Source: Mytilus edulis
Taxonomy: Eukaryota
Direction of reading: 5' to 3'
Assembly (NCBI RefSeq): GCF_963676685.1
Contig: NC_092350.1
Span: 7,316,001-7,380,000 of the forward strand
DNA: 64,000 nt
The notes below the pieces were generated by a model. It was not told the DNA's origin. It saw only the letters and a list, made by a program, of their open reading frames with translations, and did not search any database. Of this stretch, positions 1 through 64,000 are shown piece by piece (within the stretch, counting starts at the first letter, position 1; each line of letters starts with the position of its first letter). Position numbers and translations under genes: made by a program.

Positions 1-656
1 TAAGCTCCCCTACAGCTGATAGTTTAACATTTTCAGCAATTTATGATTAAAGTTGCCCTTTCTTTTAATAAAATTATTTTATAAATAAACTTTTATAATT
101 TAGCAAGTAGAAAAAGCTTGCTATAAATCTCAAATTCAAAATTTTCTGAAAACCCCCCAGTAAGTAACCACTTTTGATTTTTTTTTGCCAAATTAAAAAA
201 AAGATATACCAGTAAAGGCACTAGCATAGAAGATGTGTGGAATCAAATAGGTTACAACTATAGTGATAATGAAATATTCTAATAATAACCAGTTTTAAAT
301 GTATGGACTTAATGGACTTATTGTATGATGTTATATGTGACCAGTCAGAATAGTGGACAATGAAATATTCAAATGATGGAACTGACTGACTTTTAGTGAA
401 TAGACTAAATTCAGGATCGAACAGCTTTGGAATTCGACCGACAAGTAAATATTGACACCAGCCTTGTAACCAGCAAGTGAATTATTGACATTTATATTGA
501 TGTGACCAGTATTCATGTAGATGGACAGTGCTAGTGGACTATAAACTGATAAATCTCACAGAAAGGCACATCACAACTGGGTCTGAAGCTGTTACATACA
601 AAAGATGAGGTAATTATACTCAAAATACATAACATTACACTGAATGTGATTACATG

Positions 657-918
657 TAGATGTAAAACAGATGTGGTATGATTGCCAATGAGACAACTCT
701 CAACAAGAGACCAAATTATCAAAAAATTAACAATTATAGGTCACTGTGCGGCCTTCAACAATGAGCAAAGCCCATACCACATAGTCCGCTATAAAAGGCC
801 CTGAAATGAAAATGTAAAACAATTCAAACGAGAAAATATAAACGGCCTTGCTAACTTGTGTACCAAAAATTAACGAAAAAACAAATATGTAAAAACTAAA
901 ACAAACGACAACCACTGA
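657..918 (-). mobile_element. SINE-like repeat 3' fragment
   Basis: Reverse complement of 5225-5440. Confidence 0.8.
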
Positions 919-1181
919 TGTTTATTAACCTTATATAAGCATTTAGGTTATTTTGAGTATTTTGAAAAAGATATAATAAATGTGTAATAGAGCCAAAGGT
1001 CTTCATTACAAAAAAATCAGCCTGGTAAATTTAAAAACAACATGTACCGTATGTACCTGATTGGATGTTTTATTATACTTTGGTGAAAAATTGTCCTACT
1101 TTTAATTATAATTAAAATTCCATATAAGCATTTTTAAGAATGTGGCTGTTCAACATAATTTTTTCTTCTTCATATATCCAG

Positions 1182-4160
1182 GAAATAAGAATTGTATGTG
1201 ATCTATTACAAGATCTGAGGACAGTAGGACCTGGAAGAACTATATTACCAACTTCAAGGTGAGTTTACAGTAAAACAAAATGGTAATAAACACATGTTAA
1301 ATCGCTAAAATACTGAACTCCGAGGAAAATTCAAAACAGAAAGTCCCTAATCAAATGGCAAATCAAAAGAATTGACTACATATATCATATTAAATTAATT
1401 GGTGGATTGAACCTGGTTTTATAGCGCTAAACATCTCACTTGTATGAAAATCCCAACAAATTCCATTATATTGACAACAATGCGTGAATAAAACATGATA
1501 GGTAACAATGTCAAAATAGGGGTTCAGCAGTCAACACAGTGTCACAATCTTAATCGCAACAAAAACAAACAAATATTTAATAAAGAAGCACTAAAAAGGA
1601 ATATATCGATCACATTTAACAACCTCGTTCATTATGCTTGCTTATTTTTGTATTTTATTTATTTATGCCAAATAATAAATTGCTCCTGCAATTATACAAT
1701 GGAAACTTGTTTATCATCATACCTTTGTTTATCATACTGTTAAAGTCTTGGCCAAATTTATTTCAATGTTTGAATTTTGAAAAGAAACATTGATGCTACT
1801 TAGCAAGATTTAATACTCTCATTTCTGAGTTATAGGTTATGTTTAATGCAAAAATTAAAATGTCATGGTAAATATGCATGAAATATTTGCCACTGGACAT
1901 TAAGCATACAACAATCAATCAATCTTATATATGTATATATGGTATGAATAATTTCTGACATATCAATAAGAATTAAATCTGTTATTTTGTGAATTTAATT
2001 TCCATGTTTTAATTGACATTTTGTTGTTTCTCTGTAGATTAACTGCTTGGGAATTTACAAATCAACTGATATAGAAGAATTTTGCCATTTAGATGAACTT
2101 GGAAACATTATTGACAAACAATATAGTGTATTATTATTCTTGTTAAAATCAACAGAAAGAGAGAGAGAGAGAAAGGATAGGAGAGAGTCAATTGTAAAGA
2201 TTTATGTCTTTTTAACCAGACATGTCGATTACATTAGAATTTCAGAGACCTACAGTTCTCCCTAATTAAATGGTCATGAAGCAGTTTAATGTTAAGACTT
2301 TGATGTGACCAGCAAGAACAATCAGGCAGCCGCCATTGGTTTAAATCTCTTTTTTCGAAGATGTTTGGTTACATTAGAATAAATCTGTGTGGAATGTCAA
2401 AAAAAAGTAAAAAAATAATAATTTGTGGTATTTTGTAGTTTCATTATGCAATCTTGAATACATTTATGATTACTATTTAGAAAGAAATATAACATTAGAA
2501 TGGAAATTGTATAAACATTTATTTGAGACAGAGTTTCACATTATGTCATTAAAATAATTAAATTCTTTTTCTGTGAATGAAGGACAAACAGGGAAAACAG
2601 ACAAAGCTGCTATTCGATAAATTTCAAATTGTATTTATTCACATTTGATTGATTAGTTAAAGATTAACTACAAGTATTCAGCATAGTACAAAATTAAGGA
2701 TGCACTGCAAGTGTATATTATCTTTATAGTTATCATCACACTATGGATCCAATCTAGATGTACAACACTCTTTTTTATAGTGTTCTGTAAATTATCAGGA
2801 ACACCAGTTGTGATGAATGGGAAGACTGGCAGGCTGAGAAATGGGTATAAGGGGAGGGAATACCCCTGCTTATCTTTTCATACTGGTTAGTTCCTTTGGT
2901 CAAGGTTTTGTACAAATGTTGTTCATATCAGATGTATACTTGTTATTTGGAGCTCTGTAAAAAAAAAAAAAAAAAAAAAATGTAAAAAAGAAAAGAAAAA
3001 AAAAAAAAAAAATTGTGAACAGAGTTCTAGATAATAACTGGGTGGTATGAAATGTGGGTTAAATATTTTCGGTATATTTTAAGTGATTTTTTTTTTTTAT
3101 GCATCTGATATTTTTTGTGTATAAAATGTTATGTTATTTTTTTATAGAATTGCTTTAGTTGCCTTCTTGACTAACATTTATTGGTGAATGGAGAGACTAG
3201 CAGGCTGAGATTGAGGCATAAGGGGAGGGATTACCCCTGCTTTTCTCTTCATACTTGTAAATTCTGTCACTGCACGGAAGGTCAACAATTAAGAATATAT
3301 AATTTTTTTTATGTATCAATGTAAGTTAGATAAGTTATATCAGATGTATATAAAGTAAGATGAAAGTATTCTTTAGAGCTCTGTAAAAAAAAAGCTTGTA
3401 AACAGAGGTCTAGATAATGCATTAAGGGGTTTGGTTTGACATGGGGATTTCAAATTATATTTACAAGTCATCATCTACAAAAATGCATCTGATATTATTT
3501 GCCCCCAGCCCAGTTTCATGTCCCAAATATAATGACTGCAGAATAATGGCAACAGCTTAGTCAACACCCTTATTTAAAGTTTCTGATTCACTTCCATTCC
3601 CAACCCCACCCCCACCCCACCCTTTTAATAAGTAGTTATAGATTAAGGTTTCTTATTGGGAGTAATGATTGATTGATTTTAATTAAGTGTCACAGAATTA
3701 TTAAGATACTAATTTCTGTGTAACAAGATTAATCTCCAATATTTAAAGGTGCTTTTGATTAAGATTTATTAAACTAAAAAAATTATGTTTCTTCAGCTCT
3801 GTCTTATATACTAAATGGAAATTTACCTCTATATATATATCTTCATTTTATATGCTACAAAATTGTGCCTGTTTTACAAAGGTTTATCTAACAGAATGAA
3901 AAACCCTGTCCATGAAATTGATTAAATTGAACTTAAATTGTACATGTTATAATCACAATATGATATACAGTATTATTAATCAAGTAAAATACTGCAAGTA
4001 ATAACCCTGTTTGTTCATGACAATTGAACATGTGAAATATCTGTTACAATAACACACCCATGCTTTTTCCCTATTGGGTTTTTTAATGCAGGGTGCATGT
4101 TTTTCTATGATTTGTCATATTTTTGTCTTCTCTTTTAATAAAGACCATGCAATTACATAG
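1182..4160 (+). ncRNA. Putative spliced non-coding gene, copy A (exons 1182-1258 and 2038-about 4160; possible upstream exon ending 609)
   Basis: Strong donor aag|gtgagt at 1258, acceptor tctgtag at 2037, AATAAA near 4137; paralogous to 22537-25200; no conserved ORF. Confidence 0.4.
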
Positions 4161-5117
4161 AAATGTTTCTGTTTTGTTGAAAAATTGAAAGGTCCTTATT
4201 TAGTTCCTCTTCAAAGGTACGAGTTTGTTACAAATATCTTGACCCTAGCATAATTCATCAGTTTGGATGATTGACTCTGTCCTTGAGGCAAGGTCAGAAA
4301 GAAAACTGGTATTTGCAGCTTCAATGCCAAGGACACATCATTTAGGAGAAGTACTCGTCTGTCATATTTGTTTTTCATGAACTATTTCTGTTAATAGCTT
4401 TCTTGGTTTGAATTATCTCCCCTTGTTTTGTCCTGGGCATTATATAGTCAACTTCCTGATATACAATATGGATTTTGCTCATTGTTGAAGGTTGTATAGC
4501 AACGTATACGGCTGCTAATAATCAGCCTTATTTGAACTTTGGAGCATCGATAGACTAGTTGTCTCATATGTAATCATATGTAATCATACCACATCTTATT
4601 TTATACACTGGTTGGCTGGAATCAGAATATTGATTAAGGATATGTTGATCTAGTTGATTTTGAGGTTAAAATGTTGAGGCCACAGACCAAAAATGGAAGT
4701 GAAAGGTTTTTGTCGAGCCTTCGACTTTAGTCGAAAAGTGAGACTAAGCAATCCTACATTCCGTTGGCGGCGTCCACAAATATTCACTCCATCATGTTAA
4801 AGTTTTTGAAATTTTAATAACTTTCTTAAACTATACTTGATTTCTACCAAACTTAGACAGATGATTGTTTATTGTCAAAAGCTAGTATCCAGAGGTAAAT
4901 TTTGTAAAAATAAAATTCCATTTTATCTGTATTTTACTTATAAATGGACTTAGTTTTTCTGCTGGGAAACATTACATTCACTCTGTGGTTAAACTATCCT
5001 GGGTTTATACCAAACATGGACAGAAGCTTGTTTATGATCATAAGATAGTTAATCCAGAAGCAATTTTTGTAAAAAAAAATCCATTTTTTCAGTATTTTAC
5101 TTTTAAATGGACTAAAT

Positions 5118-5443
5118 GTACTGTTATACCACTGTCCCAGGTTAGGAGGAGGGTTAAGATCCTGCTTACATGTTAAACCCTGCCACATTATTTATGTATG
5201 TGCCTGTCCCAAGTCGGGAGCCTGTAATTCAGTGGTTGTCGTTTGTTTATGTGTTACATATTTGTTTTCTCGTTTGAAATGTTTTACATTGTCTTATCAG
5301 GGCCTTTTATAGCTGACTATGCGGTATGGGCTTTGCTCATTGCTGAAGGCCGTACGGTGACCTATAGTTGTTAATGTCTTTCATTTTGGTCTCTTGTGGA
5401 CAGTTGTCTCATTGGCAATCATACCACATCTTCTTTTTTATAT
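5118..5443 (+). mobile_element. Abundant SINE-like repeat (3' end ...CTCATTGGCAATCATACCACATCTTCTTTTT) carrying a twister-like motif; inserted in a HINE
   Basis: Other copies or fragments at about 657-918(-), 4440-4602(+), 7193-9412(-), 19441-19760(-), 22738-23040(-), 25110-25150(-), 43915-44053(+) and 50790-51131(+). Confidence 0.85.
5129..5235 (+). ncRNA. Twister ribozyme-like motif, circularly permuted (type P5)
   Basis: P5 CAGGTT/AGCCTG (plus CCACTG/CAGTGG), GA-GGG at 5149-5153, NAA at 5175-5177, P2 CCCT, GC, P3 CACAT/ATGTG, P4 CCTG-TCCCAAGT-CGGG; both pseudoknots can form. P1 and P2 are imperfect. Confidence 0.55.
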
Positions 5444-5904
5444 TAGATTTTCTGCTAGGAAACAACACTTTCACTCTGTAGTTAAAGTTTTAAAATTTTT
5501 AATAACTTTCTTATACTATTTTGGATTTGTACCAAACTTGGACAGAAGCTTGTTTATGATCATAAGATAGTTTCCAGAAGTAAATTTTGAAGAAAAGAAA
5601 AAATCCATTTTTTCAGTATTTTACTTTAGATGGACTTAGGTTTTCTGCCAGGAAACAACGCTTTCACTATGTGGTTAAAGTTTTTAAAATTTTAATAACT
5701 TTCTTATACTATTTTGGATTTGTACCAAACTTCGACAGAAGCTTGTTTATGATCATAAGATAGTATCCAGAGGAATATTTTTATTGATTTTTTTCCTCAT
5801 TTTTGTTGAGCCTGTGATTAACAGCAAAAGTAGGTGAGACACTGGGTTCCGTGGAACCCTCACAAATTTTTTGGTGAACTTCAAGGAATTTTGCTGCAAT
5901 TTAA

Positions 5905-6097
5905 TCTTTATTTGGATTAATTGGCTAGTGGTAGTGCATTAGAGAACCACAACCTTCGACAGGAAAACTGACAATTATAGTCAATTAAGATAAGTCGAGT
6001 GCACTTGCCACATGCAGGGTTAGAACTTACAACCTCAGCGTTGACAGGCTAGTGATTTCAGTAGTTGAACTACTATCACTACACCACCAAGACCTCA
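5905..6097 (-). mobile_element. Decayed tRNA-derived SINE head (V-SINE-like)
   Basis: On - strand, A-box-like TGGTGTAGTGA and B-box-like GTTCTAACC; SINE-tail-like fragments at 36830-36955 and 1860-1925. Confidence 0.45.
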
Positions 6098-6769
6098 CCT
6101 AAATTGGGATATATGTTATTTAATGAGAAAGATCAAATATGATGTCTTTAAGTTTAATGTCACATATACCAAAACAAACTTAAAGCAGTGCAGAAGCAGT
6201 ATTGTCGCACACAGAACCTTGCTAGGAACTAAACTTGGATATGGTAAATCAATACATGGAAACCCCAAAATAATTTGTTAGTCCACATATAAAGGGTCCT
6301 AGTAATTCATTTCTGGACTGTATCTTTGGAACATTTCACAACAATTGTGTCTATTTTTGTGGTATGATTTCAGCAATAGTTAATGTATAAGTATAAAGTG
6401 CTATTCCAAATTATTCCATATGTTTTGTTTCCCAATTATTGGAGAGCCAACACATGAAAAATCTCTGCTTAGATTACATGTAAAAGTTTGCTAATAAGTC
6501 AATTCAAGGAGAACCACAATTGGTAGGTCAGTGGTATTTGATATGCAGTTGTATAAGCATTGGCACATCTCAAGTTTATGGAGATTATTAGGCCCTGCCC
6601 CTTCAGTTGTGGTCTATTGACTTTGAAACTTGAGCTGAATTTACATGTTTAGTGATTGTCAGTAAGGTGTCGCATCTCATTTCCATTGCATTTTATTGGC
6701 CCAGCCCCCTCAGTCCTTTAAATTGCATAGTTTACATTTTGAAGTCGTGATTAGATCAGTTTATGATCA

Positions 6770-6962
6770 CATTAAATTCAGAAATTATTGCGTGCATTTA
6801 TTATTGCAATTTTTTCAGTTTAGACTTAAATGCGATTTTGAGAAAAAACCTGTCTAATTCATATAAAATATTTCAAAATGCAAGTTTAAATTATTTGATT
6901 TTACAACTCTGTCCCATTTTTTCAATAATAAAAACCTCGCAATAATTTCTGAATTTACAGTA
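6770..6962. mobile_element. Tc1/mariner-type MITE remnant
   Basis: TAAATTCAGAAATTATTGCG / CGCAATAATTTCTGAATTTACAGTA inverted pair. Confidence 0.6.
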
Positions 6963-7451
6963 ACCAATAATGCTAAGTCAATGATATTTAGTATGCAATT
7001 GTAATAGCATTCCCTATTATATGACCCTGCCACCCATAGTTTATTGACTTTTGCATTGTTTAGATGGTAAAGTTTGTGTTTGTCAGTTTAAAGGGAACTT
7101 ACATATGAGAAGTCAATTGTATTAACTATGCAGTTGTATTGGCATTTGCAATTTTCAAAGAGGTTATTTGGCCCTGCACCTTCAGTCATGTAAAAAAATG
7201 AAGATGGGGTATGATTGCCAATGAGACAACTCTCCAGTCCACAAGAGACCAAATGACACAGAAAATAACAGCTATAGGTCGCTTTATGACCTTCAACAAT
7301 GAGCAAAACTCATACCACATAGTCGGCTATAAAAGGCCCTGAAAATGACAAATGTAAAACAATAACAAGAAAACTAATGGCCTAATTTATGTACAAAAAA
7401 TGAAGGGAAGACAAATATGTAACACATCAACAAACGACAACCACTGAGTTA

Positions 7452-7729
7452 GGGAGCTACCATTTGATTTTTATGGGGGGGGGGGGGGGGGGGGGCTAGG
7501 ATGAAATTTGAAAAAAATAGGCAGGACAGGAATTTTGAGTAAAAAAAAAGGCAGGATCAGACACTTGCAAAAAAAAAGTCAGGATAAACTAAAAAAAAAG
7601 AAGGCAGGACCGAATAGAGTGAAAAATAAAAAGGCAGGACAGAGATTACAACTAAAAAAAAATGCAGGACAAAAAATGTCATCCTAGCCACCCCCCCCCC
7701 CCCCCCATAAAAATCAAATGGTAGCTCCC
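7452..7729. mobile_element. PIF/Harbinger-type MITE
   Basis: TIR GGGAGCTACCATTTGATTTTTATGGGG... at both ends; 3-bp TSD TTA (7449-7451, 7730-7732); internal GCAGGA repeats. Confidence 0.85.
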
Positions 7730-7797
7730 TTACAGGCGTACTTGGGACGTGCAAACATACAGAATATGGCAAAGTCAGACATGCTAGCACTCCTCTT

Positions 7798-8238
7798 AAA
7801 CTGGGCTAGTGATGTATCCGTAAAACATGAACAGGATCACAACCCTCCTCCTAAACTGGGCTAGTGATGTATCCATGCAACATATGAACAGGATCACAAC
7901 CCTCCTCATAAACTGGGCCATTGGTGTATCCATGCAACATATGAATAGGATCACAACCCTCCTCATAAACTGGGCTAGTGGTGTATCCATGCAACATATG
8001 AACAGGATCACAACCCTCCTTATAAACTGGGCTAGTGGTGTATCCATGCAACATATGAACAGGATCACAACCCTCCTCATAAACTGGGACAGTGATGTAT
8101 CCATGCAACATATGAACAGGATCACACACCCCCCCCCCCCCTTAAACTGGTCTAGTGGTGTATCCGTACAACATATGAACAGGATCACAACCCTCCTCCT
8201 AAACTGGGACAGTGGTGTATCCGTACAACATATGAACA
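7798..8238. repeat. 57-bp minisatellite, about 8 copies
   Basis: Unit AAACTGGGCTAGTGGTGTATCCATGCAACATATGAACAGGATCACAACCCTCCTCAT; explains the 19-aa repeat ORFs. Confidence 0.95.
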
Positions 8239-8247
8239 AACTATAAT

Positions 8248-9287
8248 AAACAGCTGCGCCATGAGCGCATGATACGCCCGACGTCTTGTGTGGAAGTTTT
8301 ATGCAATAATCATAAATAGTTTCTGAGAAAGTTTTAAGCAATAACCATATATTGTTTTTGAGACACGGCGGGACATGTGAAACCCCCAACCCTGTTTTTT
8401 TTTTCTTCGAAAAACTAAATATTACTAAAATAAAATTTTGAATCAAAACCAAAAGTATACAGATCTTAAGATTAATATAACAAAGAAGTGTGTAAAGTTT
8501 TAAGCAATAATCATAAATTAATTTTTGAGATACGGCACGACATGTAAATAAACACCTCCCCTGTTTAACAAAATACTCAATAACTCCAAAATAAAGTTTT
8601 GAATCATCAACAAAAAGTATACAGATCTTTAGATTAATATAACAAAGAAGTGTGTAAAGTTTTAAGCAATAATCATAAATTGTTTTTGAGATACGGCACA
8701 ACATGTAAAAAAAACCCTCCCCCTTTTTTACAAAATACTCAATAACTCAAAAATGAAATTTTGAATCATCACCAAAAAGTATACAGATCTTTAGATTAAT
8801 TAAACAAAGACATGTGTAAAGTTTTAAGCAATAATCATAAATCTAAAATGAGATATGGTGCGACATGTAAAAAACCCTCCCCCTTTTTTACAAAATACTC
8901 AATAACTCAAAAATAAAATTTTGAATCATCACCAAAAGGTATACAGATATTAAGATTAATATAACTAAGAAGTGTTTAAAGTTTTAAGCCATAATCATGA
9001 ATCGTTTTTGAGATACGGTGCGACATGTGAAAAAAAACACACCCCTGTTTTAGTTACAAAGTGCCGTAACTCAAAAAGTTTTAATCTTATTTTCACCAAA
9101 AAGTATACAGATCATTTGACCATCATAAGAAACAACTATGTTAAGTTTCATGAAATTTGGATAAGTCGTTCTCAAGTTACGGTGCTACATGTTTACGCCG
9201 GACAGACAGACGGACAGACGGACGGACGGACACTGGACATTTGTATACCATAATACGTCCCGTCAAAATTTTGACGGGCGTATAAAA
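8248..9287 (-). mobile_element. Helentron-associated (HINE/DINE-like) element with about 160-bp internal tandem repeats
   Basis: End palindrome TACGTCCCGTCAAAATTTTGACGGGCGTA, (GACG/GACA)n microsatellite, other end with ATACGCCCG and a GCGC-hairpin, A/T-run insertion site. Confidence 0.75.
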
Positions 9288-11171
9288 ATCAGTTGAAAAA
9301 GGCTTTACTCATCAGATGGATACTGAAATAAAAATACTTATCAAAGTGGACGACAGGCAGGGTACAACAACAAAAAGACACTAAGTACAGATCTTAGAGT
9401 ACTAGCAGTTACTTTGTATGTTCTGCATAGTTGACGCGTTAAAAGATTGCATTTCTATCTAAACATTTGCAGTATACTTAATAACATATGGGCGAGACAA
9501 ATATCTGTGTCTACTGCAGTTTAATACTTATGATGAAAGAGATGAAATGTCTAACCAAATTTAGAAAATATGACTTTTGCTTTTTCAATATTTTACTTAT
9601 AGATTTACTCAGTTTTTTGCAGTGAATATTTACACAGTATATCAATCTGAATTTTTTTTTTTTATTAAAACTCCCAATTTTTGACCCAACATCTTAACAT
9701 TTCCAAATGTTTTGATAATTTGAAGAAGGCATATGTTATAATGTCTAATTATTTCAGTTAAAGAAGATTTAAACAGATTCACTAAAACTGATTTTTGTTG
9801 TAATTTTGCAAAATATCTGACCACTTTTTGAAAAAAATGAACAGTGGCCACCCTCAGTGACACCAACAAATATTTATGTTAGAATATTCCTCATGTACCC
9901 TATCTTTAACTTTTCACCATAATTTTAATAGGCAAGGGGTGGAGCCACATATGAAATCTTTAAATGAGGTTAAAAAAAGGTAACAAATATCTTGAAAAAA
10001 ATATGATTCATTTGTCTATCTGTTGAGATGAACACGGCCGACACTCGGCTAACCGAGAGATTGGTCGGTTAATCTATATTGAGTATGCGGCTATATCGGC
10101 GGTTGGTCTGTTAATCGGGTTGGCTAAAGTCTGTTAATCAGGTGTTATCGAGACAATCATTGCAAATTCAGTATGTTTCATTGTATAACTTTTTAAATAT
10201 AGTTTTGTCATAAAAATCATTTATGTCTAACAAAACAATTCAATGTACCGAATACAGTGGTGTAATTATTTTTTTTCTAGCTTCGATAACCGATCTATAA
10301 AATGAAAAGGCGGGTTACTCGTCAATAAATTTATACACATTTTACACACACAAAATGTACAAAAAATGGCAACTTGGTTGAATCTACTTGCATGCAATAT
10401 TTTAAACATCGAAAAAATACAGGCACTATGTTTGTTAACTATATTGATATCATTGTGTGAAAAATCTACACGAAAATCGGTATTTTGGTTACATTAATCA
10501 ATTTTCATTAAAAACCTGGTCTGTTAATGGGTCGGATGTATAAAACCCGGTCTGTTAATTGGTCTGTTAAGAGTTATGAATGGCATTAGTATAATTTGAT
10601 TGCTTTATGGGGAGTTATCGGATCAAATGGGTAGGCTCCAGACAAGTGGCTAAAATATACGAAAACAACACATGAACAATGAAACATAAATTTAGACAAT
10701 GGCAATGATAAAATTGGTTTTAAAAGGTGTAATATTTAAGTAATATTAATTTCATCCAAGAATGGTCGAATACATCATGTGGATTCTGTTTCGTTGTTAT
10801 GATGATAACACCAATTTGTCATCTGCATTGGTAACAAGTATATAAATCAGAGATAAACGTCGTAATGTAACTAAACATCAGTAAGTAAAATCTATTGGGA
10901 TGCATAAATATATAATAGAGAAAAAGTAATGAAAAAAATAAATAAAATGCAGAGAAAAGTGACATAACAATTTAAAGAATACAGAAATAAACAACACTCC
11001 CGATCCGTATCCTCATGGTATATACGAGAATCTGGATAGAGACGCAGAATATAGAATAGTAGGTAAAATAGATAGAGAGTGATGCATTGCTAAGAAAAGG
11101 GAGAAAAAAATAAGAATACAGACATGAAGCAACTTTTCGTTATTTAGACCCTCGAAGATGATTGTTCAATA

Positions 11172-11336
11172 CAGTGGCGGATCCAGAACTTTTCCTAAGG
11201 GGGGGGCCCGCTGACTGACCTAAAAGGGGGGGGGGGGCTCCAGTCATGCTTCAATGATTCCCTATATAATCAACCAAATTTTTCCCACGAAAGGGGGGCC
11301 GGGCCCCCCAGGCCCCCCCCCCTGGATCCGCCTATG
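11172..11336 (+). mobile_element. G/C-run MITE (CAGTGGCGGATCCAG...CTGGATCCGCCTATG), 5-bp TSD CAATA
   Basis: Imperfect 15-bp TIR; CAATA at 11167-11171 and 11337-11341; second copy at 29970-30102. Confidence 0.85.
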
Positions 11337-11703
11337 CAATATATGATAAGTAATAGAACAAAAGAACCAATTGAATGATACTGACGAATTAGGATTTTTA
11401 AACTTCTAGTGGAAAATGTCATTTGCATATGAGAACGACAACACGTTTTATCGCACCACGGGTAAATTATCACGTTGTGATTGGTTTAACGCCGTCACGT
11501 TGTGACCCCCTATGAGACCGTAGGGGGTTAGTAAATTTCATATGGGGTTCATGACGCGTTAATGGTGACGTCATCTATTAATGTAGTTGTGTTTCATTGT
11601 TTATTTTTCCACAAAACGCAGTGGAAAATGTCGAGCGTGCGATAAATTCGTTATACGGTTAACTACTGACCCCTACGGATCCATACAGGGTGAATAAAAT
11701 CCC
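11245..11703 (+). repeat. First unit of a ~460-bp tandem duplication (second unit 11704-11813 + 16477-16847, split by the LINE)
   Basis: Near-identical sequence; differs by C-run length, one SNP and a 9-bp duplication. Confidence 0.9.
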
Positions 11704-11853
11704 CATGCTTCAATGATTCCCTATATAATCAACCAAATTTTTCCCACGAAAGGGGGGCCGGGCCCCCCAGGCCCCCCCCCCCCCCCTGGATCCGCCTATG
11801 CAATATATGATAACATTGCTTCACCTAGCGAAAGAAAACGTCAATCAGATCAG

Positions 11854-12624
11854 ATGGCTGAACACTACATCGAATCAGACAATATAAACAAGAAAAGTAG
11901 ATGTGATTTGAACTACTCGAGTGCACCCTCGGCGATTGATAGCGAAAATTCCCACAATAGACTTGAATCTTTAATTCTTCAATTGTCGGCAAATTTTACA
12001 TCTATGAGTAAAAGCTTAGAAAAAAGAATTGATGACCTCGAAACTAACATGGAGGAAAAAATATCAGTAAAAGTGTCCGAAAGAATTTCAACAATGATAG
12101 ACAACAAGTTGAAGGAAAAGATAGATGAAGTAAAAACTGAGGTAAAGAATGAACTTGATGTTATGAAAAGTCAAATAAACAGTCTAGAAAAAAAAATATC
12201 AGATAAAGACACTAACAGTTCACGCCAAAGTAATACCAGAAACCGATTCATAATCAAGAATTTGTCGTTTGACGAGCGAGAGCTAACCGAAGATGAATTG
12301 ACAAAACATAAAGTTAAAGGTATGTTGCGAGATGGACTGGGTTTAGCCAATGTTGATATAAAAAGTGTACAGAGAAAAGAAAGTAGGGGGGCTTACCCTG
12401 GTATAGTGGTAGTCGAAACGAGCAACATGGAAAACAAAAAGGAAGTCATGAAAAATAAATCGAAACTTAAAAGCAGTAGACAATTTGAGAAAGTGTATAT
12501 AGAAAATGATATGCCGTTGGAAACGAGGAACTTCCAAAATGCGATGAGGACCGTTTTGAAAGAAATGGGAAAAGACAAAGACTATAAATTTGCAGGAAGT
12601 CGACTCTTAGCCAAGCGCACATAG
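11854..12624 (+). CDS. LINE ORF1 (coiled-coil followed by RRM-like region)
   Basis: Heptad-rich LEKRIDDLE...QINSLEKK followed by an IIKNL...KVYIENDMP block typical of LINE ORF1. The frame is already open at the element 5' edge, so the native start is probably truncated. Confidence 0.75.
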   Translation: MAEHYIESDNINKKSRCDLNYSSAPSAIDSENSHNRLESLILQLSANFTSMSKSLEKRIDDLETNMEEKISVKVSERISTMIDNKLKEKIDEVKTEVKNELDVMKSQINSLEKKISDKDTNSSRQSNTRNRFIIKNLSFDERELTEDELTKHKVKGMLRDGLGLANVDIKSVQRKESRGAYPGIVVVETSNMENKKEVMKNKSKLKSSRQFEKVYIENDMPLETRNFQNAMRTVLKEMGKDKDYKFAGSRLLAKRT

Positions 12625-15600
12625 GATGCAGTGCGGCTTGGGGTATGGAACTGCAGGGGATGGTCTACTAAATCGAACGAAAATTCAATTTTCCGGGGAA
12701 AAGTTTTAAACTATATTAACTGTGATATTATTGGAATTTGTGAAACATTTTTACGTGGAAATGAACGCCTACACGTTCATGGTTTTAGATTTTATGGAAA
12801 TAATAGGAAAACATTGCATAAACGTGCCACTCGCGGCTCAGCAGGAGTAGGTGCATTTGTGAAAAACAATATAGCGGATATGTTTGATATACATGTTTTA
12901 GATGAGGAGGAAGAGGGAGTATTATGGTTGGAGTTCTCAGCTAAACTAGAAAAACTATGCTTTTGTGTTGCAATATGTTATTTGCCACCAGCAGATTCAT
13001 GTAGACCTGTGGACTCGGACGTATTTTTTCGAAATCTATTACATCAGATATATTCTTATCAACACAAAGGGAAAATATTTATTTGTGGAGATTTTAACTC
13101 TCGTGTAGGATCAAATTCCGATTATATTGAAGGTGTTGATCTTGTTAAACCAAGGAATTATATTGATCATACAGAAAATCATCATGGAGATGTGTTCATT
13201 AATTTTTTAAGTGACGTTAATTTCGGCATGTTAAATGGGCGATTTAATGATAACCAATTTACCTGTATTTCTACAACTGGAAAATCTGTAGTAGATTATA
13301 TATGTGTTCCTTACGAAGATATGGAAAATATTGAAGACTTCAAAATAGTTCCAATGTCAGATATAATTAATGATATTTCATACATTCCTGATAGTATTCC
13401 GGATCACTCAGTATTATATTGTGATGTGAATTTATCTATTAATTTAAAAAGGAATATGGATATGAATAAAAGTGAGAATAATGCTAGTCATAAGCATAAT
13501 GTTTCATCTGTGCCAAATGATTTCTTGCTAAATGAGGATATATTTCATAAAGTACTGGAAGCTATTCAGAAAATAGAAAATTATATTGAAGTATCAAGTG
13601 ATGTTCAAAATGCCTACGACGAATTCCAATCTTTAATTAAATGTGAAATGGACAACAAGTTACCTATTTATAATAGTTCAAGTGGGAATAAACGAAAGAA
13701 GTCACGTTTTAAACCTTATTGGAATGATAGTCTAGCTGGTCAATGGAGTAAAGTTTGTGAAACTGAAAAGAAGTGGTTACGTTACACTGGACCAACATCT
13801 TTAAAGCAAAAATATAAAAAAGCATACTGTTCCGAAAGAAAAACTTTTGACCGTCTAAACCGAAAATTTAAAAGAAAATATCAAGCCAATGAACGCCATA
13901 TACTTGAAAATAAATTGTGTGAAACCAATCAGCGTGATTTCTGGAAATCTATTGGTAAATTGGGTATTGCCAACGAGCGTAAACCGTGTATTCCAATGGC
14001 AATTGTTGATGAGAACGGTTCAGTTAATACAAACAGAAACGATGTTATGAATAAGTGGAAGACCGATTTTCATTCATTATTTAAGCGAAAAACCGGTGTC
14101 GAAACTGAACTTGATTCTGCGAACTTTAATATTGAAATTGATGTAACTACGCTTAATGCATCTATTTCCAGAACTGAGGTTCTCGATGCAGTCATACGTG
14201 CCAAATCACGGAAAGCTACAGGAATTGACGACATCCCGGCTGAAGTATTAAAGAATGACACAGCTATTGACTTATTACACCAAATTATTATGGGCTGTTT
14301 CAATCTCGGCAAAGTTCCAATTCAGTGGAAAAGTGGTATTATAAACCCGATTTTTAAACACGGATCCGATGACAATAGAAACCCGCTCAACTACAGGGGA
14401 ATAACTTTGATTTCGGTGCCTTGTAAAATTTATTGTAACATTTTAAACTACCGTTTAAGTAAATGGCTTGAAGATAACAAAATTTTATGTGACGAACAAA
14501 ATGGATTTCGACGAGGCAGAAGCTGTGAGGAGCATATACATTCGCTATACTCAATCATAAATGATCGTAAAATATCAAGAAAATCCACGTTTACATGTTT
14601 CGTTGACATGAAAAAAGCATTTGATACGGTTGAGCATAGCTTTTTATGGTATAAACTGCAACGTGCAGGAGTAAGGGGAAAGTTTTTATTCGCAATTCAG
14701 TCACTGTATGATGATGTTAATTGTACCGTTCGTGTTAATAATGACCTTACTCAGTGGTTCAACGTTGAAGCCGGAGTAAAACAGGGATGTATCCTTTCAC
14801 CGACATTGTTTTCTCTTTACATAAATGACTTAGCGGACCGCATTAATGCGTTAAACTGTGGAGTGAAGGTTGATGATTTTCATTTGAGTATTTTATTATA
14901 TGCGGACGATATCGCCTTAATCGCACCAGACGAAAATAGTTTACAACGAATGCTAGATGTCGTATCGGACTGGTGTGCTACATGGAAACTTTCAATTAAC
15001 ATTAACAAAACCAAAATCGTACATTTCCGAAATCAATCAATTGCAAGGTCAGATCGGATTTTCAATTGTTCAGGCAATAATATTGATTACTGTGAATCCT
15101 ACAAATACTTAGGTGTCTGGATGGACGAGTACTTGACTTTTAAAAAACATGTAACGGAGTTATCAAAAGCGGCTAGTCGTGCCCTTGGAGCTTTAATGAC
15201 AAAGACGTCTATGTTAGGTGGAATGACATATAAGGTTTACACTAAACTGTATACATCAATGGTAGAGCCTGTTCTTCTCTATGGTAGTGGTATTTAGGGC
15301 ACTAAAGCGTTTAGTGCCATATCGACAATTCAGAACCGGGCCTGTAAATTCTTTTTGTCCGTAGGAAAACGAACGTCTAATTTAGCATCACGCGGCGATA
15401 TGGGCTGGACGTCGTGCTTTACAAAACAGCGAATTAACTTCTGTAGGCTTTTGTGTAGACTTTTACGCTCCGATCAACATAGAAACTGTACTAAAATACT
15501 TAAATGGACTTCAAGGTATAGAAAGGGTTGGGCTTTCCAAGTGCACAAAACTGTTGATTTGCTAAATGTGAGAGATCTTGTGTACGATTTATCTGTATCT

Positions 15601-16116
15601 ACAAAAACTGTAATGCGTACAATTAGCGAAAAAATAACTGTTTTAGATAACACGGAATGGAACGAGGAAGTCTTTAATGATCGACATAACTCACAGAACG
15701 GAAACAAATTACGAACTTATAGGCAATACAAACAAAGTGTGAAAACCGAACAATATGTCCGTTTGAACATTTTCAAAACTGAGCGACGTACAATGGCTCT
15801 GTTTCGCTCCGGTTCACTTCCACTTGCGTGTGAGACGGGAAGATACTCCAGGCCGCCTACACCCATTGAAGACCGAATATGTGTGCTTTGCGAAACCAAC
15901 AGCATAGAAACAGAAAAACATTTTCTAACGGAATGCTCATTATATGACGATCTTCGATACAATTTGTTTAATGAATGCTCAAAACTTATTGAAAACTTTC
16001 AAGATTTTAATACAAACAGAAAATTTATTGAAATTATGAATTGTACCAATATCCAGTATTATTTTTGCAAATGTTTACATAAATTTTATTTACGTAGAAA
16101 ACTATTTTTACAGTAA
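12625..16116 (+). pseudogene. LINE ORF2: endonuclease + reverse transcriptase + CCHC finger, interrupted by one in-frame TAG (15295-15297)
   Basis: EEP motifs WNCRG, ICETFL, YLPP, GDFNSR, VDYI, PDH. RT motifs NYRGITL, QNGFR, DMKKAFD, GVKQG, LYADD. ORF 15355-16116 is in the same frame and ends with ETGRY...CVLC...HFLTEC. The stop replaces the expected W of YGSGIWG. Confidence 0.9.
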
Positions 16117-16482
16117 TATTTTTCATTAATCAATTTTTAATGCATTTATTTATAAGATTTTTACCCAATTTTATAGTATTTCATATTTCATAGTTAATAC
16201 ATATCTTTTTTTTTTTTTTTTTTAAACTAAGAATTATTTATATTTTAAGCTACTTGTTCCATTTAGATAAAACTTTTATGTGATTACTTACAAGTTTAAA
16301 TAGTATATTTTTGTATATGTTTTGGTTTTAAGGATCAGTGTCTCATAAGTCATTTTTTGGCTGGATATTGATTGTAGTATGTATGTATATGAATATTGTG
16401 TGAATGTCTTGTTTCAATCAATATGTGACACTATAATAAACAATTTTTTTATTTTTTTTTATTCATTTTTTTATTTTATATG

Positions 16483-16892
16483 ATAAGTAATAGAACAAAA
16501 GAACCAATTGAATGATACTGACGAATTAGGATTTTTAAACTTCTAGTGGAAAATGTCATTTGCATATGAGAACGACAACACGTTTTATCGCACCACAGGT
16601 AAATTATCACGTTGTGATTGGTTTAACGCCGTCACGTTGTGACCCCCTATGAGACCGTAGGGGGTTAGTAAATTTCATATGGGGTTCATGACGCGTTAAT
16701 GGTGACGTCATCTATTAATGTAGTTGTGTTTCATTGTTTATTTTTCCACAAAACGCAGTGGAAAATGTCGAGCGTGTCGAGCGTGCGATAAATTCGTTAT
16801 ACGGTTAACTACTGACCCCTACGGATCCATACAGGGTGAATAAAATCCTCTAAGGATCCGTAGGGGGTCAGTAGCGAACCATATAACTTATA
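16483..16892. mobile_element. Palindrome-rich non-autonomous element, Crypton-like (tentative)
   Basis: Long terminal hairpin 16796-16887 (CTACTGACCCCTACGGATCC / GGATCCGTAGGGGGTCAGTAG); no TSD seen. Confidence 0.4.
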
Positions 16893-18947
16893 ATATGTAC
16901 CCGGTGTTGTGTTAGACAGACACTTTCAGTCGGATTTTAGAACGTGCTACTTTGAACAGACACAAAAATTAAGGCTGATTGGAAACGTTAATAATAAATC
17001 AATGCATATTCCAGCGGCCAATCTATATCACGCTATATTGAAGTGACACACCTTTCAATAAAATGCAACGAAAGTCAAAATAAAAATGCTCTTACTAGAA
17101 GGATCCTGTTGCACCGAATTGTCATGTTTTTACTCAAGTACATCTCATTTTTAACTTTTTCAATGGGATATACTTATAAAGGTAGCAAAACTATTGTCAT
17201 GGCTAAATAACTCTTTAACTGACTCAGTTTTAATTGTCCAACCCATTAACAGACTTTATTCCCTTAATATCCACTAAAACGTGGTACAACTCACGTTATA
17301 TTACAATTATGAAATATTCACTAATGTCAATTTATTTTTTAGAACCAAAAGTACAATTTTTGTGTCCTTTAAATGATATCTAAAATTGTTTGTTTCGTCT
17401 TTTATTAAACAAATTGCTATGCGTATAAGCATATATACCACATACTTGCGCGACGCCTTTTAGTTTTACTGAAATTTGCGTAGACTTTGAAATGTTTTTA
17501 CAGATGGAAAATGTTCTTTGATAGATATCATTTTGTCAGACACTTTTCTTTTTTTGATTTGGTTCTTATAATATACCAAAAATCTGTATATTTAATAGAG
17601 TTTAACAATAAATTGTGCGTTTTACTCTTAACAGACGTATAACCAACCCGATTAACAGACCAACCGCCGATATAGCCACATACTCAATATAGATTAACCG
17701 ACCAATCTCTCGGTTAGCCGAGTGTCGGCCGTGATGAAGAAACCATACTCTGAGTTCAATACTTTGAGTTAATTAAGTTCTAAAAATACATGAAGTCTGA
17801 AATTTACAAAATAAGTATTTATATGATTATTTATCTGGAAAATTACATTGAATTGAATGCAGACCTGACTGTATTATATATAATCAGAATTGTTATATTA
17901 ATTTATCTTCCACTAGATAATATTCTTTGCACAGAAATAGATTTTTAATTGGGAAATAGACTTTTAAATGTTATTGTCTACCAAGTTTAAAGCAAGATGT
18001 AGGCAATTTTAAAGTCCTTATGAACTACTGATATGATATACATACCATTATCTGTCAGAATTTGTAGAATAACAATGTTTTGCCAAAATCTAAAATAATC
18101 CTTAAAACTTTTCAAACCAAAAAAAAACCAATAAAATAAAGAATAACAAACCTTGTCCTGTGAAGAAATGTGTTTACATAAGAACAAAATATTGGGGCCA
18201 AAATGGAATCATTAATAGGGTCTGTGATAAAAAAAAAAAAAACTCTAGAAAGAATTATATACAGACTAACTAAAGGTTTTTAGTGTGAGAAAAAATCAGG
18301 CATATTAATGATAACATAGAGAGAAATATGATATACTACTTTCATCCATCCATTCTAACAACTGTCTGATAGGGAATGATTCATCATAAAATTAATATAA
18401 TCATACTAGTAAGTCAGTTGACCTGTTATGTACAAAGAGGGATAACTCGAACATTTTTTTTACATTTTAACAATAACACCATAGAGCATATAGATTGAAA
18501 TAAACAATTAATTTCCCCATAGGCGACAATGGTAGCCTTTTTCGAGATACAGACGTTAGAAAGTTGATTTTCTTAACGAAACCTTGCTAGAATCAAAGAA
18601 AAGTTATTATGACAGTATTTTTTGGTCCAAAAAATATAGGTTCGCGTTGCTTTTCTTAGCGTATTTTGTACTTATCTCCCATGCCTATCAATTTTGCCCT
18701 TAAAAATACGTGTCTTGTCCTAGCGTTGAAAAGTCATCTCAGTGCCTTTAGGGCTACGGAATAATTTTTATTTTGCCTTTTGTATAAAGCAGAGTGCACG
18801 AAGTCTCTAATAATAAAAAACAACGGGCGCACATATCGACCAATCAGGATAAGTCATACTCTTAATTCTGAATACCATGTTGCGCCCATAAAATCTAATG
18901 GTGTATTGTAACCTATAATCAGAACATATTAATATGGACGTCAAGTT

Positions 18948-19182
18948 GGTTACCTATTCCCTATTCCCTATTCGTTACCTATTCCCTATTCCCTATTAGT
19001 TACCTATTCCCTATTCCCTATTAGTTACCTATTCCCTATTCCCTATTCGTTACCTATTCGTTACCTATTCCCTATTCCCTATTCGTTACCTATTCCCTAT
19101 TCCCTATTCGTTACTTATTCCCTATTCCCTATCGTTACCTATTCGTTACTTATTCCCTATTCCTTATTCGTTACTTATTCGA
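18948..19182. repeat. Compound microsatellite (TTACCTATTC/CCTATTC)n
   Basis: Directly visible 7- and 11-bp units. Confidence 0.95.
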
Positions 19183-19784
19183 TTTTTAATATCCTTCCCC
19201 CTTTTTAATTGTTTATACTCTTATATCTGGTAATAGTTCTAAATTTGTTGAGGTAAAATGATCTTTTTATGACCTATTTATATGTGTTTGTGCTCAACCG
19301 ATCCTTTTACTTTATGTTCGATACTCATTTGTTCCTTATTTGATTTTTATACGTTCTACCTTTTAACTGCTTTATGTCCGTATGTTTGAAGATGGATCTT
19401 GGTTCGAAGGGATGAAATCAACGCGTGTAAGCGCTTGCATAAAAAAAGATGTGGTATGATTGCCAATGAGACAACAACCCACAATAGACCAAAATGACAC
19501 AGAAACTATCAACTATAGGTCAATGTACGGCCTTCAACAATGAGCATAGCCCAAACCGTGTAGTCACCTATAAAAGGCCCAGATATGACAATTTCAAACA
19601 ATTCAAACAACAAAATTAACGGCCATATTTCATATACAAAAAAAATAAAAGGAAAACAAATCTGTAACACAAAAACAAACGATAACTACTTAATTTCAGG
19701 CTCTTGTCTAGGGACAGGCACATACTAACATAATGTGGTGGGGTTAAACATGTTAGCAGGGTGTACATCGTTTCGGAGCATGCT

Positions 19785-22075
19785 ATTACCTTGTTTAATT
19801 CGTTCCATCACTCGCTTATAATTCGCTTATAATACGTGTATCATACGTTGCACCTTTTAAAACATGATTTTCAATTGTTTTGTTGTCTCTGGTGGTAGAT
19901 TTGGGTTCTTAGAGGTGATATAACTCTGTAAGCGCATATGTACCCGTTCCAGCGCTCGGATAATACCCTGTTAAATATTCGTTACTTATTCGCTTTTAAT
20001 ACGTTTGTTGTACGTTGCACCTTTTAGAAAAGGATTTTCACTTGTGTTCATGTCTGTGGTGGTAACAATGTGTAATTAGAGATGAAATGACCCTATTAGC
20101 GTGCATGTACCCGTTCCAGCGCTCGGTTAATACCCTGTTACCTATTCGTTACCTATTCGTTACTTATTCGCTTTAAATACGTTTGTTGTACGTTGCACCT
20201 TTAAGAAACGGATTTTTTCAATTGTGTTCATATCTCTTGTGGTAATAATGTGTTCTTATAGATGAAATACCCCTATTAGCGCATATTACCTGTTCCATCG
20301 CTCGGATAATACCCGGTTACTTATTCGTTCCTTATTCGCTTTTAATGCGCAGGGTATACGTTGCACCTTGAAATAAATCGTTTTTTAATTGTGTTTGTGT
20401 CTCTAGTGGTAACAATGTGTTCTTTGAGATGAAATGACCCTATTAGCGCGCGTGTACCCGTTCCAGCGCTCGGATAATACCCTGTTACCTATTCGTTACC
20501 TATTCGTTACCTATTCACTTATAATACGTTTGTTGTACGTTGCACCTTTTAGAAAAGGATTTTCACTTGTGTTCATGTCTCTGGTGGTAACAATGTGTAA
20601 TTAGAGATGAAATAACCCTATTAGCATGCATGTACCCGTTCCAGCGCTCGGTTTATCCCCTGATACCTATTCGTTACCTATTCGTTACGTATTCGCTTTT
20701 AATAGGTTTGTTGTACGTTGCACCTTTAAGAAACGGTTTTTCAATTGTGTTCATATCTCTTGTGGTAATAATGTGTTTTTATAGATGAAATACCTCTATT
20801 AGCGCATATTACCCGTTCCAGCGCTCGGATAATACCCGGTTACTTATTCGTTCCTTATTCGCTTTTAATGCACAGGGTATACGTTGCACCTTGAAATAAA
20901 TTGTTTTGTAATTGTGTTCGTGTCTCTGGTCGTAACAATGTGTTCTTAGAGATGAAATGACCCTATTAGCGCGCATGTACCCGTCCAGCGCTCGGTTAAT
21001 ACCCTGTTACCTATTCGTTACCTATTCGTTACCTATTCACTTATAATACATTTGTTGTACGTTGCACCTTTTAGAAAAGGATTTTCAATTGTGTTCATGT
21101 CTCTGGTGGTAACAATGTGTTCTTAGAGATGAAATGACCCTATAAGCGCGCATGTACCCGTTCCAGCGCTCGGTTAATACCCTGTTACCTATTCGTTACC
21201 TATTCACTTATAATACGTTTGTTGTACGTTGCATCTTTTAGAAAAGGATTTTCAATTGTGTCCATGTCTCTGGTGGTAACAATGTGTTCTTAGAGATGAA
21301 ATGACCCTATTAGCGCGCATGTACCCGTTCCAGCGCTCGGTTAATACCCTGTTACCTATTCGTTACATATTCGTTACCTATTCGTTACCTATTCACTTAT
21401 AATACGTTTGTTCTACGTTGCACCTTTTAGAAAAGGATTTTCAATTGTGTTCATGTCTCTGGTGGTAACAATGTGTTCTTAGAGATGAAATGACCCTATT
21501 AGCGCATATGTACCCGTTCCAGCGCTCGGTTAATACCCTGTTACCTATTCGTTACCTATTCGTTACTTATTCGCTTTAAATACGTTTGTTGTACGTTGCA
21601 CCTTTTAGAAAAGGATGTTCACTTGTGTTCATGTCTCTGGTGGTAACAATGTGTAATTAGAGATGAAATGACCCTATTAGCGTGCATGTACCCGTTCCAG
21701 CACTCGGTTAATACCCTGTTACCTATTCGTTACCTATTCGTTACCTATTCACTTATAATACGTTTGTTATACGTTGCACCTTTTAGAAAAGGATTTTCAA
21801 TTGTGTCCATGTCTCTGGTGGTAACAATGTGTTCTTAGATATGAAATGACCCTATTAGCGCGCATGTACCCGTTCCAGCGCTCGGTTAATACCCTGTTAC
21901 CTATTCCTTACCTATTCGTTACCTATTCACTTATAATACGTTTGTTGTACGTTGCACCTTTTTGAAAAGGATTTTCAATTGTGTTCATGTCTCTGGTGGT
22001 AACAATGTGTTCTTAGAGATGAAATGACCCTATTAGCGCATATGTACCTGTTCCAGCGCTCGGTTAATACCCTTT
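19785..22075. repeat. Satellite with about 167-189-bp (mode 178) units, about 13 copies
   Basis: Unit ...GTACGTTGCACCTTTTAGAAAAGGATTTTC...GTACCCGTTCCAGCGCTCGGTTAATACCCT with a variable number of GTTACCTATTC subrepeats. Confidence 0.95.
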
Positions 22076-22159
22076 GACTTCTTATCTAAATTCTAATTGG
22101 GGATGGGCTTTTTAATTTGTTAACTGGGTCAGGTTTTTTTTTATATTGGCTGTATAAGT

Positions 22160-24880
22160 CATGCTTTAGTCAAGTCAGAGACTCTAAAATTGGTACTCCA
22201 AAAGGAAGAGACTGGTGGTCACTGCGGCCATTTGTTTCGGTGAACTAGCACCTTAAAGTCCAGATAACCCTCAGGCCAGCTGGCTAGTATATTAGCAGAC
22301 AGGTACTTTTTTGCCATTTGGCATTTTTAAAACTTTTGGCAATTTTTAATTTAGACTATTTTCTTTCATTTATTTTTAAATTTAACAGTTATTAAAAGTT
22401 AATATGAAGGATTTGGTTATTCTTTTTTTTATAATTTGTCCTTCGTCTATTATTAATTGTCAATGACTTCTAGTCAACACTCGGCCTTCAATAAGTGTTT
22501 AATACTATCACAGTTATAAATTCAATTTTTTTTCAGATATCCTGGATATTTTGAAAACACGTAAATGATTTACTGAAGGAAAATCGAAGGAAAGTAGGAC
22601 CTTGATGTAAAATATTACCAATTTTGTATGTTGATGGTTTCATTAAATCCTTGTTTCAAGGTAACATTAAAGATAATGAACGGTTCTAGTTTATTGCTTC
22701 TATAATAATACAATACCTAATTACAGATTTAATAATATGAAGATGTGGTATGATTGCAATTTTAAAAACTCTCCACAAGAAACCAAATGACATAAAAATT
22801 AACAGCTATAGGTCACAATTGTGCCTTCAAAAATGAGTAAAACCCATACCACATAGTCAGCTATAAATGGGCCAAAAAATTAGAATTGTAAAAATATTAA
22901 ATGGAGAAAACAAACTGCCTAATTCATATCCAAAATAATGAACAAAACAAATATGTAACACAGCAACAAACATTATCCACAGCAACAAACATTAACCACT
23001 GAATTACAGGCACATACGGAGTGTGGTAGGGTTAAACTAGTTTGAAGTCATATTGTCCTTATCCATCAAATCTTTGGTTAAATAAAAAAAAATTGATGTT
23101 TATTTTAAACAAATCTGAAGTAAAATGTAAGTACCATGCTGGCATTTCATACTTAAGATGCCATAAGATTTAATACAATTCCAAACTGCTTTATATGAAG
23201 AATTTCTTTAGCATCTGTCTCCTGGTTACCCCATATATGGATAAAATGTAAATATCTTCTGACATCAACATTATATATATTATTTGGTGAATTTTAGTTT
23301 GTTTTGAATGTAAATTTTATTTTCTATTTGTAGACAAAGCATGCTTGTTAATTAAAAAATCAACTGAAGTAGAAGAATGGATTCTGTTAATCTGAGGAAC
23401 TTGGAAACACTTAATTATTGACCAAAAAAATATGTAGTAATACAATTATGTTTAAGGAGAGAGATAGAAAGAGGGGGAGAGCCAGTTGTAAAGATTTATT
23501 CTTTTAAACCAGATATGTTGATTACATTCAAATTTCATAGGCCTACAGTTCCCCCTAAATGGTCTTAGTTAATACATGTACTAGGTGTTTAATGTAACAC
23601 TTTGATGTGACTTGTGAGAACAATCAGCTGTCATTGGTTTAAATCTATTTTTATGCCCTTTCAGTTGGGGGGGGGGGGGGGTATTGTTTTACTCCTGCCC
23701 TTACACTCTACCATCTTATTATAGGTATTAGATATAAGAAGATGTGAAATTAGTGACAATAAGACAACTCTCCATCCAATTCACAGTAATTCCAGATAAC
23801 TACTCCTAGAGTTTAATGAGTTATCTCCCATATTTGTAGGTACTTTTGATATTTTAATATTTCATGATAAGGCTAATGCAAATAGAAGATTTAACTTGTT
23901 TTTAAATTTAACAAATTGAGCATAAGTTGTGAGGAATGGAAACTAGCAGGCTGAGTTTTTCGGGTTAAGGGGAGGGATCATACACTTGTTTATCTCTTCA
24001 TATGAGCTAGTTTTGTTTACTGCATGGAAGGCCTGCAAAAAATTACAATGTTTTAGTGTTATATATAATTGTTATATATTTTTTTGTTACATATGCTATA
24101 TAAGTTGTAAATAAAGTAAGATGACAGTATTATTCAGAACTCTGTAAATAAAATCAGCTTGTCAACAGAGGTCTAGATAATGTATTAAGTGGATTGGTCT
24201 GACATTGGGATTTCAAATTATATTTACGCCGTCATCATCTACAAAAGTGCTTCCATTCACAATACTATCTGATATTAAACGCCCCTTCCTCCCAATTATG
24301 ACTTCATTTTAAATTTAATGAGTTATCTCCCATATTTGTAGGTACTTTTGGTAACAGTATTTCATGATAAGCTAATGCAAATAGGAGACAACTCTTGTTT
24401 TTTGTGGAAAAGAAGATTTAACTTGTTTTTAAATTTAATGGTAAATCCTGTGAATTTTGTAAATTTTTTCTTAGCTTTAGAATAATATTTAACACCCTGT
24501 CCATGAAATTGAACATTGCTCCTCTTGATTTTAGTAAGTGAATTCTTTTGCAATAGTTTAAAAGAAATGTCAAATAGTATTTCATAATGCATTAGAAGGA
24601 ATGGTATATTTTATAGAACGCTAGTATTGTTTTACTTGTATGTTTAGTAGTCACAAAAAATGTAATATATTGTTTGTTTTACTATTTACTATTTAATCAA
24701 TTGGAATAACATGAACTAATTTCCCTGTTTGCTAGTTCATAACGATTGGAAAGATGTATGAGTTTTTTTTTTAAAGCAGGGTGTATTTTTTCAATATTGC
24801 CATATTCTTATGTCTTAAGTAGCAGTATTATATGAGGTAATTGCTACATAAATCATTTCTCATTTAAATAAATAATATTT
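22160..24880 (+). ncRNA. Putative spliced non-coding gene, copy B (exons about 22160-22302, 22537-22625, 23334-about 24880)
   Basis: Splice signals at positions homologous to copy A; collinear homology blocks; no ORF. Confidence 0.4.
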
Positions 24881-26249
24881 ATTTGAACTTTTTTATGTTT
24901 CTTTAAAATATTATTAAAATAATATTTTGTTCCGCTTTTTAGAATTAATCTTGTTTCAGTAAATATTTTGAGAGGAAGAGTTTTGAGTTTAAATCCCTGG
25001 CTGGGTCAGACCACACAAGATTAAAAGCTGGTATTTGCTTGTAACAATATTTCGGGTTACATTTATTCCTTCAGAATAATATTTTAGGGTATAGTGATTC
25101 TAAAGATATGTAAGAAGATGTGGTATGAGTGCCAATGAGACAACTCTCCATCTGCTGAATTATGTTTTGGGGTATGGTGATTCCTGTCGATTTTGAGGTT
25201 CACTTTTAATTCAATGGTAATCATTTCCAATTGTTTTTTTTTACATAGATCAGGCCTTAATAGTTTCTGCATTTGAAATTGTATCATGTTGTGTTATTTA
25301 TGGCGCCTCTTACAACTTGCTTACAGTGGCCTAAACACCTACATCATGAAATAAGTACCTACTGATTTGTACTACTAGTATATAGTAATAACACTGTCTG
25401 TCATCTGACTCTTGTGTAACCTCGGATCAAGAATATCATAACCTGTTATGTTTTGTGCACAGTATACCTTAAAAATGAAGGTACATTGTCATTAGACAAT
25501 AATCAACATTTGATAGTTATTCCAAAGCTATGTGGAGGTAATCTGACTAGCATTTGTATGACATAAATATGACATTTTTCATGCAAAGATTTGCAAGGCA
25601 AAAAGAATAAGATACCATTAGTTATTATCGTTTATTGGGAAAGACTGTACTTTGACATTTTCATAGCTTTGTTTTGGTTTTACTCTATTGTTGAGTTACT
25701 GTCACATTGTATTTACCCAAAAGGTGACATCTTCTTGGAGCCTTTTGAAAACCTTCAAGGAAACCAACTAAAACTGGACTACTTAGTACATTTGAACTTG
25801 TATAAAAAAATATATCACTTTTTGCACAGGAAACTTGGGTGCAATGTTTTTATCTTGTTATTGTTGTAGGTTTTTCATTAGTTATTTTATAAACATATTA
25901 TAACTTATCAGTAATAGCATTGAATACTTGATTACATGTATGGGAAGTTAAGTCGCCATCTGTGTTGCGGGTTCACAGATACTATACCTCCCATTTTGGT
26001 ATAGTAACGTCCCCACCATACATATCAGTATCTGCTAGTACTGGTAAGAACTGAGGGAGATAGATCACTCAGTTGGACCCTGACCGTCAGACCAAGGGTG
26101 CCTTGGTCAGACTGCGACCGAGACGTGGTCTAAAAAAAATTCATAGTACCATGCATGAACTGAGAGATCGATCACTCAGATGGACCGTGACCAAGGGTGA
26201 CTTGGTCAGACTGCGACCGAGTCGCTGTCTTGTTGTTTTTATCCTTTAA

Positions 26250-27148
26250 TTGTTTTTATGTTTTTATCCATATTTTAATTGGGGATGTTTTTATCTTTTT
26301 ATCCATATTTTAATTGGGGATGTTTTTATCTTTTAATCAATTTTCTATTGGGGATGTTTTTATCTTTTAATCAAATTTTAATTGGGGATGTTTTTATCTT
26401 TTATTCAAATTTACATTGTTTTTTTTTTTTTATCTTTTTATCCATATTTTAATTGGGGATGTTTTTATCTTTTTATCCATATTTTTTATTGGGGATGTTT
26501 TTATCTTTTTATCCATATTTTAATTGGGATGTTTTTATCTTTTATCCATATTTTTTTATTGGGGATGTTTTTATGTTTTTATCCATATTTTAATTGGGGA
26601 TGTTTTTATCTTTTAATCAAATTTTTATTGGGGATGTTTGTATCTTTTATTCAAATTTTAATTGGGGATGTTTTTATCTTTTTATCCATAATTTAATTGG
26701 GGATGTTTTATCTTTTAATCAAATTTTTATTGGGGATGTTTTTATCTTTTTTCAAATTTTAATTGGGGATGTTTTTATGTTTTTATCCATATTTTAATTG
26801 GGGATGTTTTTATCTTTTTTTCAAATTTTAATTGGGGATGTTTTTATGTTTTTACATATTTTAATTGGGGATGTTTTAATCTTTTTATCCATATTTTAAT
26901 TTAGGATGTTTTAATCTAATTATCCATATTTTAATTTGGGATGTTTTTATTTTTAATCAAATTTTTATTTGGGATGTTTTTTCTTTTATTCAAATTTTAA
27001 TTGGGGATGTTTTTATCTTTTTATTCAAATTTTAATTGAGGGTGTTTTTATCCTTTATTCAAATTTTAATTTGGGATGTTTTCAATTTTTATCCATATTT
27101 TAATTGGGGGTGTTTTTAACTTTTTATCTAAATTTTGATAAGGGATGG
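26250..27148. repeat. About 36-bp minisatellite (TTTTAATTGGGGATGTTTTTATCTTTTTATCCATA)n
   Basis: About 25 copies directly visible. Confidence 0.95.
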
Positions 27149-27420
27149 GTTTTTTTATTTTGTTAAATGGGTCAGGTTTTTTCATATTGGCTGTATAAGT
27201 CGTGCTTTAGTCAAATCAGAGACTTTAAAATTGGTACTCCGAAAGGAAGAGACTGGTGGTCACTGCGGCCATTTGTTTTGGTGAACTAGCACCTTAAAGT
27301 CCAGATAACCCTCAGGCCAGCTGGCTAGTACATTAGCAGACAGGTACTTTTGTACCATTTGGCATTTTTAAAACTTTTGGCAATTTTTACTTTAGACTAC
27401 TTTTTTTCATTTATTTCTAA
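27120..27420 (+). repeat. Duplicate of 22080-22380 (putative promoter + first exon module)
   Basis: High identity over about 300 bp including ATTGG, GTATAAG, GCGGCCATTT and cag|gtac. Confidence 0.85.
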
Positions 27421-28302
27421 ATATTTTTTACACCTTTCAATTAAATATATATTTTGGCTGCAAAATGGTTATCCAAGGATAATTTCTTTAAATAAAATTT
27501 ACATCACACATTTTGGCTTATTGTAACTTTGGCTGTTACCTTAATTTTAAAAATAATGATAACCATTTAATATTGAAATAAAAACTACAACTCCAAATTA
27601 ATTCAATATTAAAAAAAAACATGAAAAGTTAAAATCTTCTTTCAGTATTGAATTTTTTCATTCTTCCATGCCTGGTACTTCATGATTAAAATCTTTTCAT
27701 CAACTAACACTTTCATGGGGATATTTAACACACAGAGTAGGCTAATATAGGTGGTTAAGGTTGATATGGATAAGAGAGAAATTGAGGGAGGTGAGGGTAA
27801 ATAATGAGAGTGGTATGTATGGATATATGTTCTATAGGGAGAAAAGGACAAATTGAGTAGATGAGGGTAATATTGAGAGTTGTATGTAAAGTAGTAAGGG
27901 TGAGAATATTAATTTCTTTATAAGGGCTTGATGTACTGGTCTAATGGAAGTGCAGTTTTCTTTTTTCTCCTGCGTAGTTCTTATATTCTTCAAAAATCTG
28001 GAGTAAACATTTTAAAAGTACTGCTGTCAAAAATTAACAAGTTAACAGCCTTTCTTGTTACTGATTATGTGCTGCTGATATAAACATTGTAGCACTTCTC
28101 AGTGACTAGATAGGGTTGCAGCTTTTCATCAATTTTAACAGCATTATCTTACAGTTATAGATGCAGTGATCAACACACCTGATTAATGTTTCTTTCATTC
28201 TAAAAAAATTTGCTTTCCAGTCTTATATAAATTTCTTGGTCTAATGTTTCTTCTGTATCTTTGCTGTCAAGTTTGTAGTTCATTCGTATCATATGGTTTT
28301 TT

Positions 28303-28408
28303 CACAGGCACTTGTCTCAGAATTTTGTTTTCCTATATACCTTAATATAATAATATATGTGTTATATAAAGGTATATAGGGGGGGAAATTCTGAGACGAG
28401 TGCCTGTG
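28303..28408. repeat. 106-bp near-perfect palindrome (CAC...GTG), probable fold-back MITE
   Basis: CACAGGCACTTGTCTCAGAATTT / AAATTCTGAGACGAGTGCCTGTG plus CCTATATACCTT / AAGGTATATAGG. Confidence 0.8.
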
Positions 28409-28409
28409 G

Positions 28410-29089
28410 TTTTTGTCGAGCCTTCGACTTTAATCGAAAAAGCGAGACATAGCGATCCTACATTCCGTCGGCGTCGTCGGCGGCGTCCACAAATATTCAC
28501 TCTGTGGTTAAAGTTTTTGAAATTTTAATAACTTTCATAAACTATCCTTGAATTGTACGAAACTTGGACAGAAGCTTGTTTATGTTCATAAGATAGTATC
28601 CAGAAGTAAATTTTGTAAAAATGAAATTCCATTTTTTCCGTATTTTACTTATAAATGGACTTAGTTTTTTTCTGCCAGGAAACATTACATTCACTCTGGT
28701 TAAAGTTTTTAAAATTTTAATAACTTTCTTAAACTATCCTGGAATTGTAAGAAACTTGGCCACAAGCTTGTTTATGATCAGAACTGAGATAGTATCCAGA
28801 AGTAATTTTTGTAAAAATAAAATTCCATTTTTCCCGTATTTTACTTATAAATGGACTTAGTTTTTCTTCTAGTTAACATAACATACAGTCTGCAGTTAAA
28901 GTATTTAAAACATTTTTAAGATTCTTAAACTAGCCTGGATTTTTACCAAACTAGGACAGAAGCTTCTGACAATCAAAAGATAGTATCGAGAGGAATAATT
29001 TTATTGATTTTTTTTCATCATTTTTGATGAGTGTGTGATTAACATCAAAAGTAGGCGAGACACTGGTTTCCGCGGAACCCTTACAAATT
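28410..29089 (+). mobile_element. HINE-like element family B, second copy
   Basis: Same ends and (CGT/CGG) microsatellite as 4707-5872. Confidence 0.75.
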
Positions 29090-29969
29090 GTTTTATCAGT
29101 CTTCGAAGGTAGTAATGTGTGTAGGGTGCAGGTATCTAACATTTCATGGATAATTTTCAACAGTCAAATCAATAAACATGTTTACCAATTACAAGCAAAA
29201 TACAAAATGGGTCACGAAGACATTTTTTATTGGCATACATCATTTTATATATCCAAGGCTCTTTTAAACCTTTAAAAAACAGCCTCTGTTCTCCTGTCAG
29301 TGCTTGAAGCACAAAAAGAGTTGAACTAGACTCTAAAATTGTTATTTACTGATTCTTACACTAAGCGCATGGCATTATCAAAGAAACTAAAAACCAGCAA
29401 AGACTGTTGCTTGGAGTCGAAATATTGAGTCCGCGAGCCGATAGAGTGACACATTTCTATTCGGACTGTCCCCTTGTGAACTAGCATGTTAAAAAGATCA
29501 GATATTTTTAGATTTTCTCATTACTTGGCGTCCGTCCAGTCATCTGAAATAGATATATGACAATTTTAAGGAATTAGCGAATCTCTGATACAAACGTTTA
29601 TTTATACATGAACAAAGTAATTATTGGGGTTTAAATTTGCTCTACATTTGCTGAATGATTGGAAATAAAACAATACTATAGAACACACTACCCCTTATTC
29701 TCGCTCTGGATATTTAGTATTCATATTTTCATTTGACAAAGTCATGCTGATTGTATATGACTTTATATTTTTTTTTAGGTTAAGTCGGTTTACCATGATG
29801 AAATAGTACAAACATCAGCTCGCTTTTTGGCAACAATAACAAACCGTACAAAATAAAAACATCTAGGACATATATAACATACACAATAGACAATACATAG
29901 ACAGCTATATTGCATACGCAAAAAAGTTCATATATAAAAGTCAGCACAACAAATAAAGCACTAATATAG

Positions 29970-30102
29970 CATAGGCGGATCCGGGGGGGGGGGGGGGGGG
30001 GGAGCCCCCCCCCTTTTCGTGGGAAAAATTTGGTTGATAGGGAATCATTGGAGAATGACTGGAGCGGGCCCCTCCTTAGGAAAAGTTCTGGATCCGCCAC
30101 TG
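29970..30102 (-). mobile_element. Same G/C-run MITE family, 5-bp TSD TATAG
   Basis: TATAG at 29965-29969 and 30103-30107; reverse complement aligns to 11172-11336. Related partial ends near 33157 and 35266. Confidence 0.85.
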
Positions 30103-32308
30103 TATAGATTATAAGCATTTGCAAAGCATACGAAAAAATAAGCTTAACTCGTTCTTAAAGTTGCATGGAAAACATAAAAAAAAATAAAAAAAAGCTTTAA
30201 TATATGAAGGAGCCACATCTGTATGAGTTGCCATTTTAGTTGTTGATCATACTTTTAAACTGGTTCAGATTCACTAGATTTATACATGATATCACAAAAC
30301 ACTAGATTAATACGTGATATCACAAATATTTCCGACTTTGTATGGTTTTAGAAGTCTTTGGGCTCAATGAAATCAGTCTCTTCCTAACAGTAGTACTTTT
30401 TAGATTCCTACTAAATGTTATCAAATAAATCATGGGTACGAGCTGAGACCACACTAACTTCTTCTTCTTCTCTGATCTTTACACCCTTTATAGGATAAAC
30501 ATACTTTCGTATGTCGAACAGTTCCACCACCCAAAAAAATAAATGAAAACAACACATGTGTTATAGTAGTCTGAGGTACGAGTTGGTAAGAATATGGTAC
30601 GAGTTGGTAGAGAGTACGAGTTGTCGTGTACTGGTACCACTATTGTTAAAATCTTCATACAATACCAGTCTAAATTTTAGTAAACAAATATTCAGATTGG
30701 TATTCAGGTAATATGAATATTTTATTTACGTCCTTTTAAGGGAGGATAAAGTCAAGGGGTATAGAATAAGATAGAATAGAATATTTTTATTTTCCAATAA
30801 ACCTATATGTCTCTGCTTGAGCTAACTGAATCACAGTCACAAAAACATGTTAAAATAAAAATGTTATACTCTATACCACAGATGTTAAATTTCCAAATAA
30901 TAGCCCACTTTCGAGTCATGTCCATCAACGCAAAAGTATGTCTTTTTGACGTCATTTACCATGTTTACCAGAAATAGGGATTAAAGGCTGTAATGGGTGT
31001 ATCTTCATGACGAATCATGGTTATAAGTCTTTGCAGACAATGTCAACAGTATTTTTCCTGCATGGCTATAAAATGTACACTTTCTTTTGGACGTTTAAAA
31101 AAAATCAACTGATTTTGACGAATCAAGTTATTTTTTTTCCAAAAATAACATTAACGTTAACTATTTGAGACCTAATTATTTGGACAACAAGGATGTGTAC
31201 ATGTACTATTAGTATACAACAATAGTACTATTAGTACATGTATAACAATACCATAATTAGCTCTGTAGAGCTTTTATAAGACATACCTATGCTATCAAAC
31301 TTTACACATGTACAGTAACACTGTCTAAATTCTTAAATGTCTAAAGTTCTGGCTTTAAAAAAATCCCCAAAATAATTTGTGAGGATAAAAAGTTATAAAA
31401 ATTTCTTTGATTTTGAAATATATACAATGTATAATCATAAGTAATCCAAAGTAATAATGATTACTTTAAAGAAAAGTAATCTAATGTAATCAATTACATT
31501 TGAAATAAGGTGTAATTGTAATGTAACCAATTACATTTTATTAGCAAAGTAATTGTAATTTAATCGATTACCTCTTAAAGACCTCGACCCAATCCCTGTG
31601 TACTAATACTAAACAAATCCTTGTCTGTACCTACTAGTATATAAATTATAATTTCTGTATATATATATGACTTTTGTCAGATCTGGCAGTATATTATATA
31701 TATGTCTCAGGTTTGACAGATATAATTATCAGTTAAACATAGTTATTACAATTATTTTATAATAGGGACATAGGGGTTTGTTACTATTTGACAGGTTTAT
31801 TATCCATGGGAACCCCTACAATGATTTTTTAAGGGTTTCCTTGGATAGTAAAAGCAGATATAGTAACAAACCCCTGTGATAGGATCTGAATAGAAAATTA
31901 TTTAATTAAAAATCATCAAGTGCTCAAAAAAAGAAGGGGGAGGGGGTCTTAACATATACATTTCGCTAAACTTCTTACTAAAATGCTAAATCTCAGAGTT
32001 TACAAACTTTACAGCCTTTTACATTGATATAAAAAAAATTTCCCATTCATATATTTCTTACGAATTTCACAGCATCTGAACAGATGATAGATATTAGAAG
32101 ATGTGTTATGAGTACATGACTATGAGACACGTCTCCATCCAAGATGAACAGTTATGAACATTTAGGCCATTAATATATATATATATATTACTTGAAATTG
32201 CACCCCATTAATATATAACTTGAAATTGCACCCCTGGCCCATTAATATATTACTTGAAATTGCACCCCATTGGTACATGTATATTTGACATTAATTTGTA
32301 GAATCACC

Positions 32309-32450
32309 ATGGCCAGAGAGCTAACAGCTTCAGAAGAAAACAATGTTAACTGTCTCAATGATACAATGACATCGGCAATAAACAAAGTGATGGGACAAGA
32401 TACACAGTCATATGACGAATTCATCAATGGGTTTCAGCACATAACTAAAG
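32309..32450 (+). CDS. IFTAP: IFTAP/NWC coding exon 1
   Basis: Acceptor tttgtag at 32301, Kozak-like caccATGg, [10 protein letters not shown]...FQHITK, donor aag|gt. Confidence 0.85.
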
Positions 32451-35400
32451 GTTTGTAAGTTACAGATTTGGTTCAATTAAAATATTGAGTAATATCAGAT
32501 ACTAGCATTCTTTTTTAATTGTCCATTTATGAATTGATAAATTATTAAGAAACTTAGGTTTCAAATCCCTAAGGCAAATTTAAGCTTATATGGATTTGGT
32601 TATTACAATGTATTTGTAGGTACTCTTTGTTTATATAAAGCTCTTCAGCTATTTTGGTTCTTATATGTGTTATGTATTGCTTTGTAAAAGGTGAGACGTT
32701 AATAAAATATTGTATTGTATATATCCTTGGTCTTCATATATCAGCTTAGAGCATTCCAAGGCCTGCTGAAGGTAAATCCAAATTTTACAGAGGCACTTTA
32801 GTCTCATAAAAGTTTATATCAAGTGCTGTTTTCATTTATACAGCTATTTAAAAAAAAAGTGAGAAAAAAAGTTAAACTTTATACATGTACAAAATGTATT
32901 ATTGATCATGAGTTTGTTGACAGATTTGACAAATTAATGTACATTTGTGTATACATTTTTTACATGCATGTAAGTTACTCTAAATAGCTACAGCTTGAAT
33001 GAACAGATTTTATTGGCCACTCAACTTAATAAGGACTGCTACAAACGTACATATCTAACTATATATTGGATATTGTATGCATACCTATTGTGGTAGATCT
33101 TACTTTGAACGTTGAAATTAAATAATAATGACACATCTGGCTGGATAGAGTGTCTATTGGCGGATCCAGGGGGGGTGGGTTTCCGGGGTTGGAACCCCCC
33201 CTCCTTTTTTTTTTGCCGATCAATTCATTTGAATGGGGACATATAATGTCAAATATGTGGTTTAAGTTTAAATATTTTAGAGGTATATCTCAGTGAAGTA
33301 CGACTGAACTTGTGTGCATTATTGGTATATAATCATTTGATGATTCTTTGTTTTAATCAGAAACTGTTAATCAGCCTAAGAAACTGAAAAGCACCACAAA
33401 AACCCTCAGAACAGAGGATGTTGAGAGGAAACAGCCATCACAAACCAAATCAGGGAGATTACAGCAAAACAAAGCTGAGCAATTACAGGCTGACAAGAAT
33501 ACACATATAATGTCTGATGATGAACTGGAAGAAGAGGTTAAATATTTAAGATAATTGAAAGAAGCATAAAATATGCACATTAACATCAATACTCACAGTT
33601 AAATCCTAACTTATGTTTCTTAGTCTTAAGAGATTAAAATCAGGATAATACATCAAATGTCAGGCTGGCTCAAGTATTTTTGGAAGCCCTGAAAATTTCA
33701 TACATGTATTTAAAAATGTTGTAATATTGTATACATGTGTATCTGAAAATTTACTTTATTTTGATTTGATAAGTCATACATGTGCAATCATATCTTATCC
33801 CCCAAAAGATTACAGAAATAACTTACTGGCCGTTTTCATGTATTCCATCACATGCACAGATTTATGATGGGCTTTTACAACACATCCCTTGATTTATATG
33901 AATTTATAAGCTTACAAAATTCAATGTTTAAAACTGAAAACAAATTGGAAACTGTTATTGTAAATAAGATTTTGATGACTGTTTTTAAGGTGCTTGACAG
34001 TGGAACCATAGCAACAGAAATGACTTTTGAAGATTGTTCATCTAGAGTCAAGGTTAGAAACATTATTTGTTTGATTTTGCTGATAATTCTCAAGTATTGT
34101 GATACCTTTTGAATTCATAGATGGAGAAAATCTCGCAGTATATACAATGCTAGTGTATCAAGATTTACCTTCTGTTGATTTCCACAGAAAATATCACATT
34201 GCTTCCTACATGCCTCTTTATGTACATGTATGACATCTTCACTTATTATATTGAAATTATAATAAGTAATTAGCAGAAAATGTTTTGAACAAAAAATGAC
34301 CAGCAATACAATGTTTACAAAAATAGAAATCAAGGATTTTTTATAGCTGTTTTTTGGTTTAAAATAAAGACATTAAACCATAATAAAGCATTCAATATCC
34401 ATTGGAATTCTTTATAATTATTTGTGTGAAAAAAAAAATTAAGAAAAAAAAATTGATAATGGTTTGGGTTATCCCTCTTTGTATAAGTACAATGTATCAA
34501 GACATGAACCAGTGCAACAAAACAATGCTGGTATAATTAAGGGGAGGATACACTCACTGCATACATTTAATCAAGACCACCAAAATCTTACAACCTCATT
34601 AAAAACACCAAGATATGAACACAAAAAAGTTTCTTGGGAAAGGGACAGGCTGATTATTATATGGTGGGCTCCAAGGAATTCTCTTTGAATAAAGCATTTC
34701 AATACCAGTAATTGAGTAGTAGAATTTTCAACTGATAATTTTACAGCCCATAACAAGAATTATCAAGCAATTATACCTTAGCCTTTCAGTTAATTGAATA
34801 AATCACTGTTACCATAACTTATACTGTTTTGGAATAGCTAAGTCATTATCTAATAGTCCCAACAAAAATGATATGTGAGAATATTTAACAGTAGAAATTG
34901 AGAAATTACCTCCCTTTGTCCATTTATAAGTGTTAGCATGTGTTTTTTAATTTTAGTTGGACAACTTTATTGAGGATGACATGTCAGATGAGGAGGTTCC
35001 GGGATATATAGCAAGCTTTGGACAAGGTAAAAATATTGTGTTTTACAAATCATTAATTCCTGGTAATTATTTCCTAAGAACTATGAACAGTTGTACCCAG
35101 TTTATCAGACATCAATAGAAGAAGTTATAAAGGATTTAAGATCTGACAATTACAAAGCAATGTAATAAAAACAGGCAAAACTGGAGTCTTGGAAAAAAAA
35201 CCAGATTTATTACAATCAAGACTTAAACATCCAAGAAATGAGTTACACATTTAAAAAAGAAGGTTGCGGATCCAAGGGGGTTGGGGGTTGAAACTCTCTC
35301 TTTTTCTTTGATGATAAATGCTTCTGGATTGGAACCCCCTTTAAATATTGGCTCAATCCACCAGCCCCCTGCATCTTGTACTGGTCTAAAGTTGTAAGGC

Positions 35401-38210
35401 ACATGTTATTTTTATGCTTTATTTAAAAGATAAACATTATTATAGAAAAAGGTCTGTATGCCGCTGTACGAGTGTGTACTCTAAAGACACAAATAAACAA
35501 AATAGGTGCATCATGTTTACGTTTCATTAGACATTTTTACTTAGTTTTGGCTTTTATTTTTATTTGGTGTTTAAAAGAGTAAAGTTTTTTTTGTAATTTA
35601 TTCTTATTTCATCTGAAAATACACCAAGCATTGTGATACATAAATATATAGATAATTCATAAAACATATATATTGATATTAAATTTTTCAATAACAGTCT
35701 AAAATTAAAAAGTTAGCTATGCTAATTGTTATAAATTTTCTACTCGATCATACACATCCTTTGTCATTCTCGATTAGAATACCTGAATATGTTGGTAAGG
35801 TTAATGATGGCATCAGCCTTCTCCTCTAGCCAGATGCGTCACTTCCTATACAATGATGTTGAACATGAGAGGTACCAGGAGAGGCCACCAGAGATCATTA
35901 ACAGATAACATGTTGGACAGAATCACATAATAAATGTCAACCTGAGTCAAGGGGAGATAATTCAAATACAATCAAACAACAAGTATATCAATATATATAT
36001 ATACCAATAACAATAAACATAGATATTATTAGATAGTACTTTTAAGATGCACACAAATCACTGTCCAGTTGTGATGTGCATCAAAAGAGTAAAGTTGTTC
36101 ATATCATATTGATAGAGTTTGATGTGGCAGATAAATGGTAATAAGTGGACATAGTAAACTCTAAAAAAATACTTAATTTGTAAGAATAAATAAAAAGTTT
36201 AAAACATTTTATTTGTTTCTTAGAGTCAAATGAAAAGAATGAAGACTTGTTACCAGATATTCCTGATGTCAACACTGGCTATGGAAATTACAACTCGGAC
36301 TGTTTAACAAATATGGAAACAACGACAGTTCATTCCAATCATACATCAGAGAATATGAAAAATGACGATTCAACTGAGGAGCCTGATTTAATGTCTGAAA
36401 TAGTAAAGGAAGACAAACGTTTGGTATCAGACAGTTCAGAGAATGAAAATACTGATGAAAACTCAGACGTTATAGAAGTCGGAGATAAGACTAGTCAGAT
36501 GTCATTGTACCCTGGAGAGGCGGAGCCAGAGTCAGAGGTCACAGGGAGGAACATAACTTCACATACAAATCTAGATTTTTTAGTGGTGACAAGTCGATCA
36601 CATGATCAGAGAGAACAGGTTGGTACTGACACATGGCATATATAAAAAAAAAATGATCTGATGTCTATCTTAAAAATCAGTTTTGGATATGCCTGAAGTC
36701 AAATATTAATGTGCTAAATTCCTATAAAACTTTGTGAGATGCTATAATTGACTCAAAATAACTTCCAAAACCATCTTATTAATAAATGAGTATTGAATCC
36801 TGCTTGTCACATTTGACTTTAGTTTACTAGGATTGCCAGAGGTGAAGATTGAGGGTTTATTGAGGCACTCCTGCTTCCTCCACCAATAAAAACTGACTGT
36901 CATAAAATAGCCGATAGTACTGAAATAGTCGTTAAAACTCAAAAAATCAATCAAATGTAGTTCTGTAATTCCATTGATTTCAGAATATGGTTTAAAGTGA
37001 AATCAAACATACTTTGAATTCATTTATTTTCATGGGTACCAACTTTTGTTGAAGGAAGCCATTTTGAAGTGCAAGTTTGCAATTAAATATTAGATTCCTT
37101 CGTTTTGCTGAAGTTGACGTAAATGTACAAGGCTATGAGAACTTACACTTCATTGAACATTATATAAATAACACAGAGAGGGTGATAGAGCAGATTGTTT
37201 CCCCCAGAAAACATTGTCAACCGCCGCAAAGCCAAGGTTGACAATGCGTTTTTGAGGGGTACCAATCTGCTCTATCACCCTCTCAGCTATGTGTTATTTA
37301 ATTAATTATACTGAATGTCCTATCATTATTGTCTTTTACTGATCAAGATTACATTATGTTTTCTGATCTGTCCGTCCATCAGTTCATTCGTTCGTCTGTC
37401 CGTTTGTCCCGCTTCAGGTTAAAGTTCTTGGTCGAGGTAGTTTTTGATGAAGTTGAAGTCCAATCAACTTGAAACTTAGCAACCATGTTCCTATGACATG
37501 ATCTTTCTAATTTTAATGCCAAATTAGAGATTTCCCCCAATTTTTATGGTCTATTGAACATAGAAAATGATAGGGCGGATGTACTTGGGACACATTCTTG
37601 TTTTCAAAGTATTTTCTGTGAGGCAAGATGATTTATTTTTTTAATCAAATGATAAAATCTGAGCGAAAACGTAGAACTTAAGCATATATTTAATTATTTG
37701 ATGTAAATTCAATTCATTGTCCTTTCAATTGTCGACTTCTGATTGGTCTGGACGAAAGGGTAACTAACATTAAAAAAAAACGTCACCTGCTCAGCCATGT
37801 GATAGAGTTAATTAACACTCTCGTAGTAGCCAATCAAAATATGCCATTTTAATGTGAAGTATAATAATTAAATTTATGGTTTATCTTCATGTTATACATA
37901 AAAAAAATGAAAAACAGTAAATCTCACTTTTAATAAATAACAATAAACATCTCAGTCAACTAATGGACTTTTTACAAGAGCACAGAAAACTAATTCATTG
38001 ATTTAATTTTGATCATGATGACATATATTTATACTCTGTGAATATTTTTTTTTCTAATTTTAGATATGTCCAGATACATCAGACGAAGTAGAACCATTTT
38101 CATTGGACAATGATTTTGATTATGACAATGTTATATTAACTCCAAAGTTCACCATGAAGGAAGTTGCACATTTGAAATCATTTCTACCAAGAACTGATGT
38201 CAAGGCATGA
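32309..38210 (+). CDS. IFTAP: Intraflagellar transport-associated protein (NWC/C11orf74 orthologue), 6 coding exons, about 330 aa
   Basis: Exons 32309-32450, 33361-33536, 33990-34052, 34957-35026, 36224-36618 and 38064-38210 all have GT-AG ends with compatible phases (1,0,0,1,0), 993 nt in total. Motifs [30 protein letters not shown] and [24 protein letters not shown] match, in order, the conserved blocks I recall from vertebrate C11orf74 (QTYDEEFLNTFTHL, VDNFLD, LLPGEVE, DEVQLFSLDEEFDYDNVMLTSKFS). AATAAA at 38252. Confidence 0.88.
33361..33536 (+). CDS. IFTAP: IFTAP/NWC coding exon 2
   Basis: ttaatcag|...gaagag|gt; open in phase 1 to 0. Confidence 0.75.
33990..34052 (+). CDS. IFTAP: IFTAP/NWC coding exon 3
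   Basis: tttttaag|GTG...AAG|gttag; 21 codons [21 protein letters not shown]. Confidence 0.75.
34957..35026 (+). CDS. IFTAP: IFTAP/NWC coding exon 4
   Basis: ttttag|[23 protein letters not shown]|gtaaa. Confidence 0.8.
36224..36618 (+). CDS. IFTAP: IFTAP/NWC coding exon 5 (acidic, low complexity)
   Basis: ttcttag| acceptor, overlaps ORF 36247-36645, contains LYPGEAE, donor cag|gttggt. Confidence 0.8.
37165..37870. mobile_element. Crypton-like non-autonomous element with a long hairpin and an inserted HINE fragment, in the last IFTAP intron
   Basis: Hairpin 37165-37300 (GAGAGGGTGATAGAGCAGATTG / CAATCTGCTCTATCACCCTCTC); family assignment is from recalled architecture only. Confidence 0.45.
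38064..38210 (+). CDS. IFTAP: IFTAP/NWC last coding exon
   Basis: ttttag|[30 protein letters not shown]...VKA*. Confidence 0.9.
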
Positions 38211-38369
38211 TACTTCAGATGAAAACTTTTAATCAACATTCCGTCCTTTATAATAAAATGCCAGAAATACTAATACAAATATTGTTCATGTTTTAACCTT
38301 GTAATGTTTTAAAACCAAAAAACCATGAAAATTGAAAGAATTAATTCCAATTTATTAAGCAGAAAATAC

Positions 38370-38895
38370 CATGTAGCACCATTCAATCAGCACCTACATA
38401 AAGAGCATTTTTCCCAGTTGATATGTTATTCCAGGGCTTGTATTTTGCTATCACAATTTTCTTGATAAAAGGTTGCTTCTCAAAAAGAAGCTATTAAACC
38501 AATTGTTCTAAGTGGTGAAGTTGGAGTCATCCATTTGTGAATTGTATGGATGCCATCACAAGCTTGTTGACTGTTATGGAATATCTGTTTCACAGATGAT
38601 AGCAGATATGCTTCAATTGTCGTAATTACAACCCAATTCCCTGCTCCCCAAATGAGACCTAAGGAAATGGCTTTTTATCAGGGTTTTAACTCACATGAGC
38701 AACAGGATGGTTGCCACATGTGGAGCAGGATCTGCTTACCATTCCACACCTGGGCACCTGAGATCACCCCCAGTTTTAATTGAGGTTTGTATGGTCCACC
38801 TATTTGTCTGTTGGTCTTTTTTCTATTTTGGCCTTGGTGTCAATTATATTTGACTTCTGAGTTTGAATTACCCTTTGGTTTCTTTCACCTCTCTT
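38370..38895 (+). mobile_element. Decayed Penelope-like element 3' fragment
   Basis: Broken frame resembling the PLE RT C-terminus (...SQLI.YSRAC...FLDK.LLL.KKLLNQ...KL.SS...YG.HH.LVD.YGISVSQM). Confidence 0.55.
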
Positions 38896-38931
38896 CCACT
38901 TAATATTTAATATGCACATGCATATGCATTC

Positions 38932-39799
38932 TTTTTCGCTCACCGTTCAGAAAGTGCTATCACCTGGTATCCCTCGTCCGTCTGGTGTTTATAAAAGGCC
39001 CCGATAAAACAATGTAAAACAATTGAAACAAGAAAACAAACGGTAAACTATTTCAAACATCTTCTCCCCTGAAACTACTGAAGCAATTACTACCAAACGT
39101 TAGCTGAATAATTCTTAGGGTATATAAACTTTGTGTTTTATTTTATGTTTCGTTTAAAAACATGGCCGCCAAGGCTAATAATATAACATAGGGGTAAAAT
39201 GCAGTTTTTGGCTTATATCTCAAACACTAAAGTATTAAGAGCAAATCTGATGTGAGGTAAAATTGTTTATAAGGTAAAGTTCTATCAGCCCTAATATTTT
39301 CAGATGAATCTGATAACCCATTGTTGGGTTGCTGCCACAAAATTGATAATTTTAAGGAAATTTTAGAAGTTTTTAGTTATTATCTTGAATATTAGCAAAA
39401 ATGTTCAGCAAAGTAAGATCTACATAAAAGTTTATGGGACCAAAATTGTCAATGGACCCCTTAAGGATTTACTGCCCTCTAAAGACAATTTACTGAATTT
39501 GTTCATCCAGTTTGCTTGCTTTAAAACTGCTGAATCACTTTCAGCAAAACTTAGGCTGAATGAGTTGCAGAATATCTAGTATAAATTTTATTTCCTTGTA
39601 CGTCAAGAGACATAGCCACTATGACTAAAATGGAACATAGGGGGTAAAATGCACTTTTTTCGCTTTTGAAAATATGACAGATACAAAGAACATTTAAATG
39701 GAATTTTTAAGACACCCATTTAAAATATATATTGAAAAGCAAAATTATCATTATGGAACATAACAAGTGAGCTATTCAGGCTCTTCGGAGCCTCTTGTT
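38932..39799 (+). mobile_element. Decayed HINE-like element
   Basis: GCTCAC...GTGAGC subterminal pair and AGGCTCTTCGGAGCCT 3' hairpin; similar end at 49500-49540. Confidence 0.5.
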
Positions 39800-39934
39800 T
39801 ATATAGATTAGGCCATTCTTTTTCTTATATCTATAAAAAACAAAGATAAAATACATTAATTGTTTTTATCTTGAAAATGTAAAGATAGTCTAAATTAAAT
39901 TCTCATGTTTATGTTAATATGCACATATGAAATG

Positions 39935-42072
39935 TTTACTGTTGTCCTGTGGTGTTAACCTTTGTTTTGTTGTATTAACCTTTGTCCTGTGGTGTTGACC
40001 TTTGCCATGGGGTGTTTACTTTTGTCTTGTGGTGTTAACCTTTGTCTTGTGGTGTTTTTGTCTGGTGGTGTTAATTTTTGTCCTATGGTGTTAACCTTTG
40101 TCCTGTGGTGTTGACCTTTGCCATTGGGTGTTTACTTTTGTCTTGTTGTGTTAACCTTTGTCCTGTGGTGTTGACCTTTTTCTTTTGTTGTTTACCTTTG
40201 TCTTGTTGTGTTAACCTTTGTCCTGCGGTGGTGTTTACCTTTGTCCTGTGGTGTTGACCTTTGCCATGGTGTGTTTACTTTTGTCTTGTGGTGTTAACCT
40301 TTGTCCTGTGGTGTTGACCTTTGTCTTTTGTTGTTTACCTTTGTCTTGTAGTGTTAACCTTTGTCCTGTTGTGTTTACCTTTGTCCTGCGGTGGTGTTAC
40401 CCTTTGTCCTGTGGTGTTGACCTTTGCCATGGGGTGTTTACTTTTGTCTTGTGGTGTTAACCCTTGTCCTGTGGTGTTGACCTTTGTATTTTGTTGTTTA
40501 CCTTTGTCTTGTTGTGTTAACCTTTGTCCTGTGGTGTTGACCTTTGTCTTTTACTGTTTACCTTTGTCTTGTGGTGTTTACCTTTGTCCTGTTATGTTTA
40601 CCTTTGTCCTGTTATGTTTACCTTTGTCCTGCGGTATTGACCTTTGCCATCGGGTGTTTACTTTTGTCTTGTGGTGTAAACCTTTGTCTTGTGAGGTAAC
40701 CTTTGTCCTGTGGTGTTAACCTTTGTTCTGTGGTGTTGACCTTTGCCATGGGGTGTTTACTGATGTCTTGTGGTGTTAACCTTTGTCTTGTGGTGTTAAC
40801 CTTTGTCTTGTGGTGTTAACCTTTGTTCTGTGGTGTTGACCTTTGTCATGGGTTGTTTACTTCTGTCTTGTGGTGTCTACCTTTGTCTTGTGGTGTTAAA
40901 CTTTGTCCTGTGGTGTTAACTTAATGTCCTGTGGTGTTAACCTAATGTCCTGTGGTGTTAACTTTGGTCTTGTGGTGTTAACCTTTGTCCTGTGGTGTTT
41001 ATACTTTTTCTGTGAATTTTACCTATGTCCTTGGCGTTAATCTTTGTCATGTTGTGTTTACATTTGTCATGAGGGCTTTACCTTTGTCCTGTGGTGTTAA
41101 TCTTATGTCCTGCGGTGTTTACCTTCTTATTGCGGTGTAAACTTTTGTCCTGTGGTGTTCACATTTGTCTTGTGGTTTTACCTTTGCCCTGTGGTATTTA
41201 CCTTTTTCCTCTGGTTTTTACCTTTGTCTTGCGGTGTTTCAATTGTCTTGTCGTGTTAAAATTTGTCCTGTGTTGTTTAACTTTGTCCGTTGGTAAATAG
41301 CTTTGTCCTGTGGTGTTTATCTTTGTCATGTGGTGCATGTTAACATTTGTCCTGTGGTGTTAATTTTATGTCCTGCGATGTTTATGTTTATCCTGTAGTG
41401 TTTACATTCGATCTGTGGTGTTAACATTTGTCTTGTGGTGTTTACCTTTGACCTGTGTTGTTTACATGTGTCCTGTAGTGTTAACATTTGTCGTGTGGTG
41501 TTTACCTTCGTCCTGTTGTGTTTGCCCTTGTTCTGTTGTGTTTACCTATGATCTGATGTGTTTACCTTTGTCTTGTGGTGTTTACATTTGTCCTGTGACG
41601 TTACCATTTGTTCTGTGGTGTTTACCGTAGTCCTGTGGTGTTTACTCTTGTTCTGTTGTGTTAACCTTTGTCCTGTGTTATTTACCTTTGTCCTGTGATG
41701 TTGACTTTGTCTTCTGTTATTTACCCTTGTCCTGTGGTGTTTAACTTTGTCTTGTTTTGTACCTTCGTCCTGTGGTGTTTACTTTTGACCTGTGTTGTTT
41801 ACATTTGTCCTGTAGTGTTAACATTTGTCGTGTGGTGTTTACCTTTGTCCTGTGGTATTTGCCCTTGTTCTGTTGTGTTTACCTATGATCTGATATGTTT
41901 ACCTTTGTCCTGTGGTGTTTACATTTGTCCTGTGATGTTAACATTTGTCCTGTGGTGTTTACATTTGCCCTGTGATGTTAACATTTGTCCTGTGTTGTTT
42001 ACATTTGTCCTGTGATGTTAACATTTGTCCTGTGGTGTTTGCCCTTGATCTGATGTGTTTACGTTTGTCCTT
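39935..42072. repeat. 20-bp minisatellite (CTTTGTCCTGTGGTGTTAAC)n, about 100 copies
   Basis: Directly visible; the Cys/Val/Leu ORFs here are artefacts of the repeat. Confidence 0.95.
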
Positions 42073-44124
42073 TAAGTATAACCATTGTTACACAGTCTTG
42101 GCACACACTTGATTTGTTCATATGAGAGATGATCATCTTACCAGCTTCTGGGTATATTGACATAATGGAAAAAATATGTAAAAGTCTTATATGTCTAAAT
42201 GTACACTGTATGTGTTTTATTACGGCCTTGTGTAATGTTGGCACAAAGTAACAACAATGAAATTAACCACCAAAAAATTTAAATTCAAGAATCCGTTAGT
42301 TTCATTTATGTTGACGTGAACTTGTCCTCCTCTTTCTCTTGTTGTCTTTTATGTCAGATCATTATGGTCTTGCATTGCATATGGTTTTGTCATTGGCAAT
42401 CATATCACATATTTTGATTTTTATATTGCATAAGATACAGACTTGCTTTCCGCAACGCATTGATAAGATACAGAAAGTGTATGGTACATATCATATAAAG
42501 CCGTTTATTAACTAATTACTGTGAAATAATGGTACTCTACTCAACAAATTTGTATTAGAACTCAGAAAGGGGAAATTCACAATTGTCATTTAGCAATCTA
42601 TGAATGAAAGTCTTTAAAACGGGTTTTAAACGAACTGTTAACACATTTTTTTAAAATAAAAATTCAGGCTTCATTAAGATTTGTTTGAAAATAAATATGA
42701 TTGGCTGTCCAATAACACCGGTATGAGACCAATGCAATAGGAAGATCATGCTCGGGCAATGGATTTAGGTACGTAGAGAATATTCCCACGACGAGCAGGT
42801 ACTTGTTCTTGGTTAACCATCATCATTTTATTTCATACATTATCATAAAGAGCAAATTACTAAGTATACTACCATGTAAACGTGTGAACAAATTAAAATG
42901 AAATCGAGTGGTCATTTTAAAATGAACTTTTGATGAAACATTGACGTGTCTAAATACTCATTCTTGCTTGTCACATGTTGAGTGTAGCTGAAATCCAATG
43001 GTTAGTTTGGTAGTAAACGTGACTTTTCAATAATACCCGTCAATTAAGACAGTATTAATATAGTTATATCAACTTAAAAAAAACAATTAAAATAATTATG
43101 TTATCAGTGATCGGGAACGTACTATCTTTACAGTAAACCATTTCTACTGCTACTTAGTGTCAGAGTCAATCTATTAAAACGATGATAAACACATTAGGAT
43201 ATATAATTTTATCATCAAAATAAATAGATCATACTGCTAGAGATGATAGGAGAGGATAAGAATTTTCAGAAGTCAAAATTTATTGATTTTCTAACTATTT
43301 TTTGTTTTTCTATAAAGTTTAAGCTTAAGTAGCTCTCGGTTGGGTCTCTGATTAAGTTGTCTGATTCTGGTTGGTAGGTCTGGATGGACAGACGAAATAA
43401 AAGAAAACATGAAAGAGAAATTAGAACGTGTAATGACAACATCATATTTTGTACGATAAAATAAGTGATAGTGGTATTAACATCATTCAGTCGTAAATAA
43501 TTTGGATGATAAGGTTTAGATAATTCATAATTTGTTTAGCTTCTGTTATAGATGATTTATTTTATTTTCAAACTGTACCCGCTAGGTATATATGACTTTC
43601 AGTATACAAACTGAAAATATTACCTTTCATCATAGAGGTGTGACTTTCTTGGTAAATATTTCATTTTCAGTTCAGGAACTGTTTTCAGTTTGTCCTTGCT
43701 TTTAACAGACATTTAACGATTTTAAACGGAACAAACTCTTGCAGAAATATGAAAAAACATTAATAGGTCACTGCTTCGATATGCAACTTTGATTGTAACA
43801 AGTCTTTCGCATTTCTGCACATGTAACTTAGTCATAAATGCTGAATGACAACTGAAAGAGCATCCTGTCATTTTGATTGTTCCTTTTCAAATTATTTTTA
43901 AAGAGAACAAAGAATATAGCTGATTATGGGGTATGGGCTTTCAAGTGCTTATTGTTGAAGACCGTATGGTGAACTGTAGTTGTTGTTTTCTGTGCCGTTT
44001 GGTCTCTTGCGGAGAGTTGTCTCATTAACAATCATGCCACACCTTCCTTTTTATTAAATCAAACTCAACATAAACCACGATGCAATAGCAACTAAACCAA
44101 TGTATGATTTCGTGCTTTTGTTGA

Positions 44125-45103
44125 TTTTTATACGACCGTAAAAAAAAATTTGGGATCGTATAATGGTATGATGTCGTCTGCGTCGTCGTCGTCCGAAGAC
44201 GCATTGGTTTCCGGACAATAACTTTAGTTTAAGCGAATATATATTTATGTTTTTTCAGAAGGTTCAATACCACAAAAGGAAGGTTGGGATTTATTTTGGG
44301 GATGTTGGTCCTAACCGATTAGAAATAAAAGGCCCAAAAGAGGCCCAAAAGAGGCCCAAAACAAGCATTTTTCTAGTTTCAGGATAATAACTTGTGTGTA
44401 AGTATTTCAATTGCTCTGAAATTGTACCAAAATGTTTAATACCATGCACCAGTAGACGGTTGGGTCTCATTGTATGGGTTATGGTGCCAACACTTCAGGA
44501 ATTAAGGGCCAAAAAGGGGCCAAAAACAAGCATTTTTCGAGTATCCAGACAATAACTTGTATTTTGTGCAAGTGTATGGATCTCTCTGAAATTGTACCAC
44601 AATGTTCCATATAACAAAGGAAAAGCTGAGATTGAGTTTTGGGTTAATTGCCCTTAACATGTAGGAATTACGGGCAAAATAAGGGCTAAAAAGAAGCATT
44701 TTTCTAGTTTCCAGACAATAACTTGTGTTTAAGTGTATGGATCTCTCTGAAATGTACTACAAGGTTCCATACTACAAAGGAAAGGCTGGGATTGTGTTTT
44801 AGGGTTATTGCTTCAAGGGGGAATTCAATAAGCTTTTTTTTTGGGGGGGGGGTGATTTTTTGTTTACATTTTTTTTTAAGAGATTCATATTTTGTTTGAA
44901 GAAATCTTCAATTGCACAGTATTGCACAATAGATTTGTAAGATCTTTGACCACATTTATTGTGTGTCAGAAACCTATATTATGTCACAATTTTATCACAA
45001 TCCAAATTCACAGCATCAAGCTTGAATATTGTGTTCAAATTTGCCCCAACTGTTCAGGGTTCGACCTCTGCGGTCGTATCAGGCTGCGCTCAGCGAATCA
45101 TTG
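44125..45103 (+). mobile_element. HINE-like element family C
   Basis: TTTTTATACGACCG start, (CGT)n, internal tandem units, subterminal GCGGTCGTAT; related to 59709-61677. Confidence 0.75.
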
Positions 45104-45143
45104 TATCACCGTTTGTTCTTATATTGTCCTGTTATCCGAGTAT

Positions 45144-45515
45144 TTTATGTAGACGAAACGCGTGTCTGGCGTATTAATTTATAATCCAGGTATATTTGAT
45201 AACTATTTACACCACTAGGTTGATGCCACTGCTGGTGGACGTTCGTCCCTGAGGGTATCACCAGCTAGTCAGCACTTCGGTGTTGACATGCATATCAATT
45301 ATATGGCCATTTTTATAAATTTTCTGAAACAAAACTTTGAATAAGATTACCTTAGCCGTATTTGGCACAACATTTTTGGAATTTTGGGTCCTCAATGCTC
45401 TTCAACTTTGTACTTGTTTGGCTTTATAACTTTTTTGATCTAAGTGTCATTGAAGAGTCTTATGTAGACGAAACGCGCGTCTAGCGTATTAAATTATAAT
45501 CCTGGTACCTTTGAA
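45144..45515 (+). mobile_element. Retrozyme-like repeat: 315-nt monomer bounded by minimal type I hammerhead motifs
   Basis: Direct repeat TATGTAGACGAAACGCG(C/T)GTC at 45146 and 45461; second copy gtca-TTGAAGA-GTCT-tatgt-AGAC-GAAA-CGCGCG-TC. Confidence 0.75.
45443..45488 (+). ncRNA. Degenerate minimal type I hammerhead ribozyme
   Basis: Stem II GTCT/AGAC, GAAA, palindromic stem III CGCGCG, GUC site at 45479-45481; core C3 is mutated to U and stem I is weak. Confidence 0.6.
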
Positions 45516-47162
45516 AACCGATTAGGGTATAATATTTATCTTGAGAAATACTTTAGTTTCAACACATCTTGTAATGCACCTAGGGTACTTCAGTGCCCGC
45601 CTGCCTCATCCTGATATTCGTGGGTAGGTTTTGGTTTTGATTTTCACAGACAAGACACGAACTGGAAGTGACATGACCAGATATTCAGGTCTTTGACTTC
45701 TAAATAAACAACCAAGTTCTACAATGAGATAGAAGTAAGCTTGTAAAGCTATACGACCTGATGACGGTTTACAATATTCCATTAAAAATCCAATTCGAAT
45801 TAGAAACAAATGCGTCAAATATATTTTAGCCGATTTAGAATTGACTGGTGATAAATTTTCACCCCTCCCTGACTGTTTCCTCACAAGCTATTGTCAGTAG
45901 TAATTATAGGATAATTATATCTGAACATACAAATCATTGAAATCTCTGTGGAAATTACAGTTTCACGACTTAGATTCTGGGCATTAACGTTCAAAATTAC
46001 ATTGGTAGAAAATTACAATTTTAATCTTTAAAGAAGACCTCATTAAGCCGAGACAATTTGAAGCCGTTACCCAATGAGAAGGCTGAGATTACAATATATT
46101 CTAATAACTTCAGGAGCTTCTTCATTTTCTTAAGGATAGAAAGTATTCTGTTGATGAGGTCGGTTGTAAATCAATTATTTTTTCATCTAAATAGGAAGGG
46201 AAAACTGTGATGTTTTAGATACGTGGATTAGTGTTATAATGACTTTCCCAAGATTGGTTTACTCCTAACAAGATTCTCATGCTGAATGCACTGTGACGTA
46301 GGACAAAGACAAATTACCATTGTTAAAAACAATTTATCACTTATTTTATATACATGTATATTTGAAACAGTAATTTTGTGTACACTTGGTACAGACGCTT
46401 GAAACATACATGTATGCTTTCCTCGCTGATTCGTTCGTTATATACGTCACTGTAAGTCTGTTATAGAACCCAAATGACAAAAAAACTGCGACGTTTATAA
46501 TATCATTCAATTTCTTTGGTGTGCTCAAAAAATTATGCCAAGTGTATAAATAAGATTAATTTGAGAACGCGAACAATTTTGTTATAGATTTAGGCATTTC
46601 GTTTTTGTAACTGCACGTTGATTCCGGGCTTCAAAACTGTCTGTTCCTGAAATAAGTCTCAATGCCATTGCAACAGTTCCTAAAAGATTATTATTACTTC
46701 TCAGTCTATAAAGTGCACGTGTGAAGATTTTTGTCGTTCTAAGCGCATGTTATTCAATCTCCACCCTTCTACCAATTTAATTTCTTTCATTTTCATTGAT
46801 AAAAGTGTTGAATGTGCACAAATAAATTTAGGGGAATGACACGAACATGTCATCGGTTCGTATGTTGTATCTTCGATGTTGTGTCAATTTCACTGCCCAA
46901 TGAATATAGAAAACGATAGTGCGAGTGGTGGTCATCCGTGTTTTGTTTTTGTTTTTGTTGTAAATTCTCTGATTTTTAGTTTTCAATAGTTTTAATAATC
47001 CCATATACTTTGCAGCGGTGCAATTTATTTTTAAATCATTAGAAACGTGTTCCGCGAAAACCATTGTCACTTGTAACTATGAACTAGAGATGTGCTACTG
47101 GACTGTAAAAGCGACCGTTTGAGAAGACAGGCTATAGAAGATGATGTTTAAATTCTATTTAA

Positions 47163-47703
47163 GGGGGGTTCGCGGGTCAAATTTTTTTATATAGGATTTC
47201 TCAATATTTTTCTATAAATGAACTTTATCTTATAGTTAAGAGAAAAATAAAATAAAAAAAATGGGGTCACCGTTCATTTGCGCTCACAATCTGCCTTCGA
47301 AAGAAGCGTACATCTTTGTAAAAGTATTTTTTTTTCTGTTGAACTAATAGGAGAAATAAAGGTAATATCGAAATAAAAAAAGAAATTTATTACAGAAATT
47401 GCTCAAACTTTACAATAATTTAGTCTAAGTAAAGCATATATCGAAATTATATTAAAAAATATAGGTCACCGATGAGTTAAAAGAGATATTTCAATTTTAA
47501 AGCCAAAAAATGGCATTTCCCACCAAAGGGAGATAATTTGGAACTTTTTAGATGATGTTTACATTTTAAAAGTCATCTGGGGCCAACACGAATTATTTTT
47601 TTTTGTACCATATGATAAAGTAACAACTACAAAAGGCAATAAATAAAATTTGTAATGAAAAACAAATGTTTAATTTTTTTCTGAAATTTGTATACCCTCG
47701 AGC
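47163..47703. mobile_element. Kolobok-like non-autonomous element
   Basis: TTAA on both flanks; degenerate TIR GGTTCGCGGGTCAAATTT / AAATTTGTATACCCTCGAGC. Confidence 0.55.
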
Positions 47704-50054
47704 TTAAATACTTAGTTCTTAATGGTTTTAATTGTCATTGATATTTTATAAAATTTGTGATAAAATAAAATATTCAAGAAACCAGCCAGTTTTGGTCGAA
47801 TTTTGGTCTATATGTGTTTGGTTTATCAATGGGTTGTATTAAATTATTTATTTTGAAATTTAACATCCGTCTAAAAGAACAAAAATACATTCAATCACTA
47901 CTTCCCATTATTTAGCCATTTAACCATTTAAGCCGTGAAAAATTATTGGAAAAATTAAATATTTTAATTAGCAATGAGAATAATCTCTGTATAATTACAT
48001 CGAGTTTGACATGTTACACGTGGACAGATTGATCGCTTCAGCCATTTAACCACTTTGTTGACAGTAAAAATCATTTTTGTCGTCTGTATCAAATGCCGCA
48101 TGAATTTTATTGAAAAGATTTCCTATTGACAAAAACGGGGGCTTTGATGTTCATTAACATATATTTTCACTTTCATTAAGCTGATAGACATCTTGACAGC
48201 AAGAATGTGGCCATTATATCCTAAAATATTAAAGGAAATTACATTTTTCTCTATAATCCGTTTTTACATCTTTTTCTGTTGAGAAGAATTGTATCATGAT
48301 TGGCAACACATATACTTTCATCCCTCATAGAAAATTAGAAAGCCTACAACTACAAAATCAGCACGCGTTTGGCCGGATAGAAAACGACTTTTAATATTTT
48401 TCAAATTAGTTTCATGAATAATAAGTTGTATATAAATGTCTAAGATAGTATATATAATCTCCGTTGTCTGTCATTGTTTTTTTCATACCTATATATTGTA
48501 TGTTATCAACTATGACAACTCCAAGCGGATTGCCGGCTAGGATTTACATGTAGATCCTGCAGCTATGACTGTCATATCCTATAAGACGGCGAGACAGGAC
48601 GAGGACAGGACACCAGATGTACTACGAAATTAGTTTAAAGTTTACAACAAATATATGATAAAGGTTAACTAATCATGCAAGAGTACATTTATAACAGTAT
48701 CAAAAAGTCGAGTTTTATACTTTATGACATTGAACTAAGACTTCTATATATACTGTTAAAATAGTCTCAGCATTGAAGTATTCTGATCTTTATGATTTCG
48801 TTTGAAGACTTTTGTCTTACTCACGACTTATTGTTTTGTTCTATAGTTTCAGTTATATGTGCTGAATCTAGGCAAAAGGTTCAGAATGTTGAGTGCTACC
48901 AATTGTCCAAATATGTCAAAACTGTTAGACGACTTCATATCGAGGTGCTATTGTCCATAGATACTGTAGCCAGCCTTAAACGACAAATCTTATTTTTTTT
49001 CCGTTTTTGCCTTATATCTTTAAAACTATAACAGATAGAGAGAAAATTTTAATTGCAAAAATGATCAGCAAAACAAGGTCTACAAATACGTTTAATGTTC
49101 GAAATCATCAGTCAACCATCTCCTTATTAGAGTTATTGCCCCTCTAGAATTACAATAATTAAGAAGGAATCATCTGATGACACCTTACTGGAGGTATTGA
49201 ATTTTTCAATTTTTATGTGTTTTGCATAAAATGATAATAAATAAATAAGACCTTTTAAAAAATATCAAGAAGGCAAGATCTTCTTACAAATCAAATTTTA
49301 CCAATATAGTTAAAAGACTGTCACTCTTTATGGGAGTGATTACCCTTAAATGGAGATTTTTTAAACTCTTTTATGTTTTAAGCAAAGATGATAAAGGCAA
49401 TTTAACTAAACTACAAGATCAACAAAACAGAGATTTTTGTCATGAATTCTATTCTCGTCTACAATGTTGGAGAGTGTCCTTTGTTGAATATTCACAGAGA
49501 CCTAGGTGAGAGACACAGGCTCTTTATAGCCTCTAGTATTTAAAGCAGTAACTAAGACATGAGGATGAGGTCAAGTATGAAACACATACACCAGACATTG
49601 ATAGTGAAATGCAAGATTTAAAATTATAATTGAACATATTATCTAAGTAAAACTTTTAAGCAATCCAATCTAAGGGTGAAAAACAAATTGAGGCTCCTAT
49701 TAACTAGCTTTACCACCAAATTCAAATTTAGCAAACATTGCAGAAATTCAATGAAGCATAAATGTTGAAGTTGGGTCATATTATCTCCACAGAGAAATGA
49801 AATGTGCTGATGCAAATATATAAGTGCACACCAAACATTATTGGCTTACCATTCATTATTACCTTTAATTCTACCTTACCACAAACTGAAACAATTTGTT
49901 GACACAACTGTCTTGAATAACAAGCTTAAGTCTCATCTCTGTGACTCTGTGAATGTGGTTTTGCTTTTAGTTGGAACTGACTCTGAACTAGCCACCATTA
50001 ACTGAATGTACTCTTAGATGGGAACATTGTTTTTTGGGGGTCTTTTTGTTAGAT

Positions 50055-50758
50055 TTTTGTATGTGTTAAGTACCTCTTCCAATGATTTGTATGTGTTTAA
50101 TACCTCTTCCAATGATTTGTATGTGTTTAACCTCTTCCAATGATTTGTATGTGTTTAGTACCTCTTCCAATGATTTGCATGTGTTTAGTACCTCTTCTAA
50201 TGATTTGTATGTGTTTAATACCTCTTCCAATGATTTGTATGTCAATGATTTGTATGTGTTTAGTACCTCTTCCAATGATTTGTATGTGTTTAATACCTCT
50301 TCCAATGATTTGTATGTGTTTAACCTCTTCCAATGATTTGTATGTGTTTAGTACCTCTTTCAATGATTTGTATGTGTTTAGTACCTCTTCCAATGATTTG
50401 TATGTGTTTAGTACCTCTTCCAATGATTTGTATGTGTTTAGTACCTCTTCCAATGATTTGTATGTGTTAAGTACCTCTTCCAATGATTTGTATGTGTTAA
50501 GTACCTCTTCCAATGATTTGTATGTGTTTAGTACCTCTTCCAATGATTTGTCTGTGTTTAGTACCTCTTCCAATGATTTGTCTGTGTTTAGTACCTCTTC
50601 CAATGATTTGTCTGTGTTTAGTACCTCTTCCAATGATTTGCATGTGTTTAGTACCTCTTCCAATGATTTGTCTGTGTTTAGTACCTCTTCCAATGATTTG
50701 TCTGTGTTTAGTACCTCTTCCAATGATTTGTATGTGTTTAGTACCTCTTCCAATGATT
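50055..50758. repeat. 30-bp minisatellite (TACCTCTTCCAATGATTTGTATGTGTTTAG)n, about 23 copies
   Basis: Directly visible; gives the 10-aa repeat ORFs on both strands. Confidence 0.97.
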
Positions 50759-52099
50759 TTGATTAATTGTCCTTATGTTGTGCAGTCAAAACATCTTCTC
50801 AGGTGAGGAAAGGGTTGGAAGCTCACAGAAAAGTACAACCCTACTACATTCTGTATGCCCTTGTACATAGTCAGGAGCCTTTAAATTGAGGCTGTATTAG
50901 GTTGCTGTCCCCATTGTTCAGTTTTTAATTTTATCAGTAATTAAGCCTTTGGTTTTTATTTTTTTTATTTTGTTAAAACATTTTATCATGGTTGAGTCTT
51001 TCATAGCTTAATACCAAATGGTATTGGTACCGCCCATTGTTGTAGGCCATACACTGCCCATTTGTTGTTTAAATCCTTGACCTTAGGTCTCTGTTGGAGG
51101 AATGCTGTCAAATTGGCAATCATACCATATCTCGTATTGGTACACTTTATACGAAAAGTGTTAAAATGACTCTGCTACTAACACCAGATAAGAATCCCTT
51201 TGTTTTTATATTGAGACATTTGTTGCATGCAAGTCATTTGAAGCATCAACCATTTGCAATTGATGTTTATAAACTATAACATTTCCTCAGCAATGAATCG
51301 CCAAAATCTTGGTCATAACCCTTTTTTGGCATATATTACATAAAGTGGCGTGGAGCAGAGATAGTTAAACGGATATTTGCTACAGTAAAATCAAGTTTTA
51401 TGAACGGCAAGCTTAAAATACAATACAGTTATCTCTATTTTAATGCCACATATTAAAATAAATGTCATTTAATAAATATTTTGGCTTAAAAATGGCATAT
51501 ATGAAAAAGTCTGCGAAACTGTTGCATCGTCTTTAGCATCCTTAAACAATCATATGTATACTCTGGATGTCAAACATGAATACTAAAGGTATTTTTACTT
51601 TTTGTACGCTTCAGAAAGGTTTCAATATAGACAAAAAGAAGATTTTGAGGCTCAAAATCTGACTATCTTGTTTATCTTTTGAGAAACTACATACCCGAAA
51701 AAAAAAATCGGAATTTAAAATGGTGGATTTCTTAGTTACGAACAGGTAGAACGTGGACTCTAACCCCTCAAAATATTTGTCAACGTCCAATGAAAATTAT
51801 AGTTACAAACTTATTGCATTAGAATAATTATTGTGTATAAGTTTATTAACATTTGGGTGCAACAAACTAAAGTTAGAAAACTGAAACCAATTTTGGGATG
51901 TACAGATGTATGGACGTACCAAGAACAAGGGTAAACATAATACCCCCTCCACAACTGAAAGCAAATATCATTTGACAGAGGCTGCTGTTAATATAAACTG
52001 CCCATTTTAGGGTCAACATGAAAAGATAACATTTCAAAGATTGAATGGTATCTTTGGTAGAAATGGCTGACGATAATAAAAAAGAATAGTATACTGACT

Positions 52100-55040
52100 T
52101 TTTTATTCAACAAGAATCTGGACTAGAGAAAAATCACCTGTAAGTATATATACATATATACCGGTATATATATACAATAATATATATATACAACCAAACA
52201 ATGAACATATAGACTAGCTTGTATTTTGATGTAAAATAATAAAATTCTAAAAAAAAATCCCAAGACTTAAACTCTAAATAAAGATAAAATTATAATTTGT
52301 AATGTAGTATTAAAGTCTCCAATATATTTTTTTGTATTATAGATTTACATAAGGTCATTTTTTGTTTTTTAATAAATTCAGGGATCTAAACTGAAAAGGT
52401 GGTTTAGTGTCTAGAAATTGAAAAAGAAAATGAGAAACTTAAAACAGAAAGTTGTTTCCAGATTTGTAAATACATTTACTCTATATTGAGTGTAAAATTG
52501 TCTGACATTGATGAAATATTCTGATTTAATGTTGCTATAAAAAGTTCAATTTTCTCTTTATTTTCTGAAAATGTTTAATAATACTTTTCTCTTCTTGTCA
52601 TTTTAAGTTTCAAATCTAAATTTAGAAAAAAATATTTTGTAAAAGAAAGATACAAGTCTACAAAATTAGTTTAGAGTCCTAAACCACCTTTCATTTCTTC
52701 TGAAAATATAACACAGTAATTTGATTAGAATATCTCCTTAGTGCAAAAGTCTATGCATGTTTTTTGTTTCTTGAATCCACAAGAAAAGAAAATGTCCCCC
52801 TCCCCCTCCCTGTATCAAAACAAATCAAAGTCCTTGACCTTTAGTTGAAATGTGAGATTCATACAAATGTGGCAGCATGAAGTATTGCACCTCAAATCAA
52901 ATATCCTTAATCCTGAAAAATGAGAAAAATAAATACATCATAAAAATCTTGTTTAATCCTATTACAAATGAAAAATAAAACTATTTATGATGATGAAAAA
53001 TCTACAAAAGTGTATGCACAAAAACTTTGAACGTATCAACTTACCAAATGGAATTGAAAATGAGAAATAAAATTTTTCATTAGAACAGAAATATCTCTAT
53101 ATTAAAAAGGCTTAACCAAACTAACAACAATAACACATCTAACAGAATACCATCCTATGGTACAATATTTAAAGTCAGATAACTCTTAATACATTAATAA
53201 TGTTAGCCAAAGAAGGATTTATCTCCATATCAAGTCGAGACATCAATTGGGAAGAAGTCAAAATGTTTCTTTTCATCATTAACTTCTTTATAATATAGAA
53301 ATAAGGGATTAAGATCAATTCTATGAAAATTACAACATTATAAATCCAACTTAATGCCTTGATTGCATTTAAAATTGCACTCAATTCTGTTTACAACTTC
53401 AAAGGCTAAAAATCCTAGATTTCAGAACAAAAAGAGTTTCTTATTGTAAGAAATATAAAATACATATCATACTAAGCTACCATTTTTTTCTTCTAAAATT
53501 TAAAGCAATGGATGATCAAAATTAAAGTGTTGTCCATCCACTACACAGACCTTTCTACGTCTTTAAAATAACAAAATAAAAAAGGTATTTAGTGTTAAGG
53601 AAAAAAATTCCAATTTTAAAAATAAAAATTCAGGTATACAATATGAACACAAAATTACAAACTATAAATGGAATGTTAACATTTTTTTCACAAATTCCAG
53701 GGATGAACTATTGGATTGGCTCCAAAGATAAATCCTTAGAATTCATTCCAGTCCATAGGTCCATCCTAAGTTTTTCAGCCTGTCATATCTTTTTTTTTTA
53801 TTTCAATATTTATAAGTATGGATATTTCATTATAAATAAAGTAATAATATAATATATACAAAATTAGCACTAAACTCTTGGAAAGTAAACAACGTTTGTT
53901 TTGGATTTCACTTTAAAGTAAATTTAATATATCTTATTTTAAATATAAATATATAATGATATGCACAGTGACTAAGAAAATAATTAAAAAAAAATCAGAC
54001 TTCTGAAAAAAACACAATAAGTTGAAGTAATTCCATTATAAAATGTTCTTCTTTTCATACAGACACTCTGTTCTCTGTACAAAAAATAGTCAAAAAGTTA
54101 AACTGAAATGTTAAAAATAACAGTTATTTTGTTTTTTAAGAATATTTTGTAAAATGAGTAGCACTGATCGGCCATTTTTTTTTTAACAAAGGTAAAATTA
54201 TACTTCAATTTCAAATAACAAACAAACTGAATCTGAATATTAAATTAGTCACATGATCTATCATTATATCTAAAAATAGCAATTACTCAACATCCACACA
54301 AGAAACATTATCATTCATTCAGATATAATCACTTGAACTCCATACTCTGGGAATGTACATACAATGTATCTCCCATATAAAGTTCACAATAATCAAGTCT
54401 CATTTGGCATACTTAAAATTTTCCAGTCCTTGAAGAATTGATCTGTTGTTTTTTACCGATAGTTACTGATAAAAAACAGCAAAATAATCCTGTATCTTAG
54501 GTATGAATTATATCATTTATGGACAAAACAGTGTCCTTGCAAAAAGAAAAAAATCATGTCCTTATCATTAAAGAATATGGTGTCTTTTGTAATAATAAAT
54601 ACAATTTATAAACAAGTAAAGTTTTAACGATTTACATATTTTTTTATGAATGTTTTTGACTAGAAAATGTCATACTTATGTACATGCATTACTAAGAAAA
54701 AGTACACAAAAAGTTACATAAGTGCTTTACAAAAACAACAAAATATTTCTGTTCAAAACTTCCATTTCATTTTCTTTTTTTTGGGGAGAAAAAATTTACA
54801 TATTCTCAATTTCATACATAAGATTAATATGCTTCAGTAAATTTGAAATCTGTATTTATGTAAAACAGTTAAGAAACCACAATATTGATAATAAGAAAAA
54901 CTTTCTACATGTTATAGTAGTGAAGAAAAGTTTGGACTGTCAATCATTTTAATGATACTGATGATTCCTGAACTATGACCTGCAGCCAATGGGAGACATC
55001 ACATATGATAGAACCGGTACATATCATTATATCCCCTAGT
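52100..55040 (-). other. Probable long (about 3 kb) 3' UTR of the LMO gene
   Basis: Repeat-poor, very AT-rich stretch after the stop. AATAAA on - strand near 52102-52107 and 52558. The end is not verified. Confidence 0.45.
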
Positions 55041-55230
55041 TCATAAAGAGCCTGGACTTGGACTTCCATATCCGCTTGACAAATCGTCACTGAGACTCTG
55101 AGTTTGTCTTTTGATTTGAGTCAGTGCATTGTAATTAAATGGCATGTTAGCAAAGACCATTCTTTCTTCATAATCGTATTCACACAATATTTTGTTATCA
55201 CACAAGTAGAATTTGTCTCCAACACAAAAT
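55041..55230 (-). CDS. LMO1: LMO last coding exon
   Basis: acttcag|A TTT TGT GTT GGA ... [18 protein letters not shown]. Confidence 0.9.
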
Positions 55231-56533
55231 CTGAAGTAGAAAAAAAAATTTGTTATATGCCTCGAAGAAAAATTGTGTATATAAGGTCAAATATAAACAA
55301 TAAGAAATAACATGATACCAAAGGAGATGAGTTTGTTTGACTTATCCATTAAAGTTGACACAATTAAGATATTTTGAAGGTGATTTAGAAAGAATATGGA
55401 AAAAATATGAGTTATCTCCCCTTAAAATGATTTTTTTGTAAAACGCTGTACCATTCAAGTCAACACATGACTTATGTAACTGCATGCAAATTCAGGGCAG
55501 AACTATTTAACATTAGATTTCTTCTGATCACTTTGGTATAAAGAATAAGTACTCATTCCTTCGTTCCTACATTTTCATTAATCCTTTGAACAACTATTTG
55601 GTATTCAATAATAGAACTAGCTGAGGTTCCCTGTGCTTATTTTATATATCAAATCAGGTCATTAAGAAGAAATGTTTTTTACCTGTGATTACATTGTTGA
55701 CAAGCAAAACATTCCAGGTGATACACGTTACTTTTGGCTCTCATAACCATTTCAAATGCTGGAATCATTTTACTGCAAGCAGCACAATAACCTGTGGTAC
55801 CAAATAATCTGAAATATACAATATTCATCGGTCAGTTAAATGTTGATGTTCCGAGAATGAACTTTTGGCCCAAGGAATTTTGTGGCCTAAATTACATGGG
55901 TCCATCTATACCATGTTAATCAGATTTTTTGTAGATAGCCTGGTTGACATTCTAAAAGGATTTTTAACTTAGACCTAAAACTGGAAGTAGTGTTTTCATT
56001 GACCTGTAAGGTTTGTTCTTTTTTCAGTTTCTATAATGGTTATTTTGTTGCTAACTTAGTATCAGATACCTAACTGCAATATTTGTTTCAAGTTTAATTT
56101 GGGGCTATGGCAATCTATGTCTGGATGTAGAAAACGTTAGTGTATTGAACAAGGGGACATTTTATAAACAGTGAATTTACAGAAAATAACCATGTCAATG
56201 ATATTCTATGTCAACACAAAAGGGCTGGCTATGATTGGACCCATGACAATTACATTTACATTACAAACTGAGATTTTTTATCTAGCTATCAATCATACAC
56301 AAAACAAACACTCACCTCAAATAATCTCTCCTGCACAATAACAAGTTAGCCTTGGCAAACAGTGTAGATCCCACCTCTCCTAGTCGACAATCACAGCAGG
56401 AACACTTCAGACAGTCCTCGTGCCAGTACTGGTCCATGGCCTTTAACATGTACCGTTCTGATATCTCCTTCTTACAGCCAGTACACTCCTGCTTCACTCC
56501 AAGACTGGAGGCAGACTCCTGTGATATCTGCAT
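55041..56533 (-). CDS. LMO1: LIM-domain-only protein, LMO1/LMO3 (rhombotin-1 / Drosophila Beadex) type; 3 coding exons, at least 177 aa
   Basis: Exons 56533-56316, 55808-55683 and 55230-55041, GT-AG, phase 2/2. Two LIM domains: [60 protein letters not shown] and [55 protein letters not shown]. The acceptor at 56538 implies a further upstream exon. LMO1 versus LMO3 cannot be resolved (likely a pro-orthologue). Confidence 0.93.
55683..55808 (-). CDS. LMO1: LMO exon encoding first half of LIM2
   Basis: atttcag|A TTA TTT GGT ... CAC AG|gtaaa, 126 nt. Confidence 0.92.
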
Positions 56534-56538
56534 TTGAC
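56316..56538 (-). CDS. LMO1: LMO exon encoding LIM1
   Basis: ttttttcag|gtcaaATG ... TTGAG|gtgag. Confidence 0.92.
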
Positions 56539-56809
56539 CTGAAAAAAAGAACAGGAATTGAAATAGAAGTCTAAAAATAATACTTTCAAGGGTAGATTCT
56601 GGGTTGAAAGGAAAGAGGGTGTAATTATCTGTAATGGTAAAAATTGTGGCTTCTCTGCAAGCAAAGCAAGGTGAATGATTTTTTAAGATTTTATTCAATC
56701 ACAAGGCAGAGGTAGGTAGGTGCATACAGCCTCTATATTCCCACCTGAATCTGACACTGACTATACATGTAATACTGGTTACTTTAACTGATGGACTGGG
56801 ATTCCTGGT

Positions 56810-57074
56810 CTAGATCTAAGTTCAAGAACAAATAATGTTCAAGAACTGAGTTCAAGAACAAATAATGTTCAAGAACTGAGTTCAAGAACAAATAATGTTC
56901 AAGAACTGAGTTCAAGAACAAATAAAGTTCTAGAACAAAAGTTCAAGAACAAACACCGTTCTAGAACTCAGTTCATGAACAATTTTGGTAGTTCAAGAAC
57001 AGTTCTTGATGTTCTAGAAAAGTTCTAGAACATTCAAGAACTTAAAATCTGTTCTAGAACATTTTTCGCAGGGG
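56810..57074. repeat. Array of GTTC(A/T)AGAAC palindromes ending in TTTTTCGCAGGGG, probable DNA-transposon end, in LMO intron
   Basis: About 15 TTCnnGAA units, 30-bp periodicity at the start. Confidence 0.75.
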
Positions 57075-59708
57075 CCAGTGTAATGGATTGATTGTCTACA
57101 GTTTGCTGCCTCATAAGCTCTATGGTGGCATGTACAAAATGAGGTTTAAATTACCTTAAAATACAAATCGTAATAGCTTATGTGTATATCAACTCTTCTA
57201 TTTTAATATGATCTGACCAAGAATTTCTCTTATTAAACAAACATTTTTTCATAAGCTTTCACAGAACACCACAATTTGAAACATGTGGTATGATTTCCAA
57301 GGAGAAAATTCATGTTGCCATCTTACTTTAATAATACATTTTTATTAGTGGTTTCCATCATTTTGTGTTGATTGTACAAATGTATTATAAACCCTATTTC
57401 TTCTTTCAAAGGATTCAGTAAACAATGTATATTATATATACTGTAAATGTATTTTTGGTATAAAATAAGAAAATAAATTTAGGATATAACAAAACATTTT
57501 ATTCCTCAATATTAAAAAGCAATTTATTTCAACAAAATATATCAAAACAGTTCATTCAGTAAAATAACTGCATGAGGAAGACATCTCAATATCTGAACAC
57601 AGAAAATATATACACAACATGAATGTTAATATCAATACACTTAAATATCTATCTTTCCTATAACATAACTACATACGAAAATATTTAGTAAACCGGAGAA
57701 AATATTTAGTAAACCTGACCTTAAGAGTGCGTTTACATCCAAGAAAGTGCCTGAGACAACTGTTTTGTACACAGAATGTTAAATAATCTGGTATAATTAC
57801 ACCAATCTAACTTCTATTTATCATTTACTGGCAAATTAATGTTCCCTAATGTCATAACTACATCGTTCTCTAATGGAACTGTTTGTATAACTTACATATG
57901 GTAAATTTCAACACAAAATATTTTTATAATGGTGTGTGATATGAAACTATTTGGCTGGAAGGCTGAGTACTGAAAAACCTCCGTAATTAATAAAGCAGAA
58001 ATGAAATATGAAAATGCAATTTGTCTTGGCCAGGTGTATAGGGTGATTAAGTTGTACACATTACAAATCTATCATACAGAGTTAATGTTCAGCTTCTCGT
58101 AAATTACACTAATTAAAAGAAACTTACTTTTTAGTACAAGGTTTTATTAATGCAACGGAACAGCTATTAAGTATAACTTTTCTTTTATAATACAAAGAAA
58201 AGATGAAATCGAAATAAGATTTTTAAATTAATTTTTTGATCCAGTGATTAACTTTCACATTATTAAATATCGTTAGATAAGTAGTATGGGTTCATGTTGA
58301 CCTTTCTGAATATTATATAAAGTCCACCTTTGTGCCCATCGGCAAACTATTGCAATGATGTTATGATATAAGGAGTTTAGTCAGTACAATTTCTTACAGT
58401 ATTTACAGAAAAAATGTTCTAATAAAAAGACAAAGTTTTTATAAATATAAATCATTATATGCCTATAACTTTTGGGGTTTTGAAACTTTTTCTCAATTAA
58501 ACTATACCAGTACATGAATAAGTCACCAGCTTCAAAATACAAGTACTTTCACATAAATTAAAAGTATGACATTTAAAAAATAAGGCTTTCTTTCATACTT
58601 GTTGAAAATTTTCAATTAGTGAATACTTTATACTTAACACTCAACAAAGCTGTCAAAATATGTAAACTAATAACTTTATTTTGATAAACTACCAAAATAA
58701 TTTGGTGAAATCAGTGTTTTTAGGATAATTAGTTAAACAAATCTTTATCTTTAAGATCTATAACCATATTTCATATATGAACTAAACCACCCCCCTATTT
58801 TTTTTGTAATAATATGCATATAAATAGTGATAAAATCTGCCTCCATTAATCAAATCATAAGGCATTTATCACTCTAATTCAGTGATGTCAGTTTCCCATC
58901 TGATGTAATGTAAATTTCACTGTTGTTTACTAATGGTCACAGTCATCATATGGATGTCAACACTATCTATCTCCGTGGTGACAGAATCATTAGGTATAAT
59001 GGACCCAGTCAAAATTACTCTCTTTATCTGCACTGCTGTTTACTAAATGAATGGTAATATTCTCAACTTGGTTAAATAATGGTGGCTTTTTTCAATTAAC
59101 TAGTTTTGGAAGTTGTGAAAACTATCAGAACTAAATAGAGATGTCTCAGAAAGATGCCATGTCGTTTTAGTTGTTAATGTAGTCTACATGATATACAGGT
59201 AGTTAAGTGATACCATTGATTTAGGTCTTATAGTTATATAAATGGTAACAATATTCTGACCATGACCTCAAAATAATACTCAAAATACATGTGATATCAA
59301 AGTTTAGAAATTCTACTGATTTTAACAACATTCAATCACTGCTAATAAACCAAGAAGTTCAAGTCATTCCCTTTGATAGTTGAGCAGATGACCTGGGAAT
59401 AATTATGTTGTAATTTATGACTTTACAAAATGAGTCTTGTCACAAATGTTTGACTTGCTTTTAGTAACTTGATGAGCGCCAACAGTGGAGCTGTAAGGGT
59501 CATCCTTCATCCTTCTTAAGATTTTTGGTGATTTTTTAAGATTTTCTCAGTCCTCAGTTCTCCGTGTTTTGTTGTGTTGTGTCCACTGTTATTTACCTTT
59601 CTTTTTGTTTTTTTTCTTTTTGGCTGTGGTCTGTTTTCTTCGACATGATATTCATTAATTGCTCATAAGAGTTATGACCCTTTTGTCTATATATGGATAC
59701 ATTAATAT

Positions 59709-61677
59709 AAAACCAGATGCTCCGCAGGGCGTAGCTTTATACGACCGCAGAGGTTGAACCCTGAACGGTTGGGGCAAGTATGGACACAACATTCAAGCTG
59801 GATTCAGCTCTAAATTTGGATTGTGATTAAATAGTTGACACAGCATAGGTTTCTGACACAGAATGAATGTGTTCTAATGAACTTAAAATTTTTGTTTTCT
59901 CTTAGAGCAATTCACTATGCTGTTGAATATTAATCCTCTCAAAAAAATGTTTGAAGAAATTTTCTTTTTTATTTATGAAATTTCAAATGAGAAAAATTGA
60001 ACCCAATTTTTTTAATCACATCCCCCTTTCCCTTATTCCAAAACTAATCTCAATTAAAATTTCTAATGGAGTTTGCAACAATAACTACTCATTTAAATAC
60101 ATCATAAAATATTAAAATGTAAAAAAACTGCTTGTTATCACTGAATGGTAAAGATTATTTTAATTTATCAGTTGGTAGTAAAAAGTGAATATACATTGTA
60201 TATTGTATATAACAAAGATTTAAGTTGATTCTGGACAAAGAAAGATAACTCCAATTAAAAAAAAATCTTGCTATTGCACAATATTTTGCAATTAGATATT
60301 TCTTGCTTACTATTCTGGACAAAAAAAGATAACTCTAATTAAAAAAAAAATTTGCTATTTCACAATATTGTGCAATTAGATATTTCTTGCCATTGCGCAA
60401 TACTGTGCAATTGAAAAGACTTGCTATTGCACAATACTTAATATAATAATTTTAGATCCTGATTTGGACCAACTTGAAAACTGGGCCCATAATAAAAAAT
60501 CTAAGTACATTTTTGGATTCAGCATATCAAAGAACCCCAAGATTTCAATTTTTGTTAAAATCAGACTAAGTTTAATTTTGGACCCTTTGGACTTTAGTGT
60601 AGACCAATTTGAAAACAGGACCAAAAATGAAGAATCTACATACACAGTTAGATTTGGTATATCAAAGAACCCTATTTATTCAATTTTTGATGAAATCAAA
60701 CAAAGTTTAATTTTGGAAATTGATTTGGACCAACTTGAAAACTGGGCCAATAATCAAGAATCTAAGTACATTTTTAGATTCAGCATATCAAAGAACCTAA
60801 CTGATTCATTTTTTGTCAAAATCAAACTAAGTTTAATTTTGGACCCTTTGGACCTTAATGTAGACCAATTTGAAAACGGGACCAAAAGTTAAGAATCTAC
60901 ATACACAGTTAGATTCGGCATATCAAAGAACCCCAATTATTCAATTTTGATGAAATCAAACAAAGTTTAATTTTGGATCCTTTGGGCCCCTTATTCTGTT
61001 GGAACCAAAACTCCCAAAATCAATACCAACCTTCCTTTTATGGTCATAAACCTTGTGTTTAAATATCATAGATTTCTATTTACTTATACTAACGTTATGG
61101 TGCGAAAACCAAGAAAAATGCTTATTTGGGTCCCTTTTTGGCCCCTAATTCCTAAACTGTTGGGACCTAAACTCCCAAAATCAATACCAACCTTCCTTTT
61201 GTAGTCATTAACATTGTGTTTAAATTTCATTGATTTCTATTTACTTAAACTAAAGTCATTGTGCGAAAACCAAGAATAATGCTTATTTGGGCCCTTTTTT
61301 GGCCCCTAATTCCTAAACTGTTGAAACCAAAACTCCCAAAATCAATCCCAACCATTCTTTTGTGGTCATAAACCTTGTGTCAAAATTTCATATTAACTCA
61401 AACTAAAGTTATAGTGCGAAAACCAAGAAAATGCTTTTTTGGGCCCTTTTTGGCCCCTAATTCCTAAAATGTTGGGACCAAAACTCCCAAAATCAATACC
61501 AACCTTCCTTTTGTGGTCATAAACCTTGTGTTAAAATTTCATAGATTTCCATTCACTTTTACTAAAGTTAGAGTGCGAAAACTAAAAGTATTCGGACGAC
61601 GACGACGACGACGACGACGCCAACGTGATAGCAATATACGACGAAAAATTTTTCAAATTTTGCGGTCGTATAAAAAA
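59709..61677 (-). mobile_element. HINE-like element family C with two internal tandem arrays, upstream/intronic to LMO
   Basis: ATACGACCGCA subterminal repeat at 59739 and its inverse at about 61660-61671, (GAC)n microsatellite, two sets of internal tandem repeats. Confidence 0.8.
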
Positions 61678-61962
61678 TGCTATCCAATGACAATATGAGC
61701 TTAGTTTCACAAATGTGCCAGAGTCCACTCACACAAGGCCAACATCCTTGCATACGTGACATTTAAATACATGAACTAAAACATGAGAAAGAAAATTAAT
61801 TTGACTTGTGTATTTCTATGCTTGCCATTCCTGTTATATTATTTATTGTTATTTTATTGTTCTTAATCTTCTTTATGAAATAGAAAAGTCTTACAGGATA
61901 AAGAAAATTGAAAATTAAAACACCTGATGCTAATGTCATATCGTTACTGTGTATTGTGCATT

Positions 61963-62437
61963 TGTAAGTCAGGAAACAGAAAACATGGCATGGAGCAACA
62001 GAATGGTCTTAGTTAGGAAACAGTAAAACATGGTATGGACCAACAGAGTGGTCTAATATTAGTGATGCAAGTCAGGAAACAGTAAAACATGGTATGGGCC
62101 AACAGAGTCTGATAATAATGATGTAAGTCAGGAAACAGTAAAACATGGTATGGAGCAACATAGTGGTCTAAGTCAGGAAACAGTAAAACATGACATGGAC
62201 CAACATAGCGGTCTAATTATAGTGATGTAAGTCAGGAAACAGTAAAGTAGGGCATGGACCAACAGGGTGGTCTGATAATAATGATGTACGTCAGGAAACA
62301 GCAAAACATGGTATGGACCAACAGAGTGGTCTGATAATAGTGATGTAAGTCAGGAAACAGTAAAACATGGTATAGACTTACAGAGTGGTCTAATAATAAT
62401 GATGTTAGTCAGGAAACAGTAAAACATGGTATGGACT
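61963..62437. repeat. About 45-59-bp minisatellite (GTAAGTCAGGAAACAGTAAAACATGGTATGGACCAACAGAGTGGTCT...)
   Basis: About 9 copies directly visible. Confidence 0.9.
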
Positions 62438-64000
62438 ATGCAACAAAAATTAGGGTAGAATTTTTTTTTATTATAAAGCAACACTAATTTTAATAAATTG
62501 AGCAAAGTGCACAATGCATACAATTTCACTCAGCTGCTATTTACATGTTGCAATTATATGCAAGCAAACCAGTTCTATTTTTCATGGTTATCTTATAATA
62601 ATGATATTCAAATGAACTTCTGATTGATACTATAAAAAAACAGATTATTAACACATTTTAAACTAACTTTCAGGGAAAACCTAAGTTGACCTATTTCCAC
62701 TTTTTGAGACATTGATTTGATCCTACTATTAGTATATGTCATTCCACATCTTGAGACATCGATTCAATCCTACTTTTAGTATATGCCATTCAATTACTAC
62801 TTAATCAAATCTTTAACATCTTAACATCATATTTGGAATTGACATTAATATAAGCACGCTATTTTACTGTAGTATTATTCTTACAGAAAATATCCTGCTG
62901 TGAGCCTCACCTGAGTCTGCAAATTTGAAAATTAATAAGTGTTATAATCAGGGGCCAACAGAGGTAATTAACACTATGACAATTTCCTTCACTTAAGTTA
63001 AGCCTGTGATTGATGGGGACTATTTGATCTTCAATGATCACTAGTAATGTGTCAATGTTGGAGGCCACAGAAGGGAGAGACATGTTTCTTATCTGATTTG
63101 GCTTGGTTGTGATTTGGTAATAATTAAGGTTTTCAATTAATTTCCAACTTTAGGATATTGGTTTAAATTAGGAACTGGAGTGAGAAAAGAAAGAGAAATA
63201 CTCAATGGGTTGAATGCAGAATTCACTTAATTTTGCATTTTGATAAATGTTGATCACAATATTTACAAAAAAATAAAAATAAAAACAATAAAGTTAAACT
63301 TTAATGCTGTTATGCAACCACCCAGAATTTAAACCAAAAAACCCACTAAAACTAATTTGATTACACAAGTTCTCTGTTGTTTATACAACTGTTTCTAAAT
63401 ATCAAATCACAGTGAGGAGAGGATTTTGTACACCATTAATTGAACATTTTTTTCCTGTAACCACTTTTCTACAATTTGTTAGTGCACCTTCAATCTAATC
63501 ATCTTTTTTCATTACAAGGGATTGAAGTCGTCATATGTTAATCAAAACTAATTATACAGAAAAACCAGACAACAAAAGTGGACTTGATAAGGTTATTTTC
63601 TATTTCTTCTTAGCTCCTATTGAAAAAGTGTAGGACAAATACTGAAATAATAAGAAATTTAAAATCACTGACAAAAGTGAAACATAATTATTTCAAAGGA
63701 AGGGAAAAATATCTTGACAGCTCTTAACTTTGTTCAGGAGCTTTCCTTGAGAAAATTAAAAGTCTCCCGAAGTCCCACATTCTAGCTCAGTTTGTTTAAG
63801 GTTAACTAGTGAATTCCTTCCTGGATCAATTACTTTGTACCCTGCTCCATCTTTGCTCCATCAACAATTCCGGACCATCTCTACCATGTTCAGATTGTTC
63901 ATAGAAATTGGAGGACTTGCAGAATAGAAAGGTATTAATCCATACTCAATAGACTAAGTAATAGTTAATTATACATTGATGTGTTAGGCTGGCTGAATTA

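Follow-up and report, generated by a model that had tools for sequence, protein, structure and literature searches.

Penelope-like elements carry hammerhead ribozymes with a palindromic stem III; for these, the available text of PMC6765202 proposes cleavage of tandem transcripts by ribozyme dimers, with ends that are possibly ligated into circles. The Naiads are a clade of these elements whose diagnostic marks include an N-terminal GIY-YIG endonuclease and the motifs CxC, GxKF/Y and DKA (PMC8557442, available parts). They have been reported to lack canonical hammerheads, and the word 'twister' is absent from the main text of the same paper, in which Craig et al. 2021 (PMC8557442) took the hammerhead-less Naiads to mean that hammerheads may be dispensable to Penelope-like elements or parasitic on them. 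Another class of self-cleaving RNA, the twister, has been described from RTE LINEs, where it occupies the 5' end (PMC8501958; PMC7761336, both from the accessible text). In the twisters covered by the available portions of the sources, helix P1 is dispensable and defects in P2 are tolerated (PMC11662667), as are insertions upstream of the cut (PMC11662667; PMC8501958). Here we describe a conserved motif in the 3' UTRs of bivalve Naiads. On balance we favour reading it as a P5-permuted twister-type fold that likely cleaves itself at N^AA, and we predict that two copies pair with each other through palindromes that take the place of P1.

The starting point was the window, a 64-kb stretch of mussel DNA analysed as a whole, in which a sequence-only reading had described a twister-like motif with a predicted cut at 5175^5176. 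All of the elements which it named lie at the coordinates claimed. The features of the window copy are as follows.

5117..5443, + strand: 5'-truncated 3' end (3' UTR) of a Naiad Penelope-like element of family A1, recognised by its fixed 3' end, variable 5' ends and the extension of other copies into a reverse transcriptase (RT) ORF
5129..5143, + strand: 5' strand of P5, in two helices, from the element check and covariation
5145..5148, + strand: 3' strand of P2, with one mismatch in the window copy and four G-C pairs in the intact copy L049
5149..5153, + strand: GA-GGG, from Rfam consensus lines and covariation; 5149 is the predicted general-base G; after it come the conserved A and a strand that pairs with 5208-5210 in the larger pseudoknot
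5154..5165, + strand: palindrome 1 region, GGGATCCC in intact copies and eroded in the window copy
5167..5174, + strand: palindrome 2, AACATGTT in intact copies, of which 6 nt remain in the window copy
5175..5177, + strand: N^AA with the predicted cut 5175^5176, 5176 being the predicted general-acid A; position inferred from the twister-P5 alignment
5178..5183, + strand: 5' strand of P2 (5178-5181), then the two-base pseudoknot strand GC (5182-5183), which pairs with 5213-5214
5184..5202, + strand: P3 hairpin, strands 5184-5188/5198-5202
5203..5218, + strand: P4 hairpin, strands 5203-5206/5215-5218, with loop L4 at 5207-5214
5219..5235, + strand: 3' strand of P5
50781..50904, + strand: decayed motif copy in another insertion, of a related family, found with our own covariance model (19.6 bits, rough E 0.011)

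In the window the motif retains the catalytic G, the catalytic A and both pseudoknots, and its defects are a G-U pair in P4, worn palindromes and the P2 mismatch, which had been flagged at the outset and is indeed present (one mismatch in 5145-5148/5178-5181). The CAGG ending of P4 noted earlier for the decayed copy near 50872 was confirmed and is the family norm, the CGGG of the window copy occurring in 2 of 30 aligned copies. By itself this copy does not fold above chance (z = -0.89). The Rfam scan of the whole 64-kb window gave 0 twister matches, and a narrow scan of 451 nt around this copy gave a partial twister-P1 match only (13.7 bits, E 7.1). Support for the twister reading comes from intact copies and from other families, not from this copy alone. 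L002-L004 and L015 have the same 5' breakpoint and agree with it over as much as 3.3 kb of flank, so that the window copy was multiplied together with the repeat around it. It is a worn passenger in another repeat and probably a weak cutter at best. That surrounding repeat, at about 4705-5872, has internal tandem units and has itself been multiplied with the insertion in the same four loci. A longer copy, L006, shares this 3' flank, suggesting either that the site received a second insertion or that the copies have one origin.

The high copy number claimed for the repeat (8 or more fragments) was borne out, with 13 separate fragments of the family 3' end in the 64 kb. Further features were seen in the window. 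On the minus strand, 1363-1465 holds a motif of B type, the family with an ACC loop, from which the P3/P4 part is deleted (own covariance model, 46.6 bits). Also on the minus strand, 7790-8238 is a 57-nt tandem array of 7.8 copies built from the 5' half of the motif; it is followed by the rest of a Naiad 3' end, which is interrupted by an insertion of about 280 nt with long inverted ends. Finally, a long near-perfect inverted repeat at 28300-28411 has sub-threshold Rfam miRNA matches and probably represents transposon ends.

The repeat had been described as SINE-like, and this part of the earlier description had to be given up. In a repeat search of the 1.37 Gb genome, which returned 6,448 first-look candidates, the copies proved to have a fixed 3' end and variable 5' ends, and the longer ones reach the end of an RT ORF. 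A SINE, being short and non-coding with a fixed 5' head and no ORF, is ruled out by such ends, and the repeat is the 5'-truncated end of an autonomous Naiad. The motif starts about 370 nt past the RT stop in 29 of 30 copies anchored on the ORF, and a genomic walk upstream led to a Penelope-like element of about 4.5 kb (L121) with the motif in its 3' UTR. The domains are ordered as N-terminal GIY-YIG, CxC, DKA and C-terminal RT. The sequence LIYLVT...YVGQTG is found upstream of the RT in L119, L120, L122 and L123 (YVRQTG in L121), and by eye this N-terminus (IY...YVGQTG) resembles those of Naiad_Scon and Naiad_Mmer. GPKY and DKA are present, and the CxC position reads T*NC, with TGA in 18 of 20 copies. 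Pfam made no GIY-YIG call on the endonuclease fragment that was submitted, and it gave only a weak RVT_1 match (E 0.0012). Partial tandems, a pseudo-LTR arrangement, occur in L119 and in L120/L121, the latter pair being one event with flanks in common; in these a copy of the 3'-terminal 243 or 36 nt stands before the 5' end of the element. Neither of the two independent tandems (243 and 36 nt) extends back to the motif, and for this reason adjacent motif pairs are not observed. As judged from these sequence features, the host is a Naiad-clade Penelope-like element with 5'-truncated copies and pseudo-LTRs.

The window family A1 and its sister A2 also look like selenoprotein Naiads (for A1, the ORFs of L069-L088 and L119-L123). 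In-frame TGA codons occur additionally at two endonuclease positions matching those of Naiad_Scon and Naiad_Mmer, and the SECIS_1 model scores 41.4 bits in A2 (L147:1177-1241, + strand), above its gathering threshold, and 24.9 bits in A1 (L121:2814-2880, - strand), below it. In the available text of PMC8557442, selenoprotein Naiads are reported for clams and spiders only.

The fold was assessed on an alignment of 12 divergent family representatives, five from the mussel's own genome and seven from metagenome contigs, over which 20 pairs were counted. The rows were chosen by hand and the structure was drawn from the same rows, with three chance matches to the search pattern left out as controls; these lack both the outer P4 pair and palindrome 2. 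For the seven metagenome representatives the pattern demanded the core letters and left P2, P3, P5, the outer P4 pair, the variable pseudoknot pairs and the palindromes free. Across the 12 representatives 83.8% of cells are paired, against 68.2 +/- 1.9% when shuffled (0/500), and sliding the strands as a control gives 32-46%. The covariation score is 0.48 against 0.19 shuffled (0/500), and 13 pairs have changed on both sides (7/500); here and below, x/500 are counts of shuffles and not probabilities. These double changes fall in all six pairs of P5, in 3/4 of P3, in 2/4 of P4 and in one pair of each pseudoknot. P4 is 100% paired. The two-base pseudoknot, NC with L4, is paired in 95.8% of cells, with AU, CG, GC and GU at its variable pair, and the larger one, L4 with the strand after GA, in 88.9%; at the third pair of the latter, UA is seen in 6 of the 12, GC in 2 and GU in 1, with 3 unpaired. 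The check for covariation therefore came out well for P3, P4, P5 and both pseudoknots, and gave P2 only one countable pair, since the A and B types differ in register. When P2 is parsed by its anchors, it has four pairs in the A families and mostly three plus a bulge elsewhere, and it is mismatched in some single copies. Both N^AA with the general-acid A and GA-GG with the general-base G are present in 12/12 representatives; the pattern demanded them of the seven metagenome sequences and not of the five own-genome families.

Comparison with Rfam likewise gave a divided answer. The intact A1 copy aligns to the whole of the twister-P5 model, and its score of 21.3 bits (E 0.012 in 171 nt) stays under the gathering threshold of 37.6; a scan of 18.6 kb listed no twister for four loci that bear the motif. 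Left unconstrained, the same copy folds at minimum energy into P5, P2, a short hairpin, P3 and P4. The P5-permuted twister proposed at the outset is supported by this fold, by the covariation across families and by the full-length, sub-threshold twister-P5 match, and from such comparisons of sequence we consider it very probable that a real, conserved twister-type fold sits in the tail of these Naiad elements.

What sets the motif apart is the space where P1 should be. Beside the cut no normal P1 can be drawn, with at most 2 of 4 pairs in each of 13 sequences. The distance from P1 to the cleavage site had been noted as a weakness of the twister reading; the gap is real and is taken up by the second of two conserved palindromes, which lie in the 20-23 nt that separate the GA-GG strand from the cut. 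Palindrome 1 has at least 8 paired nt in 8 of the 12 representatives and 4-6 in two others, whereas two single copies lack it; six different self-complementary centres are used (GATC, CTAG, GCGC, CATG, TATA and TGCA). Palindrome 2 ends at the cut and has at least 8 paired nt in 11 of 12. On its own the palindrome segment folds at only 0 to -1.1 kcal/mol. The gain from forming a self-dimer exceeds that of dinucleotide shuffles in 7 of 12 representatives (at most 21/500 each), and is indistinct from shuffles in the other five (B2, M3, S282, S301 and S296) and in the window copy. A hairpin needs no self-complementary centre, so that the repeated double changes in these centres point to pairing between two molecules. 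By analogy, the palindromes are predicted to replace helix P1, with each motif pairing with a second copy.

The motif is shared by several families. Two exact 17-mers of P4/L4 occur 18,709 and 9,886 times in the genome, and their reversed controls 0 times. The copies that were fetched fall into at least five families (A1, A2, B1, B2 and B3), of which B1 is nearly identical to the 3' end of Naiad_Mgal. The Naiad RT profile was found upstream of the motif in sense orientation at 14 of 90 loci, counting L103, where it is part of a neighbouring insertion. Elsewhere in the same 90 loci it occurs once antisense-upstream, three times antisense-downstream and 0 times sense-downstream. A pattern scan of metagenome contigs gave at least 121 stretches, most from the sets of two records, and from these three multi-copy clusters and four single copies were used. 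Since a Naiad RT lies upstream at only 1 of the 64 metagenome loci with at least 600 nt of upstream flank, most of the metagenome motifs are not placed in Naiads. Viral contigs gave 0 pattern matches, and a search of the mussel's own genome for the clam type of P4 gave 18 matches against 9 for the control, mostly mutated copies of known families. Among the published Naiad consensi (PMC8557442 supplement), the last approximately 450 nt of 24 out of 54 were examined by eye. The motif is present in five of these 24 (Mgal, Bpla, Mphi, Scon and Mmer, named by header order), a different motif bearing a palindrome in seven and neither in twelve.

This second conserved 3'-UTR motif, with a variable perfect palindrome, is seen in other Naiad families of oysters, an ark clam, a pearl oyster, a hemichordate and the present genome (L008, L021, L102, L103, L111, L137, L138 and L172). 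Rfam found no ribozyme match on L103, which carries it, and from its sequence the motif is a candidate for another self-cleaving RNA. The genome also holds a family of canonical type-P1 twisters (L165:1483-1542, - strand, 55.4 bits, E 3e-10; also L155, L164 and L166), followed by an AT-rich tail, and the Naiad motif may have come from this family. Also seen were minimal type I hammerheads whose stem III is palindromic, weakly in the window (45444-45487, + strand, 23.4 bits) and at 29-34.5 bits in L147 and L116. A hammerhead reading of CTGATGAG, which lies upstream of the motif in longer copies, was rejected, as it has no GAAA partner and Rfam finds none on L049.

Searches for a footprint of cleavage came back blank. 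In four RNA runs, for two families and both strands, read ends did not pile up at the predicted cut, which is uninformative given that the reads come from thousands of old copies on both strands; among the indexed sequence sets that hold the repeat, none is recorded as RNA. At one A2 locus (L151:1629) read starts accumulate in 2 of the 4 runs at a point about 147 nt further downstream than the predicted cut, and the depth on the same strand drops in three runs of one study and less so in the fourth. This may be the end of one expressed locus. In the DNA, 5' truncation points do not cluster around the cut, with 5 of 159 falling within -2..+1 as in the neighbouring bins, and 135 of the 159 sampled copies begin upstream of the cut and so run through the site. 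Two of seven short ORF-anchored copies had suggested 3' ends at the cut, and this was ruled out by the genome-wide A2 test, in which 18 copies break off at the cut and 14 at a control AA. The units of the 57-nt array that end near the cut are not a trace of cleavage either, since microhomology (ATGTT) explains their junction. In an anole Penelope-like element hammerhead cleavage is unnecessary for insertion in vitro, and no reads were detected at the hammerhead site in the available text of PMC11167929. As this hammerhead element is likewise blank, the missing footprints neither help nor strongly hurt our case. We regard the motif as very likely to be catalytically active.

The mechanism that we propose is as follows. 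Two motifs, in a tandem transcript or in two RNAs, would pair through their palindromes and so supply the equivalent of a P1 helix under the active site. The paired motifs would then cut at N^AA, which lies some 310 nt short of the element's 3' end, and tandem or read-through transcripts would be trimmed into units that are possibly re-ligated. The RNA that is reverse transcribed is mostly uncut or re-joined, as judged from the 135 of 159 sampled copies that cross the cut site. The motif would thereby hold the place that dimer-cleaving hammerheads have in other Penelope-like elements. Since tested twisters withstand a missing P1, a faulty P2 and extra sequence upstream of the cut, activity gains in plausibility, but there is less need for an obligatory dimer, and monomers may cut. 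The strict form of the proposal, a natural dimer-dependent twister in which two RNAs pair via both palindromes and build each other's P1 and active sites, is put forward tentatively, at somewhat less than even chances.

A monomer that cuts without P1 is a less likely account. The palindromes would then dimerise the RNA for another purpose, for example loading of a dimeric RT-endonuclease, or would damp the rate of cutting. The tolerance just mentioned (PMC11662667; PMC8501958, available portions) fits this, as does the ability of palindrome 1 to form a short P1-like hairpin in the intact copy; a Penelope-like polyprotein is predicted to be dimeric in the accessible part of PMC11167929; and in several families, as in the B1 and M1 folds, the AACC of palindrome 2 is able to pair with the GGUU that follows the catalytic G, and such pairing would inhibit. 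However, the two palindromes occupy exactly the P1 slot and abut the catalytic strands in 10 of 12 representatives, and a hairpin would have no need of a self-complementary centre.

More doubtful still is that the fold derives from a twister and no longer cuts, serving in the 3' end as a structural signal for protein binding, dimer linkage or positioning of the RT. This would account for the absence of a cleavage footprint in the RNA and DNA searches, for the 135 of 159 copies which cross the site, and for the imperfect P2 and larger pseudoknot of several families. Against it, the catalytic G, the AA of the cut site and both pseudoknots have been kept in own-genome families that were anchored on P4/L4 only, and also in three published consensi recognised at their 3' ends, and the core stayed while P3 and P5 were fully turned over. 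Lastly, chance resemblance, or palindromes that are DNA-level signals without RNA structure, is hardly credible: it would suit the window copy alone, which has no significant fold or Rfam score, but not the compensatory changes in five helices including two pseudoknots, the G-U pairs in helices, the six different palindrome centres, or the three chance matches without the outer P4 pair and palindrome 2.

If the dimer-dependent twister is true, Penelope-like elements would have drawn on two or more unrelated ribozyme classes to reach a dimer-gated self-cleaving RNA, the 'ribozyme-less' Naiads would carry a ribozyme, and dimer-gated cleavage would be a general step of Penelope retrotransposition. 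The twister fold in several bivalve Naiad families, together with the design of palindromes by the cut, argues that the function is what is selected and that the class of ribozyme is interchangeable. The finding would also add about 28,600 exact P4/L4 matches (the sum of the two 17-mers) in one genome to a motif that goes uncalled in Rfam, and would offer a dimer-gated twister for RNA engineering. Our literature search, outside of which most subscription journals lay, gave no paper that ties twisters to Naiads or describes the palindromic form, and in the available text of bioRxiv 10.64898/2026.07.22.740005 the word 'twister' has 0 occurrences. The supplement of PMC11662667 may already list some of the motif sequences, since that study, in its accessible portion, searched genomes with a P4/L4 16-mer and reached bivalves among the new hosts.

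Looking at the nearest known systems can help to place the motif. Naiad_Scon and Naiad_Mmer (PMC8557442) share the domain order, the in-frame TGA at matching endonuclease positions, a SECIS-like element and the twister motif in the 3' end; they differ in host, which is mussel-like here, going by the match of family B1 to Naiad_Mgal, and PMC8557442 annotates no ribozyme in them. The twister variants of Perere-3 (RTE clade) in Schistosoma mansoni are likewise retrotransposon twisters with a weak or missing P1. Those, in the available text of PMC8501958, are of P1 type and lie 5'-terminally in an APE-RT LINE, and target-site duplications adjoin their cut, whereas the Naiad motif is of P5 type, in the 3' UTR of a GIY-YIG Penelope-like element whose copies cross the site. 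With the type-P5 twister (RF02684, clan CL00120) the motif shares the strand order, the GA-GG core, N^AA, P2, P4 with the CCAAG loop and both pseudoknots, the intact Naiad copy aligning to model positions 1-58 of 58. Unlike it, the Naiad motif scores under the gathering threshold, always has P3, often has a P2 of three pairs and a bulge, and has the two-palindrome segment of 20-23 nt in place of a P1 beside the cut. A parallel in design is found in the minimal type I hammerheads of canonical Penelope pseudo-LTRs (PMC6765202, PMC7761336, accessible text). The Naiad motif belongs to another ribozyme class, has two palindromes rather than one, and sits in a clade reported to be without canonical hammerheads. 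In both, the ribozyme is at the end of the element, a palindrome replaces the stable helix beside the cut, and cleavage as a dimer is proposed.
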